A DNA stretch of 64,000 nucleotides from Capsulimonadaceae bacterium (GCA_965215505.1 OZ244065.1:1-64000); one strand, 5' to 3'. Numbered from the stretch's first letter, positions 1-64,000 are shown. The notes: generated by a model not told the origin, from the sequence alone. Translations and numbers: made by a program.

Positions 1-954
1 ATAGGTGCGCGTGTGGACGACCCGGTCCCAGAAGTATTCCGCCGCCGTCCGGTCCTTCGGGTCGCCCGTCAGCTCGTACAGCCGCGCCAGCCCGATGAGC
101 TTCGGTATCTGCGTATTGCCGTGCAGGCCCGCCAGATGGTCCTCGCGCAGAGTCAGTGGGTCCAGGACAGACTTCTGGTAAAACTTCCGCGACAGGGCAA
201 GATACTTCGGGTCCCCCGTCATGGCATAGACATCGGCCAGCGTCTCGTTCATGCCGCCGTGTTCCTGTTCCAGCATGACCTGCCACTGGTCGTCGCTCAG
301 GTTCTTCGTCGTCTCCACGGCCCAATCAGACAGCCTGACCAGCACGTCCTTTGCCTGCGCGTTGTCGGTGTAGAGGGAGGCGTCTCGCAGGCCCGCGAAC
401 AGCTTGTGCATGGTGTACCATGGCACCCAGCCCCGGTGGACTCCCTCCCCATGCCCCGCCGCAACGTCGGCAAACATGGCCTTGCCGCCAGGGATGGCGG
501 CCACATAGCCGTTCCCGTTCTTCTCCTGGCACACGGCCAGTTCCCCGACGATGTAGTCCACGCGCGCCTTGATGCGCGGGTCGTGGGTCGACCGGTACTG
601 CATGGACAGCGCCGAAAGATAGTGGCCGAGGATATGTCCCGCGACGCCCTGGCTCTCCCACCCGCCATAGATCGGCGCTTTGGCCGTCAGCCCCGCTTCG
701 GTGCGGAAGCCGTGCAGCAGCCGGTCCGAATCCAGCGACAGCAGGTAGGCCGTGTCGCGCTTCATCGCCGCCTGGAAGGGGCTTGGCAGAAGCGCCACGT
801 CGGCGAGGTCGAACGGCTGGACGCGCCCCGGCACGGCGGGGGCGACTTTATAGACATTAGCCATGGCGGGTTTCGGGCGCGCGGGCGGCGCGGCGACGGC
901 GGCGCTCGCCAGGAGCAGGAGGCCGCAGGCGGATAGGATGGGGGCGTTCTTCAT
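1..954 (-). CDS. GH127/GH146 (DUF1680) beta-L-arabinofuranosidase-like glycoside hydrolase, secreted, 3' end outside the window
   Basis: Not in the ORF track because it runs off the edge. Manual translation from ATG 954 gives MKNAPILSACGLLLLASAAVA (signal peptide), then ...YLLSLDSDRLLHGFR...YGGWESQGVAGHILGHYLSA...PWYTMHKLFAGLRDA. Confidence 0.85.
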   Translation of the reverse strand, partial: MKNAPILSACGLLLLASAAVAAPPARPKPAMANVYKVAPAVPGRVQPFDLADVALLPSPFQAAMKRDTAYLLSLDSDRLLHGFRTEAGLTAKAPIYGGWESQGVAGHILGHYLSALSMQYRSTHDPRIKARVDYIVGELAVCQEKNGNGYVAAIPGGKAMFADVAAGHGEGVHRGWVPWYTMHKLFAGLRDASLYTDNAQAKDVLVRLSDWAVETTKNLSDDQWQVMLEQEHGGMNETLADVYAMTGDPKYLALSRKFYQKSVLDPLTLREDHLAGLHGNTQIPKLIGLARLYELTGDPKDRTAAEYFWDRVVHTRTY

Positions 955-982
955 TAGCGTCTTTCCAGGGTCTTCCAGCGGG

Positions 983-1116
983 TGCCGAGTGGTTGAAAAC
1001 CACTCGCTAGGAGAAGCGTCCTTCGGACGAGAGGATCATTCCGGCAAACAGTCCAGGCTGCGTGTCCCCTGTCCGAAGGACACCTGGCCTAGCGAGGGAT
1101 TCTCAATCCCTCGGCA
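983..1116. repeat. REP/REPIN-like nested inverted repeat
   Basis: TGCCGAGTGGTTGAAAACCACTCGCTAGG at the left end pairs with CCTAGCGAGGGATTCTCAATCCCTCGGCA at the right end; inner pair GTCCTTCGGAC/GTCCGAAGGAC. Confidence 0.7.
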
Positions 1117-1423
1117 GAGGCTGCGTGAAGTGAAGACATGATACCAGATGCGGCGGCTTCGGGTAAAGTTCTGCCATCAAACCGTCGGCATTCTCGGCGG
1201 AGGCGGCCAAATGCCGGCATTTACCATCACTGCCTCGATACCCTGTCCTGAACGGCAGGGCTTTAGCCTTGCAAGCCCCCGAGGGTAAGGGCGAAGACAG
1301 GACCGCGTAGCGGCGGGGTCCCCCCGCCCTCCTCTGCCCGCGCCTCCTAGTCGCTGCGCTCCATAGCGGAGTGAAAGGCGGGGAATTGCTTTTCTATAGC
1401 ATGGCGGTTCAGCCCCGTGTGTC

Positions 1424-3361
1424 CTACTTCCTCAGCACGATCTTCGCCCGCGTCCCCGCGCCCGTGTTCTGCATCAGGAACGTGATCTGGGCGCGGCCCG
1501 TCCAGTGGGCCGGGGCGTGGGCGCGGGGCGTGACGGTGAAGTGGGCGAAGTCGGCCACGCGGACGGCCTCGTCGGGCTGCCGCTTTGTCCCCCAGGGCAC
1601 CGGCGCGGAGCGGCGGGCGTCGTAGAGGTCTGTCCCGTGCAGCCTGCCGTGGAATAGGACGGACTTGGTGTAAGCCGTGCCGACCTGATAGTCTATGCGG
1701 ACGCCGAGGAGGCTGTCTGCGTCCTGCCGGGCCAGCGTCCCGTCGGCCTGGGCGAAAACACGCAGCCGGGGAGGGAGATCTTCCGCCGTCACGCCGACGG
1801 TCGCCTCGGCGGACGTTTCGGACCCCATGCCCATCCGGGCGATCCAGGTGTTGCGGTCGAAGTCGGCATAGGCGCTCTTGGCGCGGTCCGGGTAGTAGTG
1901 GAGCGTGCGGATCACCTTCGCGACGGGGTTAGGGGTGAGGTCGGAATAGCCCGTGTCGTCGTCCGCTTCCAGATAGACCACGCCGCCGTCGGGGATCGCC
2001 CCGGACCAACGCTTTACCGTGCCGACGATCGGGTGCGTCTCGGTCGGCAGCAGGCGCTCATTCTTGGGATCGTCGCCCCAGGAGGCGTGGGCGGCATCAA
2101 TGCGGAACACGCGCAGGTGGCCGCGCAACGACCAGGGCAGGAAGTCGAGGAAGGCGTCTACCGTTTGCTCCCGCCCCGTGCGGTTCCAAAAGACGAGCGA
2201 GGCCCGGTGTCGGTCAACTGAGGCCATGCCTTCCAGGCCGTCGGGGCCGTTCACAGTCACCTGGCGGCGGTCTACGGGCATCCGGGCGTAGAGCGCATAG
2301 GCGTTGAAGACCGCCTTGCGGTGGCCATCCAAGCTGACCATGCCGGACCAGTTGCCGCCGCCCGTGTCCATGAACTGTGCCCAATGCACGGAGGTCAGCC
2401 AGGGCTGGGAAAGGAAGAACTTGTAGTTGTGGAGCAGGGCGGAGGCCAGCGCATAGTGGTCCTGCCGCCCTCCCTCCGGGTAGTCAATGGGGTAGGAATT
2501 ATACTCGTCCAGGGCCGCCTCGGTTGTCGCCAGCGTGGGCCGGGACTGGAGCTGTTCCCGGACCAACCCCAGGACACCGGCGATGTCGGGGGCGTGGTAC
2601 GGAACGCCGGGGTAGAAGTGGAACGAGAAGAAGTCGAGCGGCAAGCCGCGCCCGAGGACGCCGTCCAGGAACGGCCCGATCCAGGCGTCGGTGAAGGCCA
2701 GCGCGGGGCCGCCGACCTCGCCGTCCGGGTCGGCGGCCCGGACGGCGCGCGCTCCGGCTTCGTACATCGCCAGATAGTCGCTCTCGGTGGCATGAAGGAA
2801 ATCGCCGTTGTCCGGCTCGTTGTAGACCTCGTGATGCCCCACCGTTTGGAGCGGGCCGCCCTGCCGGGCGTGGCGGGCGTAGTCACCTAGGATGCGCCCC
2901 CAGACAGCCGCGTCGGCGGGGGCGGAGCGGTAGTCGCCGGGACGGCGCTGCGCGGGGGAGGGCAGATAGCAGTACGACCAGAAGGGGGTCACGTTCCGGC
3001 CGTTCAGCAGGGCCGCGATCCGGTCCATCTCCCCGAAGTCGTAGACCGGCTCCTCCGCCGTCCCCGAGACCGGCGGCGTCTTCCAGCCCGCCCAGCGCGT
3101 CCCCCAGGCGAGGTCAACGCGCAGCGAGTCGGGCCGGACCTCGTCCAGCAGGGGGGCGTCCCGCTCATAGTGGGCCAGTGGCACGACGCCGGAGTTGTAG
3201 ACGCTGAACTTCGTCTTGACCAGCGGGGCGTCTACGGGGACGGCGAAGTCCGCCGTGATCGTGACCGGGGCGGGTGTCTTCACGTCATTCGGTCCTTGTG
3301 CGTGGGCGGCAGCCCCGAGGCCGAGCGCGGCTGCCGCCCATGCGAAACGCATACTCTTCAT
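1424..3361 (-). CDS. GH39-like (beta-xylosidase/clan A) secreted glycoside hydrolase
   Basis: Signal peptide; VYNEPD acid/base motif; GGPA, DFFSFHFY and LDEYN nucleophile motifs. Confidence 0.8.
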   Translation of the reverse strand: MKSMRFAWAAAALGLGAAAHAQGPNDVKTPAPVTITADFAVPVDAPLVKTKFSVYNSGVVPLAHYERDAPLLDEVRPDSLRVDLAWGTRWAGWKTPPVSGTAEEPVYDFGEMDRIAALLNGRNVTPFWSYCYLPSPAQRRPGDYRSAPADAAVWGRILGDYARHARQGGPLQTVGHHEVYNEPDNGDFLHATESDYLAMYEAGARAVRAADPDGEVGGPALAFTDAWIGPFLDGVLGRGLPLDFFSFHFYPGVPYHAPDIAGVLGLVREQLQSRPTLATTEAALDEYNSYPIDYPEGGRQDHYALASALLHNYKFFLSQPWLTSVHWAQFMDTGGGNWSGMVSLDGHRKAVFNAYALYARMPVDRRQVTVNGPDGLEGMASVDRHRASLVFWNRTGREQTVDAFLDFLPWSLRGHLRVFRIDAAHASWGDDPKNERLLPTETHPIVGTVKRWSGAIPDGGVVYLEADDDTGYSDLTPNPVAKVIRTLHYYPDRAKSAYADFDRNTWIARMGMGSETSAEATVGVTAEDLPPRLRVFAQADGTLARQDADSLLGVRIDYQVGTAYTKSVLFHGRLHGTDLYDARRSAPVPWGTKRQPDEAVRVADFAHFTVTPRAHAPAHWTGRAQITFLMQNTGAGTRAKIVLRK

Positions 3362-5448
3362 CGCGCGAACCTCACCTGAACGGTCCGCCCCACATAGGTC
3401 ACGCTCTTGCGACTTCCGTCCGGCAGGACGACGTTCAAGTGGCGCGTCGTCAGCATCCCCGGAAACGTGCCCGCGCGGACGCCGACGGTCAGTGTCCGCG
3501 TTCGGTCGTCCCAGCGCATCGGGATGCGGCTGGACACGCCGCGCTGGTAGGCGTAAGTGTCGCCGTCGTCCTCGTACAGCGTGAAGGCGGCGTCTGCGCC
3601 GGGATAGACGCGCACATCCAAGGGGTCCTCTACGCCCAAAGCCGTGGACTGAATGACCGGTCCGAGCGGCAGGAGGGTCCCGGCCCGGACATAGGCGGGG
3701 ATCGTGTCAAGCGGGGCCTGGACGTGCAGGGTTTGGCCGCCTGCCACGGGCGCGTTCGTGTTGAAGTCGTACCAGCGGCCCGCCGGCAGGTACACGTCGC
3801 GCGCCCCGCCTTGCGACAGAACCGGCGCGGCCAGGAGGCGGTCCCCCACCAGCCATTCGTCTTCCAAGTTGAACGTCTCCGGGTCCCGCGGGAACTCCAA
3901 GAGGAGAGGGCGCATGAGCGGGGCACCCGTCGAGGTGGTCTGTGCGGCGAAGGTGTAGAGGGTGGGGATCAGGCGGGTCCGCAGCTCGATGGCCTTCTTG
4001 GTCGCCGCTAACACGTCGTCGCCGAAGGCCCAGGGCCAGCGCGGGGAGTTGTAAGTCCCGTGGGCGCGCATGACGGGCACGAAGACGCCCTCCTCGATCC
4101 ACCGCGCGTAAAGCTCGGGGGACGGCGTACTCTGGAAGCCGCCGATGTCCTGGCCGCAGTAGGGCATTCCGGCCAGGCCCCAGTTCAGCAGCGTGCCGGG
4201 CTGGTTCGCGAGTGTCGCCCAGTTGCTGTCGATGTCGCCCGTCCAGGCGGCTGCGCCCAGCCGCTGCATCCCCGGCGCGAAGGCGCGGCTGATGGACCAG
4301 GCCCGGCGGTCGCTCATCGCCCGCCATCCGTCCCACTCGGTCTGCACCATCTGGAAGAACTCGTCCGAGGTCTGCTCGGCCTCGTCGTTCCACCAGCCGT
4401 CCGCGCCCGCCTGTACCAGCGGGACGTGGTGGCTCCACCACCAGTAGCGCGCCTGGGGCAGGTCAAAGCGCAGGTCCGTCCCGAGCGGGGCGCTCAGGAC
4501 CCAGCCCTGGCGGCGGGCGTAGTCCAGGTTCGCGCCTGTGACGCGCGGCTTGCGGATGCCGACGAAGTGCAGTCCCAGCGCCTTCATCTTGTCCAGGCTG
4601 CCCGGCGGGAAGGTCTTCGGGTTGAAGTCCCAGTCGTTGCTGAACCAGTCGTAGTCGTAGATGAAGGCGTCCACGGGGATCTGACGGTCGCGGAACTGGT
4701 GCCACTTGTCCTGAACATCGGCTGCGTCGCTGTAGCCCCAGCGGCTGATCATAAACCCGAACGTCCAGCGCGGTGGGATGGGCGCATGCCCGGTCAGCCG
4801 CGCATAGGCTTTGAGCAGGCCGTAGCCGGTCGGCGCGACGCTCAGGTACAGGTCGAGGGCGGGGCCGGGGACCGTCCAGGTCAGCGTCCCGTTGTCGTCG
4901 TGCCATGCGCTGCCGGTCTGGTTGCCGGCGACGAGAATGCTCCACCCGCCGGTGGACCAGAGGAACGGGATGCGCGTGGTCCCGTTGTTCACGATCTGCG
5001 TGCCTGAGGGGTGTGTCAGGTCGCCTGCATGGTTCTCGCCCTCGTTGCCCGCCCCGTAGAACCGCTCCGAGGCGCTATGGGCGAGCGTCAGCGTGATCGT
5101 CCCATTCGCTGCCGATACGGCCCCCGACGAGATCAGCGTCCGGCCTGTGCGGTCTTGGAGGCGCAAGTGGCCGTCGAATCCCATTCGGAGCGCGCCTTGC
5201 GGCGTCCGGACCGTGCCCCGCCGGATGATGGCACCAGGCCAAGGCTTGGTTTCCACGACGAACGGGCTGACCGGCGGGGCCGGGGCACCGGTCGGGGAGG
5301 CGACGAGGTGAAAGACGCCCGGCTCGACGGCGCTGACGGTGACATCCAGGCCCGGCGCTGCCGCCAACGCCGTCGGGGCGGCATGGGCCGCCCCGCTGAC
5401 CAGCAGCAGACACAGTAGGAAGAGCGTTTTGATGGGGGGTGTTCTCAT
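3358..5448 (-). CDS. GH31 alpha-glucosidase/xylosidase with C-terminal DUF5110-like domain
   Basis: PPRWTFGF, WWNDE, WTGD, GQDIGGF, ELYARW and LYEDDG motifs. Start placed at ATG 5448 (signal peptide follows; 7 nt after TATAAT). Confidence 0.9.
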   Translation of the reverse strand: MRTPPIKTLFLLCLLLVSGAAHAAPTALAAAPGLDVTVSAVEPGVFHLVASPTGAPAPPVSPFVVETKPWPGAIIRRGTVRTPQGALRMGFDGHLRLQDRTGRTLISSGAVSAANGTITLTLAHSASERFYGAGNEGENHAGDLTHPSGTQIVNNGTTRIPFLWSTGGWSILVAGNQTGSAWHDDNGTLTWTVPGPALDLYLSVAPTGYGLLKAYARLTGHAPIPPRWTFGFMISRWGYSDAADVQDKWHQFRDRQIPVDAFIYDYDWFSNDWDFNPKTFPPGSLDKMKALGLHFVGIRKPRVTGANLDYARRQGWVLSAPLGTDLRFDLPQARYWWWSHHVPLVQAGADGWWNDEAEQTSDEFFQMVQTEWDGWRAMSDRRAWSISRAFAPGMQRLGAAAWTGDIDSNWATLANQPGTLLNWGLAGMPYCGQDIGGFQSTPSPELYARWIEEGVFVPVMRAHGTYNSPRWPWAFGDDVLAATKKAIELRTRLIPTLYTFAAQTTSTGAPLMRPLLLEFPRDPETFNLEDEWLVGDRLLAAPVLSQGGARDVYLPAGRWYDFNTNAPVAGGQTLHVQAPLDTIPAYVRAGTLLPLGPVIQSTALGVEDPLDVRVYPGADAAFTLYEDDGDTYAYQRGVSSRIPMRWDDRTRTLTVGVRAGTFPGMLTTRHLNVVLPDGSRKSVTYVGRTVQVRFAR

Positions 5449-5455
5449 TGGCCTG

Positions 5456-5484
5456 ATTATAAGACCGTAACCGGCCTTTGTCAA
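5456..5484 (-). promoter_or_regulatory. sigma70 promoter for the GH31-GH39 operon
   Basis: Perfect TTGACA-N17-TATAAT on the minus strand. Confidence 0.8.
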
Positions 5485-5495
5485 GCGGCCCCGGC

Positions 5496-5524
5496 TTGAC
5501 GAGACACGCGGCGCGGTCTATAAT
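5496..5524 (+). promoter_or_regulatory. sigma70 promoter for GH51
   Basis: TTGACG-N17-TATAAT, back-to-back with the minus-strand promoter. Confidence 0.75.
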
Positions 5525-5540
5525 GGCGTCAGGAACCCCC

Positions 5541-7610
5541 ATGATCAAAGCCACCGCACTTCTGGCCGCCGCCCTGCTCGGCGCGCTCCTGCCGCTCCCC
5601 GCCCGCGCCGCGCCGCCCACGGTTTCGGCCTCCACGCCCGATCTATACCACTTCCGCCGCGATGACGCGGCCCCCGGCGGCGTGACGCGCATCACGCTGG
5701 ATGTCAACCATATAGCCGCCCGGCCGGTTTCGCAGAACGTCTTCGGCAACTTCATCGAGAACCTGGGCGCGGTCATCTATGACAACCTGTGGGCGGACGT
5801 CCTGCACGACGGCAGCCTGGAGCGCATCGAGGCCGCCAACCGCGTCCCGCCGTACTGGGACCAGACCGGGGCCTCCGTCTGGCAGGAAGCGCCCGGCAGT
5901 GGATACCTCTCCCAGCGTTGTGTCCGCCTGTCAGGGCCGGACGGCACCCTGAGCCAGCGCGTCTACCTGCCCGCGTACCGGGTCCGGGGCTACACCCTGA
6001 CGCTCTGGGCGCGCGCCCCCGCCGAGGCCGGACTGGTGAGCGTCGCCGTCCGCGCGGGCGGCGAGGCGGACGGCCCCTTCCATGCGGGCCTGGAGGCGGC
6101 GGGCCAGCCGGTGGTCCAGACCGCCCTGGCCGTCTCCGGCCCGGCCTGGCACAAGCAGACGATTCGTTTGAAGCTGCCCGGCGGGGCCATCGCGAAGGGC
6201 CAGGCCGCCCGGTTCGTCATCGCCCACACAAGCGGCGGGGCCGTGGACGTGGACCAGGTCAGCCTGTTCCCCGAGGACGCCGTGGGCGGCATGGACCCGG
6301 ACGCCTTGCAGGCCGCCCGCGCCTGGCACATCCCCATCCTCCGGCTGGCCGGGAATTATTCCAGCGGCTACCGCTGGCGCGAGGGCGTCGGCCCGCGCGA
6401 GGGCCGCCCGACGGACCGCAACGTCGCCTGGGGCGGCGTGGACTCGCACGCCTTCGGCACGGACGAGTTCCTGGACCTGGCGAAGCGGCTGGGGGCGACG
6501 CCGCAGATCGGCGCGAACGCCGGGGACGGCACGCCCGCCGAGGCCGCCGCCTGGGTGCATTACTGCAATGACGGGGTGCGCCGCGTCCCACTCTGGGAGA
6601 TCGGCAATGAGCTGTACGGCGGCTGGCAGATCGGCCACACGGACGCCGCCGGCAACGCCGCCCGCTTCGTCGCCTTCCGCGACGCCATGAGGCAGGCGGA
6701 CCCCGGCATCCAGGTCATGGCGACCGGCAAGGGCGACGAGTTCGGGCCGGACGGCCTGGGCCGGGACGACGCCTGGAACGACGCCGTCCTGCGCGCCTCG
6801 GTCGCGAATGGCGGCGCGGCCCCAGACTACTTGACCCTCCACCCGCTCGTCGGCCTGCCCGGCAACCTCGGCGGCCTGCCCTACGCGCAGGAATGGGAGA
6901 GCGCGATGGCGCACCCCGCCTTCCTGGACCAGACCGAGATCCCCGCGCTTGTCCGGGACATCACGAACGTCGAAGGCCCAAGCGCCAAGACGCGCCTCGC
7001 GCCGACGGAGTGGGGCATCATCATCGGCGGGCGGGGCTGGGAGCGGGGGCCGAACCACAACGTCACGGCGGGCGCGATCTATAACGCCCTGGCCCTCAAC
7101 GCCTTCCTGCGCCACAGCGACTGGGTGACACTCGCCAACATGACCGCCCTGCTGCACGGCGGCAGCATCAAACGCAGCCACGGCAGCCTTTATGTGGACC
7201 CCCAATACTACACCTCTCAGCTTTATGCCGCCGCCCGCCCGCAGACGCCCGTCGCCGCCGACTGGACCGGGCCGGGCCGGGACGTGCCCGCGCGCGGCTT
7301 CCTGCCCGCCGCCGCCGACGTCCCCGACGTGGACGTCTTCAGCGCGCTGGCCGGCCCCGAGACCCTGGTCGCTTTCCTCGTCAACCGCGACCTGACCGGC
7401 GCGCGCCCCGTCCACCTGGCCCTCTCCGGCTTTCCCGCGCACAACGCGACGGCCACGGTCCTGACCTCCGCCGACCCGCAGGCGGCCAACACCTGGGACC
7501 ACCCGGACGCCGTCCAGCCGCAGCCCTTCGCGCTGCCGGGCCTCACCAAGTCCGGCCTGGACGTGACGCTGCCTCCGCACGCGCTGGTCGTGCTGACGTT
7601 CCGACGGTGA
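5541..7610 (+). CDS. GH51 alpha-L-arabinofuranosidase with CBM-like insert, secreted
   Basis: FGNFIENLG, YRWREGVGP...R, FGTDEF, WEIGNE and TEWG motifs; C-terminal LPPHALVVL; signal peptide from ATG 5541. Confidence 0.88.
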   Translation: MIKATALLAAALLGALLPLPARAAPPTVSASTPDLYHFRRDDAAPGGVTRITLDVNHIAARPVSQNVFGNFIENLGAVIYDNLWADVLHDGSLERIEAANRVPPYWDQTGASVWQEAPGSGYLSQRCVRLSGPDGTLSQRVYLPAYRVRGYTLTLWARAPAEAGLVSVAVRAGGEADGPFHAGLEAAGQPVVQTALAVSGPAWHKQTIRLKLPGGAIAKGQAARFVIAHTSGGAVDVDQVSLFPEDAVGGMDPDALQAARAWHIPILRLAGNYSSGYRWREGVGPREGRPTDRNVAWGGVDSHAFGTDEFLDLAKRLGATPQIGANAGDGTPAEAAAWVHYCNDGVRRVPLWEIGNELYGGWQIGHTDAAGNAARFVAFRDAMRQADPGIQVMATGKGDEFGPDGLGRDDAWNDAVLRASVANGGAAPDYLTLHPLVGLPGNLGGLPYAQEWESAMAHPAFLDQTEIPALVRDITNVEGPSAKTRLAPTEWGIIIGGRGWERGPNHNVTAGAIYNALALNAFLRHSDWVTLANMTALLHGGSIKRSHGSLYVDPQYYTSQLYAAARPQTPVAADWTGPGRDVPARGFLPAAADVPDVDVFSALAGPETLVAFLVNRDLTGARPVHLALSGFPAHNATATVLTSADPQAANTWDHPDAVQPQPFALPGLTKSGLDVTLPPHALVVLTFRR

Positions 7611-7619
7611 AGAGGGGGA

Positions 7620-7985
7620 ATGATGCCACCAAAGACGCAGGACCTAAATGACGCTCTGGACGGGATGCTTCCCGATAGTAAAATCATCGCAGACATCTAT
7701 GGGGTGCTGCGGGAGGAGGTAGACGGGAACACTACATCAATCGAGTTAGACGAGGGGTTATGGACGCCGGTGCCCACGGATGTTCCCATCTTCGTAATCA
7801 GCAAATCGTTCTTTACGAGACGCTATGACATCGGCTTCGGCACATACCGGGCATTGGTTTCGCTCGGTGCCCCGATCCTGGAGAAGTCGGGCGGTCTGGT
7901 ATCTTCCTACTGCTTCTCGACACTGTACTACAACGCCGATGCCGGGTTAATTACCCTCGACTTCTACCGCGAGATGCGCTACTAA
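7620..7985 (+). CDS. hypothetical protein (possible orphan immunity protein)
   Basis: 121-aa ORF with RBS, lower GC than neighbours, close to an Rhs remnant. Confidence 0.6.
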   Translation: MMPPKTQDLNDALDGMLPDSKIIADIYGVLREEVDGNTTSIELDEGLWTPVPTDVPIFVISKSFFTRRYDIGFGTYRALVSLGAPILEKSGGLVSSYCFSTLYYNADAGLITLDFYREMRY

Positions 7986-8107
7986 CTTCTATGCCTACAT
8001 AGGTTTGGGGACGCGGCTCTCCAAGGCCGACCCGTCCGGTATTATGATCCCAAAATGGGTGATGCTCACATCAACAGGAGAAATGGTGGGTAGACTGGGA
8101 GGCAGAA

Positions 8108-8578
8108 GTGAAGTATTTCACAGTCAATGATTGGAGTGACTGGAACGAAAACGCTGTGCAAGTCGTGGCATATCGGTCTTACATTCAGTCTGTTCGATCC
8201 CGCCTGCCCCAAGACTTGCAACTATTGACGGGCGCTGGCGGCGATGTGTCTCTCAACGACGGTGAAGTGGGACTCCTAAGAGTGTCCGTGGAAGCAAAGT
8301 CTGTAGACCTGGTGATCAACGGCAAGTGGATCAACGGCATAGTAGTAGGCAGTCGGGTTTTCCATCTCACATATACTGGCGTCGTCTCGGTAATCAGCCA
8401 GATTGACTCCGCCGCGAAAGGTCTTCACGGAAGCGGCTACGGCGATCACGGCTTCGACGAGATTGAAGTAATCGGTAATAGCCTGTACGAACACCGTCTG
8501 TTGTTTTCGAGCGGCATAGAGCTGCAAATACGTTTTCGCGATTTTTCTTTAAGTTACACCGATGTTCCGAACCCATAA
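8108..8578 (+). CDS. hypothetical protein (possible orphan immunity protein)
   Basis: 156-aa low-GC ORF with a GGAGG RBS; C-terminal GFDEIEV...YEHRLLFSSGIELQIRF. Confidence 0.65.
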   Translation: MKYFTVNDWSDWNENAVQVVAYRSYIQSVRSRLPQDLQLLTGAGGDVSLNDGEVGLLRVSVEAKSVDLVINGKWINGIVVGSRVFHLTYTGVVSVISQIDSAAKGLHGSGYGDHGFDEIEVIGNSLYEHRLLFSSGIELQIRFRDFSLSYTDVPNP

Positions 8579-8672
8579 GCCCGGCAGATCATAGACCGGG
8601 AACTAATCAAGACAGCATATCGCTTCGTCTGTGAGTTAGTACTGGATTGGGTAGCCTGCCCCGCAGTATCCG

Positions 8673-8885
8673 AACGGGAACCTGACCTCGCAGACGGTGA
8701 ACGGGCAGACGACGACCTTCGTGTGGGACGACGCGGACCGTCTGGTCAGCCAGCAGTTCGGGGACGGCCACGGCGACAGCTACGGGTACACCGGCCTGGG
8801 GATGTGTCTGTCCAAGGCGGACCCGACGGGCAGCTACTAGTACCTGGCCGACGGCGTATCGCCCGCCTCCCCGGTGCTGACGGAC
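8673..8885 (+). pseudogene. Rhs/YD-repeat fragment
   Basis: Translates as NGNLTSQTVNGQTTTFVWDDADRLVSQQFGDGHGDSYGYTGLGMCLSKADPTGSY*YLADGVSPASPVLTD, with an in-frame TAG at 8838-8840 and no start codon. Confidence 0.75.
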
Positions 8886-8934
8886 GCGCCGGGCAACGGG
8901 CGGGCGCTGCCAGGCGGGGGCCGGGTGCGACGAA

Positions 8935-9360
8935 ATGGTGATGTTTCAGCAAGACGATCAAAACGGGGCGGCCTGGCCGCCCGCGCCCACGGCACCGATG
9001 GAAGCAGTGAAGACCGTTCCGAGGCGACCGTACTTGGCAGGCATCAAGGGCCTAGACATTGTCCTCGGCATCATCACGGGGATGACATTCCAGCCACTCG
9101 TCACCTTCTCGGTATGTGATTGTTTGCACTACCTTATCATCTCTTGGTATCGTGTCCCGAAGCCGCCGGATGACTGGTATTCCGTGTGGGGTTGTTTCGT
9201 GGCTTTGACCCCTATAGTGCTGATCTGGAGCCGTCTCCGCTTGTTCTACAGAACGCTCGCCAACAGTGCGCTATGGTCCTGTATGTTCTTCGGCTGCTTG
9301 ATTCTCTGGTTCAGTTACTTTGTAGCAACAGACACCGGGCCGCCCATTCTGCCCCGCTAG
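8935..9360 (+). CDS. small membrane protein, about 3 TM segments
   Basis: Hydrophobic segments; N-terminal AWPPAP motif; lower GC. Confidence 0.6.
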   Translation: MVMFQQDDQNGAAWPPAPTAPMEAVKTVPRRPYLAGIKGLDIVLGIITGMTFQPLVTFSVCDCLHYLIISWYRVPKPPDDWYSVWGCFVALTPIVLIWSRLRLFYRTLANSALWSCMFFGCLILWFSYFVATDTGPPILPR

Positions 9361-9401
9361 AATGGGCGGAGGTCGCTCTTTGTTTTCCCTCCCGCCGCAA
9401 A

Positions 9402-9429
9402 GGAACTTTTCCACACTGGCGGCGTCATA
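9402..9429 (+). promoter_or_regulatory. ECF sigma-type promoter
   Basis: GGAACT-N16-GTCATA about 100 nt upstream of the FecR-like gene. Confidence 0.5.
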
Positions 9430-9528
9430 AGGCAAACGACAAGCAAACGACCTTCGGTGGGGGCGTGTGCCTCCTGCCGCCGTCCTGCCGTTCCGCCACG
9501 AGAGTTGAAGAGTTAAGAGGGAAAGAAG

Positions 9529-11892
9529 ATGAGACACATCCTGCCCGGCGTCGTCCGGGCGGCGGTCCTTTGCCTGGCGCTCGCGCCGCTGGCCCCGGCT
9601 TTTAGTTCCGGGATGCCCCTGCGGCAGTTTGATCTGCGCGACTCGTACCAGATCGGCGAAGGGGGCGCGTCCCCGGCAGGGACGCCTGCGTCGTCTTCCG
9701 GCGTCAGCGCCGGGCCGATCCGGCTGGCCCGCTTCTCCTATGTCAAGGGCAACGTGACCTGGCGGCCCTCCGAGGGGGCGGCCTGGTCGCCCGCCTCGGT
9801 CAACCTGCCCATCCGGCAGGGGGCGCAGGTGTGGGTGACGGACGGCGGGCGGGCGGAAGTCCAGTTCGACGACGGCAGCCTGCTCCGGCTGGGCGGCGGG
9901 GCGGTGACGACGCTCCAGACCCTGTTCAGCGATGCGGACGGCGAGTTCACCGAGATCCAGATGAACGAGGGGCTGTCCACGCTGGAGCTGCGCGGCCCGA
10001 AGTCCATCTACCAGGTGGACACGCCAATCGTCTCGGTCAAGTCCGAGGGGCCGTCGCGGGTGCGGGTCGGCGTGGACAGCAACGTCGAGGTCGCCGTCCA
10101 GAACGGCAGCGCCGCCATCGAGGGCAGCGGCCACAAGGTGGTGCTGGACTCTGGCAGCTACCTGGACCTGGCCGACGCCGATTCGCCGTTCGAGGCGCGC
10201 GCCCTGCCCGACGCGGACGGCTGGGACCAGTGGAATGATTCGCGCGACCGGCAGCTCGCCGATGCCGGCGGCGGGGACCGCCTGCCGGCCAACATCGCCC
10301 TCGTCGCCGGGGACCTGGGCGATTACGGGGAGTGGCACGACGACCCGCAGTACGGGCACGTCTGGTGCCCCACCGTGACGGATGCGGGCTGGCGGCCCTA
10401 CCGGCACGGGAGCTGGACGTGGGTCGAGCCGTTCGGCTGGACCTGGGTTTCCAGTGAGGCCTGGGGCTGGGCACCCTATCACTACGGAACCTGGGTGGAT
10501 GAGCCTTACGGCTGGGCGTGGGTGCCCGGCCCGGCCCGCCAGTACTGGTGCCCCGCCGTGGTCCACTTCTCCGAATACAACGGCGCGGTCGCCTGGGTGC
10601 CGCTCTGCCCGCGCGAGGTCCGGTATCCGCCCGCCGTGCGCCTTGGCTATCGGGGGGGCGGCTGGTCGCTGTCCTTCTCCATCGGCGGGGCCGCCGTCTA
10701 CTACCCGCAGAACGAGTCGTACTGCGCCCCCCGCCCGTTCGACAACGTCGTCGTCAACCGCGTCACCTACGTCAACAATGTGACCAACATCACGAACATC
10801 AACGTCACCAACGTCAACCGCGTTGATTACCGGCCCACGACCGTCAACCGGAACATTTATTTGACAAACACGCGGTTCATCCCGTTCAACGCCCGGAACG
10901 CGGCGGGCGTGACCACGGCCAGCGTCGCCTCCTTCGGCGGGCGCGGCGAGTACCAGGACGCGCCGCGCGGCTCGGCGGCGTTCTTCGTCCGGGGCCGCTC
11001 CATCGGGGCACCCGCCGCCGGGTCCGCCCCGGTCGCCGGGCCGATCAGCGCCCGGCCCACGGCGGCGGCCTTCACGCCCTCGCGCACCTTCCTGTCCGAC
11101 GCCCGTCCCGATGCGCCCATCCTGCGCCGCCCGCTGTTCCGCACCGCCCTCCCGGCCCCGGTAGCCCGGTTCGCCCCGTCCAGCCCGCGCTACCAGGCGT
11201 CCGGGTCCAGGCCGGGCGCGGCCTCATTCCCCGGCGTGACGCGGGCCGTCACTCCCGGCCGTCCCTTCCTGCCGCGCCCCGGATCGGTGACCGGCTCCGG
11301 CCCACTCGGCAGCCGCCGTCCCGCCCGTTCTTACCAGGGGGCACCCGGATCGTCAGGCCCGAGTGACCAGGCGAGTCAGGCCGCCCGCGACGCCCGCCGC
11401 AGCCTGGGGCAGACGCCCCCGGAGGGCGCGCGGCCCGGTGCGATCCAAAGGCGTCCTTCGCCCGACGCTCAGGCCGGCGGCGATAATGCCGCCCGGCCCG
11501 CCCGCCCGGCGCGGGTCTTCACCGGCGGCCCCGCTCCGCAGGAGCGGCCGCAGGACGCCCCGCGCGAGCTGGGCCGCCCGGCGCGGGAGGCCCCGCGTGC
11601 CCCGGAGACGCGGCCGATTCCCCTGGAAACGAGCCGCCCGGAACCCGTCCCGGTCCCCCGTGTCTATCGCTCCCGTGAGGCGGCCCCGCAAGCCCAGCCC
11701 CAGCCGCGCGAGCCGGAGCGCGCCCCGCGCGAGGAGCGGCGTCCGGCCCCGCCTGAAAACGGTACGCCCCCGGCGCGCGAGCAGCCGAAGGAGGAGCCTA
11801 AAGAGCAGCCGAAAGATCCGCCCAAGGACGATCCGAAGGATCAGCCGAAAGACCCGCCGCAGGAGCGGTCCGGCGGCAGACGCCGCGACTAG
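9529..11892 (+). CDS. FecR-like domain + DUF6600-type Trp-rich protein with Pro/Arg-rich tail
   Basis: Signal peptide; RAEVQFDDGSLLRLG; WRPYRHGSWTW and WGWAPYHYGTW; terminal PK(E/D)x repeats. Confidence 0.85.
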   Translation: MRHILPGVVRAAVLCLALAPLAPAFSSGMPLRQFDLRDSYQIGEGGASPAGTPASSSGVSAGPIRLARFSYVKGNVTWRPSEGAAWSPASVNLPIRQGAQVWVTDGGRAEVQFDDGSLLRLGGGAVTTLQTLFSDADGEFTEIQMNEGLSTLELRGPKSIYQVDTPIVSVKSEGPSRVRVGVDSNVEVAVQNGSAAIEGSGHKVVLDSGSYLDLADADSPFEARALPDADGWDQWNDSRDRQLADAGGGDRLPANIALVAGDLGDYGEWHDDPQYGHVWCPTVTDAGWRPYRHGSWTWVEPFGWTWVSSEAWGWAPYHYGTWVDEPYGWAWVPGPARQYWCPAVVHFSEYNGAVAWVPLCPREVRYPPAVRLGYRGGGWSLSFSIGGAAVYYPQNESYCAPRPFDNVVVNRVTYVNNVTNITNINVTNVNRVDYRPTTVNRNIYLTNTRFIPFNARNAAGVTTASVASFGGRGEYQDAPRGSAAFFVRGRSIGAPAAGSAPVAGPISARPTAAAFTPSRTFLSDARPDAPILRRPLFRTALPAPVARFAPSSPRYQASGSRPGAASFPGVTRAVTPGRPFLPRPGSVTGSGPLGSRRPARSYQGAPGSSGPSDQASQAARDARRSLGQTPPEGARPGAIQRRPSPDAQAGGDNAARPARPARVFTGGPAPQERPQDAPRELGRPAREAPRAPETRPIPLETSRPEPVPVPRVYRSREAAPQAQPQPREPERAPREERRPAPPENGTPPAREQPKEEPKEQPKDPPKDDPKDQPKDPPQERSGGRRRD

Positions 11893-11910
11893 CGGGGCAG
11901 GGAAAACGGA

Positions 11911-11938
11911 AACGCCCGGCGCGGATGCGCCGGGCGTT
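11911..11938. terminator. probable bidirectional intrinsic terminator
   Basis: AACGCCCGGCGC-GGAT-GCGCCGGGCGTT between convergent genes, with A-rich and T-rich flanks. Confidence 0.7.
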
Positions 11939-11955
11939 CTCTTTGCCTGAAGATG

Positions 11956-13419
11956 TCAGGCCTGCGTGATCTCGACCGCCCACGCGAACTCGCCCGACCC
12001 TTGCGCCGGCATCTGGACGACCAGGGCGTCCGCCGTCTGCGACCACTCCAGAGGTTCGTCATGGCCCAGCAGGCGGACCACGCCGATCTGGCCGTCCCAC
12101 AGGCCCGCCTCCGAGCCGAGCGACTTGACCGTCAGGCTCTTGCCGGGCCAGGCCAGCGCGATGGCATAGAGCGTGTCGCCTTTGGCGGTGAACCGGACGT
12201 CTTCGCCGGTGAACGGCTGCCGGGCGGTGTCCGTGAACGCGCCTTCCTTGACCTCGGTCGGCCCCTCGCCGAAGACCTTCCAGGGGCGCGTCCCGTAGAC
12301 CGCCTCGCCGTTCGTCTGGAGCCAGCCGCCGATGCGGCGCAGCATCTCTTGCTCCGGGGCGGGGATCGTCCCGTCGGCCTTCGGGCCGATGTTCAGCAGC
12401 AGCGCGCCGTTCTTGCTGACGATGTCCACGAGGTCGCTGACGATCTCGCCCACCTCTTTGTAGTCCTGGCCCTCGATGTAGCCCCAGGAGTTCTTGGAGA
12501 CGGACGTGTCGTTCTGCCAGAACAGCGGGCGGATGCCCGAGAGCTGGCCGCGCTCGATGTCGAAGACGCCGATGCCGTCCGGCATCGCCCCATATTTGTA
12601 GTTGATGGCGACGCCCAGCCCCCACGCGGCGGCGCGGTTGTAGTAGTAGGCCGCGAACTTTTGCAGGTACGGCACGAACGCATAATGTTCGATCCACCAG
12701 TCAAACCAGACCACCTGCGGGCGGTACTTGTCCACGATCTCGCAGGTCCGCAGCAGCCAGTCCTCCAGGAACTCCGCCGTCGGCGGATCGCCCTGCTTTG
12801 GGTCCCCCCAATCGGCGGGCGCGGGCTGGGCGGGCGCATACAGCCCGGCATTCGCCTCGTCCGACACGTCACTCGGGAACTTCCGGCCCCCGTCAAAGAA
12901 CCACCAGTGTTCCGCCCGGTGGGAGGAGGCGCTGAAGACCAGCCCCTTCGCCCGGACTGCTTCGGCCAGCTCGCCGATCAGGTCGCGCTTCGGCCCCATC
13001 TTCGCCGCACTCCACTCCGAACGGTCTGAGTCGTAGAGCGGGAAGCCGTCGTGGTGTTCGGCGACCGGCATGATGAACCGCGCCCCGGCCTCCTGGAACA
13101 GCGCCGCCCAGGCGTCCGCGTCGAAGCTTTCCGCCGCGAACTTGGGGATGAAGTCCTTGTAGCCGAACTCGGTCTGCGGCCCGTAAGTCTCGACGTGGTG
13201 CTTGAACTCCGGCGTCCCTTCCTGGTACATGTTCCGGGGATACCACTCGCTGCCGAAGGCTGGGACACAATAAAGGCCCCAGTGGATGAAGAGGCCGAAC
13301 TTGGCATCCTCATACCAGGCCGGGATCGTGTAGCCCGCCTTCAGCGACTCCCATGTCGCCTCGAACGGCCCGGCTTCTATCACCTCGGCGATCGTCTGCA
13401 TCGTGATTAGTGCGCTCAT
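11956..13419 (-). CDS. GH29 alpha-L-fucosidase
   Basis: WYEDAKFGLFIHWG, AEHHDGF, VWFDW and LLLNIGP motifs; start at ATG 13419 after GGAGGAG. Confidence 0.93.
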   Translation of the reverse strand: MSALITMQTIAEVIEAGPFEATWESLKAGYTIPAWYEDAKFGLFIHWGLYCVPAFGSEWYPRNMYQEGTPEFKHHVETYGPQTEFGYKDFIPKFAAESFDADAWAALFQEAGARFIMPVAEHHDGFPLYDSDRSEWSAAKMGPKRDLIGELAEAVRAKGLVFSASSHRAEHWWFFDGGRKFPSDVSDEANAGLYAPAQPAPADWGDPKQGDPPTAEFLEDWLLRTCEIVDKYRPQVVWFDWWIEHYAFVPYLQKFAAYYYNRAAAWGLGVAINYKYGAMPDGIGVFDIERGQLSGIRPLFWQNDTSVSKNSWGYIEGQDYKEVGEIVSDLVDIVSKNGALLLNIGPKADGTIPAPEQEMLRRIGGWLQTNGEAVYGTRPWKVFGEGPTEVKEGAFTDTARQPFTGEDVRFTAKGDTLYAIALAWPGKSLTVKSLGSEAGLWDGQIGVVRLLGHDEPLEWSQTADALVVQMPAQGSGEFAWAVEITQA

Positions 13420-13503
13420 CGTGTCTCCTCCGTGTCCTAATGCAACGGCGGCCTTCGGTTTTCCTCCGCCGTGGCTAAGGGGTGTCAGTGCCCTCTCCCG
13501 CAA

Positions 13504-15414
13504 TCAGGGTCCTGTCGAGACGGCAGTGGCACTCCACAGGTTGCTGGGATCGTGGCTCACGGAGTCGTCTGTATACGGACCATAGAACGTCACGCCGAAG
13601 TTTCCCGCGCTCCCAAAGTCCCCCGCGTTGTTTACGCTCCACGGCATGACGCGGTGATCCGTGTTGCCCCACAGGATATGGCTCAGGCCGTCCAGCCCCG
13701 TCGCCAGGGCCTTGGCACTCCACAGGTTGTTCACCCCGTTGTCCGTGTAGGGACCGTAGCCCGCCGCGAGGGTGAAGGAAAAGTCCGGGTTCACGTTCCA
13801 GAACATGGCCCGGCGGTCCGTGTTGCCCCACAGGAGGTGCGTCGCGTTGTCGGGGCCAACCGACACGCTCGCCGCGCTCCACCTGTTCTGCGCCGCCCCA
13901 TCCGTGTAGGGGCCATACCCCGCCAGGGTGAAGCTGAAGTCCGGGGCCACGTCCCAGAGCATGACCCGGCCATCCACGTTGTTCCAGACGATCCGGCTGA
14001 CGTTGTCGGGGCCGGTGGCGAGCGCCGCAGCCGACCAGAGGTTGCCGGGATCACTGCTGACCGACGTGTCGGTGTAAGGGCCATAGCCCGCAAGGGTGAA
14101 GCTGAAGTCCTGGGCGACGTTCCAGAGCATGACGCGCCCGTCGGTGTTGTTCCACAGGAGATGCACCACATTATCAGGGCCGACCGAAATGGCCGTCGCC
14201 TTCCACTTGTTAAAGGCGGGGTAGCTGCCCGTGCTGTCATCGGTGTACGGCCCATAGCCGGCGAGGGAGAAATTGCCGCTGTCATCCACGGTCCAGAGCA
14301 TGACGCGCCCGTCCATGTTGTTCCACAGCAGGTGCGAGAGGCCGTCCGCGCCGGTCGCCAGTGCCGTCGCGCTCCACCTGTTGTTCGGGTCGCTGCCGAC
14401 GGAGGCATCCGTGTAGGTGCCGAAGCCGTTGAGGGTGAAGGAGCCATCGACGGCGATGCTCCACACCATGACGCGCCCGTCCACGTTGTTCCACAGCAGG
14501 TGCGTGTGGCCAGCGGGGGTGGCGAGGAAACTTTGGGTAGTGTTGTCGTTGTAGGTCCCCACGATCTGCCCCACGTTATTGATGCCTTTGATCTGGGTGC
14601 CGTTCGCCGCAGTGATCTGGTAGGGGACGGGGCCGTCAATCGTCGTAAACCGGCCGCCGGTGTCCAGGAAGCCGTGGTCGCTGAAGGTCCCGGCCAGGTA
14701 GGTCCCTACCATCTGCCCTGCGTCGTTGATGCCATAGACGTGGGTGGTGCCATCTGAGCCTTGAGGAGCAATAACGGTCTTGAAATCGGTGGCGGTTTTA
14801 AGGAAGCCGTGGGTGTGTCCATCCATACTTGAGTAGTATCCCACGATCTGTCCACTGTTATTGATGCCGGTGGCATAGGTGCCGGCGGCGTAGGCGCCCG
14901 TCGCAGCGTCCGGGTCGTTGATCGGTGTGAAGGTGCCGGCACTATCCAGAAAGCCAAAAGCCTCGCCGCGCAAGTTTTGGCAGTATCCCACGACCTGCCC
15001 CGCATCGTTGATGCCGGTGACGTAAGTGCCATAGGCAGGATCAGGGCCGTCAATCGTTGTGATGCGGCCCGCACTCAAGAGAAAGCCGTGGGCTTTGTAG
15101 TGGGCATCGTAGTAATACCCCACGATTTGTCCAGAGGCGTTGATACCCGCGGGTGCGGTGTTAATCGACCCGTCTGGGTCTTTGATGGCCGTGAAGCCGC
15201 CGGAGGTGCTCAGGAAGCCATGGGAGACGTAGCTGGCATCAATGTAGGTGCCTACGATCTGCCCCGTGTTATTGATGCCGGTGACGTAGGTGCCGTATCC
15301 GGTACTGGGGTTGCTGATCGTGCTGAAGTTATAATCCGCGTGGGCCGGGCGGGCGGCAAGGCCGAGCGCCGTCAGGAGCATCAACGCGAGGCCGATAGGG
15401 CGAGTGGAGCGCAT
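13504..15414 (-). CDS. secreted protein with two repeat arrays (probably two beta-propellers)
   Basis: Signal peptide; 6 copies of GIN..GQ(I/V/M)VG and 6 copies of LLW.N.D.R.M.W...YGPYTD...N.W.A.A. Confidence 0.85.
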   Translation of the reverse strand: MRSTRPIGLALMLLTALGLAARPAHADYNFSTISNPSTGYGTYVTGINNTGQIVGTYIDASYVSHGFLSTSGGFTAIKDPDGSINTAPAGINASGQIVGYYYDAHYKAHGFLLSAGRITTIDGPDPAYGTYVTGINDAGQVVGYCQNLRGEAFGFLDSAGTFTPINDPDAATGAYAAGTYATGINNSGQIVGYYSSMDGHTHGFLKTATDFKTVIAPQGSDGTTHVYGINDAGQMVGTYLAGTFSDHGFLDTGGRFTTIDGPVPYQITAANGTQIKGINNVGQIVGTYNDNTTQSFLATPAGHTHLLWNNVDGRVMVWSIAVDGSFTLNGFGTYTDASVGSDPNNRWSATALATGADGLSHLLWNNMDGRVMLWTVDDSGNFSLAGYGPYTDDSTGSYPAFNKWKATAISVGPDNVVHLLWNNTDGRVMLWNVAQDFSFTLAGYGPYTDTSVSSDPGNLWSAAALATGPDNVSRIVWNNVDGRVMLWDVAPDFSFTLAGYGPYTDGAAQNRWSAASVSVGPDNATHLLWGNTDRRAMFWNVNPDFSFTLAAGYGPYTDNGVNNLWSAKALATGLDGLSHILWGNTDHRVMPWSVNNAGDFGSAGNFGVTFYGPYTDDSVSHDPSNLWSATAVSTGP

Positions 15415-15705
15415 CAGAGCAAGTGCCTTTCTGGCAAAGAAAGCGGATGACCGGGAGAACGCCGACAGCCCATGGCGGGCTGCTCGGAAACTCCATGTAC
15501 CGATTATACACTAAGATTGGCTCTGAGACGTGCCTTTGTTCGTTGGTCTTGCTACTGTCTGTGCCTCATTTTCATCCGTGTTCGCTGAAGCGCCAAACCG
15601 ATGCAACCTTTCATTCAAAAAGCCGCGACGTATGATCCCCGGCGGGTCTTCGCATCGGCAGACTCTTCGGAGAACGCTTTGGAAACACAATGAGCATGGC
15701 GAGAC

Positions 15706-17637
15706 TTACTCATGCATCTTCGGGACCGCCGCCGGCTTCGCGCCGGACGGACCCTTGGCGATCTCGGACAGCGTCACCAGCGAGTAGCCGTGCGCCCGCA
15801 GGGCGGCGACCAGGGCCGGAATGGAGGCCGCCGTCACGTCCGGGCCGTTGTGGAGCAGGACGATTGCGCCGGGGCGGACGTGCTGCATCACATACTGGAC
15901 CAGAGCCGGGGAGGAGCCGACGTCCTCGGCGTGGAGCGCGTCCACGGTCCAGTAGGCCAGCGACAGGCCGTAGCTCCGGGCGAGGTGCTGCACGGAGGCG
16001 TCGGCGTTGCCGCCGGGCGGGCGGAAGAAGCGCGGGGCGCGGCCGGTCATGGCCTGGATCACGACGCTGGTCCGCAGCATCTCGGATTCGGCCACGGATG
16101 GGATCACGAGGTTCATGTTCGGGTGGGTGTAGGAGTGGTTTTCTACCTCATCGCCCTGGCGGGTCATCCGCCGCAGGAGGTCGGGGGCCTGCTCCGCCCG
16201 CGACCCGACCACGAAGAAGGTCGCCTGGGCGTGTGCCTTTTCCAGTGCGTCCAGCAGGGCGGGGGTCTTTGCGGGGTTGGGGCCGTCGTCGAAGGTCAGC
16301 GCGACTTGTTTCCGGCTCGCGCTGCCCACCCAGAGGACGACCGGGCGGGCCAGCGCGACGCGCGTCCCGGCCGCCGCCGACGTGGTGAGAGCTGACGTGG
16401 TGAAGTAGGTCCGCGCGAACTGCCGCCCGTCTTTGTAGCTCGGGTCCAGCGCGGCGGCGTTCGCCCGGTGCGCGTCCGCCTCCGCCTGGTTCCCTGACGT
16501 CTGGGCCGCCTGTGCCAGCGTCCATTCCGCCACTTTGCGGGAAGGGCGGAGCCGCAGCAGGTTCCACAGCCGCACCCGCAGCGCGGGCGTCACCGCGTCC
16601 TTCTCCGCCTGCTTGACCATGGCGGCGTCCTTGTTCGTGACCCGCACTGTCACCGTCTGCGTGTAGATCGTGTTCCCATACGAGTCCATCGCGTCCACGC
16701 GGACCGTGTGAGTGCCGTTCGCGACCTTCAGGGTGTTCCAGGCGTAGGTGAACGGCGGCTGGTTGCTCGTCGCCGCCATCTGGTCGTCAATGGAGAACGA
16801 GAGGAAGGCGGTCTGGGCGGGGATCTCGCCGGGTGGGCGGAGATCCGCCACGCCCGAGCAGACGAAGACCGTCCCGGTCCGCCGGGCGGCGTCCGCGATC
16901 CCCCCGCCGAGCCGGTCCGCGTACATCTGGCGCAGCTCCGGCTCGGTGACGGCCGGCTCCAGGGCCGCCCCGCCGTCGAACAGGGGCCGGATGCCGTCGT
17001 CCTCCCGGACGCGCGGGACGCCGCTGTCCGTCTGGAGGAACTTCGCCAGCAGTGCGACCCCCGCCTTCGGATCGGTGCGGTAGGTCGCCATGGCGACTAC
17101 TTCCGCCCGCGCCGGGTCATCCGCCGCGCCGTCCTTGCCCACGATCGCAAGCGCCCCGGCGGCGTCGCCGCCCAGAAGCTGCAAGTACGCCCGCATCGTC
17201 TCCAAGTCGCCCGTCTGCGCCGCGCTCAGGCCGGGCCGCCCTCCCGCCTGCGTCAGGGCGTCCCGCGCCGCGTCCATCTTGGCCTCGAACAGCCCGCACA
17301 AGGCCAAACCGTACAGCGCGGCGGGGTCCTTCGACCTGTCGGCGGCCTGCGTGAAGTCCGCCTGCGCGCGGCCCAGGCTGCCCACATACAGCGCCGTCGT
17401 CCCCCGCAGCTCATACGGCAGGGCGGCGTCCGGGTAGGCCGTGATCAGACCTTGCGCCGAATCCGCCGCCTCCCCATAGCGCCCTGCCTCCAGCAGATGC
17501 AGCGTATATCCCACCTGCGACTCATAGGTCGCCTTGACATCCTCCGCCCGCCCCGCCGTCGCCGACAGGCAGGCCAGGGCAACTCCTACGATGCCGCCAA
17601 ATGTTCTACCAACTCTGGTTTTTCCGCGAAAAGGCAT
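15706..17637 (-). CDS. TPR + Ig-like + NodB (CE4) polysaccharide deacetylase
   Basis: ALTFDDGP, NHSYTH, FRPPGG and IVLLH motifs; TPR-like helical N-terminus; YAWNT..VANGTHT Ig-like segment. Confidence 0.88.
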   Translation of the reverse strand: MPFRGKTRVGRTFGGIVGVALACLSATAGRAEDVKATYESQVGYTLHLLEAGRYGEAADSAQGLITAYPDAALPYELRGTTALYVGSLGRAQADFTQAADRSKDPAALYGLALCGLFEAKMDAARDALTQAGGRPGLSAAQTGDLETMRAYLQLLGGDAAGALAIVGKDGAADDPARAEVVAMATYRTDPKAGVALLAKFLQTDSGVPRVREDDGIRPLFDGGAALEPAVTEPELRQMYADRLGGGIADAARRTGTVFVCSGVADLRPPGEIPAQTAFLSFSIDDQMAATSNQPPFTYAWNTLKVANGTHTVRVDAMDSYGNTIYTQTVTVRVTNKDAAMVKQAEKDAVTPALRVRLWNLLRLRPSRKVAEWTLAQAAQTSGNQAEADAHRANAAALDPSYKDGRQFARTYFTTSALTTSAAAGTRVALARPVVLWVGSASRKQVALTFDDGPNPAKTPALLDALEKAHAQATFFVVGSRAEQAPDLLRRMTRQGDEVENHSYTHPNMNLVIPSVAESEMLRTSVVIQAMTGRAPRFFRPPGGNADASVQHLARSYGLSLAYWTVDALHAEDVGSSPALVQYVMQHVRPGAIVLLHNGPDVTAASIPALVAALRAHGYSLVTLSEIAKGPSGAKPAAVPKMHE

Positions 17638-17690
17638 CAGCCGTTGTTCTCCACTGATTTCAAGTTCATCCTAGCTCATTGCCGGGTGGG

Positions 17691-18431
17691 CTACTCCCAA
17701 CTGAAGTAAAGGTATTTCTGGCCGTCATCAACCGGCACATCCCACTTTTTCCGACCGAAAGTAGTCACCCACTGTTCGAACAGTCCTGCTCTTGCCTGCG
17801 GGTCGTCGGGTAGTTCCACCACTAGCTGATCAGTCGCCTCTGTGATGTCGGTTTCCGGCAGACCGCGTTCCACAGACACCTTACGGACCCAATCCCCTCG
17901 GTCACGCTGAACCTTAATCGCAATCACCTTGACCGCCCCGCGATGGTACAATCGCTGGACGTAGTTTATCGCTCTCTCCCCGGCGAAACCTTTGCTGACT
18001 CCGTCGCCGCCAAAGGTCCGAAGCACACCATCTTCCTGCTGCACCCAAGACAAAGCTTCAACAGAATTGGGCTGCTGTAGCTTGCGCCCGAAGAAATCCG
18101 TCGCCGTGGGTTGGGGTAGGTCGTGCCATGCGAGTACGTCTTGGCCTAGTAACTCGACGGGTATACGTCTCGCCCGCTCGAGCGTCATATCTTGATTCTG
18201 TTCGAGCGTCGAGTCAAACCCGGCAGGAACCATCTTCCAGTCCCGTGTACAGAAAACTGGAACAAATTCGCCGTGAAACTCGCAGATTGCTATATTCTCC
18301 ACCGGCCTAATTAAGCCTTCATGCAGCACCAAGCCTGACGGCGAAGTGGCTGACGGCAAACTGGGTTCCCGCAAATATCCGTACTGCACGACCTTGAATA
18401 GCTTGTTGATAATGGCAGGTACATTCATCAA
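17691..18431 (-). CDS. hypothetical protein
   Basis: 246-aa low-GC ORF, translationally coupled to the upstream gene (ATGA overlap). Confidence 0.6.
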   Translation of the reverse strand: MMNVPAIINKLFKVVQYGYLREPSLPSATSPSGLVLHEGLIRPVENIAICEFHGEFVPVFCTRDWKMVPAGFDSTLEQNQDMTLERARRIPVELLGQDVLAWHDLPQPTATDFFGRKLQQPNSVEALSWVQQEDGVLRTFGGDGVSKGFAGERAINYVQRLYHRGAVKVIAIKVQRDRGDWVRKVSVERGLPETDITEATDQLVVELPDDPQARAGLFEQWVTTFGRKKWDVPVDDGQKYLYFSWE

Positions 18432-18751
18432 GGTTCGTTCTTCGGTTGCGCTGGCATCAGTGCCTCCATGCGGGCAACGGTAGCATCAAAGGCCGCGGCT
18501 ATCAGCCCTTCCAGTTCTGCCTGTTCGTTCGCCGTCAACGCCTCCTGACGGCCCTTCAACTCCTGAAGCCTCGCCTGTTGCGCTTCCGTGAAATAAGCGT
18601 CACCTAGATTATAGGGCCAGATGATTATTGGAGAGAAGGCATCGCCAGAAGTCGTTCGCATAAGAGCCGTGAGAGCTTCCTGCGGCGTCGTGCCGAAACC
18701 CTCCTTGGGTCCCGTGGTCGCGCGAAATCTGGCCTCCTTCAGATGGCTCAT
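18428..18751 (-). CDS. small hypothetical protein
   Basis: 107 aa with a C-terminal coiled segment; RBS upstream. Confidence 0.6.
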   Translation of the reverse strand: MSHLKEARFRATTGPKEGFGTTPQEALTALMRTTSGDAFSPIIIWPYNLGDAYFTEAQQARLQELKGRQEALTANEQAELEGLIAAAFDATVARMEALMPAQPKNEP

Positions 18752-18769
18752 TGCTGTTCCGCTCGCCTT

Positions 18770-19357
18770 TCAGACGCGCTCAAGTGGTTTATGTGGCTCT
18801 GCCGGTAGTTCAGCGCGCATCGAGTCGCCTGATCGCACTTCACCCCCAACTAAGACGGTGCCCATCACGCCTGCCTTGCGGACAAGAGTCCCGGCCTCGT
18901 CACGGCCCAATACTGCCGCCAGAAGCCCTGCCTGGAAGCGTTCAATTTGGGCACAGGGGTTGCGTAAGCCTGTCACCTCAACGACCGCGCCGTCACCCAA
19001 GTACAGCCGAGCGCCGGTGGGCAGACCGAGGAGGTCAATGCCGCGCGTCGTGATGTTCTCGCCCATCTGCCCCGCCGCGACTTCAAACCCCGCTGCCCGA
19101 AGCTCGTCGTGCAACTCGGCATGGATGAGATGCACTTGCCGCAGGTTCGGCTGCGTAGGGTCAGCCGCGACACGGGAGCGATGCTTGACGGTCACGCCGC
19201 TATGAGCGTCGCCCTCAACGCCCAGCCCCGCGAGGAGACGGATGCTCTCCCGGTTTGGCTTGCCGAACGAGTGCGTCGGGCTGCTGCTCATGGCTGTTAC
19301 TACGGCCATTTGTTCCTCCAAGGCTGCCGCTGACGGACAGCACGATGCATCAGCCAC
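18770..19357 (-). CDS. MOSC domain protein (YiiM-like)
   Basis: GVEGDAH, RQVHLI, GENITT and RNPCAQ motifs. Confidence 0.9.
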   Translation of the reverse strand: MADASCCPSAAALEEQMAVVTAMSSSPTHSFGKPNRESIRLLAGLGVEGDAHSGVTVKHRSRVAADPTQPNLRQVHLIHAELHDELRAAGFEVAAGQMGENITTRGIDLLGLPTGARLYLGDGAVVEVTGLRNPCAQIERFQAGLLAAVLGRDEAGTLVRKAGVMGTVLVGGEVRSGDSMRAELPAEPHKPLERV

Positions 19358-19934
19358 GCTTGTAGGCTACGCTCAATCCTTTCCCGACTCCTACCACAAC
19401 ATGATCGAAGCCTGGGTGTGAGTCAATTGCCTCTAAGTAACTTGCGACCTCCTGCGGGTGTGAATGCACATTGTCAGCCAACACCAGAGCGTCCGACTCG
19501 AGGCGAGGCAAAAGCAATGGGAGCAGAGCCGTGTACTGCAAACGGTTAGCATCGAGAAACACAAGGTCGAAAGAGCCTGGTAGTCCTCCTAAAACGTCAC
19601 CGGCATCCCCTTGAAGAAGAGTGACATACTCGCGGAGGCCAGCCCGCTTCAGGTTGGATTCGGCCAACGCCTGTTTCTCCGCACTGTGTTCGATGCTGGT
19701 GACATGTCCAGCCACCCGTTGCGTAGCCGAAGCGAGCCAGATGGTGCTGTGTCCGTTGGATGTGCCAATCTCCAGCAGGCGCGTCCGGCGTCCGCTCTGG
19801 ATAAAGATGCTGATGAGTTGAGCCGTTTCGGTCTCCAAGTTCAGCATCTTTTTGTTGTGGGCCAACTCATGAGCGTCATGGACTTGTCCCCATGCTTCCA
19901 TCTCGGCGAGTACCTGTTGAATATGTTCATCCAC
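19350..19934 (-). CDS. class I SAM-dependent O-methyltransferase (YrrM-like)
   Basis: LEIGTSNG, FDLVFLDA and LADN motifs. Confidence 0.9.
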   Translation of the reverse strand: MDEHIQQVLAEMEAWGQVHDAHELAHNKKMLNLETETAQLISIFIQSGRRTRLLEIGTSNGHSTIWLASATQRVAGHVTSIEHSAEKQALAESNLKRAGLREYVTLLQGDAGDVLGGLPGSFDLVFLDANRLQYTALLPLLLPRLESDALVLADNVHSHPQEVASYLEAIDSHPGFDHVVVGVGKGLSVAYKRG

Positions 19935-19983
19935 AGCGCCTATTGTACCTCAATCTTCTTCCACCATTCAGGGCTGGGAACGC

Positions 19984-22983
19984 TCACAGCGCCTTGCGGA
20001 TCATCTCGCGGCAGACCGGAGCCGCCGCAGAGCGGCCGAAGCCCGCGTTCTCGACGATGCAGGCGAAGGCCAGGGTGGGGCGGTCGGCGGGGGCGAAGCC
20101 GACGAACCAGGAGTGGGTCCGGCCCTGGCCCTGGTTGTTCTGGGCGCTGCCCGTCTTGCCGGCGACCGACGCGGGCAGGCCGTCGAAAACGCCGGAGGCC
20201 GTGCCGCCGGGCCGCGTGACGGCGGCGAGCATTAGACGCATGTGGGCGGCCTGGTCCGGCGTCATGGCGGCCGTTCCCTCACTGATTTTGCCGCGCGTTT
20301 TCAGGAAGATGACGGGCAGAAGACGGCCGTTGTTCCCGACGGCCTGCGCGACGCGGGCCATCTCCAGCGGCGTCACCTGCACCGCGCCCTGACCATAGGC
20401 GCAGTCCGGCAGGTCCTCGCCGAGTCTGGCGACGGGGGGAAGGTGGGCCAGGCCGAACTGCGCGTGCCCGGTCTGGTACAGTGCCTTCGGCCCGAGGTCA
20501 ATGCCGAGATGGGCGAAGTAGACGTTGCACGAGACGCGCAGCGCCTTCGCCATGTCGGTCGCGCCGTGCGGCACGAAGCCCTCCTCGTCGGTGACGCGCC
20601 GCCGGGAGTAGTTCTGGCCGCCGAAGTGCCAGACGACGTTGGTGTCCGTGTGGTTGCAGGTGACGACCGTATTCCCCAAGCCATACGCCAGGCCCGCCGT
20701 GGCCGTGACGATCTTGAAGGACGAGCCGGGCGGGTACAGGCCGGACAGGGCGCGGTTGAAGGCAGGCCCGGCGGGCTGCTTTTGAAGCGCGTCCCATTCG
20801 TCCGCTGTTAGCGCCGCCGGGTCGAACGTAGGCAGGGAAGCGAGGGCCAGCACTTCGCCCGTCGCGACATTCAGCAGGACGGCCGCGCCTCTGTTCTGGG
20901 GCTGCCCGGTGTGCCGGTCCTTCACCCGCGCGGCGTAGGTGTGCAGGGCGTCGGTCGCCGCCTGCTGCAAGTCCCTGTCAATCGTCAGAGTCACATCTTG
21001 CCCGCGCGGCGTGTGGTGGAAGGGGAGGTTCTGCGTCCGGTAGGGGCCGAGCAGGTCCGGGTAGCTTGCGAACCCGCGCAGGCGGTCGTTCTGCCCCAGG
21101 GCGTTCCCCGCCGAGGCGGGCCTCTCGATGGCCCACACTGTCTGGGCGCAAGCCGCGCCGCCGGGGTAGACGCGCGGGCGGCCGTCGGGACAAAGCAGGG
21201 CCGTCTGCCCCGGCTCATCGTCCGAAACCGGCCCGCGCGCCAGCACCTGCCCGTTCCGGTCCTTGATCGTGCCGCGCGGGATGTCGGCGGCATAGGCCAG
21301 CAGGCGCGGGTTGATGTGGGCAGGCAGCGGTCCGCCCGGCACGGTGTCCCGGTCGGGGGTTCGCAGGAGCCGCGTGGCGATGCCCTCGTCGTGGATGCCC
21401 TGCACGTCGAACAGCCGCAGGACGCCGACGCCGAGCAGGAGGTAGGCGGCGCAGCCGACGGCCAGCGCCCGCGCCGTCCGCGACCACTCGGGCGTCGCCC
21501 GGTCCACGGCTGCGGACGGGAGCGTCCTGCCGGACAGGTGCAGCAACAGCCCGACGGCGAAGAACGAGGCGACCAGGGAGGACGCGCCGAACGAGACGAA
21601 CGGCAGGGTGATGCCGGTCAGCGGCGTCAGGCCGGAGACGCCGCCCAGGATGATCATGGCCTGGAAGCCGAGCAGCAGGGTCAGGCCCGCCGCCAGCAGC
21701 CGGTCAAAATCGGTGACGGCCCGCCGCGCGATGTGGAGGCCGCGCGCGATCAGCAGGCTGTAGACAGCCAGCAGGACCAGGGCACCGATCAGACCCGTTT
21801 GTTCCCCGTAGGTCGCGAAGATCGAGTCCGAGCCGGCGCGCGGCACGAACTCGGGCCGGCCCAGGCCCAGCCCGCTGCCCCACAGCCCGCCGGTCGCCAT
21901 GCCCCACAGCCCCTGCGCGAGCTGCGCCCCGTTCCGGTCGGCGTTGTCCCACGGGTGCAGCCACATGACGACGCGGGTGGCAAAGAACCCGAAGTGCAGC
22001 GCGTACCCCGCGCAGGCGGCGAGCAGCAGCAGGACGGTCCCGACGAGGGGATAGACGACGCGGCGCGTTGTCAAGTAGAGAAGGGCCAGGAAGACGCCGA
22101 ACAGCAGCACGGCCGGCCCGAGGTCCTTGACGACGAGGAAGAGGAACAGGCAGAAGGCGTAGACGCCCGCCAGCGGCCCGAAGTCGGCCAGCCGGGGCAG
22201 GGCGGCCTTGGCGTCTCCTAATGTCCCCTGCCGTTCGGCGAGATAGGAGGCGATAAATAGGACCAAGAGTATCTTGATGAATTCGACCGGCTCTACACCG
22301 AATAGCTGGATGTGGATGCCGCCCGGCCCGTGTCCCAGCACTAACAGCCCCAGCATCAGCAGCACGGCGGCCCCGGCATAGGCATACTTGTACCGGCGCA
22401 GGGGCAGCCGCCCGAAGGGCCGCGTCAGGGGCAGGAGCAGTGCGAGCAACCCATACAGCGCGACCCCCCACACCTGCCCCGTGAAGGCGAACGAGTCACG
22501 GTACGGGTCCTTGACGCTGTAGACCAGCATCAGCCCCAGGCCTGACAGCAGGGCCGTGAACGGCAGCAGGAACGGGTCGGCGGTCGGGGCGGTCTTCCGC
22601 AGGACGGCGTGAACCAGCCACCAGACAATGAGGAACGCCGCCGCCCCGCCCCAGAAGAGGTGCGAGACATCGGCAGGCGTCCGCGCGACGAACTTGTCGT
22701 CAATGTCCGCCGTCTGCACGTCTTTGAGGGCTTTCGCGTGGCGCAGGCCATAGACCGACGACCAGCCGCGCCCGCGCACCGTTACCAATGCGTGCGCCGT
22801 GTCCGGCCCGACCGAGAGCGCCTGGGCGAGCTGCGCCGCCGTCGCCGCGTTGATGTTGAACGGCTGGGCCGGATAGTCAGTCGTCGCCTTCTTGCCCAGG
22901 AAGACCAGGGCCAGCCCGAAGAGCAGCACGACCTGGACGGCGAGGAGCAGCAGGAATTCGGTTTTGCGGTTGGAAGATTTCAT
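19984..22983 (-). CDS. HhH + FtsW/RodA/SpoVE SEDS glycosyltransferase + class B PBP transpeptidase fusion
   Basis: SEDS motifs EPVEFIK, KDLGPA, DSIF and TGITLPFVSFG; transpeptidase motifs SSFK, SCN and KTG; N-terminal FNINAATAAQL...VGPDTA. Confidence 0.9.
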   Translation of the reverse strand: MKSSNRKTEFLLLLAVQVVLLFGLALVFLGKKATTDYPAQPFNINAATAAQLAQALSVGPDTAHALVTVRGRGWSSVYGLRHAKALKDVQTADIDDKFVARTPADVSHLFWGGAAAFLIVWWLVHAVLRKTAPTADPFLLPFTALLSGLGLMLVYSVKDPYRDSFAFTGQVWGVALYGLLALLLPLTRPFGRLPLRRYKYAYAGAAVLLMLGLLVLGHGPGGIHIQLFGVEPVEFIKILLVLFIASYLAERQGTLGDAKAALPRLADFGPLAGVYAFCLFLFLVVKDLGPAVLLFGVFLALLYLTTRRVVYPLVGTVLLLLAACAGYALHFGFFATRVVMWLHPWDNADRNGAQLAQGLWGMATGGLWGSGLGLGRPEFVPRAGSDSIFATYGEQTGLIGALVLLAVYSLLIARGLHIARRAVTDFDRLLAAGLTLLLGFQAMIILGGVSGLTPLTGITLPFVSFGASSLVASFFAVGLLLHLSGRTLPSAAVDRATPEWSRTARALAVGCAAYLLLGVGVLRLFDVQGIHDEGIATRLLRTPDRDTVPGGPLPAHINPRLLAYAADIPRGTIKDRNGQVLARGPVSDDEPGQTALLCPDGRPRVYPGGAACAQTVWAIERPASAGNALGQNDRLRGFASYPDLLGPYRTQNLPFHHTPRGQDVTLTIDRDLQQAATDALHTYAARVKDRHTGQPQNRGAAVLLNVATGEVLALASLPTFDPAALTADEWDALQKQPAGPAFNRALSGLYPPGSSFKIVTATAGLAYGLGNTVVTCNHTDTNVVWHFGGQNYSRRRVTDEEGFVPHGATDMAKALRVSCNVYFAHLGIDLGPKALYQTGHAQFGLAHLPPVARLGEDLPDCAYGQGAVQVTPLEMARVAQAVGNNGRLLPVIFLKTRGKISEGTAAMTPDQAAHMRLMLAAVTRPGGTASGVFDGLPASVAGKTGSAQNNQGQGRTHSWFVGFAPADRPTLAFACIVENAGFGRSAAAPVCREMIRKAL

Positions 22984-23023
22984 AAAGAGACGTAGCCATT
23001 ATGCCTGCGGGTACAATGGGGGC

Positions 23024-24031
23024 ATGGACCCGCTCGCCCGCAAGATCTCCGACTTCATCCAGGACACGCCCGCCACAGACGCCGCGTTTGAGGCGCTGGC
23101 GCTCGCCCAATTCAAACGGCAGTATGAGTGCTGCGCGCCCTATCGCCGCCTCTGCGACGGCCTAGGGCGGACGCCGGACCGCGTAAACCGCTGGCAGGAC
23201 ATCCCCGCCGTGCCCGCCCAGGCTTTCAAGGTCTATGACCTCTCCTGCGCCCCGATGTTTCAAACCGTCGCCGCCTTCCACTCGTCGGGGACGACCGGCG
23301 CGCAGACCAGCCGCCACTTCCTCGATGCCGACGCCCTGGCTCTCTATGAAACCAGCCTACGGGCCGGCTTTGACGCCGCATTCCCCGACCGTCCGCACCG
23401 CCTGTGGGCGCTGATGCCGGACCCCAGAACCGCGCCGCGTTCATCCCTCTCGCACATGCTGGGGACGCTGGACGCGGAGCGGTTCTACTGGGAGGATGAC
23501 GCCGCGCTGACCTCGGACCTTGCCGCACTGACGGAGCCAGTGACGCTGTTCGGCACCGCCTTCGCCTTCGTGCAGCTCTTTGATGGCACCGGTCAGAACT
23601 GGCGTCTGCCCGCCGGCAGCCTGATCATCGAGACGGGCGGCTTCAAAGGCCGGGCGCGCGAGGTGCCGCGCGAGGAGCTGTACGCCCTGTTCGGGACCCG
23701 TCTGGGCGTTCCAGCCGAGGACTGCCACAGCGAGTACGGCATGTCCGAGATGGCCTCCCAGTTCTACGGGCGCGGCCTGGACCCGGTCAAGCGCGGGCCG
23801 CATTGGGTGCGGACGCGGGCGATTGACCCCGAAACCGGCGAGGACGCCGCGCCGGGTACGCCGGGCCTATTGCGCCACTACGACCTGGCGAACTGGAACT
23901 CCGTCCAGGCTTTGCAGACGCAGGACCTGGGGACTCTGACGCCGGACGGCTTCGTCCTGCATGGCCGCGCCCCAGATGCCGAGGTGCGCGGCTGCTCGCT
24001 GACGGTGGAAGAGCTATGGACGAAAGCGTAG
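23024..24031 (+). CDS. LuxE-family acyl-protein synthetase
   Basis: FHSSGTTG, IETGGFKGR, SEYGMSE, TQDLG and GRA...RGCS motifs. Confidence 0.88.
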   Translation: MDPLARKISDFIQDTPATDAAFEALALAQFKRQYECCAPYRRLCDGLGRTPDRVNRWQDIPAVPAQAFKVYDLSCAPMFQTVAAFHSSGTTGAQTSRHFLDADALALYETSLRAGFDAAFPDRPHRLWALMPDPRTAPRSSLSHMLGTLDAERFYWEDDAALTSDLAALTEPVTLFGTAFAFVQLFDGTGQNWRLPAGSLIIETGGFKGRAREVPREELYALFGTRLGVPAEDCHSEYGMSEMASQFYGRGLDPVKRGPHWVRTRAIDPETGEDAAPGTPGLLRHYDLANWNSVQALQTQDLGTLTPDGFVLHGRAPDAEVRGCSLTVEELWTKA

Positions 24032-25284
24032 ACGGCATCATGGCGGCACTCGCGCGGCTCCGGCAGCGGCACGCGGATGTCCTTGCGCCGATGCCGCAGG
24101 CGGAGGTCGTCAGCAGCCTGATGGAGTGGGCGGGCCTCTGGCGTGACCCGACCTATCCGCCGCGCGTGAAAGCCCAGACGTGGCAGGAGCCGTTCCCGTT
24201 CGCGATGGTGCAAGTCAGTCTGGATGCCCTGCTGGACTCGCTGACTACGGAGTCCCTATGGGCGCTCATTGACGCCGAGGATATGCGGGATGCCCAGGGA
24301 TACCCAGTTGTCGGCCATGTCATCGCGGGCAACACGCCGCTGCTGGCCTGGGTCAGCATCATCCGCGCCCTGCTCGTTCGCAGCGCCTCTTTCGTGAAAT
24401 TGCCCTCCGGCCCGGCGTCGGAGTGGGCCAAGCTCTTCTGCCACTCGCTTTTCCAGGTTTCGCCTAACCTACGCTTCTGTGTCGAACTGGCGGAGTGGCC
24501 GGGCGGCACGACGGAACTAGACGCCGCGCTTTGCGCTGGGGTGGACCTCGTCATGGCGCACGGCGGCAATGCGACGATGCAGGCCCTACACGCCCTCTGC
24601 CCACCTCAGACACCCTTCGTCGGCTACGGCCACCGCGTCTCATACGGGTTGGTGACACGCGGGAACGGCACGGCGGAAGCCGCCGTAGGCTTTGCTAGAG
24701 ACGTGCTGCTTTATGACCAGGGCGGCTGCCTCTCCCCGCAGACTGTCTTCGTGGAAGGCGGTTGGGAAGACACACTGGCCTTTGCCGAACGTCTGGCGGC
24801 GGCCCTGCCCGATGCGGCGGCGCGCTACCCGCTGCCCGTCCGCGCTGATCGGGCTGGGGCCGCTGTCCGGGAGGCGCGCGCCCTGGCCTTGATGGGGGAG
24901 GGGAACCGTCTGTGGGAGGACCCCGGCCTGCGCTGGACCGTCATCGCCCGCCCACAATCCGTGTTCGCCCCCTCGCCGACGTTCGGCGTCGTGTCAGTCC
25001 AGCCGCTCGCCGCCCTCGAAGACCTGCCGGAAGCCCTCGCACCCGTCGCCGGGTATTTGCAGGGCTGCGCCGTAGCGGGCGAGGAGGACGACTACATCCC
25101 CCGCGTCTCCTACCTCTGCAAGCCGGGCGAACTCCAGGCCCCGCCTTTGTCGTGGCGGCAGGACGGGCGGGACGTGCTGCGCGTCCTGACCCCGCCGCAT
25201 CACTACAGGGCCGACGGCATCACCACGAGTTGCGTCCCCGATGGCAGTGTCTCCGGGGAGACTTCCAGCGTCGAGGAGGCGTGA
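24016..25284 (+). CDS. LuxC-family acyl-CoA reductase
   Basis: HVIAGNTP, GYGHRVS and YDQGGCLSP motifs; overlaps the luxE-like gene. Confidence 0.85.
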   Translation: MDESVDGIMAALARLRQRHADVLAPMPQAEVVSSLMEWAGLWRDPTYPPRVKAQTWQEPFPFAMVQVSLDALLDSLTTESLWALIDAEDMRDAQGYPVVGHVIAGNTPLLAWVSIIRALLVRSASFVKLPSGPASEWAKLFCHSLFQVSPNLRFCVELAEWPGGTTELDAALCAGVDLVMAHGGNATMQALHALCPPQTPFVGYGHRVSYGLVTRGNGTAEAAVGFARDVLLYDQGGCLSPQTVFVEGGWEDTLAFAERLAAALPDAAARYPLPVRADRAGAAVREARALALMGEGNRLWEDPGLRWTVIARPQSVFAPSPTFGVVSVQPLAALEDLPEALAPVAGYLQGCAVAGEEDDYIPRVSYLCKPGELQAPPLSWRQDGRDVLRVLTPPHHYRADGITTSCVPDGSVSGETSSVEEA

Positions 25285-25892
25285 TGGACGACCTGGGCGG
25301 GGCCGAACAGGGCCAGCAGATCGTCCACGGGCCGCAGGTTCAGGTTGCTCTTGCCGTTCTGGTAGTGCATGGGGATCACGATCCGGGGCCGGATCAGGTC
25401 AATCGCCGCCTTCAGGTCGGGGACCGGTACCGTCGGCGGTCCGCCGGCCACGGCGAGGAAGACGTCTATGCCCCGTATCGCCTCCGCCTCGGCGGGCGTC
25501 AGGGCGTGGCCCAGGTCGCCCGAGTGGCAGACCGAGACGCCGCCCAGCGTGAAGTAGGGCATCGAGACGGGCACGTCGCGGGCGGGCGACTCCCACACCT
25601 GCACCCCCCGGAAGTGGACGCCGTGCGCCTCCGTACCCTCGGGACCGTGGGCGAAGTCCAGGCCGTTCAGCCGGACGGGGGTGCCCGAGGCGGCCTCCCA
25701 GTGGCTGTGGTACTTCGGGTTGAGGTGGCTGACCAGCACGACATCGGCCACCGTGTTGATCGGCCCATAGGCACCCGCATCGGGAGCGCGGTAGGGGTCC
25801 AGCAGCACGCGCGCCGTCTCGGTTTGGAGCAGGAAGGCCGCATGGCCGAGCCAGGTGATTTTGAGACTCATGGTGCCTATTGGATTCATCAC
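25203..25892 (-). CDS. MBL-fold metallo-hydrolase (UlaG-like)
   Basis: ITWLGHAAF, LLDPY, HSGDLG and IPMHY motifs; the HxHxDH motif is degenerate (HLNPKYH). Confidence 0.85.
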   Translation of the reverse strand: MMNPIGTMSLKITWLGHAAFLLQTETARVLLDPYRAPDAGAYGPINTVADVVLVSHLNPKYHSHWEAASGTPVRLNGLDFAHGPEGTEAHGVHFRGVQVWESPARDVPVSMPYFTLGGVSVCHSGDLGHALTPAEAEAIRGIDVFLAVAGGPPTVPVPDLKAAIDLIRPRIVIPMHYQNGKSNLNLRPVDDLLALFGPAQVVHHASSTLEVSPETLPSGTQLVVMPSAL

Positions 25893-25986
25893 GCCGGTAG
25901 ATTTTCCTGCATTTTCAGGTATAATCAGCCGATAATCGTTTTATATCATGGGTGCCGACCCAAACACTGCGGGAGTTACTTAATCT

Positions 25987-26328
25987 TTGAACGCCGCTCA
26001 ACTCACCATTTCCCAGCGCCAGGACACTAAAGGCGCCGTGATCGAGGCAATCGGGGAAGTGGATCTGACCACCGCCCCGCAGCTCCGGGAGGCCCTGATG
26101 GCCGCGATCAACGGTGCGGAAAAGTCGCCGCTCATCGTGGACCTCAGCCGCGTGGACTTCATTGACAGCGCCGGCCTCGCCCTTCTGGTGGAAGCGCGGA
26201 AGAAGCTCGCGCCGGAGGGCCGCGCGCTGAATGTCCTGCTCACGCCCAGCCGCCAGCCGGAGCGGGTCCTGAAGCTCGGGCGCTTCGACACGATCATGAA
26301 CCTGGCCTACAGCCTGGGCGAACTGTAA
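25987..26328 (+). CDS. STAS domain anti-sigma factor antagonist
   Basis: GEVDLTTAPQL and DLSRVDFIDSAGL motifs. Confidence 0.9.
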   Translation: MNAAQLTISQRQDTKGAVIEAIGEVDLTTAPQLREALMAAINGAEKSPLIVDLSRVDFIDSAGLALLVEARKKLAPEGRALNVLLTPSRQPERVLKLGRFDTIMNLAYSLGEL

Positions 26329-26348
26329 TCAATCCCCCCGATCATTTT

Positions 26349-26612
26349 ATGGCAAAACAAACACAGACTGTGACCGGCACGGGCGCGGGCACACAGGGCC
26401 AGACCGGCGAAGAAGCGCGGTCCCTGCCCGAAGACGTCACCGTCCCCGGCTACATCGACCCCATCGTGGGCCGCGTCGCCCACCGGGACGTCATCGGCTA
26501 CTACGGCTTCCCGCTGATCCGGGCGGGCGAGACGGTCACGCGCGAGATCCTCGCCCGTGCCCACAGCATGTCCCGCCTGTTCGAGCTGCAAGCCGCCACC
26601 GAAGAGGAGTAG
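26349..26612 (+). CDS. hypothetical protein
   Basis: 87-aa ORF, co-directional with neighbours, with GC3-biased codons. Confidence 0.6.
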   Translation: MAKQTQTVTGTGAGTQGQTGEEARSLPEDVTVPGYIDPIVGRVAHRDVIGYYGFPLIRAGETVTREILARAHSMSRLFELQAATEEE

Positions 26613-26639
26613 CGTCCGCCGGACGACGATCTGACGACC

Positions 26640-26909
26640 ATGAACGAACGGGACTACCAGCAGAACAACGGTGGCAGCGGCGTTGCCGTCGCCCTGCTCC
26701 TCGGCCTCCTCGTGGGTGCCGCCGCCCTGCTCCTCGCCACCGAGCCTGGCAAGCGCGTCCTCGTCCAGTTCTCGGACCGCACCGAGGAGTGGAAGGCGCA
26801 GGCCGCCGCCGCCGTCGCCGAGACGCGCGAAACCCTGGTCAGCTCGGTCGAAGCCCAAACACCCCCCACCTCCGACAGCGGCCCCGGCCGTGTCCGCGAA
26901 TACCTCTGA
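26640..26909 (+). CDS. YtxH-like protein
   Basis: LLGLLVGAAALLLATEPGK pattern. Confidence 0.7.
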   Translation: MNERDYQQNNGGSGVAVALLLGLLVGAAALLLATEPGKRVLVQFSDRTEEWKAQAAAAVAETRETLVSSVEAQTPPTSDSGPGRVREYL

Positions 26910-27084
26910 TCTCTATCTCCCCTCGAACTTGTTCCCCGTTTGACGTGCCGGTCACCTGACTATTTGGGTAAGATGCCGCCAGAGGCAGTCGTGCCGCTGC
27001 TTCTCCCCATACTTCTCTGGAGGTGACCCTGTCAGACGACTGACTCCACGAACAGAATCCGCACGGCCACTATCCGAAGCCCTA

Positions 27085-27680
27085 TCACTGGGGCCGACCG
27101 GGGCATTGGGTGTGCCGCCGCTATTGCCTTCGTCCGCTTGGAGGTGGATGTCGCCATCACCTACCGGTGGAAGAAGACGCCCGCGAGGTCCTGAGCCTGA
27201 TCACGAAGCCGGAGCGCGTGGCCGTCGTGGTGCCGGGAGACGTCACGAGCGAAGCGCTCTGCATTCCCATCGTCGCGACCGCCGTTCGCGGCCTGGGCGC
27301 TTGGATATCCTGGCGAACAATCCCGCCGCACACGTCATCGGGCCGGCCAGCGCGGACATGACTGCGGAGCAGTTCGACGAGTCGGTGAAGGCGACGCTTT
27401 GTACGCTCCTGTGGATCACGCGGGCGGCCATGCCCTACCTCGGTCCGGGGGCGGCCGTCGTCAACACGGCCTCAGTGCAGGCTTACAACCCGTCACACCA
27501 GGCTATCGTGGACTAACCCGCGACGGAGGATGGTATCGAGGACTCTACCAGGCAGGTGGCGCGGTATCTGATCGAGAAACGGATCCGCGTTAACGCCATC
27601 GTGTCGGGGTCCTTCTGGACTCCCCAGCAGCCGAATGAAGGCTTTGATACGAATCATCTCCCATGGCCGCCTCATGCCTG
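27085..27680 (+). pseudogene. YghA/YhdF-like SDR oxidoreductase pseudogene
   Basis: ITGADRGIG, VPGDVT, LDILANN, VNTASVQAY and IRVNAI...WTP are spread over different frames; TAA at 27514-27516 sits where the catalytic Tyr is expected. Confidence 0.8.
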
Positions 27681-27724
27681 AGCCTGTCACACCCTCAGCC
27701 CTCCCACAGAAAAATTTTCGCCCG

Positions 27725-27754
27725 TTGACATGGATGGTTAATTAAGTCTATAAT
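27725..27754 (+). promoter_or_regulatory. sigma70 promoter
   Basis: TTGACA-N18-TATAAT with a TTAATTAA palindrome in the spacer. Confidence 0.6.
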
Positions 27755-27784
27755 TAAACATCTCAACGGAAGGGAACAACGCAC

Positions 27785-28360
27785 TTGCCGCCACATGGTC
27801 CTCACCATCCGCCTCGCCGTGGTCCGCACCATCCTCTGGAGCCGCCGCGCCGCCCAGGGCGACCGCCGAGTGTTGGGGCCGACACGCCGCTCAACGTCAA
27901 GATCAGCCAGGACGAGCTGGCGCTCCTGGATGACTGCGCCGCGCGGCTCTCCGTCAGCCGTGCCGAGGCCGTCCGCCGGGGCCTGCGGCTGCTCCAAGGG
28001 GCGACCGGGGGCAGCCCGGTTGCGCTGACCGAGGGCCTGCCGCCGGACGTCGCGCCCAAGCGAAGACTGCCTGCCCTCCCCCTCTCCTGGCCGGACGCTG
28101 GTGGGACCGGTGTCGCCGCGAGTGCGGACGCCCTGTACTCCGAGCTGAACACGACCCCCGCGAGCGTCACGCGCGGCCAGCTCGAAACATTGCTCCAGTC
28201 CGTTCTGCTGGCGACCGGGTCGCATTTCCCGTGTCTCTACTTGCTGGACTGCCTGCGCCTGCACGCCCTAGCGACGGGCGGGATTTTGGCGTCGCCCGAA
28301 GCTGCCGCCCGTTTCGCCGGTCTCATCCAGGTGCGCGGTGGTGCGAAAGAGGCCGCCTGA
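27785..28360 (+). CDS. ribbon-helix-helix (CopG-like) domain protein
   Basis: GRPP...LNVKISQDELALLD...SRAEAVRRGL; TTG start after an RBS. Confidence 0.7.
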   Translation: MPPHGPHHPPRRGPHHPLEPPRRPGRPPSVGADTPLNVKISQDELALLDDCAARLSVSRAEAVRRGLRLLQGATGGSPVALTEGLPPDVAPKRRLPALPLSWPDAGGTGVAASADALYSELNTTPASVTRGQLETLLQSVLLATGSHFPCLYLLDCLRLHALATGGILASPEAAARFAGLIQVRGGAKEAA

Positions 28361-28387
28361 CCGCGCCACGCGGCACAGGGTATCGGC

Positions 28388-29767
28388 TTGTTCACGAGGG
28401 AGGAACATGTGAGGGAAAAGCCCGAGCAGAACAATGAGGACGCGGGCGCGGAGAAGAAAGACTCTAAACAGGGCAGCGTCCGCACACTCGCGCCGCTGAA
28501 CTTCGTGCTTGCGGACGTCCAGAACGGCATGGGTCCGTATGTCACCTTGTTTCTCCAATCCAGCATGGGCTGGAATCCGGCCCAGATCGGCGCGGTCGTC
28601 GCGTCGGGCAACATCGCCCAGGTGATCGCGCAGACCCCCGCCGGGGCTTTGATTGACCAGCTCAAACAGAGGCGCGAGCTGATCGCGCTCGGCTCCCTGC
28701 TGATCTCCCTCGGCTGCCTCGGGATCGTGCTGAAGACCGTCTTCCCGCTGGTGCTGGTCTCACAGTCGCTCATCGGCATCGCTGGGGCGCTGTTCCCGCC
28801 TGGCATCGCCGCCATCACTTTGGGCCTGGTGGGGCGCAAAAAGATGGACCGGCAGACCGGCCAGAATCAGGCCTTCAACGCCGCCGGGAACATGACGGCG
28901 GCGGCCCTCATCGGGGCGATCGGCTACTTTCTAGGCTTGCACTGGATGTTCTACCTGATCGTCCTCCTGAGCGGGGCGGCGGTCTTCTTCGTGCTGAAGA
29001 TCAAGGCGGACGACATTGATTACGCCCTGGCGCGCGGCGCGGATGACGGCCGGCAGGAGGGCGAGCAGGGGAGGTCAGGCGCGGGGGGCGCGGCGGAGGG
29101 CGCGGGCTGGAGAGGCGTCAAGGAAGCGATGCGGGGCCAGTTCTCCGGGCTGCGGGAACTGATCAAGGACAGAAAGATACTCGTCTTCCTCGTCGCCGCC
29201 GTGCTGTTCCACTTCGCCAATGCGGCCATGGTTCCGCTCGTGACAGAGATGCTGGCCAAGGGCCGGAGCGGGCGGACGGCGGTCCTGTACACTGCGGGCT
29301 ACATGATGGCCTCGCAGTTCGTGTTCGTCATCGTCGCCGCCGGGGCGGGCCGCCTGGCCGGGTCATTAGGGCGCAAGCCGCTGTTCCTCTTCGGCTTCGC
29401 CGCGCTGGCCGTGCGCGGCATCCTGTATACTCTGAGCCACAACTCGTTCTACCTCATCGGAGTCCAGTGCATGGACGGGCTGGGCGCGGGCATCTTCGGC
29501 GTGGTCAGCGTGCTGATCATCGCGGACCTGACAAAGGGGACGGGGCGCTTTAATCTGGCGCAGGGGGCCATCGCCTCGGCAGTGGGGGTCGGCGCCTTCC
29601 TCAGCAACTCCGTCGGCGGGCTGATCGCCAAACACGCCGGGCAGAACGTCGCCTTCCTGACCCTGGCGGGGATCGCGGCGGCGGGTTTGGTCTACTTTTG
29701 GGTGCTGATGCCGGAGACGAGGGAGGGGGGCGAGGGAGAAGACGGCGAGAAGGGCAAGGCCCAGTGA
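28388..29767 (+). CDS. MFS transporter
   Basis: About 12 TM segments; LNFVLADVQNG, LFHFANAAM and TGRFNLAQG motifs. Confidence 0.9.
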   Translation: MFTREEHVREKPEQNNEDAGAEKKDSKQGSVRTLAPLNFVLADVQNGMGPYVTLFLQSSMGWNPAQIGAVVASGNIAQVIAQTPAGALIDQLKQRRELIALGSLLISLGCLGIVLKTVFPLVLVSQSLIGIAGALFPPGIAAITLGLVGRKKMDRQTGQNQAFNAAGNMTAAALIGAIGYFLGLHWMFYLIVLLSGAAVFFVLKIKADDIDYALARGADDGRQEGEQGRSGAGGAAEGAGWRGVKEAMRGQFSGLRELIKDRKILVFLVAAVLFHFANAAMVPLVTEMLAKGRSGRTAVLYTAGYMMASQFVFVIVAAGAGRLAGSLGRKPLFLFGFAALAVRGILYTLSHNSFYLIGVQCMDGLGAGIFGVVSVLIIADLTKGTGRFNLAQGAIASAVGVGAFLSNSVGGLIAKHAGQNVAFLTLAGIAAAGLVYFWVLMPETREGGEGEDGEKGKAQ

Positions 29768-31044
29768 CTCCGCACCTTCGCCTCATCCTAACCTTAGCCG
29801 TGGCTGCGCTGACGCTGCTCCTGGTCCTGACCCGCCCGCGCGGCTGGCACGAGGCGTGGTGGACGGCGGGCGGCGGCGCGCTGATGCTCCTCCTGCGGCT
29901 GGAAACGCCCGCCCAGGCCTGGCGCGTCACGCGGTCCGGGCAGGACGCCCTGCTGTTCCTGCTCGCCCTGCTGCTGCTCTCGGCCCTGCTGGAGCGGAGC
30001 GGGTTCTTCGACTGGTCCTCCATCCAGGCCGCCCGGCTGGCACACGGCGACGGCAACCGCTTGTACCGGAACGTGTTCCTGCTCGGCGCGCTCGTCACGG
30101 CCTGCCTGTCGCTGGATACGACGGCGGTCATCCTCACGCCGGTCGTGCTGGGCTTCGTCGGGCGGCTCAGACTCCCCGCCCGGCCCTACATCTTCGCCTG
30201 CGCCTTTGTCGCCAATGTCGCCTCGCTGCCGCTCCCGGTCAGCAACCTGACCAACCTGCTGTTCGCCGGCGCGTTTTCCCTGCCGTTCGGCGGCTTCGCC
30301 CTGCGGATGCTCCTGCCGCAGTGCGCCGCCCTGTTGATGAACTACACGCTGTTCCGAAGGGTCTTCCGCGCTGACCTCCGCGCCGAGTTCTCGGACGACG
30401 ACCTGCCGGACGCCCGGAGCGTGGTGCCGGACCGGGGCTACTTCCGTGCCGCCGTCCTGGTCCTCGGGCTGGTCCTCGTCGGCTACTTCGCCGCCCCCTT
30501 CGCCCATGTCCCACCTTACGCCGTCGCCTTCACCGGCTGCCTGGCGCTCGCGGTCTGGGGCGTCTGCGCGGGGCGGGTGGGGTGGGGGCTGCTGCGCGAG
30601 GTGAGCTGGCCAGTCTTCCCGTTCGTGGTGGGGCTGTTCGTGGTCATCGGGGGCGTGGAGAATCTGGGGCTGACGGGACTGGTGGCCGCGCGGCTGGCGT
30701 CTCTGAACGCGCACCCGCTGGCCGGCATGGCGGCGGTGGCCGGCGGGGCGGGACTGGCCTCGAACGCCCTCAACAACCTCCCGGCTGCGCTGCTGGCGCG
30801 GAGCGTGCTTCAGCAGTCCCATGCCCACCCGCCGCTGGTCTATGCCGCCCTCCTGGGGACAAACATCGGTCCGAACCTGACGCTCTCCGGCTCACTGGCG
30901 ACGCTGCTGGTGCTGACATCGGCGCGGAAGAAGGGGGAGGACATCCGCGCCCTGGACTTCCTCAAGGTCGGCCTGCTCGTGACCCCGCTGACGCTCCTGG
31001 CCGCCCTCCTTGCCCTCTGGCTGACCTTCCGGGTTTATCCCTAA
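29764..31044 (+). CDS. ArsB/NhaD-family (IT superfamily) transporter
   Basis: LILT-type hydrophobic start; SLPLPVSNLTN, NNLPA and GTNIGPNLT..GSLATL motifs; GTG start overlaps the MFS stop. Confidence 0.85.
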   Translation: MTPHLRLILTLAVAALTLLLVLTRPRGWHEAWWTAGGGALMLLLRLETPAQAWRVTRSGQDALLFLLALLLLSALLERSGFFDWSSIQAARLAHGDGNRLYRNVFLLGALVTACLSLDTTAVILTPVVLGFVGRLRLPARPYIFACAFVANVASLPLPVSNLTNLLFAGAFSLPFGGFALRMLLPQCAALLMNYTLFRRVFRADLRAEFSDDDLPDARSVVPDRGYFRAAVLVLGLVLVGYFAAPFAHVPPYAVAFTGCLALAVWGVCAGRVGWGLLREVSWPVFPFVVGLFVVIGGVENLGLTGLVAARLASLNAHPLAGMAAVAGGAGLASNALNNLPAALLARSVLQQSHAHPPLVYAALLGTNIGPNLTLSGSLATLLVLTSARKKGEDIRALDFLKVGLLVTPLTLLAALLALWLTFRVYP

Positions 31045-32669
31045 GACTTGCCGCCCAGCTTGGTCTTGAGGTAGTCGAGGGGCGAGAGGACTTGCAGGGT
31101 AATGGGGACCGACAGCGTTTGCAGGGAGGGGGAGCGGACGATCACCCCGGTCTGATAGGTCCCCGGCGGCATCCCCGCCGTCGGGACGGACACGGCGACC
31201 GAAACCGCCTGCTTGGGAGCCAGCGCGCCCTCCATCGGGGCGGCTTGCATGCCCTCCACGGGCTTGCCGACGCCGCCGGTGACGCCCTCGGCGGTTGGCA
31301 CGACCAGGAATCCGACGGGCGTCTCGCCGACGTTCCTGAGCGTGAACTGCCCCGTCGCGGTCTGCCCGCGCCGTCCGGACACCGGCAGCGGCGTGGCGGG
31401 AGCGCCCTCCCATCCGCCAGCCTGGAGCAGGCCGGGCGCAGGCGTGACCAAGACGCTGCACTCCACGGCCCACCGGTCCCCGGTGACCACGGCCCCGTTC
31501 GGGCCGACCTGATCGTCGCTGCTTATTTCCAGCTTGGCGGTCAGGAGGGTGCCGCGCTCCAGCGCCTTGGAGGCGTCGATGCAGACCGGGATCTCGTGGT
31601 GGTTGCCGGCGAAGCGCAGGGCGGGGACGACGATCCAGGGGGCGCGCGGGATGATGTTGCCCCGGATCTCGCCGCCGCCCGCGTTGTAGAGCGTCACCGA
31701 GAGGCCAGGCTGCGCCTTCCCCGCCATGACCTCCCCGAACCGCAGGTTCTTTTTCGTCACCAGCAGGACCGGCGGGGCGACCAGCCGCATCTCTTCCAGG
31801 AAGTCGCCCGCCGTCGCGTACCGGTAGTCGGTGTTATAGGAGATCGCCTTGTTGATCAGCTTCACCAGGCCGAGGTCGGCGTTGGGCTGCTGGATCAGCG
31901 AATTGGTCACATACATGGAGCGCGCGTTGATCTGCGCCTGGTCCGGCGCGACCCCGGCGATCATCTCATAGAGGATGCACCCCAGTGCGAAGATGTCCGT
32001 GCGGACGTCGGCGATCCACCGCCCGTCCGCATCCAGTTCCGGGGGCAGGTAGCCTTCCGTCCCGTACAACTCCGTGGGGGCGTCGCGCTCGTGGCCCGCC
32101 CCGAAATACTGCGCCGCGCCGAAGTCCAGCAGGCACAAATGCCCCTGGGGGGTGATGCGGATGTTGGCGGGCTTGAGGTCGTGGTGGACGATCTGGCGTG
32201 CGTGCAGGAAGGCCAGGGCGTCGCACAGGCTGACCGACCATTTCAGCACCCACTCGCGGGTGAGGGGGTGCCGCCGGGCGATGATGTCGTCGAGCGTCTT
32301 GCCGACGATGAACTCCTGGGCGATGTAGAAGTGGGCGTCGCTCTGGAACGCCTCGTAGAAGGTCGGCATGAGCGGGTGGGGGCTGGCCTGCATCCCGACC
32401 AGGCGCTCCCGGTCGAAGAGCGCCTTCAAGGGGGCTTGGTCGCGCGGGTGGCGGGCGGGGAAGAACTCCTTGAGGGCGATCTGCCGGCCGGGCGTCTCAG
32501 GGTCATGAGCCAGGTAGACCGCCCCATAGGCGCCCAGGCCTACCATGCGCTCGATGACGTACCGCGTGTGGTGCCCCGGCACTTCCTCGCCGGGGGCCAG
32601 CAGCATCACGTCTTCATATCGCTTCCGCTTCGCCAAATTTCCCATTCCCTCGCCGACAGGACTTGACAA
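31041..32669 (-). CDS. Ser/Thr protein kinase with C-terminal Ig/BACON-like domains
   Basis: GLGAYGAVY, ALKE, HHDLKPAN, DFG and DIFALG motifs. Confidence 0.92.
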   Translation of the reverse strand: MSSPVGEGMGNLAKRKRYEDVMLLAPGEEVPGHHTRYVIERMVGLGAYGAVYLAHDPETPGRQIALKEFFPARHPRDQAPLKALFDRERLVGMQASPHPLMPTFYEAFQSDAHFYIAQEFIVGKTLDDIIARRHPLTREWVLKWSVSLCDALAFLHARQIVHHDLKPANIRITPQGHLCLLDFGAAQYFGAGHERDAPTELYGTEGYLPPELDADGRWIADVRTDIFALGCILYEMIAGVAPDQAQINARSMYVTNSLIQQPNADLGLVKLINKAISYNTDYRYATAGDFLEEMRLVAPPVLLVTKKNLRFGEVMAGKAQPGLSVTLYNAGGGEIRGNIIPRAPWIVVPALRFAGNHHEIPVCIDASKALERGTLLTAKLEISSDDQVGPNGAVVTGDRWAVECSVLVTPAPGLLQAGGWEGAPATPLPVSGRRGQTATGQFTLRNVGETPVGFLVVPTAEGVTGGVGKPVEGMQAAPMEGALAPKQAVSVAVSVPTAGMPPGTYQTGVIVRSPSLQTLSVPITLQVLSPLDYLKTKLGGKS

Positions 32670-32691
32670 TCCCTTCCGGTTTGGGTATTAT
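32663..32691 (+). promoter_or_regulatory. sigma70 promoter of the tRNA
   Basis: TTGACA-N17-TATTAT followed by a GC-rich discriminator. Confidence 0.75.
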
Positions 32692-32740
32692 ACCCCCCGT
32701 GACGTAAAAGGGTTCCGCCCGCTGCGTTCCGCTAGTTTCA

Positions 32741-32812
32741 GGCCCCATCGTTTAACGGTTAGGACAGCGCCCTCTCACGGCGTAAATCGCAGTTCGATTC
32801 TGCGTGGGGTCA
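32741..32812 (+). tRNA. tRNA-Glu(CTC)
   Basis: Acceptor stem GGCCCCA/TGGGGTC; anticodon arm GCGCC-CTCTCAC-GGCGT; T-loop GTTCGATTC; CCA end not encoded. Confidence 0.95.
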
Positions 32813-32828
32813 GTCATATGTCTACTAT

Positions 32829-32869
32829 AATCTCCCGCAGGCTCCCGTGCCGTGGGAGATTTCTCTTTT
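32829..32869 (+). terminator. intrinsic terminator after the tRNA
   Basis: AATCTCCC...GGGAGATT hairpin followed by a T-rich tract. Confidence 0.6.
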
Positions 32870-32902
32870 GATGCTCCGTCTCACGCACCTGGAACTGCCC
32901 CC

Positions 32903-33403
32903 ATGGACCGACTGTACGCGCCCTGGCGCATGGCCTACGTTGAACAGCCCTCCGCGCCCGCCCCGGACGCCACCGGCTGCGTCTTCTGCGACAAGGCGGC
33001 CTCGACGGACGATGTCGCCAGCCTCATCGTTCATCGGGGCAAGGCCTGCTTCGTCCTCCTCAACCTGTTCCCCTACAACAACGGACATTTGATGGTGGTC
33101 CCGTACCTGCACACGGCGACTCTAGACGACCTGGACGCGGAGGCGACGCTGGAGATGCTGACGCTGGCCAAGGCGGCGCAGGCGGCTCTCGCGAAGGCGA
33201 TGCACCCGGAGGGCTACAATCTGGGTATGAACCTGGGAACGGCGGCGGGGGCGGGCATCGCGGATCACCTGCACCTGCACGTCGTCCCGCGCTGGAACGG
33301 GGACACGAATTTCATGCCGGTCCTGGCCGACGTCAAGGTGCTGCCGGACGCACTGGAAAATAGCTGCCGCAAACTGCGCGAGGCGTGGGCCTCTCTGGGA
33401 TAG
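32903..33403 (+). CDS. HIT family protein (Ap4A phosphorylase-like)
   Basis: LYAPWRMAY, CVFC, NLFPYNNGH and HLHLH motifs. Confidence 0.92.
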   Translation: MDRLYAPWRMAYVEQPSAPAPDATGCVFCDKAASTDDVASLIVHRGKACFVLLNLFPYNNGHLMVVPYLHTATLDDLDAEATLEMLTLAKAAQAALAKAMHPEGYNLGMNLGTAAGAGIADHLHLHVVPRWNGDTNFMPVLADVKVLPDALENSCRKLREAWASLG

Positions 33404-33418
33404 GAAGGGTGGACGGGG

Positions 33419-34066
33419 ATGGCGGAGGCGGACTTGACGCAAAAGGGGCGTCTCATTCTGGAAATGGCGGAGCAGGCGAGCGTCTGCCCGGCCTGCGACC
33501 TGTCACAGACGCGCAACAAAGTGGTCTTCGGCGACGGCAACGCGGACAGCCCCCTGATGCTGATCGGCGAGGGGCCGGGTCAGAACGAGGACGCGACCGG
33601 CCTGCCGTTCGTCGGGCGCGCGGGGACACTGCTCGACGAGTGCCTGCGGGACGCCGGGATGCTGCGGAAGCACATCTACCTGACCAATGTCGTCAAGTGC
33701 CGCCCGACTCTGGAGGAGATGGGCCGGATAAAGAACCGCCCGCCGCGCGCCGATGAGAGCGGGACCTGTATCCCCCTCTGGCTGGAGAAGCAGATCGCCG
33801 TCGTCCAGCCCCTCGTCATCCTCTGCCTCGGCGCACCCGCCGCCAGCGCCGTCATCCACAAGAACTTCAAGATGACCCAGGAGCGCGGTCAGTGGTTCGA
33901 GAGCAAATACGTCCGCTACGCCATGGCCGCCCTGCACCCCGCCTACATCCTGCGCCAGGAAGGCGAGGCTTACGATCAGGCGAAACAGTTCCTCGTCCAG
34001 GACCTGATCGCCGCCCGTGATAAGGCCAAGACGGCCAAGGCCGAGCCAAAGATGACTCTGTTCTGA
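33419..34066 (+). CDS. uracil-DNA glycosylase family 4
   Basis: CxxC, GEGPG, PFVGRAG, NVVKCRP and HPAY motifs. Confidence 0.93.
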   Translation: MAEADLTQKGRLILEMAEQASVCPACDLSQTRNKVVFGDGNADSPLMLIGEGPGQNEDATGLPFVGRAGTLLDECLRDAGMLRKHIYLTNVVKCRPTLEEMGRIKNRPPRADESGTCIPLWLEKQIAVVQPLVILCLGAPAASAVIHKNFKMTQERGQWFESKYVRYAMAALHPAYILRQEGEAYDQAKQFLVQDLIAARDKAKTAKAEPKMTLF

Positions 34067-34092
34067 GGCCCCCCCGCCCCAGCCGGACGTCG

Positions 34093-34335
34093 CTACTTCG
34101 TCTGCTTGGCGTATTTGGCGGGGTGCTTGTCGAACAGGCGCTTGCAGTTGGACGTACAGAAGTAGTACGTTTTGCCCTGATAGGTGCTTTTCCCGACGGC
34201 GGCCTTCTGCGATGGCACGGGGAGCCTCGTCACGGGGCAGACGATGCCGGAGGCCGTGCAGACGGCAGGAGACGCCAGGGTGAGTGCCATCAGGAACCCG
34301 CCATACGCCGCTCGAATCTTAAAACTTCTGTTCAT
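34093..34335 (-). CDS. YHS domain protein
   Basis: Signal peptide; CPV and YQGKTYYFC...CK..F...PAKY motifs. Confidence 0.85.
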   Translation of the reverse strand: MNRSFKIRAAYGGFLMALTLASPAVCTASGIVCPVTRLPVPSQKAAVGKSTYQGKTYYFCTSNCKRLFDKHPAKYAKQTK

Positions 34336-34375
34336 TGGTTGACCTTCCTGCTCCGTCGATCCGCACTCCGCCGGC

Positions 34376-36382
34376 CTATGCCGCCATTCGGAGAGCGGCG
34401 GGATCGGTCGCAGCCTCCAAGGGGAACTGCCGCACCAGTTCATTCAAATAGACTGTCATCGTATTCAGGCGCAGGGCGGCCTCGTTGATCTCCTGAATGC
34501 TGCCCGTCTGCGACTCGACCGTGACGGAAACATTCCGCGCCTGCGCGGTCACCGCTTCCGATGCACTGTCCAGGACCTTCAGCACCTGCTCGTTGTCCCC
34601 TGTCGCCGCGTGCATCGTGTCCATCGTCGCCTGGACGGTCTGCATGGCGGCAGCCATAGTCACCGCCGTGATCCGGGCGGCCTTGACCTCGGAGGCGACG
34701 GATTGGGCGGCAGACTGGATCGAGGAGAGCGCCGCGCTGGCTTCTTGACTGCGCGCGGCACCTGCGGCGACCTCCTTGGTCATGGCTCCGATGGCCTGAA
34801 TGGATGCATCGACTTCGGCACGGATGCCGTCAACCAGGTCTGAAATCTCTCGGGTGGCGGTCGTCGAGCGTTCCGCCAGCTTGCGGACCTCGCTGGCGAC
34901 CACGGCGAACCCGCGGCCCCGCTCGCCGGCGTGCGCCGCCTCGATGGCGGCGTTCAGGGCGAGGAGGCTGGTCTGGCCGGCGATGTCGTCAATGGTTTCC
35001 ACGATCGAGCCGATCTGGCCGCTTTTGCGTCCCAGCTCGACCACCGTGAGTGAGGAGTGGTCCACCTGCTTCCGGATGCGCGCCATGCTCGCGAGGGTTT
35101 GGGTGACCGCTTCCCCGCCGGCCACGGCGATGTCGGCGGCGCGCTCGGCCGAAGCGGCCGTCTGCTGGGCCGAGTGAGCCACCAAACGGGCGGCCTCCCC
35201 CGCCTCGCGTATTCCCTCCCCCGCCTGCTCGACCGCCCGACGCTGGGACACCGAGACGGCAAGCATCGTCGCCGTGGCGCGGACGGACTCGGCGATGGAG
35301 GACGTCACCTCGTCCATGGCATGGGCGACCTGACCGGCCACGCCGCTCGCGTGTGAGGCGGAGGAGGAGAGCTGCCCGCTCGTCTGGGCGACGGTGTCCG
35401 CGCCGGCGCTCACTTGTGTCATGAGGTGGCGCAGTTTCCCGATCACGGCATCCAGCGATGACCTCGCTTCCTCAAGCGCGCGCGTCCGCTCCTCTACGCG
35501 GCTCTCCAGGGTCTCGTTCGCCTGCCGGATGACACCGGCGCTCTTGTTGAGCTGGATCAGGAACCCGGCGACACAGGCCAGCAGCAGGGCGCAGAACAGG
35601 CCCAGAGCCAGGTCGTAAGCGTTGCTGCGTTCCTGGCGGGCATGATAGAGCGCCTGGTCCGCCTGGAACAGCCCGTCGTTCTGCCGGCCGGCCGGCAGGG
35701 TCACGATCTGGTCGAGGAGGCCATCCACGGCGGCGCGCTGGGTCAGGATCAGGCGCGCGTGGGCGAGCAGCAGGTCAAGGTCAGGCTGGGAGTCCTTCGG
35801 GAACCGGGGGCGCGCTTTGTCCAGCCCATCGGCCAGGCTCAGAATTTCGGCCTCGCCGCCCTTCGCGTTCCCGGAATCGTAGATCAAGACCTTGCGGAGA
35901 AGCTTGTCCGCCTGCGCCGCGCCGCCCGTCCCCCGCACGCCGTCGGCGTTCCGGATGCCGTCTTCCAGCACCGGCAGATAAGCCACCGAGTTCTTGAGGA
36001 TGGCGTTCTTGGATTTGAAGTCCTCGATCAACTGCTGCTGCCGCGAAATGGTGTCCAAGTACTCCCGTAACGGCGCGTCGAGCCTGCCCGACGGATACAG
36101 GACGTGGGCGTCTCCGGGAAGGCGAACCGCCGCCGCGCTCAGGTCTTCGGAGGTGGAGACGACCGGGTCATAGTTGGTCAGCAGGGAGAAACGCAGTTCA
36201 AGCGCCTCCTGAGTCAGAAGTCCATCCTGCTCTTTCATCCGGCGGAGATCATCCACGAGCCGCGTGTGTTCAGCCATCTGGCCCGTCCGGGAATTGGCGA
36301 ACAGGAAGCCAAGCAGCGCAAGCGCCATGATGCTCAGGGACCACCACTTCAGGTGCGCCTTTGTCTTGCCTCTTTCGCTCAT
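34376..36382 (-). CDS. methyl-accepting chemotaxis protein with DAHL-like sensor domain
   Basis: Two TM segments; [19 protein letters not shown] and LLAHARLIL (DAHL-like); [35 protein letters not shown] signalling core. Confidence 0.9.
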
Positions 36383-37425
36383 TTCGGGTTCTCCGGTTGT
36401 TTCGGACTGTCTGGCTGCTTCCCGGTGGTGCTATTAAGGAATCCGACGATCTGGACAAGCTCCTTGGGCTCCAGGGGATGGCCCAATTGGTACATCGCCA
36501 TGACCTCGACGGCTTGGGGAAGGGTGGTCGCCGAGCCGTCGTGGAAGTAGGGCGCGGTGAGGGCGACGTTACGCAGGCTCGGAACCCGGAAGACGTGTTT
36601 GTCGCTCTCGCGGCCGGTGACGGCGTACCGCCCGAGGTCGGCATCGGTCTCGTGGCCTCGGGCGGCGAAGTAGTCGCCCATGACGCCGAACTTCTGGAAC
36701 ATGTTGCCGCCGATGTTGGCTCCCTGATGGCAGGAGACGCAGCCGTCCTGCTTGAAGAGGAGATACCCTTGCTTTTCGTCGGCGCTCAAAGCTGCCCGGT
36801 CTCCGCGCAGGTAGCGGTCGAAGCGGCTGTCCGGGGTGAGCAGCGAACGCTCATAGGTCGCGATCGCGTCGCGGACGTTCCGGGGATGAAGCCCGTCCGG
36901 GTACAGCGCCGCAAAGGCCGCCCGGTATTTGGAGTCCCGGCGCAGTTTGCCCATGATCTCGTCCCAATCGGACCCCATCTCTTTGGGATTGTGTGTCGGG
37001 CCGTTGACCTGGTCTTCCAGGGTGTTCGCCCGCCCGTTCCAGAACTGCCTGTAGTTGAGGCCGCTGTTGAGGACCGTCGGCGCGTTGACCCCGCCGAGCG
37101 CGCCCCCGATGCCGACGGAGTGGGTCAGCTGGTCGGTCCCGCCCTTGCCCAGAGCGTGACAGCCGGCACAGGAGAGGGTGTCGTCATGGGAAAGGCGCTT
37201 GTCCTGAAAGAGTTGAGCGCCGAGTGCGACCTTAGCGGCATCCAGCTCAACTCTTTCGGGTATCGGCTGGATAGGTTCTTCCAGAATGTGGGCGCTCGGC
37301 TGGAGGTCGGCGGACAGCGGCGTCCACGCCTGGGCCGGTTTGGGCTTGGGCAGCAGGAAGAAAGTCGCCGCCAGGAGTATCAGAAAAGCCGAGGTCGTCA
37401 GCAGGAGAAAGATCGGTCTTTTCAT
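36379..37425 (-). CDS. di-heme cytochrome c peroxidase (CCP/MauG family)
   Basis: CAGCH and CVSCH heme motifs; [26 protein letters not shown]. Confidence 0.92.
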
Positions 37426-37637
37426 CGCGCCCTCATAGATGTTGCCCTGGCTGATGTAGTGCCCTGGCTGATAGTTCTAAAAGGGATTATGGGCGTTTCA
37501 ATGATAAACTGTAGTACGTCCGTATTGGCGGCGGCCGGCCTGGACATCCCGCCGTCGGTGATGGAGGGAAACGCCGCGCCAATGCCGAACTCAGAACCAA
37601 TCGTACCCTCAGAAGCTGAACTGGAGATGACACCGTA

Positions 37638-38468
37638 TTGAGCGACGCATACCGACTCGCCGCCATTGACCTGGACGGCACGCTGCTCGGCAGCGACCAT
37701 GCCCTCAGTCCGGGCAACGCCGCCGCCGTCCGGCGGGCGGCGTCTGCCGGCGCGAAGATCGTCCTCGCCTCGGGCCGTCAGTGGCGCACGATTGACGCAT
37801 TCGCCGGGCAGCTCGATCTGCCGCCCGAGGCACCCATCATCGCCTATAACGGCGCGATGATCCGCACGCACGGCGGCGAAACGTGGTTCCACCAGCCCCT
37901 TCCCGCCGAGGCTTCCGAGGCCATCGTCCGCTACTGCGTCGCGAACGGCTACCACCTCAACCTCTACCACGACGACACGCTTTATGTCCAGAATGACACC
38001 GTCTGGGGGCGACTCTACCGTGAGCGGACCGGCACGGTTCCGCACATCACCGATCTGGCGCGGTTCGACGGCGAGCGGCCCACCAAGCTGCTGCTGATCG
38101 ACACATTGGAAACCACGAATCGCCTGCTGGTCCACTTCCAGGCCGAGTTCGGCCGGTCGCTCTACATCACCAAGACCGAGGACGAGTTTTTGGAGTTCAT
38201 GGACCCGGACATCAACAAGGGCGCGGCGCTGAAGGAGACTGCCGAGCGGTTGGGCGTGACGGCGGCGCAGTGCGTGGCCTTCGGCGACTCCTACAATGAC
38301 CTCGCGATGGTCGAGTGGGCGGGCATGGGCGTCGCGATGGGGAACGCGCGGGCCGAGCTAAAGGCGGTCGCCGAGCGCGTCGCCCCGACCGCCGACGAGG
38401 ACGGCGTCGGCGCGGTGCTGGACCAGCTCTTCCCGGTCCAGGACCAGCTCTTCCCGGTCCATCCATAG
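37638..38468 (+). CDS. Cof-type HAD-IIB hydrolase
   Basis: DLDGTLL, ASGR, YNGA and FGDSYND motifs. Confidence 0.92.
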   Translation: MSDAYRLAAIDLDGTLLGSDHALSPGNAAAVRRAASAGAKIVLASGRQWRTIDAFAGQLDLPPEAPIIAYNGAMIRTHGGETWFHQPLPAEASEAIVRYCVANGYHLNLYHDDTLYVQNDTVWGRLYRERTGTVPHITDLARFDGERPTKLLLIDTLETTNRLLVHFQAEFGRSLYITKTEDEFLEFMDPDINKGAALKETAERLGVTAAQCVAFGDSYNDLAMVEWAGMGVAMGNARAELKAVAERVAPTADEDGVGAVLDQLFPVQDQLFPVHP

Positions 38469-39506
38469 GACGAGCAGGAAGTGCGGGAACGTCAGGGCCG
38501 CGATCAGCGACAGGTAGAGGTACACGAAAGCCCCCGCCGTGACGTGGGCGCGTCCGTGCCACCAGAACAGGGCCGCCAGCATCGCCAGCGCCCCGAGCGT
38601 CATCGGCAAAGCCTGCCGCGCGACTCGCAGGATGGGTCTCGCCGTCTCCCCGCGCGCCAGAAGGGCGCGGCCGGCTTCATCCAGCAGCATCAGCCGGGCG
38701 AGATGACGGGCCGAGTGCCAGACGCAGAAGTAGACGCCGACCGCCAGGATCGGCGGCACCAGGCTGAAATAGATCAGCAGCAGGCACACCTCTCCGGCAT
38801 CCCGCCGAAACCCCGGACGGTGCGCTCGCCACGACTGCCACAGGTAGGCCGCGCCGAGCGCCGCCAGTACGGCCATCCCCGCCTCCCGACCCTGTCCGCG
38901 CGGTGTCCAGGCCGGGGCCGAGCCGTACCAGCCGAGGATGCCCCCGGCGACCTGCGCGAACACCGACGGGAAGGCCAGTGCGGGCAGGACAATCGGCAGA
39001 CCGCCCCGCACGAGCCACACCGTCAGCCGCTCGCCCCAGCCCCGAGGTGCCGGCCTCCCCTCGAACGCTTCCAGAAAATAGGCGTCGCCCTGTCCCCAAT
39101 GCAGCCACGAGAACAGCAGGAAGACGGCCAGAGCCGCCGGCGGCAGAGTGTGCCAGAAGGCGAGATAGACGGCCACCAGGGACATGTATCCCAGCACGAA
39201 GAGGAGCAGATAACGCGGCGTCAGCCGGCGGCGACGCAGGAACAGCGGTGCCAGATGGTCCAAGGCTCCGTGCGGCAGGCCCAGGAAGACCATGCCGAGT
39301 AGGAACGGGAGGAACTGCCAGCGGGCGGCAAAGCCGGGCAAAAGGTGTGAGAGGAGCAGCACGGCCAGCAGCGTCCCCCAAGCGGGGTAGGTCAGCCACC
39401 TTCGGAGACGTCTGACGGCCTGGTTCGGGGCCGGAGCGTCCGGGCCGCCGCCAGGAGGAACGGCCCCAGCGGGAGGCTCCGGATGATCTGCGAATCGCTG
39501 TGCCAT
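38358..39506 (-). CDS. blh: Brp/Blh beta-carotene 15,15'-dioxygenase (start uncertain)
   Basis: GLPHGALDH, HWGQGD, YFCVWHSARH and IAALTFPH motifs; adjacent to crtY and rhodopsins. Confidence 0.9.
   Translation of the reverse strand: MAQRFADHPEPPAGAVPPGGGPDAPAPNQAVRRLRRWLTYPAWGTLLAVLLLSHLLPGFAARWQFLPFLLGMVFLGLPHGALDHLAPLFLRRRRLTPRYLLLFVLGYMSLVAVYLAFWHTLPPAALAVFLLFSWLHWGQGDAYFLEAFEGRPAPRGWGERLTVWLVRGGLPIVLPALAFPSVFAQVAGGILGWYGSAPAWTPRGQGREAGMAVLAALGAAYLWQSWRAHRPGFRRDAGEVCLLLIYFSLVPPILAVGVYFCVWHSARHLARLMLLDEAGRALLARGETARPILRVARQALPMTLGALAMLAALFWWHGRAHVTAGAFVYLYLSLIAALTFPHFLLVLWMDREELVLDREELVQHRADAVLVGGRGDALGDRL
38420..38461. repeat. perfect 21-bp tandem duplication
   Basis: GGACCAGCTCTTCCCGGTCCA occurs twice in tandem. 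Confidence 0.9.
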
Positions 39507-40594
39507 GTGCCGGCCTCCGAAAGAAAAGCGGTCAATGCCTCGGGCGGGACGTGGGCGAAGAGCCGCTGGAAATGGCCTGGGAATGCGCCTGGGTCGTCCC
39601 GCAGAGCGCGCAGGAAGACGGCGTCGAAGAAGCGGTAGCGGGCCGGGGCGGGCCGCTCACGGAACCGATCCAGTGTCCCGGCCGCCGCCGCGTCGGCGAT
39701 CTGCCGGCACTGTTCCTGGATGCGCGCGAACGTGTACCCGCTGGAGGGCTTGGTACACCCGCCCGCCGTGCCGATGAAGAACACGCGCCCGTCGCGCTTG
39801 GGGAAGGGCCGCATCGTCATCGGGATGGCCCCGGCTTCCTCGCGCGTAACCGCATATTCGGTCACGCCGCGCTGCCGCGTGAGGTGCGCCGAGATCTGCG
39901 CCCGGTGCTGTTCCGGCGTCTGCCTCGCCGCCCGGCTGTCCTGGATGTAGGTGTCCTCGACCAGAGCCTCTGTGGGGGAGAAAGGGAGAGTGTAGAGGAA
40001 GTGCAGGCCGTCCGACTGCGACACCCGGAAGTCCATCAGCGTACAGCGCGTGGAATCAAATTGGGGCGTCTCCGTTCGGACGAATTGCCCGAAGAATCTC
40101 TGCGTCAGGGCATCGCCGTCCTCGGGACATGAGCGTAGTCGGCTGTCGAAGACGTAGTCGGCCGGGTAGATCGCGCCTCCTGCCCGCACCACGGCATGGC
40201 CCGGCGTGGCGTCGCATGACTCCACGGGGCAGCCCAGAGCGAGCGTGACATTGCCCGACCGGCCGATTTCTTCCACGACATGGGCATAGAAGTCCCTGCT
40301 GTGGAGGCAGGCGTAGCCGACGGAGGGTGACGTCTGGGTCGCCGCCCGGCCCGCCGCGTCGAAGACATCCCAGCGGTGCCAGCAATGGGCCGCGAGGTCG
40401 GTGAACGGGGTGGGGCAGGTGTCCCAGAAACACCAGGTCCGGTCGTCGGCAAACGCCGCCTTACGGTCCAGGATCAGGATCGGGTCTTGGATGCCGCGTT
40501 GCAGGAGATAATGGCAGAGGCTCAACCCCGCCGCTCCTGCGCCGAGGATGATGTATCTGTACCGGGTTCCGGCGGTGGCCACGGGGGCCGTCAC
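39392..40594 (-). CDS. crtY: lycopene beta-cyclase (CrtY-type)
   Basis: GAGAAGLS, DRTWCFW, LMDFRV, FLYTLPFS, EEAGAIPM and GTAGGCTKPSSGY motifs. Confidence 0.9.
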   Translation of the reverse strand: MTAPVATAGTRYRYIILGAGAAGLSLCHYLLQRGIQDPILILDRKAAFADDRTWCFWDTCPTPFTDLAAHCWHRWDVFDAAGRAATQTSPSVGYACLHSRDFYAHVVEEIGRSGNVTLALGCPVESCDATPGHAVVRAGGAIYPADYVFDSRLRSCPEDGDALTQRFFGQFVRTETPQFDSTRCTLMDFRVSQSDGLHFLYTLPFSPTEALVEDTYIQDSRAARQTPEQHRAQISAHLTRQRGVTEYAVTREEAGAIPMTMRPFPKRDGRVFFIGTAGGCTKPSSGYTFARIQEQCRQIADAAAAGTLDRFRERPAPARYRFFDAVFLRALRDDPGAFPGHFQRLFAHVPPEALTAFLSEAGTWHSDSQIIRSLPLGPFLLAAARTLRPRTRPSDVSEGG

Positions 40595-40603
40595 TTTCTA
40601 AAG

Positions 40604-40631
40604 GAGCCGCCCGTCCGGAAGCGGGCGGCTC
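40604..40631 (-). terminator. strong hairpin between rhodopsin 1 and crtY
   Basis: GAGCCGCCCG/CGGGCGGCTC 10-bp stem with only a weak U tract (CTTT). Confidence 0.5.
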
Positions 40632-40651
40632 TCGGCCTGATGGGCAGGGAG

Positions 40652-41518
40652 TCAGCGCGTTTGGCCCTCCGGGTGGCCCGTACCCGCATTGATGCGGAGG
40701 CTTCCTGAGCCGTCGGCGTCCTGCGGCAGCCGCTCCGGACTCTCCAGATCGTCCCCGGACAGTGCTTTGACCGCGAGATAGGCAGTCACGCCGAATCCCA
40801 CCTTGTTGATCACGTCCCCAACCGAAGAAGCGACGTTGAACCAGTCCAGGTTGATGCCCCACGAGAGGTGCGAAGCCGACAAACCCTCGAACCAGTAGAC
40901 GATGGGGTAGATGCCCCACAGGCTGACGAGGTACAGGTTCATTGATTTGATCCCGTGCCGGATCGGGAGCGGCTGCGACGCGGCTAGCCGGCTGCCCTCG
41001 GTCAGCAGCAGGTACAGGATCACGGCATAGCCGAGCGTGGAGATTGTACCCCAAATGTAGTGCGCCTGGATAGCGCCCGCTGTGCCGGGGAACCAGTGGC
41101 CATGAAGGGTGGTCCCGTACAGTTCCCCGATGAAGCCCGTCACGATCATGAACAGGTCGGCAAGGATCAGCTTCCAGGCGAAGGCGAAGCCGCGCACCTT
41201 CAGCATCTCCGGGTACTTCAGCAGCAGGAGCGGCGTCGTCACCGTCCAGTCCACATACCGGACGTCCGTCGGGAACGGTCTGTCCGGCGCGTACTGGGCG
41301 GTGAGGTAGTAGTAGGCCACGGCGGCGACCCCGCAGATCATGGCCGAAGTGACCATGGTGCCACGGTAGGCGGGCAGGATTTTCTCACGTTCGGAGAGGA
41401 AGAAGACGAAGGCCGCACCGAGCGCGAACATGGCGGTGAAGAGGCTGTAATGCACGAACGCCTCCGAAGTCGTCCAGTGCGTGACGGCGTTGTCGAGACC
41501 TACATGGTCAAGGCCCAT
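40652..41518 (-). CDS. microbial (type 1) rhodopsin, DTK motif
   Basis: 7 TM segments; helix C RYVDWTVTTPLLLLK; WGIYP; helix G DVINKVGFG with the retinal-binding Lys. Confidence 0.93.
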   Translation of the reverse strand: MGLDHVGLDNAVTHWTTSEAFVHYSLFTAMFALGAAFVFFLSEREKILPAYRGTMVTSAMICGVAAVAYYYLTAQYAPDRPFPTDVRYVDWTVTTPLLLLKYPEMLKVRGFAFAWKLILADLFMIVTGFIGELYGTTLHGHWFPGTAGAIQAHYIWGTISTLGYAVILYLLLTEGSRLAASQPLPIRHGIKSMNLYLVSLWGIYPIVYWFEGLSASHLSWGINLDWFNVASSVGDVINKVGFGVTAYLAVKALSGDDLESPERLPQDADGSGSLRINAGTGHPEGQTR

Positions 41519-41875
41519 CGAAAACTCTTTCTAATCAGTGCGGACCGGTGCGTTTCCGGGACGCCTGACGGCGGGAATATATGACATTGTACGCGCATGG
41601 GGCGGGCGTTAAACGTGCCGCGCTCGATGCCAAGGACCCGCCGCATCTTGTGACACACATGTTCAAGCAAGGGTTGACAGCGCCCCCCCATATGTGGTAT
41701 TTACCAGGATAGCCGTCTAGGTGGCAACGTGATAATTGCCACCCGTCATTGCCCTCCACTCGGGGCAGTAGACTTAGTCAGGAGAACACAGGTACTCGGG
41801 TAGGGAGTGCCTACGCACGGTAGCGTTTTTACCGCAGGAAGGTCTGACGTCAACTCATTTAGAAAAGGTCTCACA

Positions 41876-42691
41876 ATGCCTGACACGAACGTGCTCAGCT
41901 CCGGCGCGTACAGCGCCGTCTACAACGGACTCTCTCTCGCCGTCGCCGCGATGCTTGCGGGGACTCTCTTCTTCTTCTTCTCGCGCACACAGGTCGGTTT
42001 CAAGTACCGTCCTGCCCTCCTGGTATCGGCGCTCGTCACCGCCATCGCGTGCTACCACTACTTCCGCATCTTCAACAGCTGGGTCGATGCCCACGCGGTC
42101 AACGCCTCCGGCAGCTACGACCTGACCAAGAACACCTTCAACGACGCCTACCGCTACATGGACTGGATTCTGACCGTGCCCCTCCTGCTCGTGGAACTGG
42201 TCGCCGTTCTGGGGCTGCCGAAAGAGGAGAGTCGCGGCCTGCTCGTCAAACTCGCCGTCGCCGCCTTCTTCATGATCGCGCTCGGCTATCCGGGTGAGAT
42301 CCAGACGAACCTGGGCCTGCGGACGCTTTGGGGCACGCTCAGCACGATCCCCTTCGTCTACATCCTGTTCATCCTATGGAAGCAGCTCAGCACGTCGCTC
42401 GAGCATCAGCCGGCGGCAGTCAAGCCGCTCGTCCGCGGCGCGCGCCTCCTGACCCTGGCGAGTTGGGGCTTCTACCCCATCGCCTACATGATCCCCCTGC
42501 TCGGCAACGGCATTCCCTACGAGGGGAAGCAGATCGGCATTCAGGTCGGCTACACCATCGCGGACATCATCGCGAAGGTCGGCCTCGGCGTGTTCATCTA
42601 CTTCATCGCCATGGCGAAGACCGAGAACGACGCCCGGACCGGCGCTAACCCCTTCGAGCCGACGATTGGGGCGGCCACGGCACCGGCCTAG
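41876..42691 (+). CDS. xanthorhodopsin/Gloeobacter-rhodopsin-like proton pump, DTE motif
   Basis: ACYHYFRI, FNDAYRYMDWILTVPLLLVE, LGYPGE, WGTLSTIPF, WGFYP and DIIAKVGLG motifs; start ATG 41876 after AAAGG. Confidence 0.95.
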   Translation: MPDTNVLSSGAYSAVYNGLSLAVAAMLAGTLFFFFSRTQVGFKYRPALLVSALVTAIACYHYFRIFNSWVDAHAVNASGSYDLTKNTFNDAYRYMDWILTVPLLLVELVAVLGLPKEESRGLLVKLAVAAFFMIALGYPGEIQTNLGLRTLWGTLSTIPFVYILFILWKQLSTSLEHQPAAVKPLVRGARLLTLASWGFYPIAYMIPLLGNGIPYEGKQIGIQVGYTIADIIAKVGLGVFIYFIAMAKTENDARTGANPFEPTIGAATAPA

Positions 42692-42730
42692 TCCCGTCCC
42701 GCGACAGGAGGGATGCTCCTCCAAACACAA

Positions 42731-42757
42731 AGCCGCGCCCCTTCACGGGGCGCGGCT
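42731..42757 (+). terminator. intrinsic terminator
   Basis: AGCCGCGCCCC-TTCAC-GGGGCGCGGCT with a T-rich tail downstream. Confidence 0.65.
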
Positions 42758-42810
42758 CCTTCACCTTTTGGTTTTCCTTGCACTGCGGTGAATAGAAAAT
42801 GGGGTTCCGG

Positions 42811-42978
42811 ATGACAAAGAGGCCGATCAAGTTCGTCGCCTGGGCCGTGATCGCGGCTGGATTTTTTCTGGCGAACTACGCCGCCCAGCATTCCTGGCCG
42901 CTCTGGACGATCACGATCACCGGGGCCGTCTTCATCGGCGCGGTCGTGGCATACGTCCTGACGGCGCAGTCACAGTAG
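42811..42978 (+). CDS. 55-aa two-TM membrane protein
   Basis: MTKRPIKFVAWAVIAAGFFLANYAAQHSWPLWTITITGAVFIGAVVAYVLTAQSQ*; below the ORF-track length cutoff. Confidence 0.55.
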   Translation: MTKRPIKFVAWAVIAAGFFLANYAAQHSWPLWTITITGAVFIGAVVAYVLTAQSQ

Positions 42979-42992
42979 GCGAGTGAGACAGG

Positions 42993-43694
42993 CTAGTTCA
43001 GCGAGGACAGCCTGCCGAGCGCCTGGGTGTCCACGGGTAGGATCGTCCCTTCGGCTTCCGTCCGGGTGCCGAACGTCTCCTGGATCGCGTCCTGCGCCTC
43101 GATCTCCGCGCGCAGGAGTTCGGCCTCATACTCCAGCCGACTGACCGTGTCGCCGATCTCCAGCAGACTCTGTTTCTCCGCCAGCGGCACTTGCAGGACG
43201 CTGGCGACGGCATAAGACAGGTAGGCAGGCTCCTGGGGGAGCTGCAATGCGCCGAGGGAACGGCCCGTCATCGCGAAGAGCGCGCGCAGGTATTTCTTGA
43301 AGAGGCCCGTTACAGTTTCGGTGACGGGCTGCACGCGGACGGGGTCGTCCGCCCCTTCGGACAGCGGCTCGACGCTCGCGGAGAGGTAAGGCTTGTCGTA
43401 GGATGTCCGCGTCACGCGGAAGCGCGTCTCCCCGAAGACCAGGATGTTCATGCGTCCGTCCGGCATCTCCTCGAACTGGGTGATGCGCGCCGTGGTGCCG
43501 ACCAGGTGCGGGACGACCTGCCCGCCTTCTTCCGCGCCGTCTTGGATCAGGACCACGCCGAACGGCGAGTTCTCCTCCCGGCACCGCATGATCATCTCCC
43601 GGTAGCGCGGCTCGAAGATGTGCAGGGGGAGCGGCATGTCGGGGAACAGAACGACGTGCAGCGGGAACAGGGGGATGTCATCATAGTCTACCAT
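42993..43694 (-). CDS. Lon peptidase N-terminal (substrate-binding) domain protein
   Basis: IPLFPL..VLFP...LPLHIFEPRY motif. Confidence 0.9.
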   Translation of the reverse strand: MVDYDDIPLFPLHVVLFPDMPLPLHIFEPRYREMIMRCREENSPFGVVLIQDGAEEGGQVVPHLVGTTARITQFEEMPDGRMNILVFGETRFRVTRTSYDKPYLSASVEPLSEGADDPVRVQPVTETVTGLFKKYLRALFAMTGRSLGALQLPQEPAYLSYAVASVLQVPLAEKQSLLEIGDTVSRLEYEAELLRAEIEAQDAIQETFGTRTEAEGTILPVDTQALGRLSSLN

Positions 43695-43721
43695 GGCATG
43701 CTCACTTGCTAGTCGGGGCGA

Positions 43722-44003
43722 CTACTCCGGGAGGATGGCGATATAGCCCAAGTCCTGCCCGAGCCGGAGGAACTCGTCCGCAGTCTGCGGGAGGCCGTAT
43801 CTGGTCTGGTGGGAGCCGTTATACAGTTCGACCGCCTTCTGGGCGAAACCGAGCGGCGTCATGGCGCTGAGGAACAGGCCCTTCCAGCCCAGCTCCTTCG
43901 CCACCCGCGCCTTGGCCTGGGCCAGAACATCGTCGGCGTCCGGCCCGGTCAGCACCTCGTCCACCTTGCGCCCCGCCACTTCCATCGTCACCCGGACCTT
44001 CAT
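43722..44003 (-). CDS. hypothetical protein
   Basis: 93 aa; TATAAT 6 nt before the ATG. Confidence 0.65.
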   Translation of the reverse strand: MKVRVTMEVAGRKVDEVLTGPDADDVLAQAKARVAKELGWKGLFLSAMTPLGFAQKAVELYNGSHQTRYGLPQTADEFLRLGQDLGYIAILPE

Positions 44004-44069
44004 GGCGTGATTATACCCACTTCGTCCCCAAACCGCTCTGCCCCCTTTCTCGTCTCGTCGCTCCCTTTC

Positions 44070-45134
44070 TCATGCACGTCCCTCCGCCTGTCCCAGGGCG
44101 CGGTCCACGTCGTCGCGGAACGAGCGGAGCATGTCCTCGTCCCCGGTCGCCAGGCAGACGCAGTTGTCCCCGGCTTCGTAGTAGACCAGAAGGGTTCCGT
44201 CTTTGATGACCACCCCGGTCGGGAAGACTATGCCGCCTTTCTCCCTGCTGAACTCATACGTCTCCTGTGGGCCGAACACCCACTCCGGCCACCGCGCGAG
44301 GACGCGGCCCGGATCGTCCTTGTCCAGCAGTGCAATGCCGAAGCGGTACTCCCAGCCGCCCTCCGTCGGTTCCACGCCGTGGAAGATCAGCGCCCACCCA
44401 TCGGGCGTCTCCAGGGGCGGCGGCCCCGCCCCGACCTTGCCGCTGCTCCAGCCGGGCTGGTCATCCTCCTCTAGCACACAGCGCGGGTTGCCCCAGTGGA
44501 TCAGGTCCTCGCTCTCCGAAATCCAGATGTTCTCCTGCGGCCCCGCCGTCGGGCGGTGCAGAAGTTGATACTTGCCGCCGATGAGGCGCGGGAACAGCAC
44601 GGCGTCTTTGTTGTAGGGGTGGATCGCCAGCCCCAGGCGCGTCGCCGTCCGGAAGTCGCGCGTCGTCGCCAGGCAGACGCCCGCGCCGCGGCGCGACCAG
44701 CCGACGTAGGTGATGACGTACTCGCCCCGGTCCGCCAGGAAAGTCAGGCGCGGGTCCTCGCATCCCAAGTTGTCGTACCAGGCCGCTCCCTCGTTCGGGG
44801 AGAGCAGGGGCGTCTCCTCGATGCGCCAGCCGCCGGCCCCGTCCGCCGAGCGGGCGACATGGAGGTGGGAGTGGTCCTGGTCGTCAATGACTCTTAGAAG
44901 CAGCACGACCTCGCCGTCCACCAGGCACGCACCTGGGTTGCAGACGGCTTTGCAGGGGAACGGCATGTCCTCCGGCCGCAGGATCGGGTTCTTCGGGCTG
45001 CGCGTGAACAGCTCGCGCGCCCGCTCGATGTAGAGCGCCGGGATCGCCGAGGTCCGCTGCCGCGCCCCGGCGCGTTCGTCGGCCTCGATCTCCCTCTTCT
45101 GCGCTGCCATGGTCTGTTCCATGAAGTGCCTCAT
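44070..45134 (-). CDS. GH130-like glycosidase/phosphorylase (5-bladed propeller)
   Basis: NPIL, CNPGA, GCEDPR, NKDAVLFP and KVGAGPPP motifs; start ATG 45134 after GGAGG. Confidence 0.88.
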   Translation of the reverse strand: MRHFMEQTMAAQKREIEADERAGARQRTSAIPALYIERARELFTRSPKNPILRPEDMPFPCKAVCNPGACLVDGEVVLLLRVIDDQDHSHLHVARSADGAGGWRIEETPLLSPNEGAAWYDNLGCEDPRLTFLADRGEYVITYVGWSRRGAGVCLATTRDFRTATRLGLAIHPYNKDAVLFPRLIGGKYQLLHRPTAGPQENIWISESEDLIHWGNPRCVLEEDDQPGWSSGKVGAGPPPLETPDGWALIFHGVEPTEGGWEYRFGIALLDKDDPGRVLARWPEWVFGPQETYEFSREKGGIVFPTGVVIKDGTLLVYYEAGDNCVCLATGDEDMLRSFRDDVDRALGQAEGRA

Positions 45135-45153
45135 CCTCCCCTCTGTGGGGCCG

Positions 45154-45729
45154 TCATCGCACGGGTTCTGCGGCCCAGGCGTTCGAGGGCGCGTCGAGTT
45201 CCGGGGCGAATGAGCAGCTGGCCACCTGCATCCCATTCCAGAGGCTGACGCCCCCACCCAGGCGGCGACACAGGAGGCCGGGCATCGAGAAGAGGTTGTG
45301 CAGGAGGTGACGCTCCTGCAACCCGGAGGTCGTCGCCGGGAGAGGGAACTCAAGCCACAGGCGGTGGCCACTGGTGAACTCGATCTCCAGAACCGAGGCG
45401 GGCGGCGACCCCTCCCCGACAGCAGGCATCGCGCTCTGCCTGGCCTGGTACTCGGCCTGGGTGATCTCCAGGGGCAGGGCGGGGAGCGGCCCGGAGTCAA
45501 GCAGTTCTTCGGGAATCGTCTCCATGAGGAGACTGATGCCGATGAGGGTCGCCCCCGCATAGGCCGCCGACTGGTTATATCCGGTGATGACCAGGCTGGG
45601 CTGTGCGAAGATCTTGGGGCTGATCTGCTGTAATATCCGGCGTGCCTGCACCGGATCGTTCTGGATGAACTTGTGTGTCCTGCCATTGATGAGATGAAGA
45701 TCGATCTCAAGAAATCTCTGGGTCGTCAT
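45154..45729 (-). CDS. hypothetical protein
   Basis: 191 aa with an AAGGA RBS. Confidence 0.65.
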   Translation of the reverse strand: MTTQRFLEIDLHLINGRTHKFIQNDPVQARRILQQISPKIFAQPSLVITGYNQSAAYAGATLIGISLLMETIPEELLDSGPLPALPLEITQAEYQARQSAMPAVGEGSPPASVLEIEFTSGHRLWLEFPLPATTSGLQERHLLHNLFSMPGLLCRRLGGGVSLWNGMQVASCSFAPELDAPSNAWAAEPVR

Positions 45730-45810
45730 TTCGGGTTTCCTTTCGTCGGCCCCGTGGCCCCGTCAGAGATGCCGCAGGCCTGCGGTGAGCGGACTCGGCA
45801 CGGGTCACGC

Positions 45811-46065
45811 TCAGGCCCAGGCCGCCGGAGTGCCCGACGGCCCGTACTCTTGCCCCCGGATGTCCATGAGCTGAGATTTTCCAAGGCCGCCGCGCATCGC
45901 GGCGCGCGCGGCAAGGAACTCGTCTGTCGCCTCCATCTTCTCCTGTTGGGCGGCACGAAGCCGCGCCCTCGCGGTGCGGTAGCGCCCTTCCGCGCTTAAC
46001 TCCGTCGGCGGCTCGGCCGGCGTCCGTATCTCGGTGGATTCCATGGTCTTACCCCGCCATTTCAT
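45811..46065 (-). CDS. small coiled-coil protein (paralog of 47160-47435)
   Basis: RYRTARARLRAAQQEKMEATDEFLAARAAMR. Confidence 0.6.
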   Translation of the reverse strand: MKWRGKTMESTEIRTPAEPPTELSAEGRYRTARARLRAAQQEKMEATDEFLAARAAMRGGLGKSQLMDIRGQEYGPSGTPAAWA

Positions 46066-46080
46066 CGTGGCTTAGGCGCT

Positions 46081-46239
46081 TCAGACGTCGTCGAAGTCCG
46101 TGTCAACGCCGAAAACCTCTTGGGCCGTCATTTCCCGCGTCTTGATGTTGACGTAGAGGACGCCGATCAGGGCCGCGCCCAGAACGACCAGAACGAACGG
46201 GTAGGTGCGTGTCGCCCCCCTCGGCTGCTGTGGTGTCAT
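46081..46239 (-). CDS. small single-TM protein
   Basis: MTPQQPRG...FVLVVLGAALIGVLYV; AAGGAG RBS. Confidence 0.55.
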   Translation of the reverse strand: MTPQQPRGATRTYPFVLVVLGAALIGVLYVNIKTREMTAQEVFGVDTDFDDV

Positions 46240-46259
46240 TTCGATCTCCTTGCGCTGTC

Positions 46260-47114
46260 TCACCGGAAGAGGTGATCGGTCAGGCCTGTGTTCGGGCGGG
46301 CGTCCTGGATGAACGTCTGGCCGACGAACTCGCCCTGGGCATTGGCCGCGTCCACCTCTGAGGGCAGCCAAACGCCCGCCGTCAGGACCGGATTTCGGAA
46401 AGTGTAGACCGCGTGCAGCGCGCCGTCCTGGCCGTGTTCCTCCCGCCGGCGGATGATCCGGGTGTTCGGGTCGATCCAGACCAGCCGGAACGAGGTGTCG
46501 TGCATCCGGGGGGCGTAGCTCAACCGGAAGACCGCGCAGGGCGTCCCTTCGACGGGCTGCACCCCCTGGAACCTTGCGTCCGCGTAAGACAGGTAGAACT
46601 CATTGAGTAGGCCCGTGTCGAGCAGCGTCGTCACCTTGCCAGGTGCCTGGGACTCGTCCTGGTTCTTGTGGATGAAGCCGATGCGGATGTGCTGGGTGAA
46701 GCCGTCCATGACCAGCACGCCGTTCAGGCCGAGGACCTTGCCGTCCAGCCGGATCATGTCCGGCTGCTTGTAATGCAGGGTGCCGTTGCCGGCGACCTTG
46801 TAGAGCTGGCCGAACTCCTTGCTGATCTGTTCGCCGGCCTTTTTGTCGTACCGGCCCGTCCTAAGCGTCACCGTGAAGTCCTGGAGGCCGGGCTGGACGT
46901 AGGCATGGATGTCGCGGCTCAGGCCCGGCATCTGGGGACGCGGCGGGGCGGGCTGCCCCGCCGCGACCGCCGCGAGGTGGACGGGCGCTGCGGTGGCCGG
47001 CACGAGGGCGGAGAGTAGGGCGGCGGCCGCCGCCAGGGGCCGGAGCCGATGGGCGCGCACGCCGAAAATCTTGACGCTTATCTTGAAGCTCTGCATGACT
47101 TGTTCCTCATTCAC
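46260..47114 (-). CDS. LolA-like / outer-membrane lipoprotein-sorting fold protein
   Basis: Signal peptide; YKQPD.IR, LVWIDP and NTGL.D.LF motifs. Confidence 0.65.
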   Translation of the reverse strand: MNEEQVMQSFKISVKIFGVRAHRLRPLAAAAALLSALVPATAAPVHLAAVAAGQPAPPRPQMPGLSRDIHAYVQPGLQDFTVTLRTGRYDKKAGEQISKEFGQLYKVAGNGTLHYKQPDMIRLDGKVLGLNGVLVMDGFTQHIRIGFIHKNQDESQAPGKVTTLLDTGLLNEFYLSYADARFQGVQPVEGTPCAVFRLSYAPRMHDTSFRLVWIDPNTRIIRRREEHGQDGALHAVYTFRNPVLTAGVWLPSEVDAANAQGEFVGQTFIQDARPNTGLTDHLFR

Positions 47115-47159
47115 TTTCTGCCGCCCTTATCTGGCCGGCAGAGACTCGAAGGTGAGCGT

Positions 47160-47435
47160 TCAATGCTGACCTTCTCGCCGGACGCCTAGGCGGGCCGACT
47201 CCGCTGCCGAGGCTTGGCCGTCTTGACCCGGCCAAATCTCCTCCATCCGGTCGCGGAGGGCGGCGCGGGCGGCCAAGAACTCGATGCCGGCCTCCATCCT
47301 CTCCTGCTGTGCGGCGGAGAGCCGTGCCTTTGCTTGCCGGTATCGCTCCTCCATCGAGGCGGGAGCCACCATGCCGGGAAGGTGATTCACCAAGAGCCGA
47401 GGCGTGACTTGCCGGCCGTGATCGTCTGCATACAT
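47160..47435 (-). CDS. small coiled-coil protein (paralog of 45811-46065)
   Basis: RYRQAKARLSAAQQERMEAGIEFLAARAALR; GAGGAG RBS. Confidence 0.6.
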   Translation of the reverse strand: MYADDHGRQVTPRLLVNHLPGMVAPASMEERYRQAKARLSAAQQERMEAGIEFLAARAALRDRMEEIWPGQDGQASAAESARLGVRREGQH

Positions 47436-47469
47436 GGCGTTGACTCCTCTCGAGTGTTTGACGTTGCCT

Positions 47470-49143
47470 CTAATGCACCGCGACGGGGGCGGTGCCGGGT
47501 TTCGGCTTCTTGAGCAGCAGCAGTGTCGGCACCATCGCGACACTGATGAGCATCAGGACGAGGAAGGTGTCGTTGAAACTCATGGCGAACACCTGCCGTG
47601 TCAGCGTCCCGTCAATGAGTCCTAGTGCCCCCGCCTGCGCCTGGGCCTGGCCGTACCCGTGGGCGAGCAAAGTCCCGGCCAGCCCCGACACCCGCTCGTT
47701 GTAGGCCGGGTTGGCCGGGGTCAGGTAGCCGACGAGGTTGGCGCGATTGATGTGCTGGTGATTCTCCAGAGTGGTCGCCAGGATGGCGATCCCCACCGAA
47801 CCGCCGAGCTGTCGCGCCAGGCCCAGCAGGCCCACCCCCTGGTTGACCTCGGCCGGCTTCAGGCTCCCGACCGCGAGGGAGTTGACGGGGATGAACAGGA
47901 ACCCGATTGAGGCGCCCCGGATGATGAGCGGCCAGAAGGTGTCGGGGTTCCCCGACTGCGAGTTTAGGTGCGCCAGGCCCCACATGCCGATCACCGACAG
48001 CACGATGCCGATGAAGGTCAGCAGGCGCGCGTCCGGGGACACCTTGGGGTTGTTGCTGATGACGCCGCAGAAGACGATGCTGATGGCCGTCGCCAGGCCG
48101 CCAGGCAGCAGCGAGACGCCGCTCTGCAAGGCCGAGAGGCCCTGCTGCTGCTGGGCCAGCAGCGGGTACAGGTAGTTGACGCCGTACATCCCGAAGCCTA
48201 CGGCGATGAACAGGACGATGCCCGCCGTCAGCGACGTGTTTTTCAACACGCGCAGGGCGATGACCGGGTGCGTGTTGCGGGGTGAGAGCTGCCAGGCGAT
48301 CAGCCCGAGCAGCGAGACGACCGAGAGGACCGACAGCCGTGTGATCGTGGCGCTGGCAAACCAGTCGTCCTGCTCGCCCTCTTCCAGCACATACTGGAGG
48401 CAGCCCAGGCCGGCCGCCAGCAGTCCGATCCCCGCCCAATCGGCCCGGAGACTTTTCTCCGCCGCCTGCGTGTCATGCAGGAGGAAGAAGACGATGCCGC
48501 CCGCGAGGATGCCGATGGGGACGTTGATGAAGAAACACCAGTTCCAGGTGAGGGCGTCGGTGATATATCCGCCTAGGGCGGGGCCGATGGTGGGGAAGAC
48601 GACCAGGCCCATCAGGAAGACCGGCTGGACGATGGCCTGCTCCTTGGGCGGGAAGACCTGGACCAGCGTCGCCTGCGCTGTGGAGATGAGTGCCGCGCCG
48701 CCCGCGCCTTGCAGGATGCGCCACACGACCAATTCCCCGAGGCTGTGGGAGGTTCCGCAGAAGAACGAGGCGACCGTGAACAGGATGATCGAGCCGGTCA
48801 AATAGTTCCGCCGTCCGAACAGCGAGTTCAGGAAAGCGGTCATCGGCAGGACGACGACGTTGGACAGGATGTAGCCCGTGGAAACCCAGGCGATCTCCTG
48901 CGTCGTCGTGCTGAGGTTGCCGGCCATCTGGGGCAGGGCGACATTGATGATGGTGGTGTCCAGCACCTCCATCGCCGCTGCCAGGATCAGGCCGACTAGG
49001 ATCAGCCACCGGTAGCGGGTGTTCGCCATGGCGGCCGCTTCCGCCGATGCGGCCGCCTCCGCCGATATTCTGGGCGGCTGGGCCGGCCCGTTCAACTCGC
49101 GTGGGGTGCTGCGGGAACGCCCGCGTGCCGTTGATGTCGCCAT
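47470..49143 (-). CDS. DHA2 family efflux MFS transporter (EmrB-like)
   Basis: MEVLDTTIINVAL, RILQGAGG, WCFFINVPIG and LARQLGGS motifs. Confidence 0.93.
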   Translation of the reverse strand: MATSTARGRSRSTPRELNGPAQPPRISAEAAASAEAAAMANTRYRWLILVGLILAAAMEVLDTTIINVALPQMAGNLSTTTQEIAWVSTGYILSNVVVLPMTAFLNSLFGRRNYLTGSIILFTVASFFCGTSHSLGELVVWRILQGAGGAALISTAQATLVQVFPPKEQAIVQPVFLMGLVVFPTIGPALGGYITDALTWNWCFFINVPIGILAGGIVFFLLHDTQAAEKSLRADWAGIGLLAAGLGCLQYVLEEGEQDDWFASATITRLSVLSVVSLLGLIAWQLSPRNTHPVIALRVLKNTSLTAGIVLFIAVGFGMYGVNYLYPLLAQQQQGLSALQSGVSLLPGGLATAISIVFCGVISNNPKVSPDARLLTFIGIVLSVIGMWGLAHLNSQSGNPDTFWPLIIRGASIGFLFIPVNSLAVGSLKPAEVNQGVGLLGLARQLGGSVGIAILATTLENHQHINRANLVGYLTPANPAYNERVSGLAGTLLAHGYGQAQAQAGALGLIDGTLTRQVFAMSFNDTFLVLMLISVAMVPTLLLLKKPKPGTAPVAVH

Positions 49144-49277
49144 CGTGATCCTCCCATCCGTCTCTGTTTGGTGCTATATGATATATCGCAATATAATATG
49201 CCGGCTAACTATTGCGGTTGAAAAAAGACCGGCCTAAGCCGGCACGTCGTCCCGAAACTTACCCCGCAGTCAGCCGA

Positions 49278-49808
49278 TCATGTGTTAGGAGTCCGCTCCC
49301 GCATGGCGTTCTCGATCCGCGACAGCCACCCACTCAGTGTGCATTTCTCCGCCTCATCGAGAGGCATGGATTGGGAGAGGGACAGCACATTCGTGTGCAG
49401 GAAGCCATCCAAAAATTGCCGCGTCTTGTCCGTCATCTGGATCGTCAGCGCCCGGCGGTCACGGCTGTCGTGGCGGCGCTCGACATAGCCTTCGCGTTCC
49501 AGCCCATCGAGCAGCCCCGTGATGGTCCCGCGGGTGACGCCCAGGTTCTCCGCGATGTCCGAAGGGCTGGGGTCCTCCTGTCCCGTGAGTTCTTCGGAGA
49601 ACAGGTAAACCAGCACATAGAACTTCCCCTCGGTCAGCCCGTGATGAGCCAGGTCGTTGTTGAGGCCCGCGCTCAATGTCCGGGCAAGGGACTGGACCTG
49701 TGAGATCACCCCGATCGTGGCGATGTCTATCATCGGGTAGCGCCGCGACATCGCCTGGAAGAACTCGCTCCGAAGCGGCGGTTTGCAGTATACTGTCTCT
49801 TTCTTCAT
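49278..49808 (-). CDS. MarR family transcriptional regulator
   Basis: PSDIAENLGVTRGTITGLLDGLE...DRR motif. Confidence 0.92.
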   Translation of the reverse strand: MKKETVYCKPPLRSEFFQAMSRRYPMIDIATIGVISQVQSLARTLSAGLNNDLAHHGLTEGKFYVLVYLFSEELTGQEDPSPSDIAENLGVTRGTITGLLDGLEREGYVERRHDSRDRRALTIQMTDKTRQFLDGFLHTNVLSLSQSMPLDEAEKCTLSGWLSRIENAMRERTPNT

Positions 49809-49817
49809 TGTCACCAT

Positions 49818-49846
49818 ATTATATACCACCAAACTATAATTGTCAA
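49818..49846 (-). promoter_or_regulatory. sigma70 promoter of marR
   Basis: Perfect TTGACA-N17-TATAAT on the minus strand. Confidence 0.8.
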
Positions 49847-50580
49847 CCTTCCGAGGAAACTAGTTCCGGCGTCACTGCGAAAACCTCGGCGAACGCGCCG
49901 ATGGTGACGGCTTCTACTTCGGTCCGTATGGGGCACCGGCCGCCGAGAAGCTCGGCCAGTGAGGTGACATCGCGGTCGCGGATGCCGCACGGGACGAAGT
50001 CCCGGCGGAACGGCGTCAGGTCGGTCGTGACGTTCAAGGCCCAGCCGTGCATCGAGACCCAGCGCGAGACTTTGATTCCGATGGCCGCGATCTTGCGGTC
50101 GCCGACCCACACTCCGGTCCGGCCTGCCACACGCCCCCCGGTCAGACCATAAGAGGCGAGGGTGCGGATGATGACCTCCTCCAGGTCGCGCAGATATCGG
50201 TGCAGGTCCTGCCCGTGCTGCCGCAGGTCCAAGACGGGGTAGCCGACGAGCTGGCCGGGCGCGTGGTAGCTCACCTCGCCGCCTCGGTCCACGCGCTCCA
50301 CGGCGATGCCCCGCGCGCGCAGGGCGTCTTCGTCCGTCAGCAGGTCCGCCTCGTGGCTGCCCCGGCCGAGCGTGATGACGGGCAGGTGTTCCAGCAGCAG
50401 CAGCGTGTCCGGGATCTCGCCCCGCTGCCGCCGTTCGGCCAATACATACTGCTGTGCGAGGGCGGCCGGGTAGGGGACCGGGGCGGCGTGCGAGATGACG
50501 CGGCAGACCGGCCTTCCGGGTGCATCAGCACCGGGCGGCTCAACATTGGGAACGGTCGGTTCGGGTATAATCGGTGTCAT
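49843..50580 (-). CDS. lipB: lipoyl(octanoyl) transferase (start uncertain)
   Basis: LLLLEH..VITLG, DRGGEVSYH.PGQLVGY, KIAAIG, HGWALN and VPCGI motifs. Confidence 0.9.
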   Translation of the reverse strand: MTPIIPEPTVPNVEPPGADAPGRPVCRVISHAAPVPYPAALAQQYVLAERRQRGEIPDTLLLLEHLPVITLGRGSHEADLLTDEDALRARGIAVERVDRGGEVSYHAPGQLVGYPVLDLRQHGQDLHRYLRDLEEVIIRTLASYGLTGGRVAGRTGVWVGDRKIAAIGIKVSRWVSMHGWALNVTTDLTPFRRDFVPCGIRDRDVTSLAELLGGRCPIRTEVEAVTIGAFAEVFAVTPELVSSEG

Positions 50581-51400
50581 GGCGCGTCCCAACCTATCGT
50601 ACCTCAAAAACGTGATCTTGTTCCTGTTCGGCCTGCCGCTGGGGGCCTTGACCGGGCTGACCGCCATCGCCGGCAGCGTATTCGGCGTCCCCGCCGTCCG
50701 GTCGCTGCTGGGCCTGCGCCCCGCGCGGGCCGTCGGGGTGGGCCTGGCGGTGACGTTCTTCGCCGCCCTCGCCTCCATCCTCTCCTACGCGCAGCACGGG
50801 TACGTCTTCGCCGGGCTGGCCCTGCTGCTGGCCGTCTGCCAGATCGTGGGGGCGGCCTCGGGCGAGCGCCTGGCCGCGCGGCTGCCGGTCCTGGACCGCC
50901 TGCCGTGGCTCTGGGGGACGGTCGTGGTCCTGGGCGGCGTGGGGATGCTGGCGCAAGGGGCGGGGCTGGTAGGGCCGCACGCCCCGTGGGGCGCGGGCTT
51001 CGCCCACCATGCCTGGTTTTACCCCGCCGCCGCCCTACTCGCCGCCGCCGTGGGCCTGGTCAGCCGGGTTCTGGGCCTCGGCGGAGTCCTGATGGTCCCG
51101 GCGGCCATTTATGCTCTGGGGATGCCGCCGCACGCCGCACAGGGGACGGCCCTGGTCGTCCTCGCCCTGGCGTCCCTGCCGGGGATGCTCATCCACGCCC
51201 GGCGCGGCGACGTGGAGCCTCAGTCGGCCACCTGGCTCTCGGTGGGGGCGGTCTTCGGCGGCTTGGCCGGGGCACTCTGGGCGGTGACGGCGCTCGACGA
51301 GCGGGGGGCGGTCACTCTGTTCGGCCTGGTGCTGCTGGTCTCCGGCCTGATGCTGCTGATCTCCGGCCTGATGGCCTCGCGGCGCGGTGCCCCCGTCTAG
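50579..51400 (+). CDS. TauE/SafE (sulfite exporter) family membrane protein
   Basis: Two-repeat 8-TM pattern; GLGGVLMVPA...A.GT.L motif; TATAAT 7 nt before ATG 50579. Confidence 0.8.
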   Translation: MARPNLSYLKNVILFLFGLPLGALTGLTAIAGSVFGVPAVRSLLGLRPARAVGVGLAVTFFAALASILSYAQHGYVFAGLALLLAVCQIVGAASGERLAARLPVLDRLPWLWGTVVVLGGVGMLAQGAGLVGPHAPWGAGFAHHAWFYPAAALLAAAVGLVSRVLGLGGVLMVPAAIYALGMPPHAAQGTALVVLALASLPGMLIHARRGDVEPQSATWLSVGAVFGGLAGALWAVTALDERGAVTLFGLVLLVSGLMLLISGLMASRRGAPV

Positions 51401-52125
51401 CCTGGAGGCCGCACGGCCCGCGCCAGCCACCACTGGTCCACCCTCTCGAAGGCTGCGGACAGAGGCGGCTCGCCGGTCATCTCGATGACGGCACGGCTCT
51501 CCCCGGTGAGCCGCGCCTCGATCTCACGCAGGGGGTGGCCCCACGGCGCGCGCCGCGCCTTGATCGCCGCCTCCTTCAAGGCCCAGAACAGCAGCATCCC
51601 CGCCGGGTCGTCCTCCGCCCCGAAGCGGGCCGCGATCTGGCCGCGCTCGCCCTCCGTGAAGACGCGCCCCCCCAGCCCGTGATGCACGGATCGGATGTGC
51701 TGGGCGTCTATCCCCACGCCGCCCTCCTGCCGGGTGTCCGAGAGCGTGGCCGCGCCAAGCCCGTGGCTGTGCGAGAGGGAGAGCGTCACGGGCGGGATTT
51801 CGGGACCGAGGACGCAGGGGGCAACGCCCTCCCGGCCGATGGCGAACGACAAAGGCCCCAGCCCGAACATCTCCCCGATGAGGCGCTTCGCAGCCAGTCG
51901 GCCCGCGAGCCATTCCGCCCGGCGTTTGGGCGACGGCGGGGCATGGTAGAGGGCCATTTCGGGAGCCGTCAGCCAGTGCGCGGGGTCCTGTGCGGCGGCC
52001 CACTCGGGCCGGGCGATGATGGTCTTCGGGAGGGTTGCCTGTTGTGACACCGGGAGAGTATACCGTTTGAACCAAAAAAAGGCCCCCGCCTTCCGGCGGG
52101 GGCTGAGTTGTGACAGAGAAAACAA
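51397..52125 (-). CDS. 4'-phosphopantetheinyl transferase superfamily protein (true start probably downstream)
   Basis: EWLAGRLAAK, SLSHS, VGIDAQ and WALKEA motifs. Confidence 0.85.
   Translation of the reverse strand: MFSLSQLSPRRKAGAFFWFKRYTLPVSQQATLPKTIIARPEWAAAQDPAHWLTAPEMALYHAPPSPKRRAEWLAGRLAAKRLIGEMFGLGPLSFAIGREGVAPCVLGPEIPPVTLSLSHSHGLGAATLSDTRQEGGVGIDAQHIRSVHHGLGGRVFTEGERGQIAARFGAEDDPAGMLLFWALKEAAIKARRAPWGHPLREIEARLTGESRAVIEMTGEPPLSAAFERVDQWWLARAVRPPG
52074..52104 (-). terminator. intrinsic terminator after the pilin gene
   Basis: GGCCCCCGCC-TTCC-GGCGGGGGCT stem with a T7 tract on the minus strand. Confidence 0.75.
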
Positions 52126-52168
52126 GCAACGCCACAGAGAAAACAGCGCGAAAAAGACAAAAGAAGCG

Positions 52169-52609
52169 TTAGAGCGTGTGGACCGCCAGCGGGTTGTTGG
52201 CGGACTGATAGTAGGGGCAGTTCGGCACCGTGCTGATCGGGTTAAAGCTGTAGTAGGTCGTGCTGCTCGATGGACAGGTGGGGCCTTTCACCGGGTCCGT
52301 CAGGGGTGACGATCTTACATACGGGGTAAGGTTGCTCCATGTTACCGCCGTGGCGGAGTTGGCCGGGACCTTGTTGTCCATGGCGTACTGCTCCTTGGCG
52401 ACCAGGAAGTCGTTCAGGTTCTTGACGCAGGATCTCGCCTGCGACTTGTCGCGAACGCCGACGAACGACGGCAAGGCGATGTTGAGCAGGACTCCGATGA
52501 TCAGTACCACGATCATCAGCTCGACCAGGGTGAACCCAGCCTGGCGGCGCGGGCGGCGCGACTTGAGGCTAGGTGCCGTGGGGGAAGGTGTAGGAGTGCG
52601 GTGTTGCAT
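52169..52609 (-). CDS. type IV pilin-like protein
   Basis: G|FTLVELMIVVLIIGVL prepilin methylation motif; C-terminal CP..CP..H. Confidence 0.9.
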   Translation of the reverse strand: MQHRTPTPSPTAPSLKSRRPRRQAGFTLVELMIVVLIIGVLLNIALPSFVGVRDKSQARSCVKNLNDFLVAKEQYAMDNKVPANSATAVTWSNLTPYVRSSPLTDPVKGPTCPSSSTTYYSFNPISTVPNCPYYQSANNPLAVHTL

Positions 52610-52629
52610 TTCGGTTCGGCCTCGTTTCT

Positions 52630-52661
52630 CAGGACTCAGCGGTTGCAGGACTCAGCGGTTG
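52630..52661. repeat. perfect 16-bp tandem repeat upstream of the pilin gene
   Basis: CAGGACTCAGCGGTTG occurs twice in tandem. Confidence 0.85.
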
Positions 52662-52803
52662 ATCGTGCCGTAGCGGCGGCCTCTATGCCCCAATCATCGG
52701 AAGGATCTCGCCCGTTCATTAGGCCGACTTCAGGTGGATTTTGCCGGCAGGGCCTGGCGATGTGTCTCGAAGGGAACGGCGTGTGCTACAATAGGCCAAA
52801 CGG

Positions 52804-53685
52804 ATGAAGTCCCTTCTGATTGTCAACCCGGCGGCGGGACAAGGACGGCCGCAGGAGGCGTTGGAGGCGCTGCAAGCCTCCCTCGCCCCCGTCCTCGGCG
52901 GGGTGGTGGTGACGCAGGGGCGCGGGGACGCGGAGCGCGCGGCGCGGACGGCGGCTTCGGACGGCTACCATGCGGTGCTTGCGGCCGGGGGCGACGGCAC
53001 GGTGAACGAGGTCGTCAACGGGCTGCTTGCCGCCGGGGGGGCGCTGCCGCTCGGCCTGGTGCCGCTTGGGACGCAGAACGTCCTCGCGTCCGAGCTGGGC
53101 CTGCCCGCCGACCCGGACGCCACCCTGGCCCTGCTGAGGAATGGGCGCACGCGGCGCATTGACGTCGGCTTGGCCGGGGGACGCCACTTCGTCCTCATGG
53201 CCGGCTTCGGGTTCGACGCCCAGGTGGTCGGCGAGGTCCTGCACCCGGTGAAGGCGCTGCTCGGCCCCGCCGCCTACGCCTTCGCGGCGGCGGGGACGCT
53301 TGCGAAGTACCGCAGCACGCACATCCGCCTGCGGCTTGACGGCGAGGAAGTCCGCTCCGAGGCGTTCCTGGTCGTGGTCGCCAATGCCGCCTCGTATGCT
53401 TATCGGCAGATCAAGCTGGCCCCGTTCGCCGCCCTGGACGATGGCTGGCTGGACGTCTGCGTGTTCGAGCGGGCGCGCGGGGACCGGGTCGGCTTCGCCT
53501 CGCAGATGATGGCGGTCCTCGCCCGGCGGCATCTGCGCGATCCGCGCGTCCGTTACTACCGGGGGAAGCACCTCGTCCTCGACTCCGAGCCGCCGATCCA
53601 GGGGCAGCTCGACGGCGACACGTTCGGCGGGACGCCCATCGAGATCTCCCTGCTCCCGAGCGCCCTGCCCGTGTTCGTGCCCTAA
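52804..53685 (+). CDS. diacylglycerol kinase family lipid kinase (YegS/DAGK)
   Basis: NPAAG, GGDGTVNEV, PLGTQN, GFDA and QLDGD motifs. Confidence 0.92.
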   Translation: MKSLLIVNPAAGQGRPQEALEALQASLAPVLGGVVVTQGRGDAERAARTAASDGYHAVLAAGGDGTVNEVVNGLLAAGGALPLGLVPLGTQNVLASELGLPADPDATLALLRNGRTRRIDVGLAGGRHFVLMAGFGFDAQVVGEVLHPVKALLGPAAYAFAAAGTLAKYRSTHIRLRLDGEEVRSEAFLVVVANAASYAYRQIKLAPFAALDDGWLDVCVFERARGDRVGFASQMMAVLARRHLRDPRVRYYRGKHLVLDSEPPIQGQLDGDTFGGTPIEISLLPSALPVFVP

Positions 53686-53706
53686 CGCTTCTCTCTTCCT
53701 AACACT

Positions 53707-54456
53707 ATGTGGAACTCATTCGCCCTCGCGGTCCAGGCCTTGACGCGGCTGCCGGTCCTGCCGGACCTTTCGGCGACCCGCGCCCAGGCGCGTCGCTCCG
53801 TGTTCCTGTTCCCCCTCGTCGGCGCGCTCCTCGGCGCATTGCTGGCTGCCGTCTGGCTGGGGGGCAGCCGCCTGTGGGGCGGGCAGCCGCTCGTGGCCGC
53901 CGCGCTGACCCTGGCCGCCGGACTGCTCCTCACCGGCGGGCGCGGCCTGGGCGGCGTCGCCCGTGCCGCCGACGGGCTGGCCGGGCGCGGCGGGGGCGGG
54001 GACCGGGCGCGGGCCTTCGCCGTCATGCGCGACCCGCACCGGGGGACGGCGGGCGTGGTCGCGGCCGGCGCGGCCCTCGCCCTGCGCCTGGCGTTCCTTG
54101 CGGCCCTGCCTCCCTCCATCGCCCTGCCCGCCCTCGTGCTGGCCGGCGCGGCGGGCGGGTGGGCGGTGGCCTTCTCCCACAGCGCCTTCCCCGTGGCGGG
54201 GGGCGGGGAGGGCGAGACGGCCCCCGCCGAGGCCGGCCCGACCGAGTTCCTGGGTGCCACCGCCGTCGCCATCGTCTGCGGGGCCGTGCTGCCCACGCGC
54301 GGTCTGCTGACCCTGTTCGCCGTCGTCCTCGTCGCCGCGCCGGCCGCGGCGGGCGTCAACAGGCTGCTCGGCGGCCTGAACCCGCCCCTGTGTGCCGCCC
54401 TGGGCGAGATCGCCGAGATCGCCGCTTTGGCCTGCCTGTCTTTGTCCGTTCGCTAG
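53707..54456 (+). CDS. CobS-like (cobalamin synthase family) membrane protein, divergent
   Basis: LTRLPV, FPLVG, ADGL and VMRD..G..G motifs. Confidence 0.75.
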   Translation: MWNSFALAVQALTRLPVLPDLSATRAQARRSVFLFPLVGALLGALLAAVWLGGSRLWGGQPLVAAALTLAAGLLLTGGRGLGGVARAADGLAGRGGGGDRARAFAVMRDPHRGTAGVVAAGAALALRLAFLAALPPSIALPALVLAGAAGGWAVAFSHSAFPVAGGGEGETAPAEAGPTEFLGATAVAIVCGAVLPTRGLLTLFAVVLVAAPAAAGVNRLLGGLNPPLCAALGEIAEIAALACLSLSVR

Positions 54457-54479
54457 GGAAAACTTTTTAGGAGAGATTC

Positions 54480-56042
54480 ATGTTCGTTCCCAAACTCAAC
54501 ACCCGTCAGCAGTATCAGATCTACGTCAATGGCGAGTGGCGCGACTCGTCCTCGGGGACGTTCCTGCCCAACCTCAATCCCGCGCACAAGTCGCAGGTGC
54601 TGGGCCACGTCGCCGAGACGACAGACGCCGAGGTGGACGAGGCCATGAACGCCGCCGAGGCCGCGTTCCCCGCCTGGCGCGCGGTCAGCGGCAACATGAA
54701 GACAAAGATCTTCCTGCACCTGGCCCAGATCCTCTACGCCCGCTTCGGCGACTTCCAGCAGACCATGAGCCGGGAGATGGGTAAGACGCTGTTCGACTGC
54801 AAGCTGGACCTGGATGAAGCCATCGGCGTCGTCGAGTGCGTCGCCCCGCAGGGATTGTCGCTGAAGGGCGAAACCTATCAGAAGAACATTGATGGCGTGG
54901 TCATGGAGAGCCGCCTGGAGCCGCGCGGGGTGGCCGCCATCATCACGCCGTTCAACTTCCCCGTCGCCATCCCCGTCGCCCAGGTCGTCGCCGCGCTCGT
55001 GACCGGAAACACGGTCGTCTGGAAGCCCTCCCACCTCATCCCCGAGTCGTCCCAGGCCATCGCCGCCGCGCTCGACGAGGCGTTCGCGTGGGCCAAAGAG
55101 ACTCTGGGCGTCACGGTCCCGCCCGGCACCTTCAGCATGGTCAGCGGGGACGTCGGGCCGGGGCAGGCGGTCGCGACGCACCCGGTCGTCAAGTGCCTCT
55201 CCTTCACCGGCTCCAAGCCCGTCGGCGACGCGGTGGACGCGACGGCGAGCGGCCTGGGCAAGCGCGTGATGAAGGAAGTGGGCGGCATCAACGTCTTCTA
55301 CGTCCACCGGGAGGCCGACATCGCCCGCGCCGCCAAGAACTTCGTCTACGGCAAGACCATCACCGGCGGCCAGCGCTGCACCTCCATCCAGGAGGTCCTG
55401 TGCGACGGGCAGGTCTATGACGCCTTCCTCGCCGCTGTCCTGGAGGAAACAAAAGGCATCGTCACCGGCGACGGCTGCTCCGAGGAACTGGCCGAGGCAG
55501 ACAAGACGCCGGGCCTCTATTCGCTCCCGCCGCTGGTGTCTGAAGAGCAGCAGGCCCGTGTCCTGGGCCTGATCGAGCAGTCGGTCGGACAGGGCGCTCA
55601 GATCGGCCACCAGGTCGCCGTGCCCGAGGCATTGGCGGCCGAGGGCTACTACGTCCCCTTCACGATCATCGAGGACGTCGGCCCCGAAAACGTCCTGTAC
55701 ACGACCGAGATCTTCGGCCCGGTCGGCGTGCTGACGCGCGTGAAGAACATCACGGAGGCGATCAGCATCATCAACGCCAAGATCGGCATCGTCGCCTGCA
55801 TCGACAGCCGGAACAAGGACGCCTCCGAACACTTCATTCAGAGCGTCCTGCGGACGCGCGTTGATGACGGCCGCCACGGCACGGGTGCCTTCTGGGCCAC
55901 CCGCTTCGGCGGCGACCGGGGTGCCGGCTCGGGCAACCCGGCCTTGGACGAGAACATGGTGATGGGTTACGTTCTGTGGAAGACCATCTACCGCGCCTAC
56001 AAGCCCTTCGCCGAGCCGGAGGACGACGACGCGGGCATTTGA
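54480..56042 (+). CDS. aldehyde dehydrogenase family protein
   Basis: ITPFNFP, WKPS, SFTGS, EVGG, GQRCTS and EIFGP motifs. Confidence 0.92.
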   Translation: MFVPKLNTRQQYQIYVNGEWRDSSSGTFLPNLNPAHKSQVLGHVAETTDAEVDEAMNAAEAAFPAWRAVSGNMKTKIFLHLAQILYARFGDFQQTMSREMGKTLFDCKLDLDEAIGVVECVAPQGLSLKGETYQKNIDGVVMESRLEPRGVAAIITPFNFPVAIPVAQVVAALVTGNTVVWKPSHLIPESSQAIAAALDEAFAWAKETLGVTVPPGTFSMVSGDVGPGQAVATHPVVKCLSFTGSKPVGDAVDATASGLGKRVMKEVGGINVFYVHREADIARAAKNFVYGKTITGGQRCTSIQEVLCDGQVYDAFLAAVLEETKGIVTGDGCSEELAEADKTPGLYSLPPLVSEEQQARVLGLIEQSVGQGAQIGHQVAVPEALAAEGYYVPFTIIEDVGPENVLYTTEIFGPVGVLTRVKNITEAISIINAKIGIVACIDSRNKDASEHFIQSVLRTRVDDGRHGTGAFWATRFGGDRGAGSGNPALDENMVMGYVLWKTIYRAYKPFAEPEDDDAGI

Positions 56043-56070
56043 CCGCCTCCGTCCGCTTCTCCGGGAGCAT

Positions 56071-56508
56071 TCACCGAGTCGGGAATAAGTAGATGCGCGG
56101 GAGGGTGACCCGCATCGTCTCTTCCACGAAGCCGACCCAGAGGAAGAACAGGGGCACGAACAGGGCGATCGCCAGGCGTATTGCCAGGGGCAGCACCGAG
56201 GGGGCGTGGGGACCCGCCCCGCGCCGGGCGACTCGGTCCAGGGCGAGCGGCACCGCAGAGAGGGCGGCGGCGGCGGCGAGGCTCCAGGCAAGTGCGGCCA
56301 GGGATTGTCTGAGGGCGAGCAGGACCAGCAGGCAGAGGGTCAGGCCCGCCGCGAGGGCGCTCACGAGTGGGGCGTGGCGCGCGCCGGACGCGGCCTGCCT
56401 CACGGCCAGCGCACACACGCCGAGGAATCCCGCCGGCAGCAGGAGGATCAGCAGGAAGGCGGCCACGAGGCGCACCGGCCCCGGCAGTGTGATGACCCAA
56501 GCCGTCAT
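56071..56508 (-). CDS. small membrane protein, about 4 TM segments
   Basis: Hydrophobic ORF starting MTAWVITL after GAGGGG. Confidence 0.55.
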   Translation of the reverse strand: MTAWVITLPGPVRLVAAFLLILLLPAGFLGVCALAVRQAASGARHAPLVSALAAGLTLCLLVLLALRQSLAALAWSLAAAAALSAVPLALDRVARRGAGPHAPSVLPLAIRLAIALFVPLFFLWVGFVEETMRVTLPRIYLFPTR

Positions 56509-56540
56509 GTTCGTCCCCTCGATTTCGCAGAACGGCCCGT

Positions 56541-64000: not shown

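Follow-up and report, generated by a model that had tools for sequence, protein, structure and literature searches.

Identity of the two opsins

Why would a soil-type Armatimonadota bacterium (a Capsulimonadaceae-type heterotroph) carry two dissimilar opsin genes, back-to-back, beside its retinal-synthesis genes? We analysed a stretch of 64,000 nucleotides, referred to as the window. The original prediction had read the pair as a co-regulated photosystem splitting work by pH, wavelength or light level, or as a pump plus a sensor, in a bacterium with the look of a polysaccharide degrader. This last impression agrees with the glycoside hydrolases found elsewhere in the window, where the glycan genes include GH39, GH31, arabinofuranosidase, fucosidase, GH130 and polysaccharide deacetylase. 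The ORF listing of the window gave blh, crtY and the two opsins as four ORFs:

38358..39506, minus strand: blh, beta-carotene 15,15'-dioxygenase, makes retinal (PF15461, BCD, E 1.2e-62; TIGR03753, blh_monoox, E 2.3e-60)
39392..40594, minus strand: crtY, lycopene beta-cyclase (PF05834, Lycopene_cycl, E 1e-53)
40605..40630, minus strand: G+C-rich hairpin in the gap between DTK opsin and crtY (AGCCGCCC, 10-nt loop, GGGCGGCT, then CCTTT)
40652..41518, minus strand: DTK-motif rhodopsin of an Armatimonadota-specific clade, 288 aa (PF01036 E 4.9e-29; ESR 4hyj E 1.6e-32)
41876..42691, plus strand: xanthorhodopsin/Gloeobacter-type DTE rhodopsin, 271 aa (PF01036 E 1.3e-40; PDB 6nwd E 1.8e-87)

Both opsins score above the Pfam cut-off for Bac_rhodopsin PF01036 (24.6 bits), with 101.8 bits for the minus-strand and 139.7 bits for the plus-strand protein, and a profile search of the genome detected exactly two PF01036 genes, both at this locus. 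The two proteins are about 26% identical (tblastn cross-matches). Each has the Schiff-base Lys in helix G with an Asp four residues earlier, D235/K239 in DVINK (minus) and D230/K234 in DIIAK (plus). The plus-strand ORF ends at 42691 and may start at 41807 or 41876; the homology of relatives begins at 41860-41871 (blastn), supporting ATG 41876, and with this start the gap between the opsin starts is 41519-41875, 357 bp. ORFs, Pfam matches and sequence thus bear out two intact back-to-back opsins, each with its retinal Lys, across a 357-bp gap. The predicted D-T-K (minus) and D-T-E (plus) motifs were likewise confirmed, in the register given by HMMER alignments to Exiguobacterium sibiricum rhodopsin (ESR, 4hyj), Gloeobacter rhodopsin (GR) and xanthorhodopsin (XR).

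The DTK opsin and the retinal module

In the DTK opsin, RYVDWTVTTPLLLLK provides D90/T94/K101, aligned to ESR RYIDWLVTTPLLLVK, and the ORF contains ...GDVINKVGFG. K101 falls on position 96, where a Lys is known from ESR, as was proposed. Other marked residues are R87, D121, G157, D235 and K239, with Ala68 at the ESR His57 site, and the clade alignment demonstrated that the equivalents of R82, D85, T89, K96, D115, D212 and K216 are all kept. The motif DTK and the Ala at the His57 site were each found in 23/23 clade loci. The helix-B His partner of the counterion Asp, present in ESR, PR and XR, is therefore replaced in this protein.

ESR is the closest solved structure, and a distant one (E 1.6e-32). 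The two have in common the donor-position Lys and the Asp85, Thr89 and Asp212 equivalents, but the DTK opsin has Ala for His57, YPEMLK for FPLLxG and no xRE before helix G. 'DTK pumps' are a named group with FPLLxG and LRE motifs in the accessible part of PMC10519204, and DTK opsins are reported from other phyla in that of bioRxiv 10.1101/2022.08.01.502354. Our protein reads KYPEMLKVRG and ...LDWFNV... where FPLLxG (helix C end) and LRE (before helix G) are expected. The Armatimonadota DTK clade is monophyletic (SH-aLRT 99) on a long stem (1.05) in a tree of 90 rows, none of them a named ESR sequence, that gives the clade no clear sister group. An exhaustive search with the DTK opsin returned only 9 representatives at E<=1e-30, and the collections searched held no member of the clade outside one Armatimonadota family. 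The D-E and F-G loops are longer than in ESR by alignment, and a C-terminal cytoplasmic tail after helix G, LSGDxQ.S.ER, is conserved clade-wide down to 50% identity. Together with the missing counterion His, these features suggest that the clade may not behave like ESR.

The DTK gene heads crtY-blh, as predicted (ORF order, Pfam). As called, blh shares 115 nt with the end of crtY; crtY may start at GTG 40594 or GTG 40582, and the NCBIfam cyclase models matched it below their cut-offs. The hairpin between DTK opsin and crtY, missed by the terminator scan because its T run is short, may act as an attenuator or partial terminator. The crtB and crtI genes are located elsewhere in the genome. DTK lies directly upstream of crtY and/or blh in 5/23 clade loci, other genera (L004, L006) among them. 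We suggest that a clade-specific DTK rhodopsin, the hairpin, crtY and blh, in this order, would form the first module of the locus, the older one in the family, and that one transcription unit would supply the opsin together with the last two steps to retinal. The Acidobacteriota (Pyrinomonadaceae) outgroup has the same opsin, crtY, blh order in many loci and shares the DTK motif (33/57 loci), but its opsins are only 33-37% identical, keep the His and have no second opsin next door.

The XR-type opsin and the small two-helix ORF

The XR-type opsin resembles known pumps over nearly its whole length: GR (6nwd, 296.5 bits, E 1.8e-87), 9wfa (295.8 bits, 3e-87) and Salinibacter xanthorhodopsin (3ddl, 258.3 bits, 8e-76). 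These matches agree with the prediction of an XR/PR-type class, as a putative pump. RYMDWILTVPLLLVE provides D96/T100/E107 and the ORF contains ...ADIIAKVGLG; these three residues and H61 have counterparts in the GR and XR alignments and are invariant in 13 sequences. As aligned, the D-T-E motif, the helix-B His (H61), Gly (G153), D230 and K234 are shared with the GR and XR pumps. Some XR-type DTE proton pumps have a carotenoid antenna. The WG in ...RTLWGTLSTIPF aligns with XR ...RGLWGFLSTIPF, placing a Gly at the antenna-fenestration position (which we take to be XR G156), and G153 is invariant in the XR-type alignment. At the BR-93 tuning site each opsin has Leu, and at the XR-G156 antenna site each has Gly, so that no colour split is obvious from the sequences. 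Relatives of the XR-type opsin at E<=1e-60 number 3465; its own clade (at least 72% identity) comprises 43 clusters, with the bulk of the family at 54-64%.

Unlike in GR and XR, the XR-type opsin here is always trailed by a 55-aa two-helix ORF:

42731..42757, plus strand: terminator-like hairpin after the XR-type opsin (AGCCGCGCCCC, 5-nt loop, GGGGCGCGGCT, T-rich tail)
42811..42978, plus strand: small ORF, 55-aa protein, two predicted membrane helices (14-sequence alignment, XR-coupled)

The hairpin is an inverted repeat of 11 nt, 100% complementary, and about 90% conserved in one relative (G016). The small ORF has an alternative ATG at 42799. Its protein alignment (14 sequences) has a mean column identity of 73%, and coding signals were detected: GC3 0.85 and dN/dS 0.13-0.35 in 12 comparisons, the 13th being saturated. 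It lies just downstream of XR in 16/16 XR-positive family genomes, with a partial copy in G029, and tracks XR, not DTK. No Pfam family and no signalling domain were found for it, the collections searched gave no match outside this lineage, and its 70 clusters in the protein collection are all unnamed or 'hypothetical'.

A complex model of the XR-type opsin with the small protein scored 0.77, versus 0.00 for the best of 3 controls; the controls are unrelated natural proteins not established as membrane helices, so generic helix packing could still explain the score. In calibration, the 0.77 mark was reached by 116/157 solved complexes and 2/215 mismatched pairs. At least 94% of contacts are reproduced between runs, with a partner pLDDT of at least 82. 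According to the model, helices B to D of the XR-type pump are the probable packing surface for the small protein. The XR/Gloeobacter-type DTE pump and this 55-aa protein would form the second module, found in this genus and one other.

Distribution in the family and inversion of the cassette

Among 38 other genomes of the same GTDB family, both opsins were detected in 13, DTK only in 10, XR only in 2 and neither in 12, while one further genome (G015) has XR with a DTK remnant. Each gene can thus occur without the other, or be lost. The two types stay linked in the 13 genomes across two different neighbourhoods, and this recurrence argues against a chance juxtaposition. The proposed search for blh-crtY-opsin<->opsin synteny was thus successful for the linkage of the two types, but the divergent layout was found in none of the 13 relatives. 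Their one-contig pairs all run along a single strand, XR-type first, then the small ORF, then DTK (13/13, a count that overstates the independent events, since the genomes are related). With the window included, the divergent layout is present in 1/14 related, non-independent genomes having both genes on one contig, namely in the window. Comparison with the relatives delimits the rearranged segment:

41519..41859, no strand assigned: lineage-specific gap part, 340 bp (without homologs in relatives or in the rest of the genome)
41860..42980, plus strand: inverted cassette of ribosome-binding region, XR-type opsin, hairpin and small ORF (antisense to its flanks versus relatives)
42993..43694, minus strand: flanking Lon N-terminal-domain protein, outside the system (PF02190 E 7.4e-42)

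Window positions 41864-42980 match L001 5769-6893 on the plus strand, while DTK and the Lon gene match the L001 minus strand, and the bounds 41860 and 42980 are the same against G015, G016 and G027 (blastn). The Lon N-terminal-domain gene adjoins the locus also in L001, L002, L009 and G015, marking a conserved neighbourhood. The XR and small-ORF cassette has been inverted in place in this genome, giving the back-to-back layout, while relatives keep XR, small ORF and DTK on one strand. Among close relatives the cassette occupies three positions or orientations. By eye, a 7-nt inverted match, GTCTCAC/GTGAGAC, is seen at the two cassette ends.

The 340-bp spacer had no blastn match in relatives, its own-genome search returned only itself, it gave no Rfam match, and a scan of both strands for promoter consensus sequences detected none. 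The DTK ATG has an SD-like TTAGAAAG 8 nt ahead of it. Given its origin by inversion, the 357-bp gap is best seen as a lineage-specific junction rather than a conserved two-way regulatory region. As the inversion gave DTK-crtY-blh a new upstream region lacking a recognisable promoter, expression of these genes in this strain is uncertain.

Discussion

We suggest that this is a retinal-phototrophy locus of two modules, in which both opsins are likely outward proton pumps of overlapping function and the back-to-back layout arose by in-place inversion; we consider this reading, as a whole, probable. Judged by their motifs, outward proton pumping with overlapping roles is the most likely function of both proteins. 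The predicted co-regulated divergent pair, with a shared two-way control region and work split by pH, colour or light level, appears unlikely to us. Adjacency and divergence in the window suggested it, the linkage in two neighbourhoods points to some functional link, and a similar TAGAAAG-type motif precedes both opsin start codons; but this motif is general (52/181 genome copies lie 3-16 nt before a long ORF), the single divergent case is the product of a 1.1-kb inversion of XR and the small ORF, the 340 bp without counterpart anywhere do not support a conserved two-way promoter, and the shared Leu and Gly leave no colour split visible. Still less do we expect that the XR-type opsin pumps while the DTK opsin, lacking the His and having a conserved tail, is a photosensor or regulator. 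The clade-wide tail and the Ala in all loci would fit such a role, and a sensory group related to DTK pumps is described in the accessible part of PMC10519204; the Proteo-SRs described there, whose counterion site is Tyr and whose donor site is Met, are unlike the DTK opsin. Donor or counterion loss, a sensory-type trait, is absent, as both opsins keep Asp counterions and a donor Lys or Glu, and DTK keeps its pump residues. DTK is also physically tied to crtY-blh, its surroundings in 23 loci contain housekeeping genes and no conserved transducer or signalling gene, and 10 family genomes have it as their sole rhodopsin. These genomes, with the 2 having XR alone, are easier to reconcile with two pumps of overlapping function than with a pump and a sensor.

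Overlapping pumps could also be a stage of decay, in which XR took over, DTK lost its promoter to the inversion and the remaining need is for crtY-blh alone. In G015, which has the XR most similar to that of the window (94%), DTK is reduced to residues 2-88 and 242-288 around an internal deletion, G014 and G017 have XR without DTK, and the region upstream of DTK is new here. We nevertheless give decay little credence: the DTK ORF is intact, shares 82-84% identity with the closest relatives and keeps every key residue and the SD-like motif, and with crtY and blh downstream, retinal supply seems to need transcription through DTK. It is highly improbable that misassembly or a reversible (phase-variable) inversion accounts for the divergent orientation. 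One X1 contig connects 42980 with 41519 on opposite strands, the tandem form, and the 7-nt match could be read in the same direction. The tandem contig, however, diverges from the window by 7/110 and 15/110 mismatches and so comes from a relative, not the same strain, and the inverted-repeat scan found no long inverted repeats flanking the cassette. Contigs of four public runs from four studies (X1, X2, X4, X6; the window itself may come from one of these runs) span both junctions in the window orientation with 0-15 mismatches, and the genome is assembled as one 6.18-Mb contig.

Two rhodopsins in one genome are known: PR with an XR-like protein in Dokdonia (PMC3587595, accessible part) and PR with a flotillin-associated rhodopsin (PMC10308929, accessible part). 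As in such multi-rhodopsin bacteria, so far as these partial accounts describe them, two dissimilar rhodopsins here have one retinal pathway; in contrast to them, the two genes lie side by side and have stayed together in 13 further genomes, and one of the two has a small predicted membrane partner. The literature searched yielded no description of this opsin pairing or of Armatimonadota DTK opsins, nor of an accessory subunit of an ion-pumping microbial rhodopsin.

Tentatively, the two-pump reading may be extended: the XR pump could be a two-subunit complex with the 55-aa protein bound at helices B to D, and the XR and small-ORF pair a movable cassette added beside an older, His-less DTK opsin that is not ESR-like. 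If this is true, the small ORF would encode an accessory subunit of an ion-pumping microbial rhodopsin.

The opsin locus and its gene content

The original prediction described two dissimilar opsins, DTK and DTE, with the minus-strand DTK gene heading a run into crtY and blh, and read them as a divergent, co-regulated photosystem. The observation is confirmed by ORFs, Pfam and structure alignments; the interpretation was borne out only in part. The four ORFs carry the expected Pfam/NCBIfam identities, and a small ORF (sORF) was additionally detected.

38358-39506, minus strand: blh (PF15461, E 1.2e-62)
39392-40594, minus strand: crtY (PF05834, E 1e-53)
40652-41518, minus strand: DTK opsin (Bac_rhodopsin)
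41876-42691, plus strand: xanthorhodopsin (XR)-type opsin (Bac_rhodopsin)
42811-42978, downstream of the XR-type opsin: sORF, 55 aa, two hydrophobic stretches

The retinal lysine is present in both opsins (DVINK, minus strand; DIIAK, plus strand). The minus-strand register D90/T94/K101 was set by alignment to Exiguobacterium sibiricum rhodopsin (ESR; 4hyj, E 1.6e-32), and the plus-strand register D96/T100/E107 by alignment to Gloeobacter rhodopsin (6nwd, 1.8e-87) and xanthorhodopsin (3ddl, 8e-76). The plus-strand opsin is typical of the XR/GR family, a very large one in which it has 3465 relatives at E<=1e-60. Its ORF formally opens with GTG at 41807; the blastn homology of relatives begins only at 41860-41871, so ATG 41876 is the likely start and the gap between the opsins is therefore 357 bp, as originally proposed.

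The DTK opsin heads one run with a hairpin, crtY and blh. The hairpins 3' of both opsins are alike (40605-40630, minus strand; 42731-42757, plus strand), with AGCCGC...GCGGCT followed by CCTT. These two are the only rhodopsin genes of the genome, which is one 6.18-Mb contig; crtB and crtI map to 352-355 kb, and another gene of the CrtI family to 2.07 Mb.

Opsin distribution and inversion of the XR cassette

We searched the GTDB family's 38 other genomes for opsins.

Table. Opsin content of 38 family genomes; some are incomplete, and absence means "not found".
Both opsins: 13
XR-type opsin and DTK remnant: 1 (G015)
DTK opsin only: 10
XR-type opsin only: 2
Neither opsin: 12
Totals: DTK opsin 24, XR-type opsin 16

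Both opsins share one contig in 13 other genomes, a set that takes in G015 and leaves out G013, where they are on different contigs. In 13/13 they lie on the same strand with XR upstream, and in 11 of these they are immediate neighbours with just the sORF between. The window alone has opposite-strand opsins among genomes with both on one contig. By blastn, 41860-42980 (the cassette of XR and sORF) matches relatives in one sense, while its flanks, DTK on the left and the Lon N-terminal-domain gene (LonN) on the right, match in the other; the opposite-strand layout is thus due to inversion of the cassette relative to both flanks. The proposed divergent, co-regulated pair is accordingly a one-genome inversion.

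Assembly error as the cause of the divergent layout is ruled out, because both junctions are bridged in the window's orientation by contigs of four public runs from four studies, one of which is possibly the window's own source. The tandem joint is present in a fifth contig, which differs by 6-14% and so belongs to a relative. No long inverted repeats beyond chance-size matches flank the cassette; a 7-nt inverted match at its ends, detected by eye, could be chance. Close relatives carry further rearrangements of the same cassette.

Table. Gene order at the locus in relatives (o93, a 93-aa ORF beside LonN).
G016: o93, LonN, XR, sORF, DTK, crtY
G015: XR, sORF, o93, LonN, DTK remnant, crtY, blh
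G025: o93, LonN, DTK, blh
L009 (opsin locus): LonN, DTK, crtY, blh

The o93 ORF (43722-44003, minus strand) has no Pfam match, and it is ~90% identical beside LonN in G015, G016 and G025.

The intergenic gap and a possible translation-start signal

For 340 bp of the gap (41519-41859) we detected no match in relatives or elsewhere in the genome; a repeat element was rejected, as the own-genome search with the 356-bp gap as query matched the gap alone. A promoter scan of 38000-44200 for sigma-70-type sites returned 0 sites against 0.8 expected. The DTK-crtY-blh unit now stands behind new DNA, without a promoter recognisable in this sigma-70-type scan. None of the public runs listed for the locus was from RNA, a result that is neutral on expression. 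The Rfam scan of 41400-43100 gave a single sub-threshold match (sbcD RNA, E 0.22), which was dismissed.

The motif TAGAAAG(G) is located a few bases 5' of the DTK (41527-41533, minus strand) and crtY (40594-40600, minus strand) starts, the variant TAGAAAAGG a few bases 5' of the XR start (41859-41867, plus strand), and the motif also precedes both opsins in relatives. Genome-wide, 52/181 TAGAAAG copies precede a long high-GC3 ORF, compared with ~10% for GGAGG. An opsin-specific operator was therefore rejected, and the motif looks like a general translation-start signal, and may be a preferred one in this lineage. A small hairpin around TAGAAAG, seen by eye in 8/12 XR leaders, was discarded, as RNAalifold gave 0 pairs.

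The Armatimonadota DTK clade

The DTK opsin protein search gave 80 clusters at 51-88% identity, with the next matches at or below 38%, one fragment excepted. Species-representative genomes yielded 23 loci of the Armatimonadota branch (58-84% identity), with titles naming Armatimonadota, Armatimonadales or Capsulimonadaceae; the sole exception is L003. This contig, whose title names a Janthinobacterium lividum MAG, has a DTK opsin of the Armatimonadota clade (81% identity) among neighbour genes typical of Armatimonadota loci, and is probably mis-binned. HMMER, run exhaustively against 1.84 billion representatives, detected 418 proteins at E<=0.001 and 9 at E<=1e-30; the closest full-length outsider to the clade is 40% identical and likewise DTK.

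The opsin tree comprised 90 rows, opsin segments of 80 loci and the window; rows that had stops or fewer than 200 aligned residues were excluded (for instance, the L009 and L022 DTK and L019 XR segments). The clade is recovered with SH-aLRT 99 and a stem of 1.05 changes per column, and its sister group is not settled by this tree. The DTK motif is present in 23/23 clade loci. Ala replaces ESR His57, also in 23/23, and the clade also has lengthened D-E and F-G loops and, beyond helix G, a conserved tail. The outgroup (n=57 loci) has 33 DTK, 21 DTE and 3 DTA motifs; the antenna-site Gly is not countable there, as WG belonged to the fetch pattern.

PMC10519204 recognises DTK pumps as a group, and bioRxiv 10.1101/2022.08.01.502354 notes DTK opsins outside Firmicutes; the motif itself is therefore not new. 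The His-less Armatimonadota clade is probably a divergent branch of this group.

The G015 DTK opsin is a remnant (residues 2-88 and 242-288; L109:8511-8891), beside which XR, sORF, crtY and blh are intact. On G018 contig C71, DTK pieces with stop codons lie 3.4 kb from XR. Both genomes represent natural DTK loss where XR is present.

A small membrane protein linked to the XR-type opsin

In relatives, the sORF is positioned between XR and DTK. Its GC3 of 0.85 and dN/dS of 0.13-0.35 in 12 comparisons (one further saturated) indicate that it is coding. It follows XR in 16/16 XR-positive family genomes, including two without DTK, and was not found in DTK-only genomes, save a partial copy in G029. 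Among 401 sampled genomes of the phylum it was detected in 13, all of one genus. The conserved core of the protein is FLANYAAQHSWPLWTIT. No Pfam family matched, and the collected proteins fall into 70 clusters, each of them close and none with a name beyond "hypothetical".

The complex model of XR with the sORF protein scored 0.77, a mark reached by 116/157 solved complexes and 2/215 mismatched pairs; the best of 3 controls, which were unrelated natural proteins and not matched membrane helices, scored 0.00. At least 94% of contacts are shared between the runs, partner pLDDT is at least 82, and the modelled interface falls on XR residues 43-60, 89-113 and 116-139, helices B to D. The modelling supports a predicted binding of the sORF protein to the XR-type opsin. 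If it occurs, this binding might alter folding, the oligomeric state, binding of an antenna or regulation, and might bear on the production of XR-type pumps in heterologous hosts. The literature search returned no description of a rhodopsin accessory protein matching this locus; its single hit on a "small membrane protein", the CryoRhodopsin preprint, proved irrelevant.

Other features of the window

A protein of 882 aa carrying an Ntox28 toxin domain at its C terminus (E 1.1e-34) and a nearby protein with a Phage_base_V/VgrG-type OB domain (58907-61555 and 62802-63950, both minus strand) resemble a contact-dependent or type VI-style effector locus. At 22892-25284 (plus strand), a LuxE-like acyl-protein synthetase adjoins a LuxC-like acyl-CoA reductase, a fatty-aldehyde-forming module in a non-luminous context. 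A 999-aa ORF (19984-22983, minus strand) that joins FtsW/RodA/SpoVE to penicillin-binding transpeptidase domains in the same frame may be either a genuine fusion or an ORF called too long. At 34376-37425 (minus strand), ~1 kb from the retinal operon, the gene for a di-haem cytochrome c peroxidase is immediately preceded by that for a methyl-accepting chemotaxis protein, which has a DAHL sensor domain; relatives do not keep this neighbourhood alongside their opsins.

Physiological interpretation

The opsin-crtY-blh order of the DTK run is also common in the Acidobacteriota outgroup. All residues expected of an outward proton pump are kept in both opsins. A pump and a sensor, as alternatively suggested in the original prediction, are disfavoured, since either opsin can stand alone and no conserved transducer gene was detected near the DTK opsin in the neighbourhoods compared. 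Division of labour by wavelength has no basis in sequence, because the tuning site is Leu and the antenna site Gly in either opsin. A split by pH or kinetics is possible, judging by the predicted Lys donor without His in one opsin and Glu donor with His in the other. The comparison argues for two predicted pumps with overlapping energy-conserving roles and not an obligate pump-sensor pair, because each opsin can occur as a genome's only rhodopsin and each can be lost.

Two leads are worthwhile, namely the DTK clade that lacks the His and the small membrane protein tied to XR; the latter is the most testable. The DTK clade, with a predicted Lys-donor pump lacking the usual His partner, is useful for dissecting reprotonation. 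As this locus also illustrates, the orientation of genes in one genome is weak evidence of co-regulation.

Our literature search on Armatimonadota/Capsulimonas rhodopsins and tandem rhodopsin genes found nothing describing this locus. Most knowledge of rhodopsin phototrophy comes from aquatic bacteria; this Armatimonadota lineage, terrestrial in type and sugar-degrading, has two different predicted pumps side by side. Its relatives with both, either or neither opsin provide a natural experiment on the need for two pumps.
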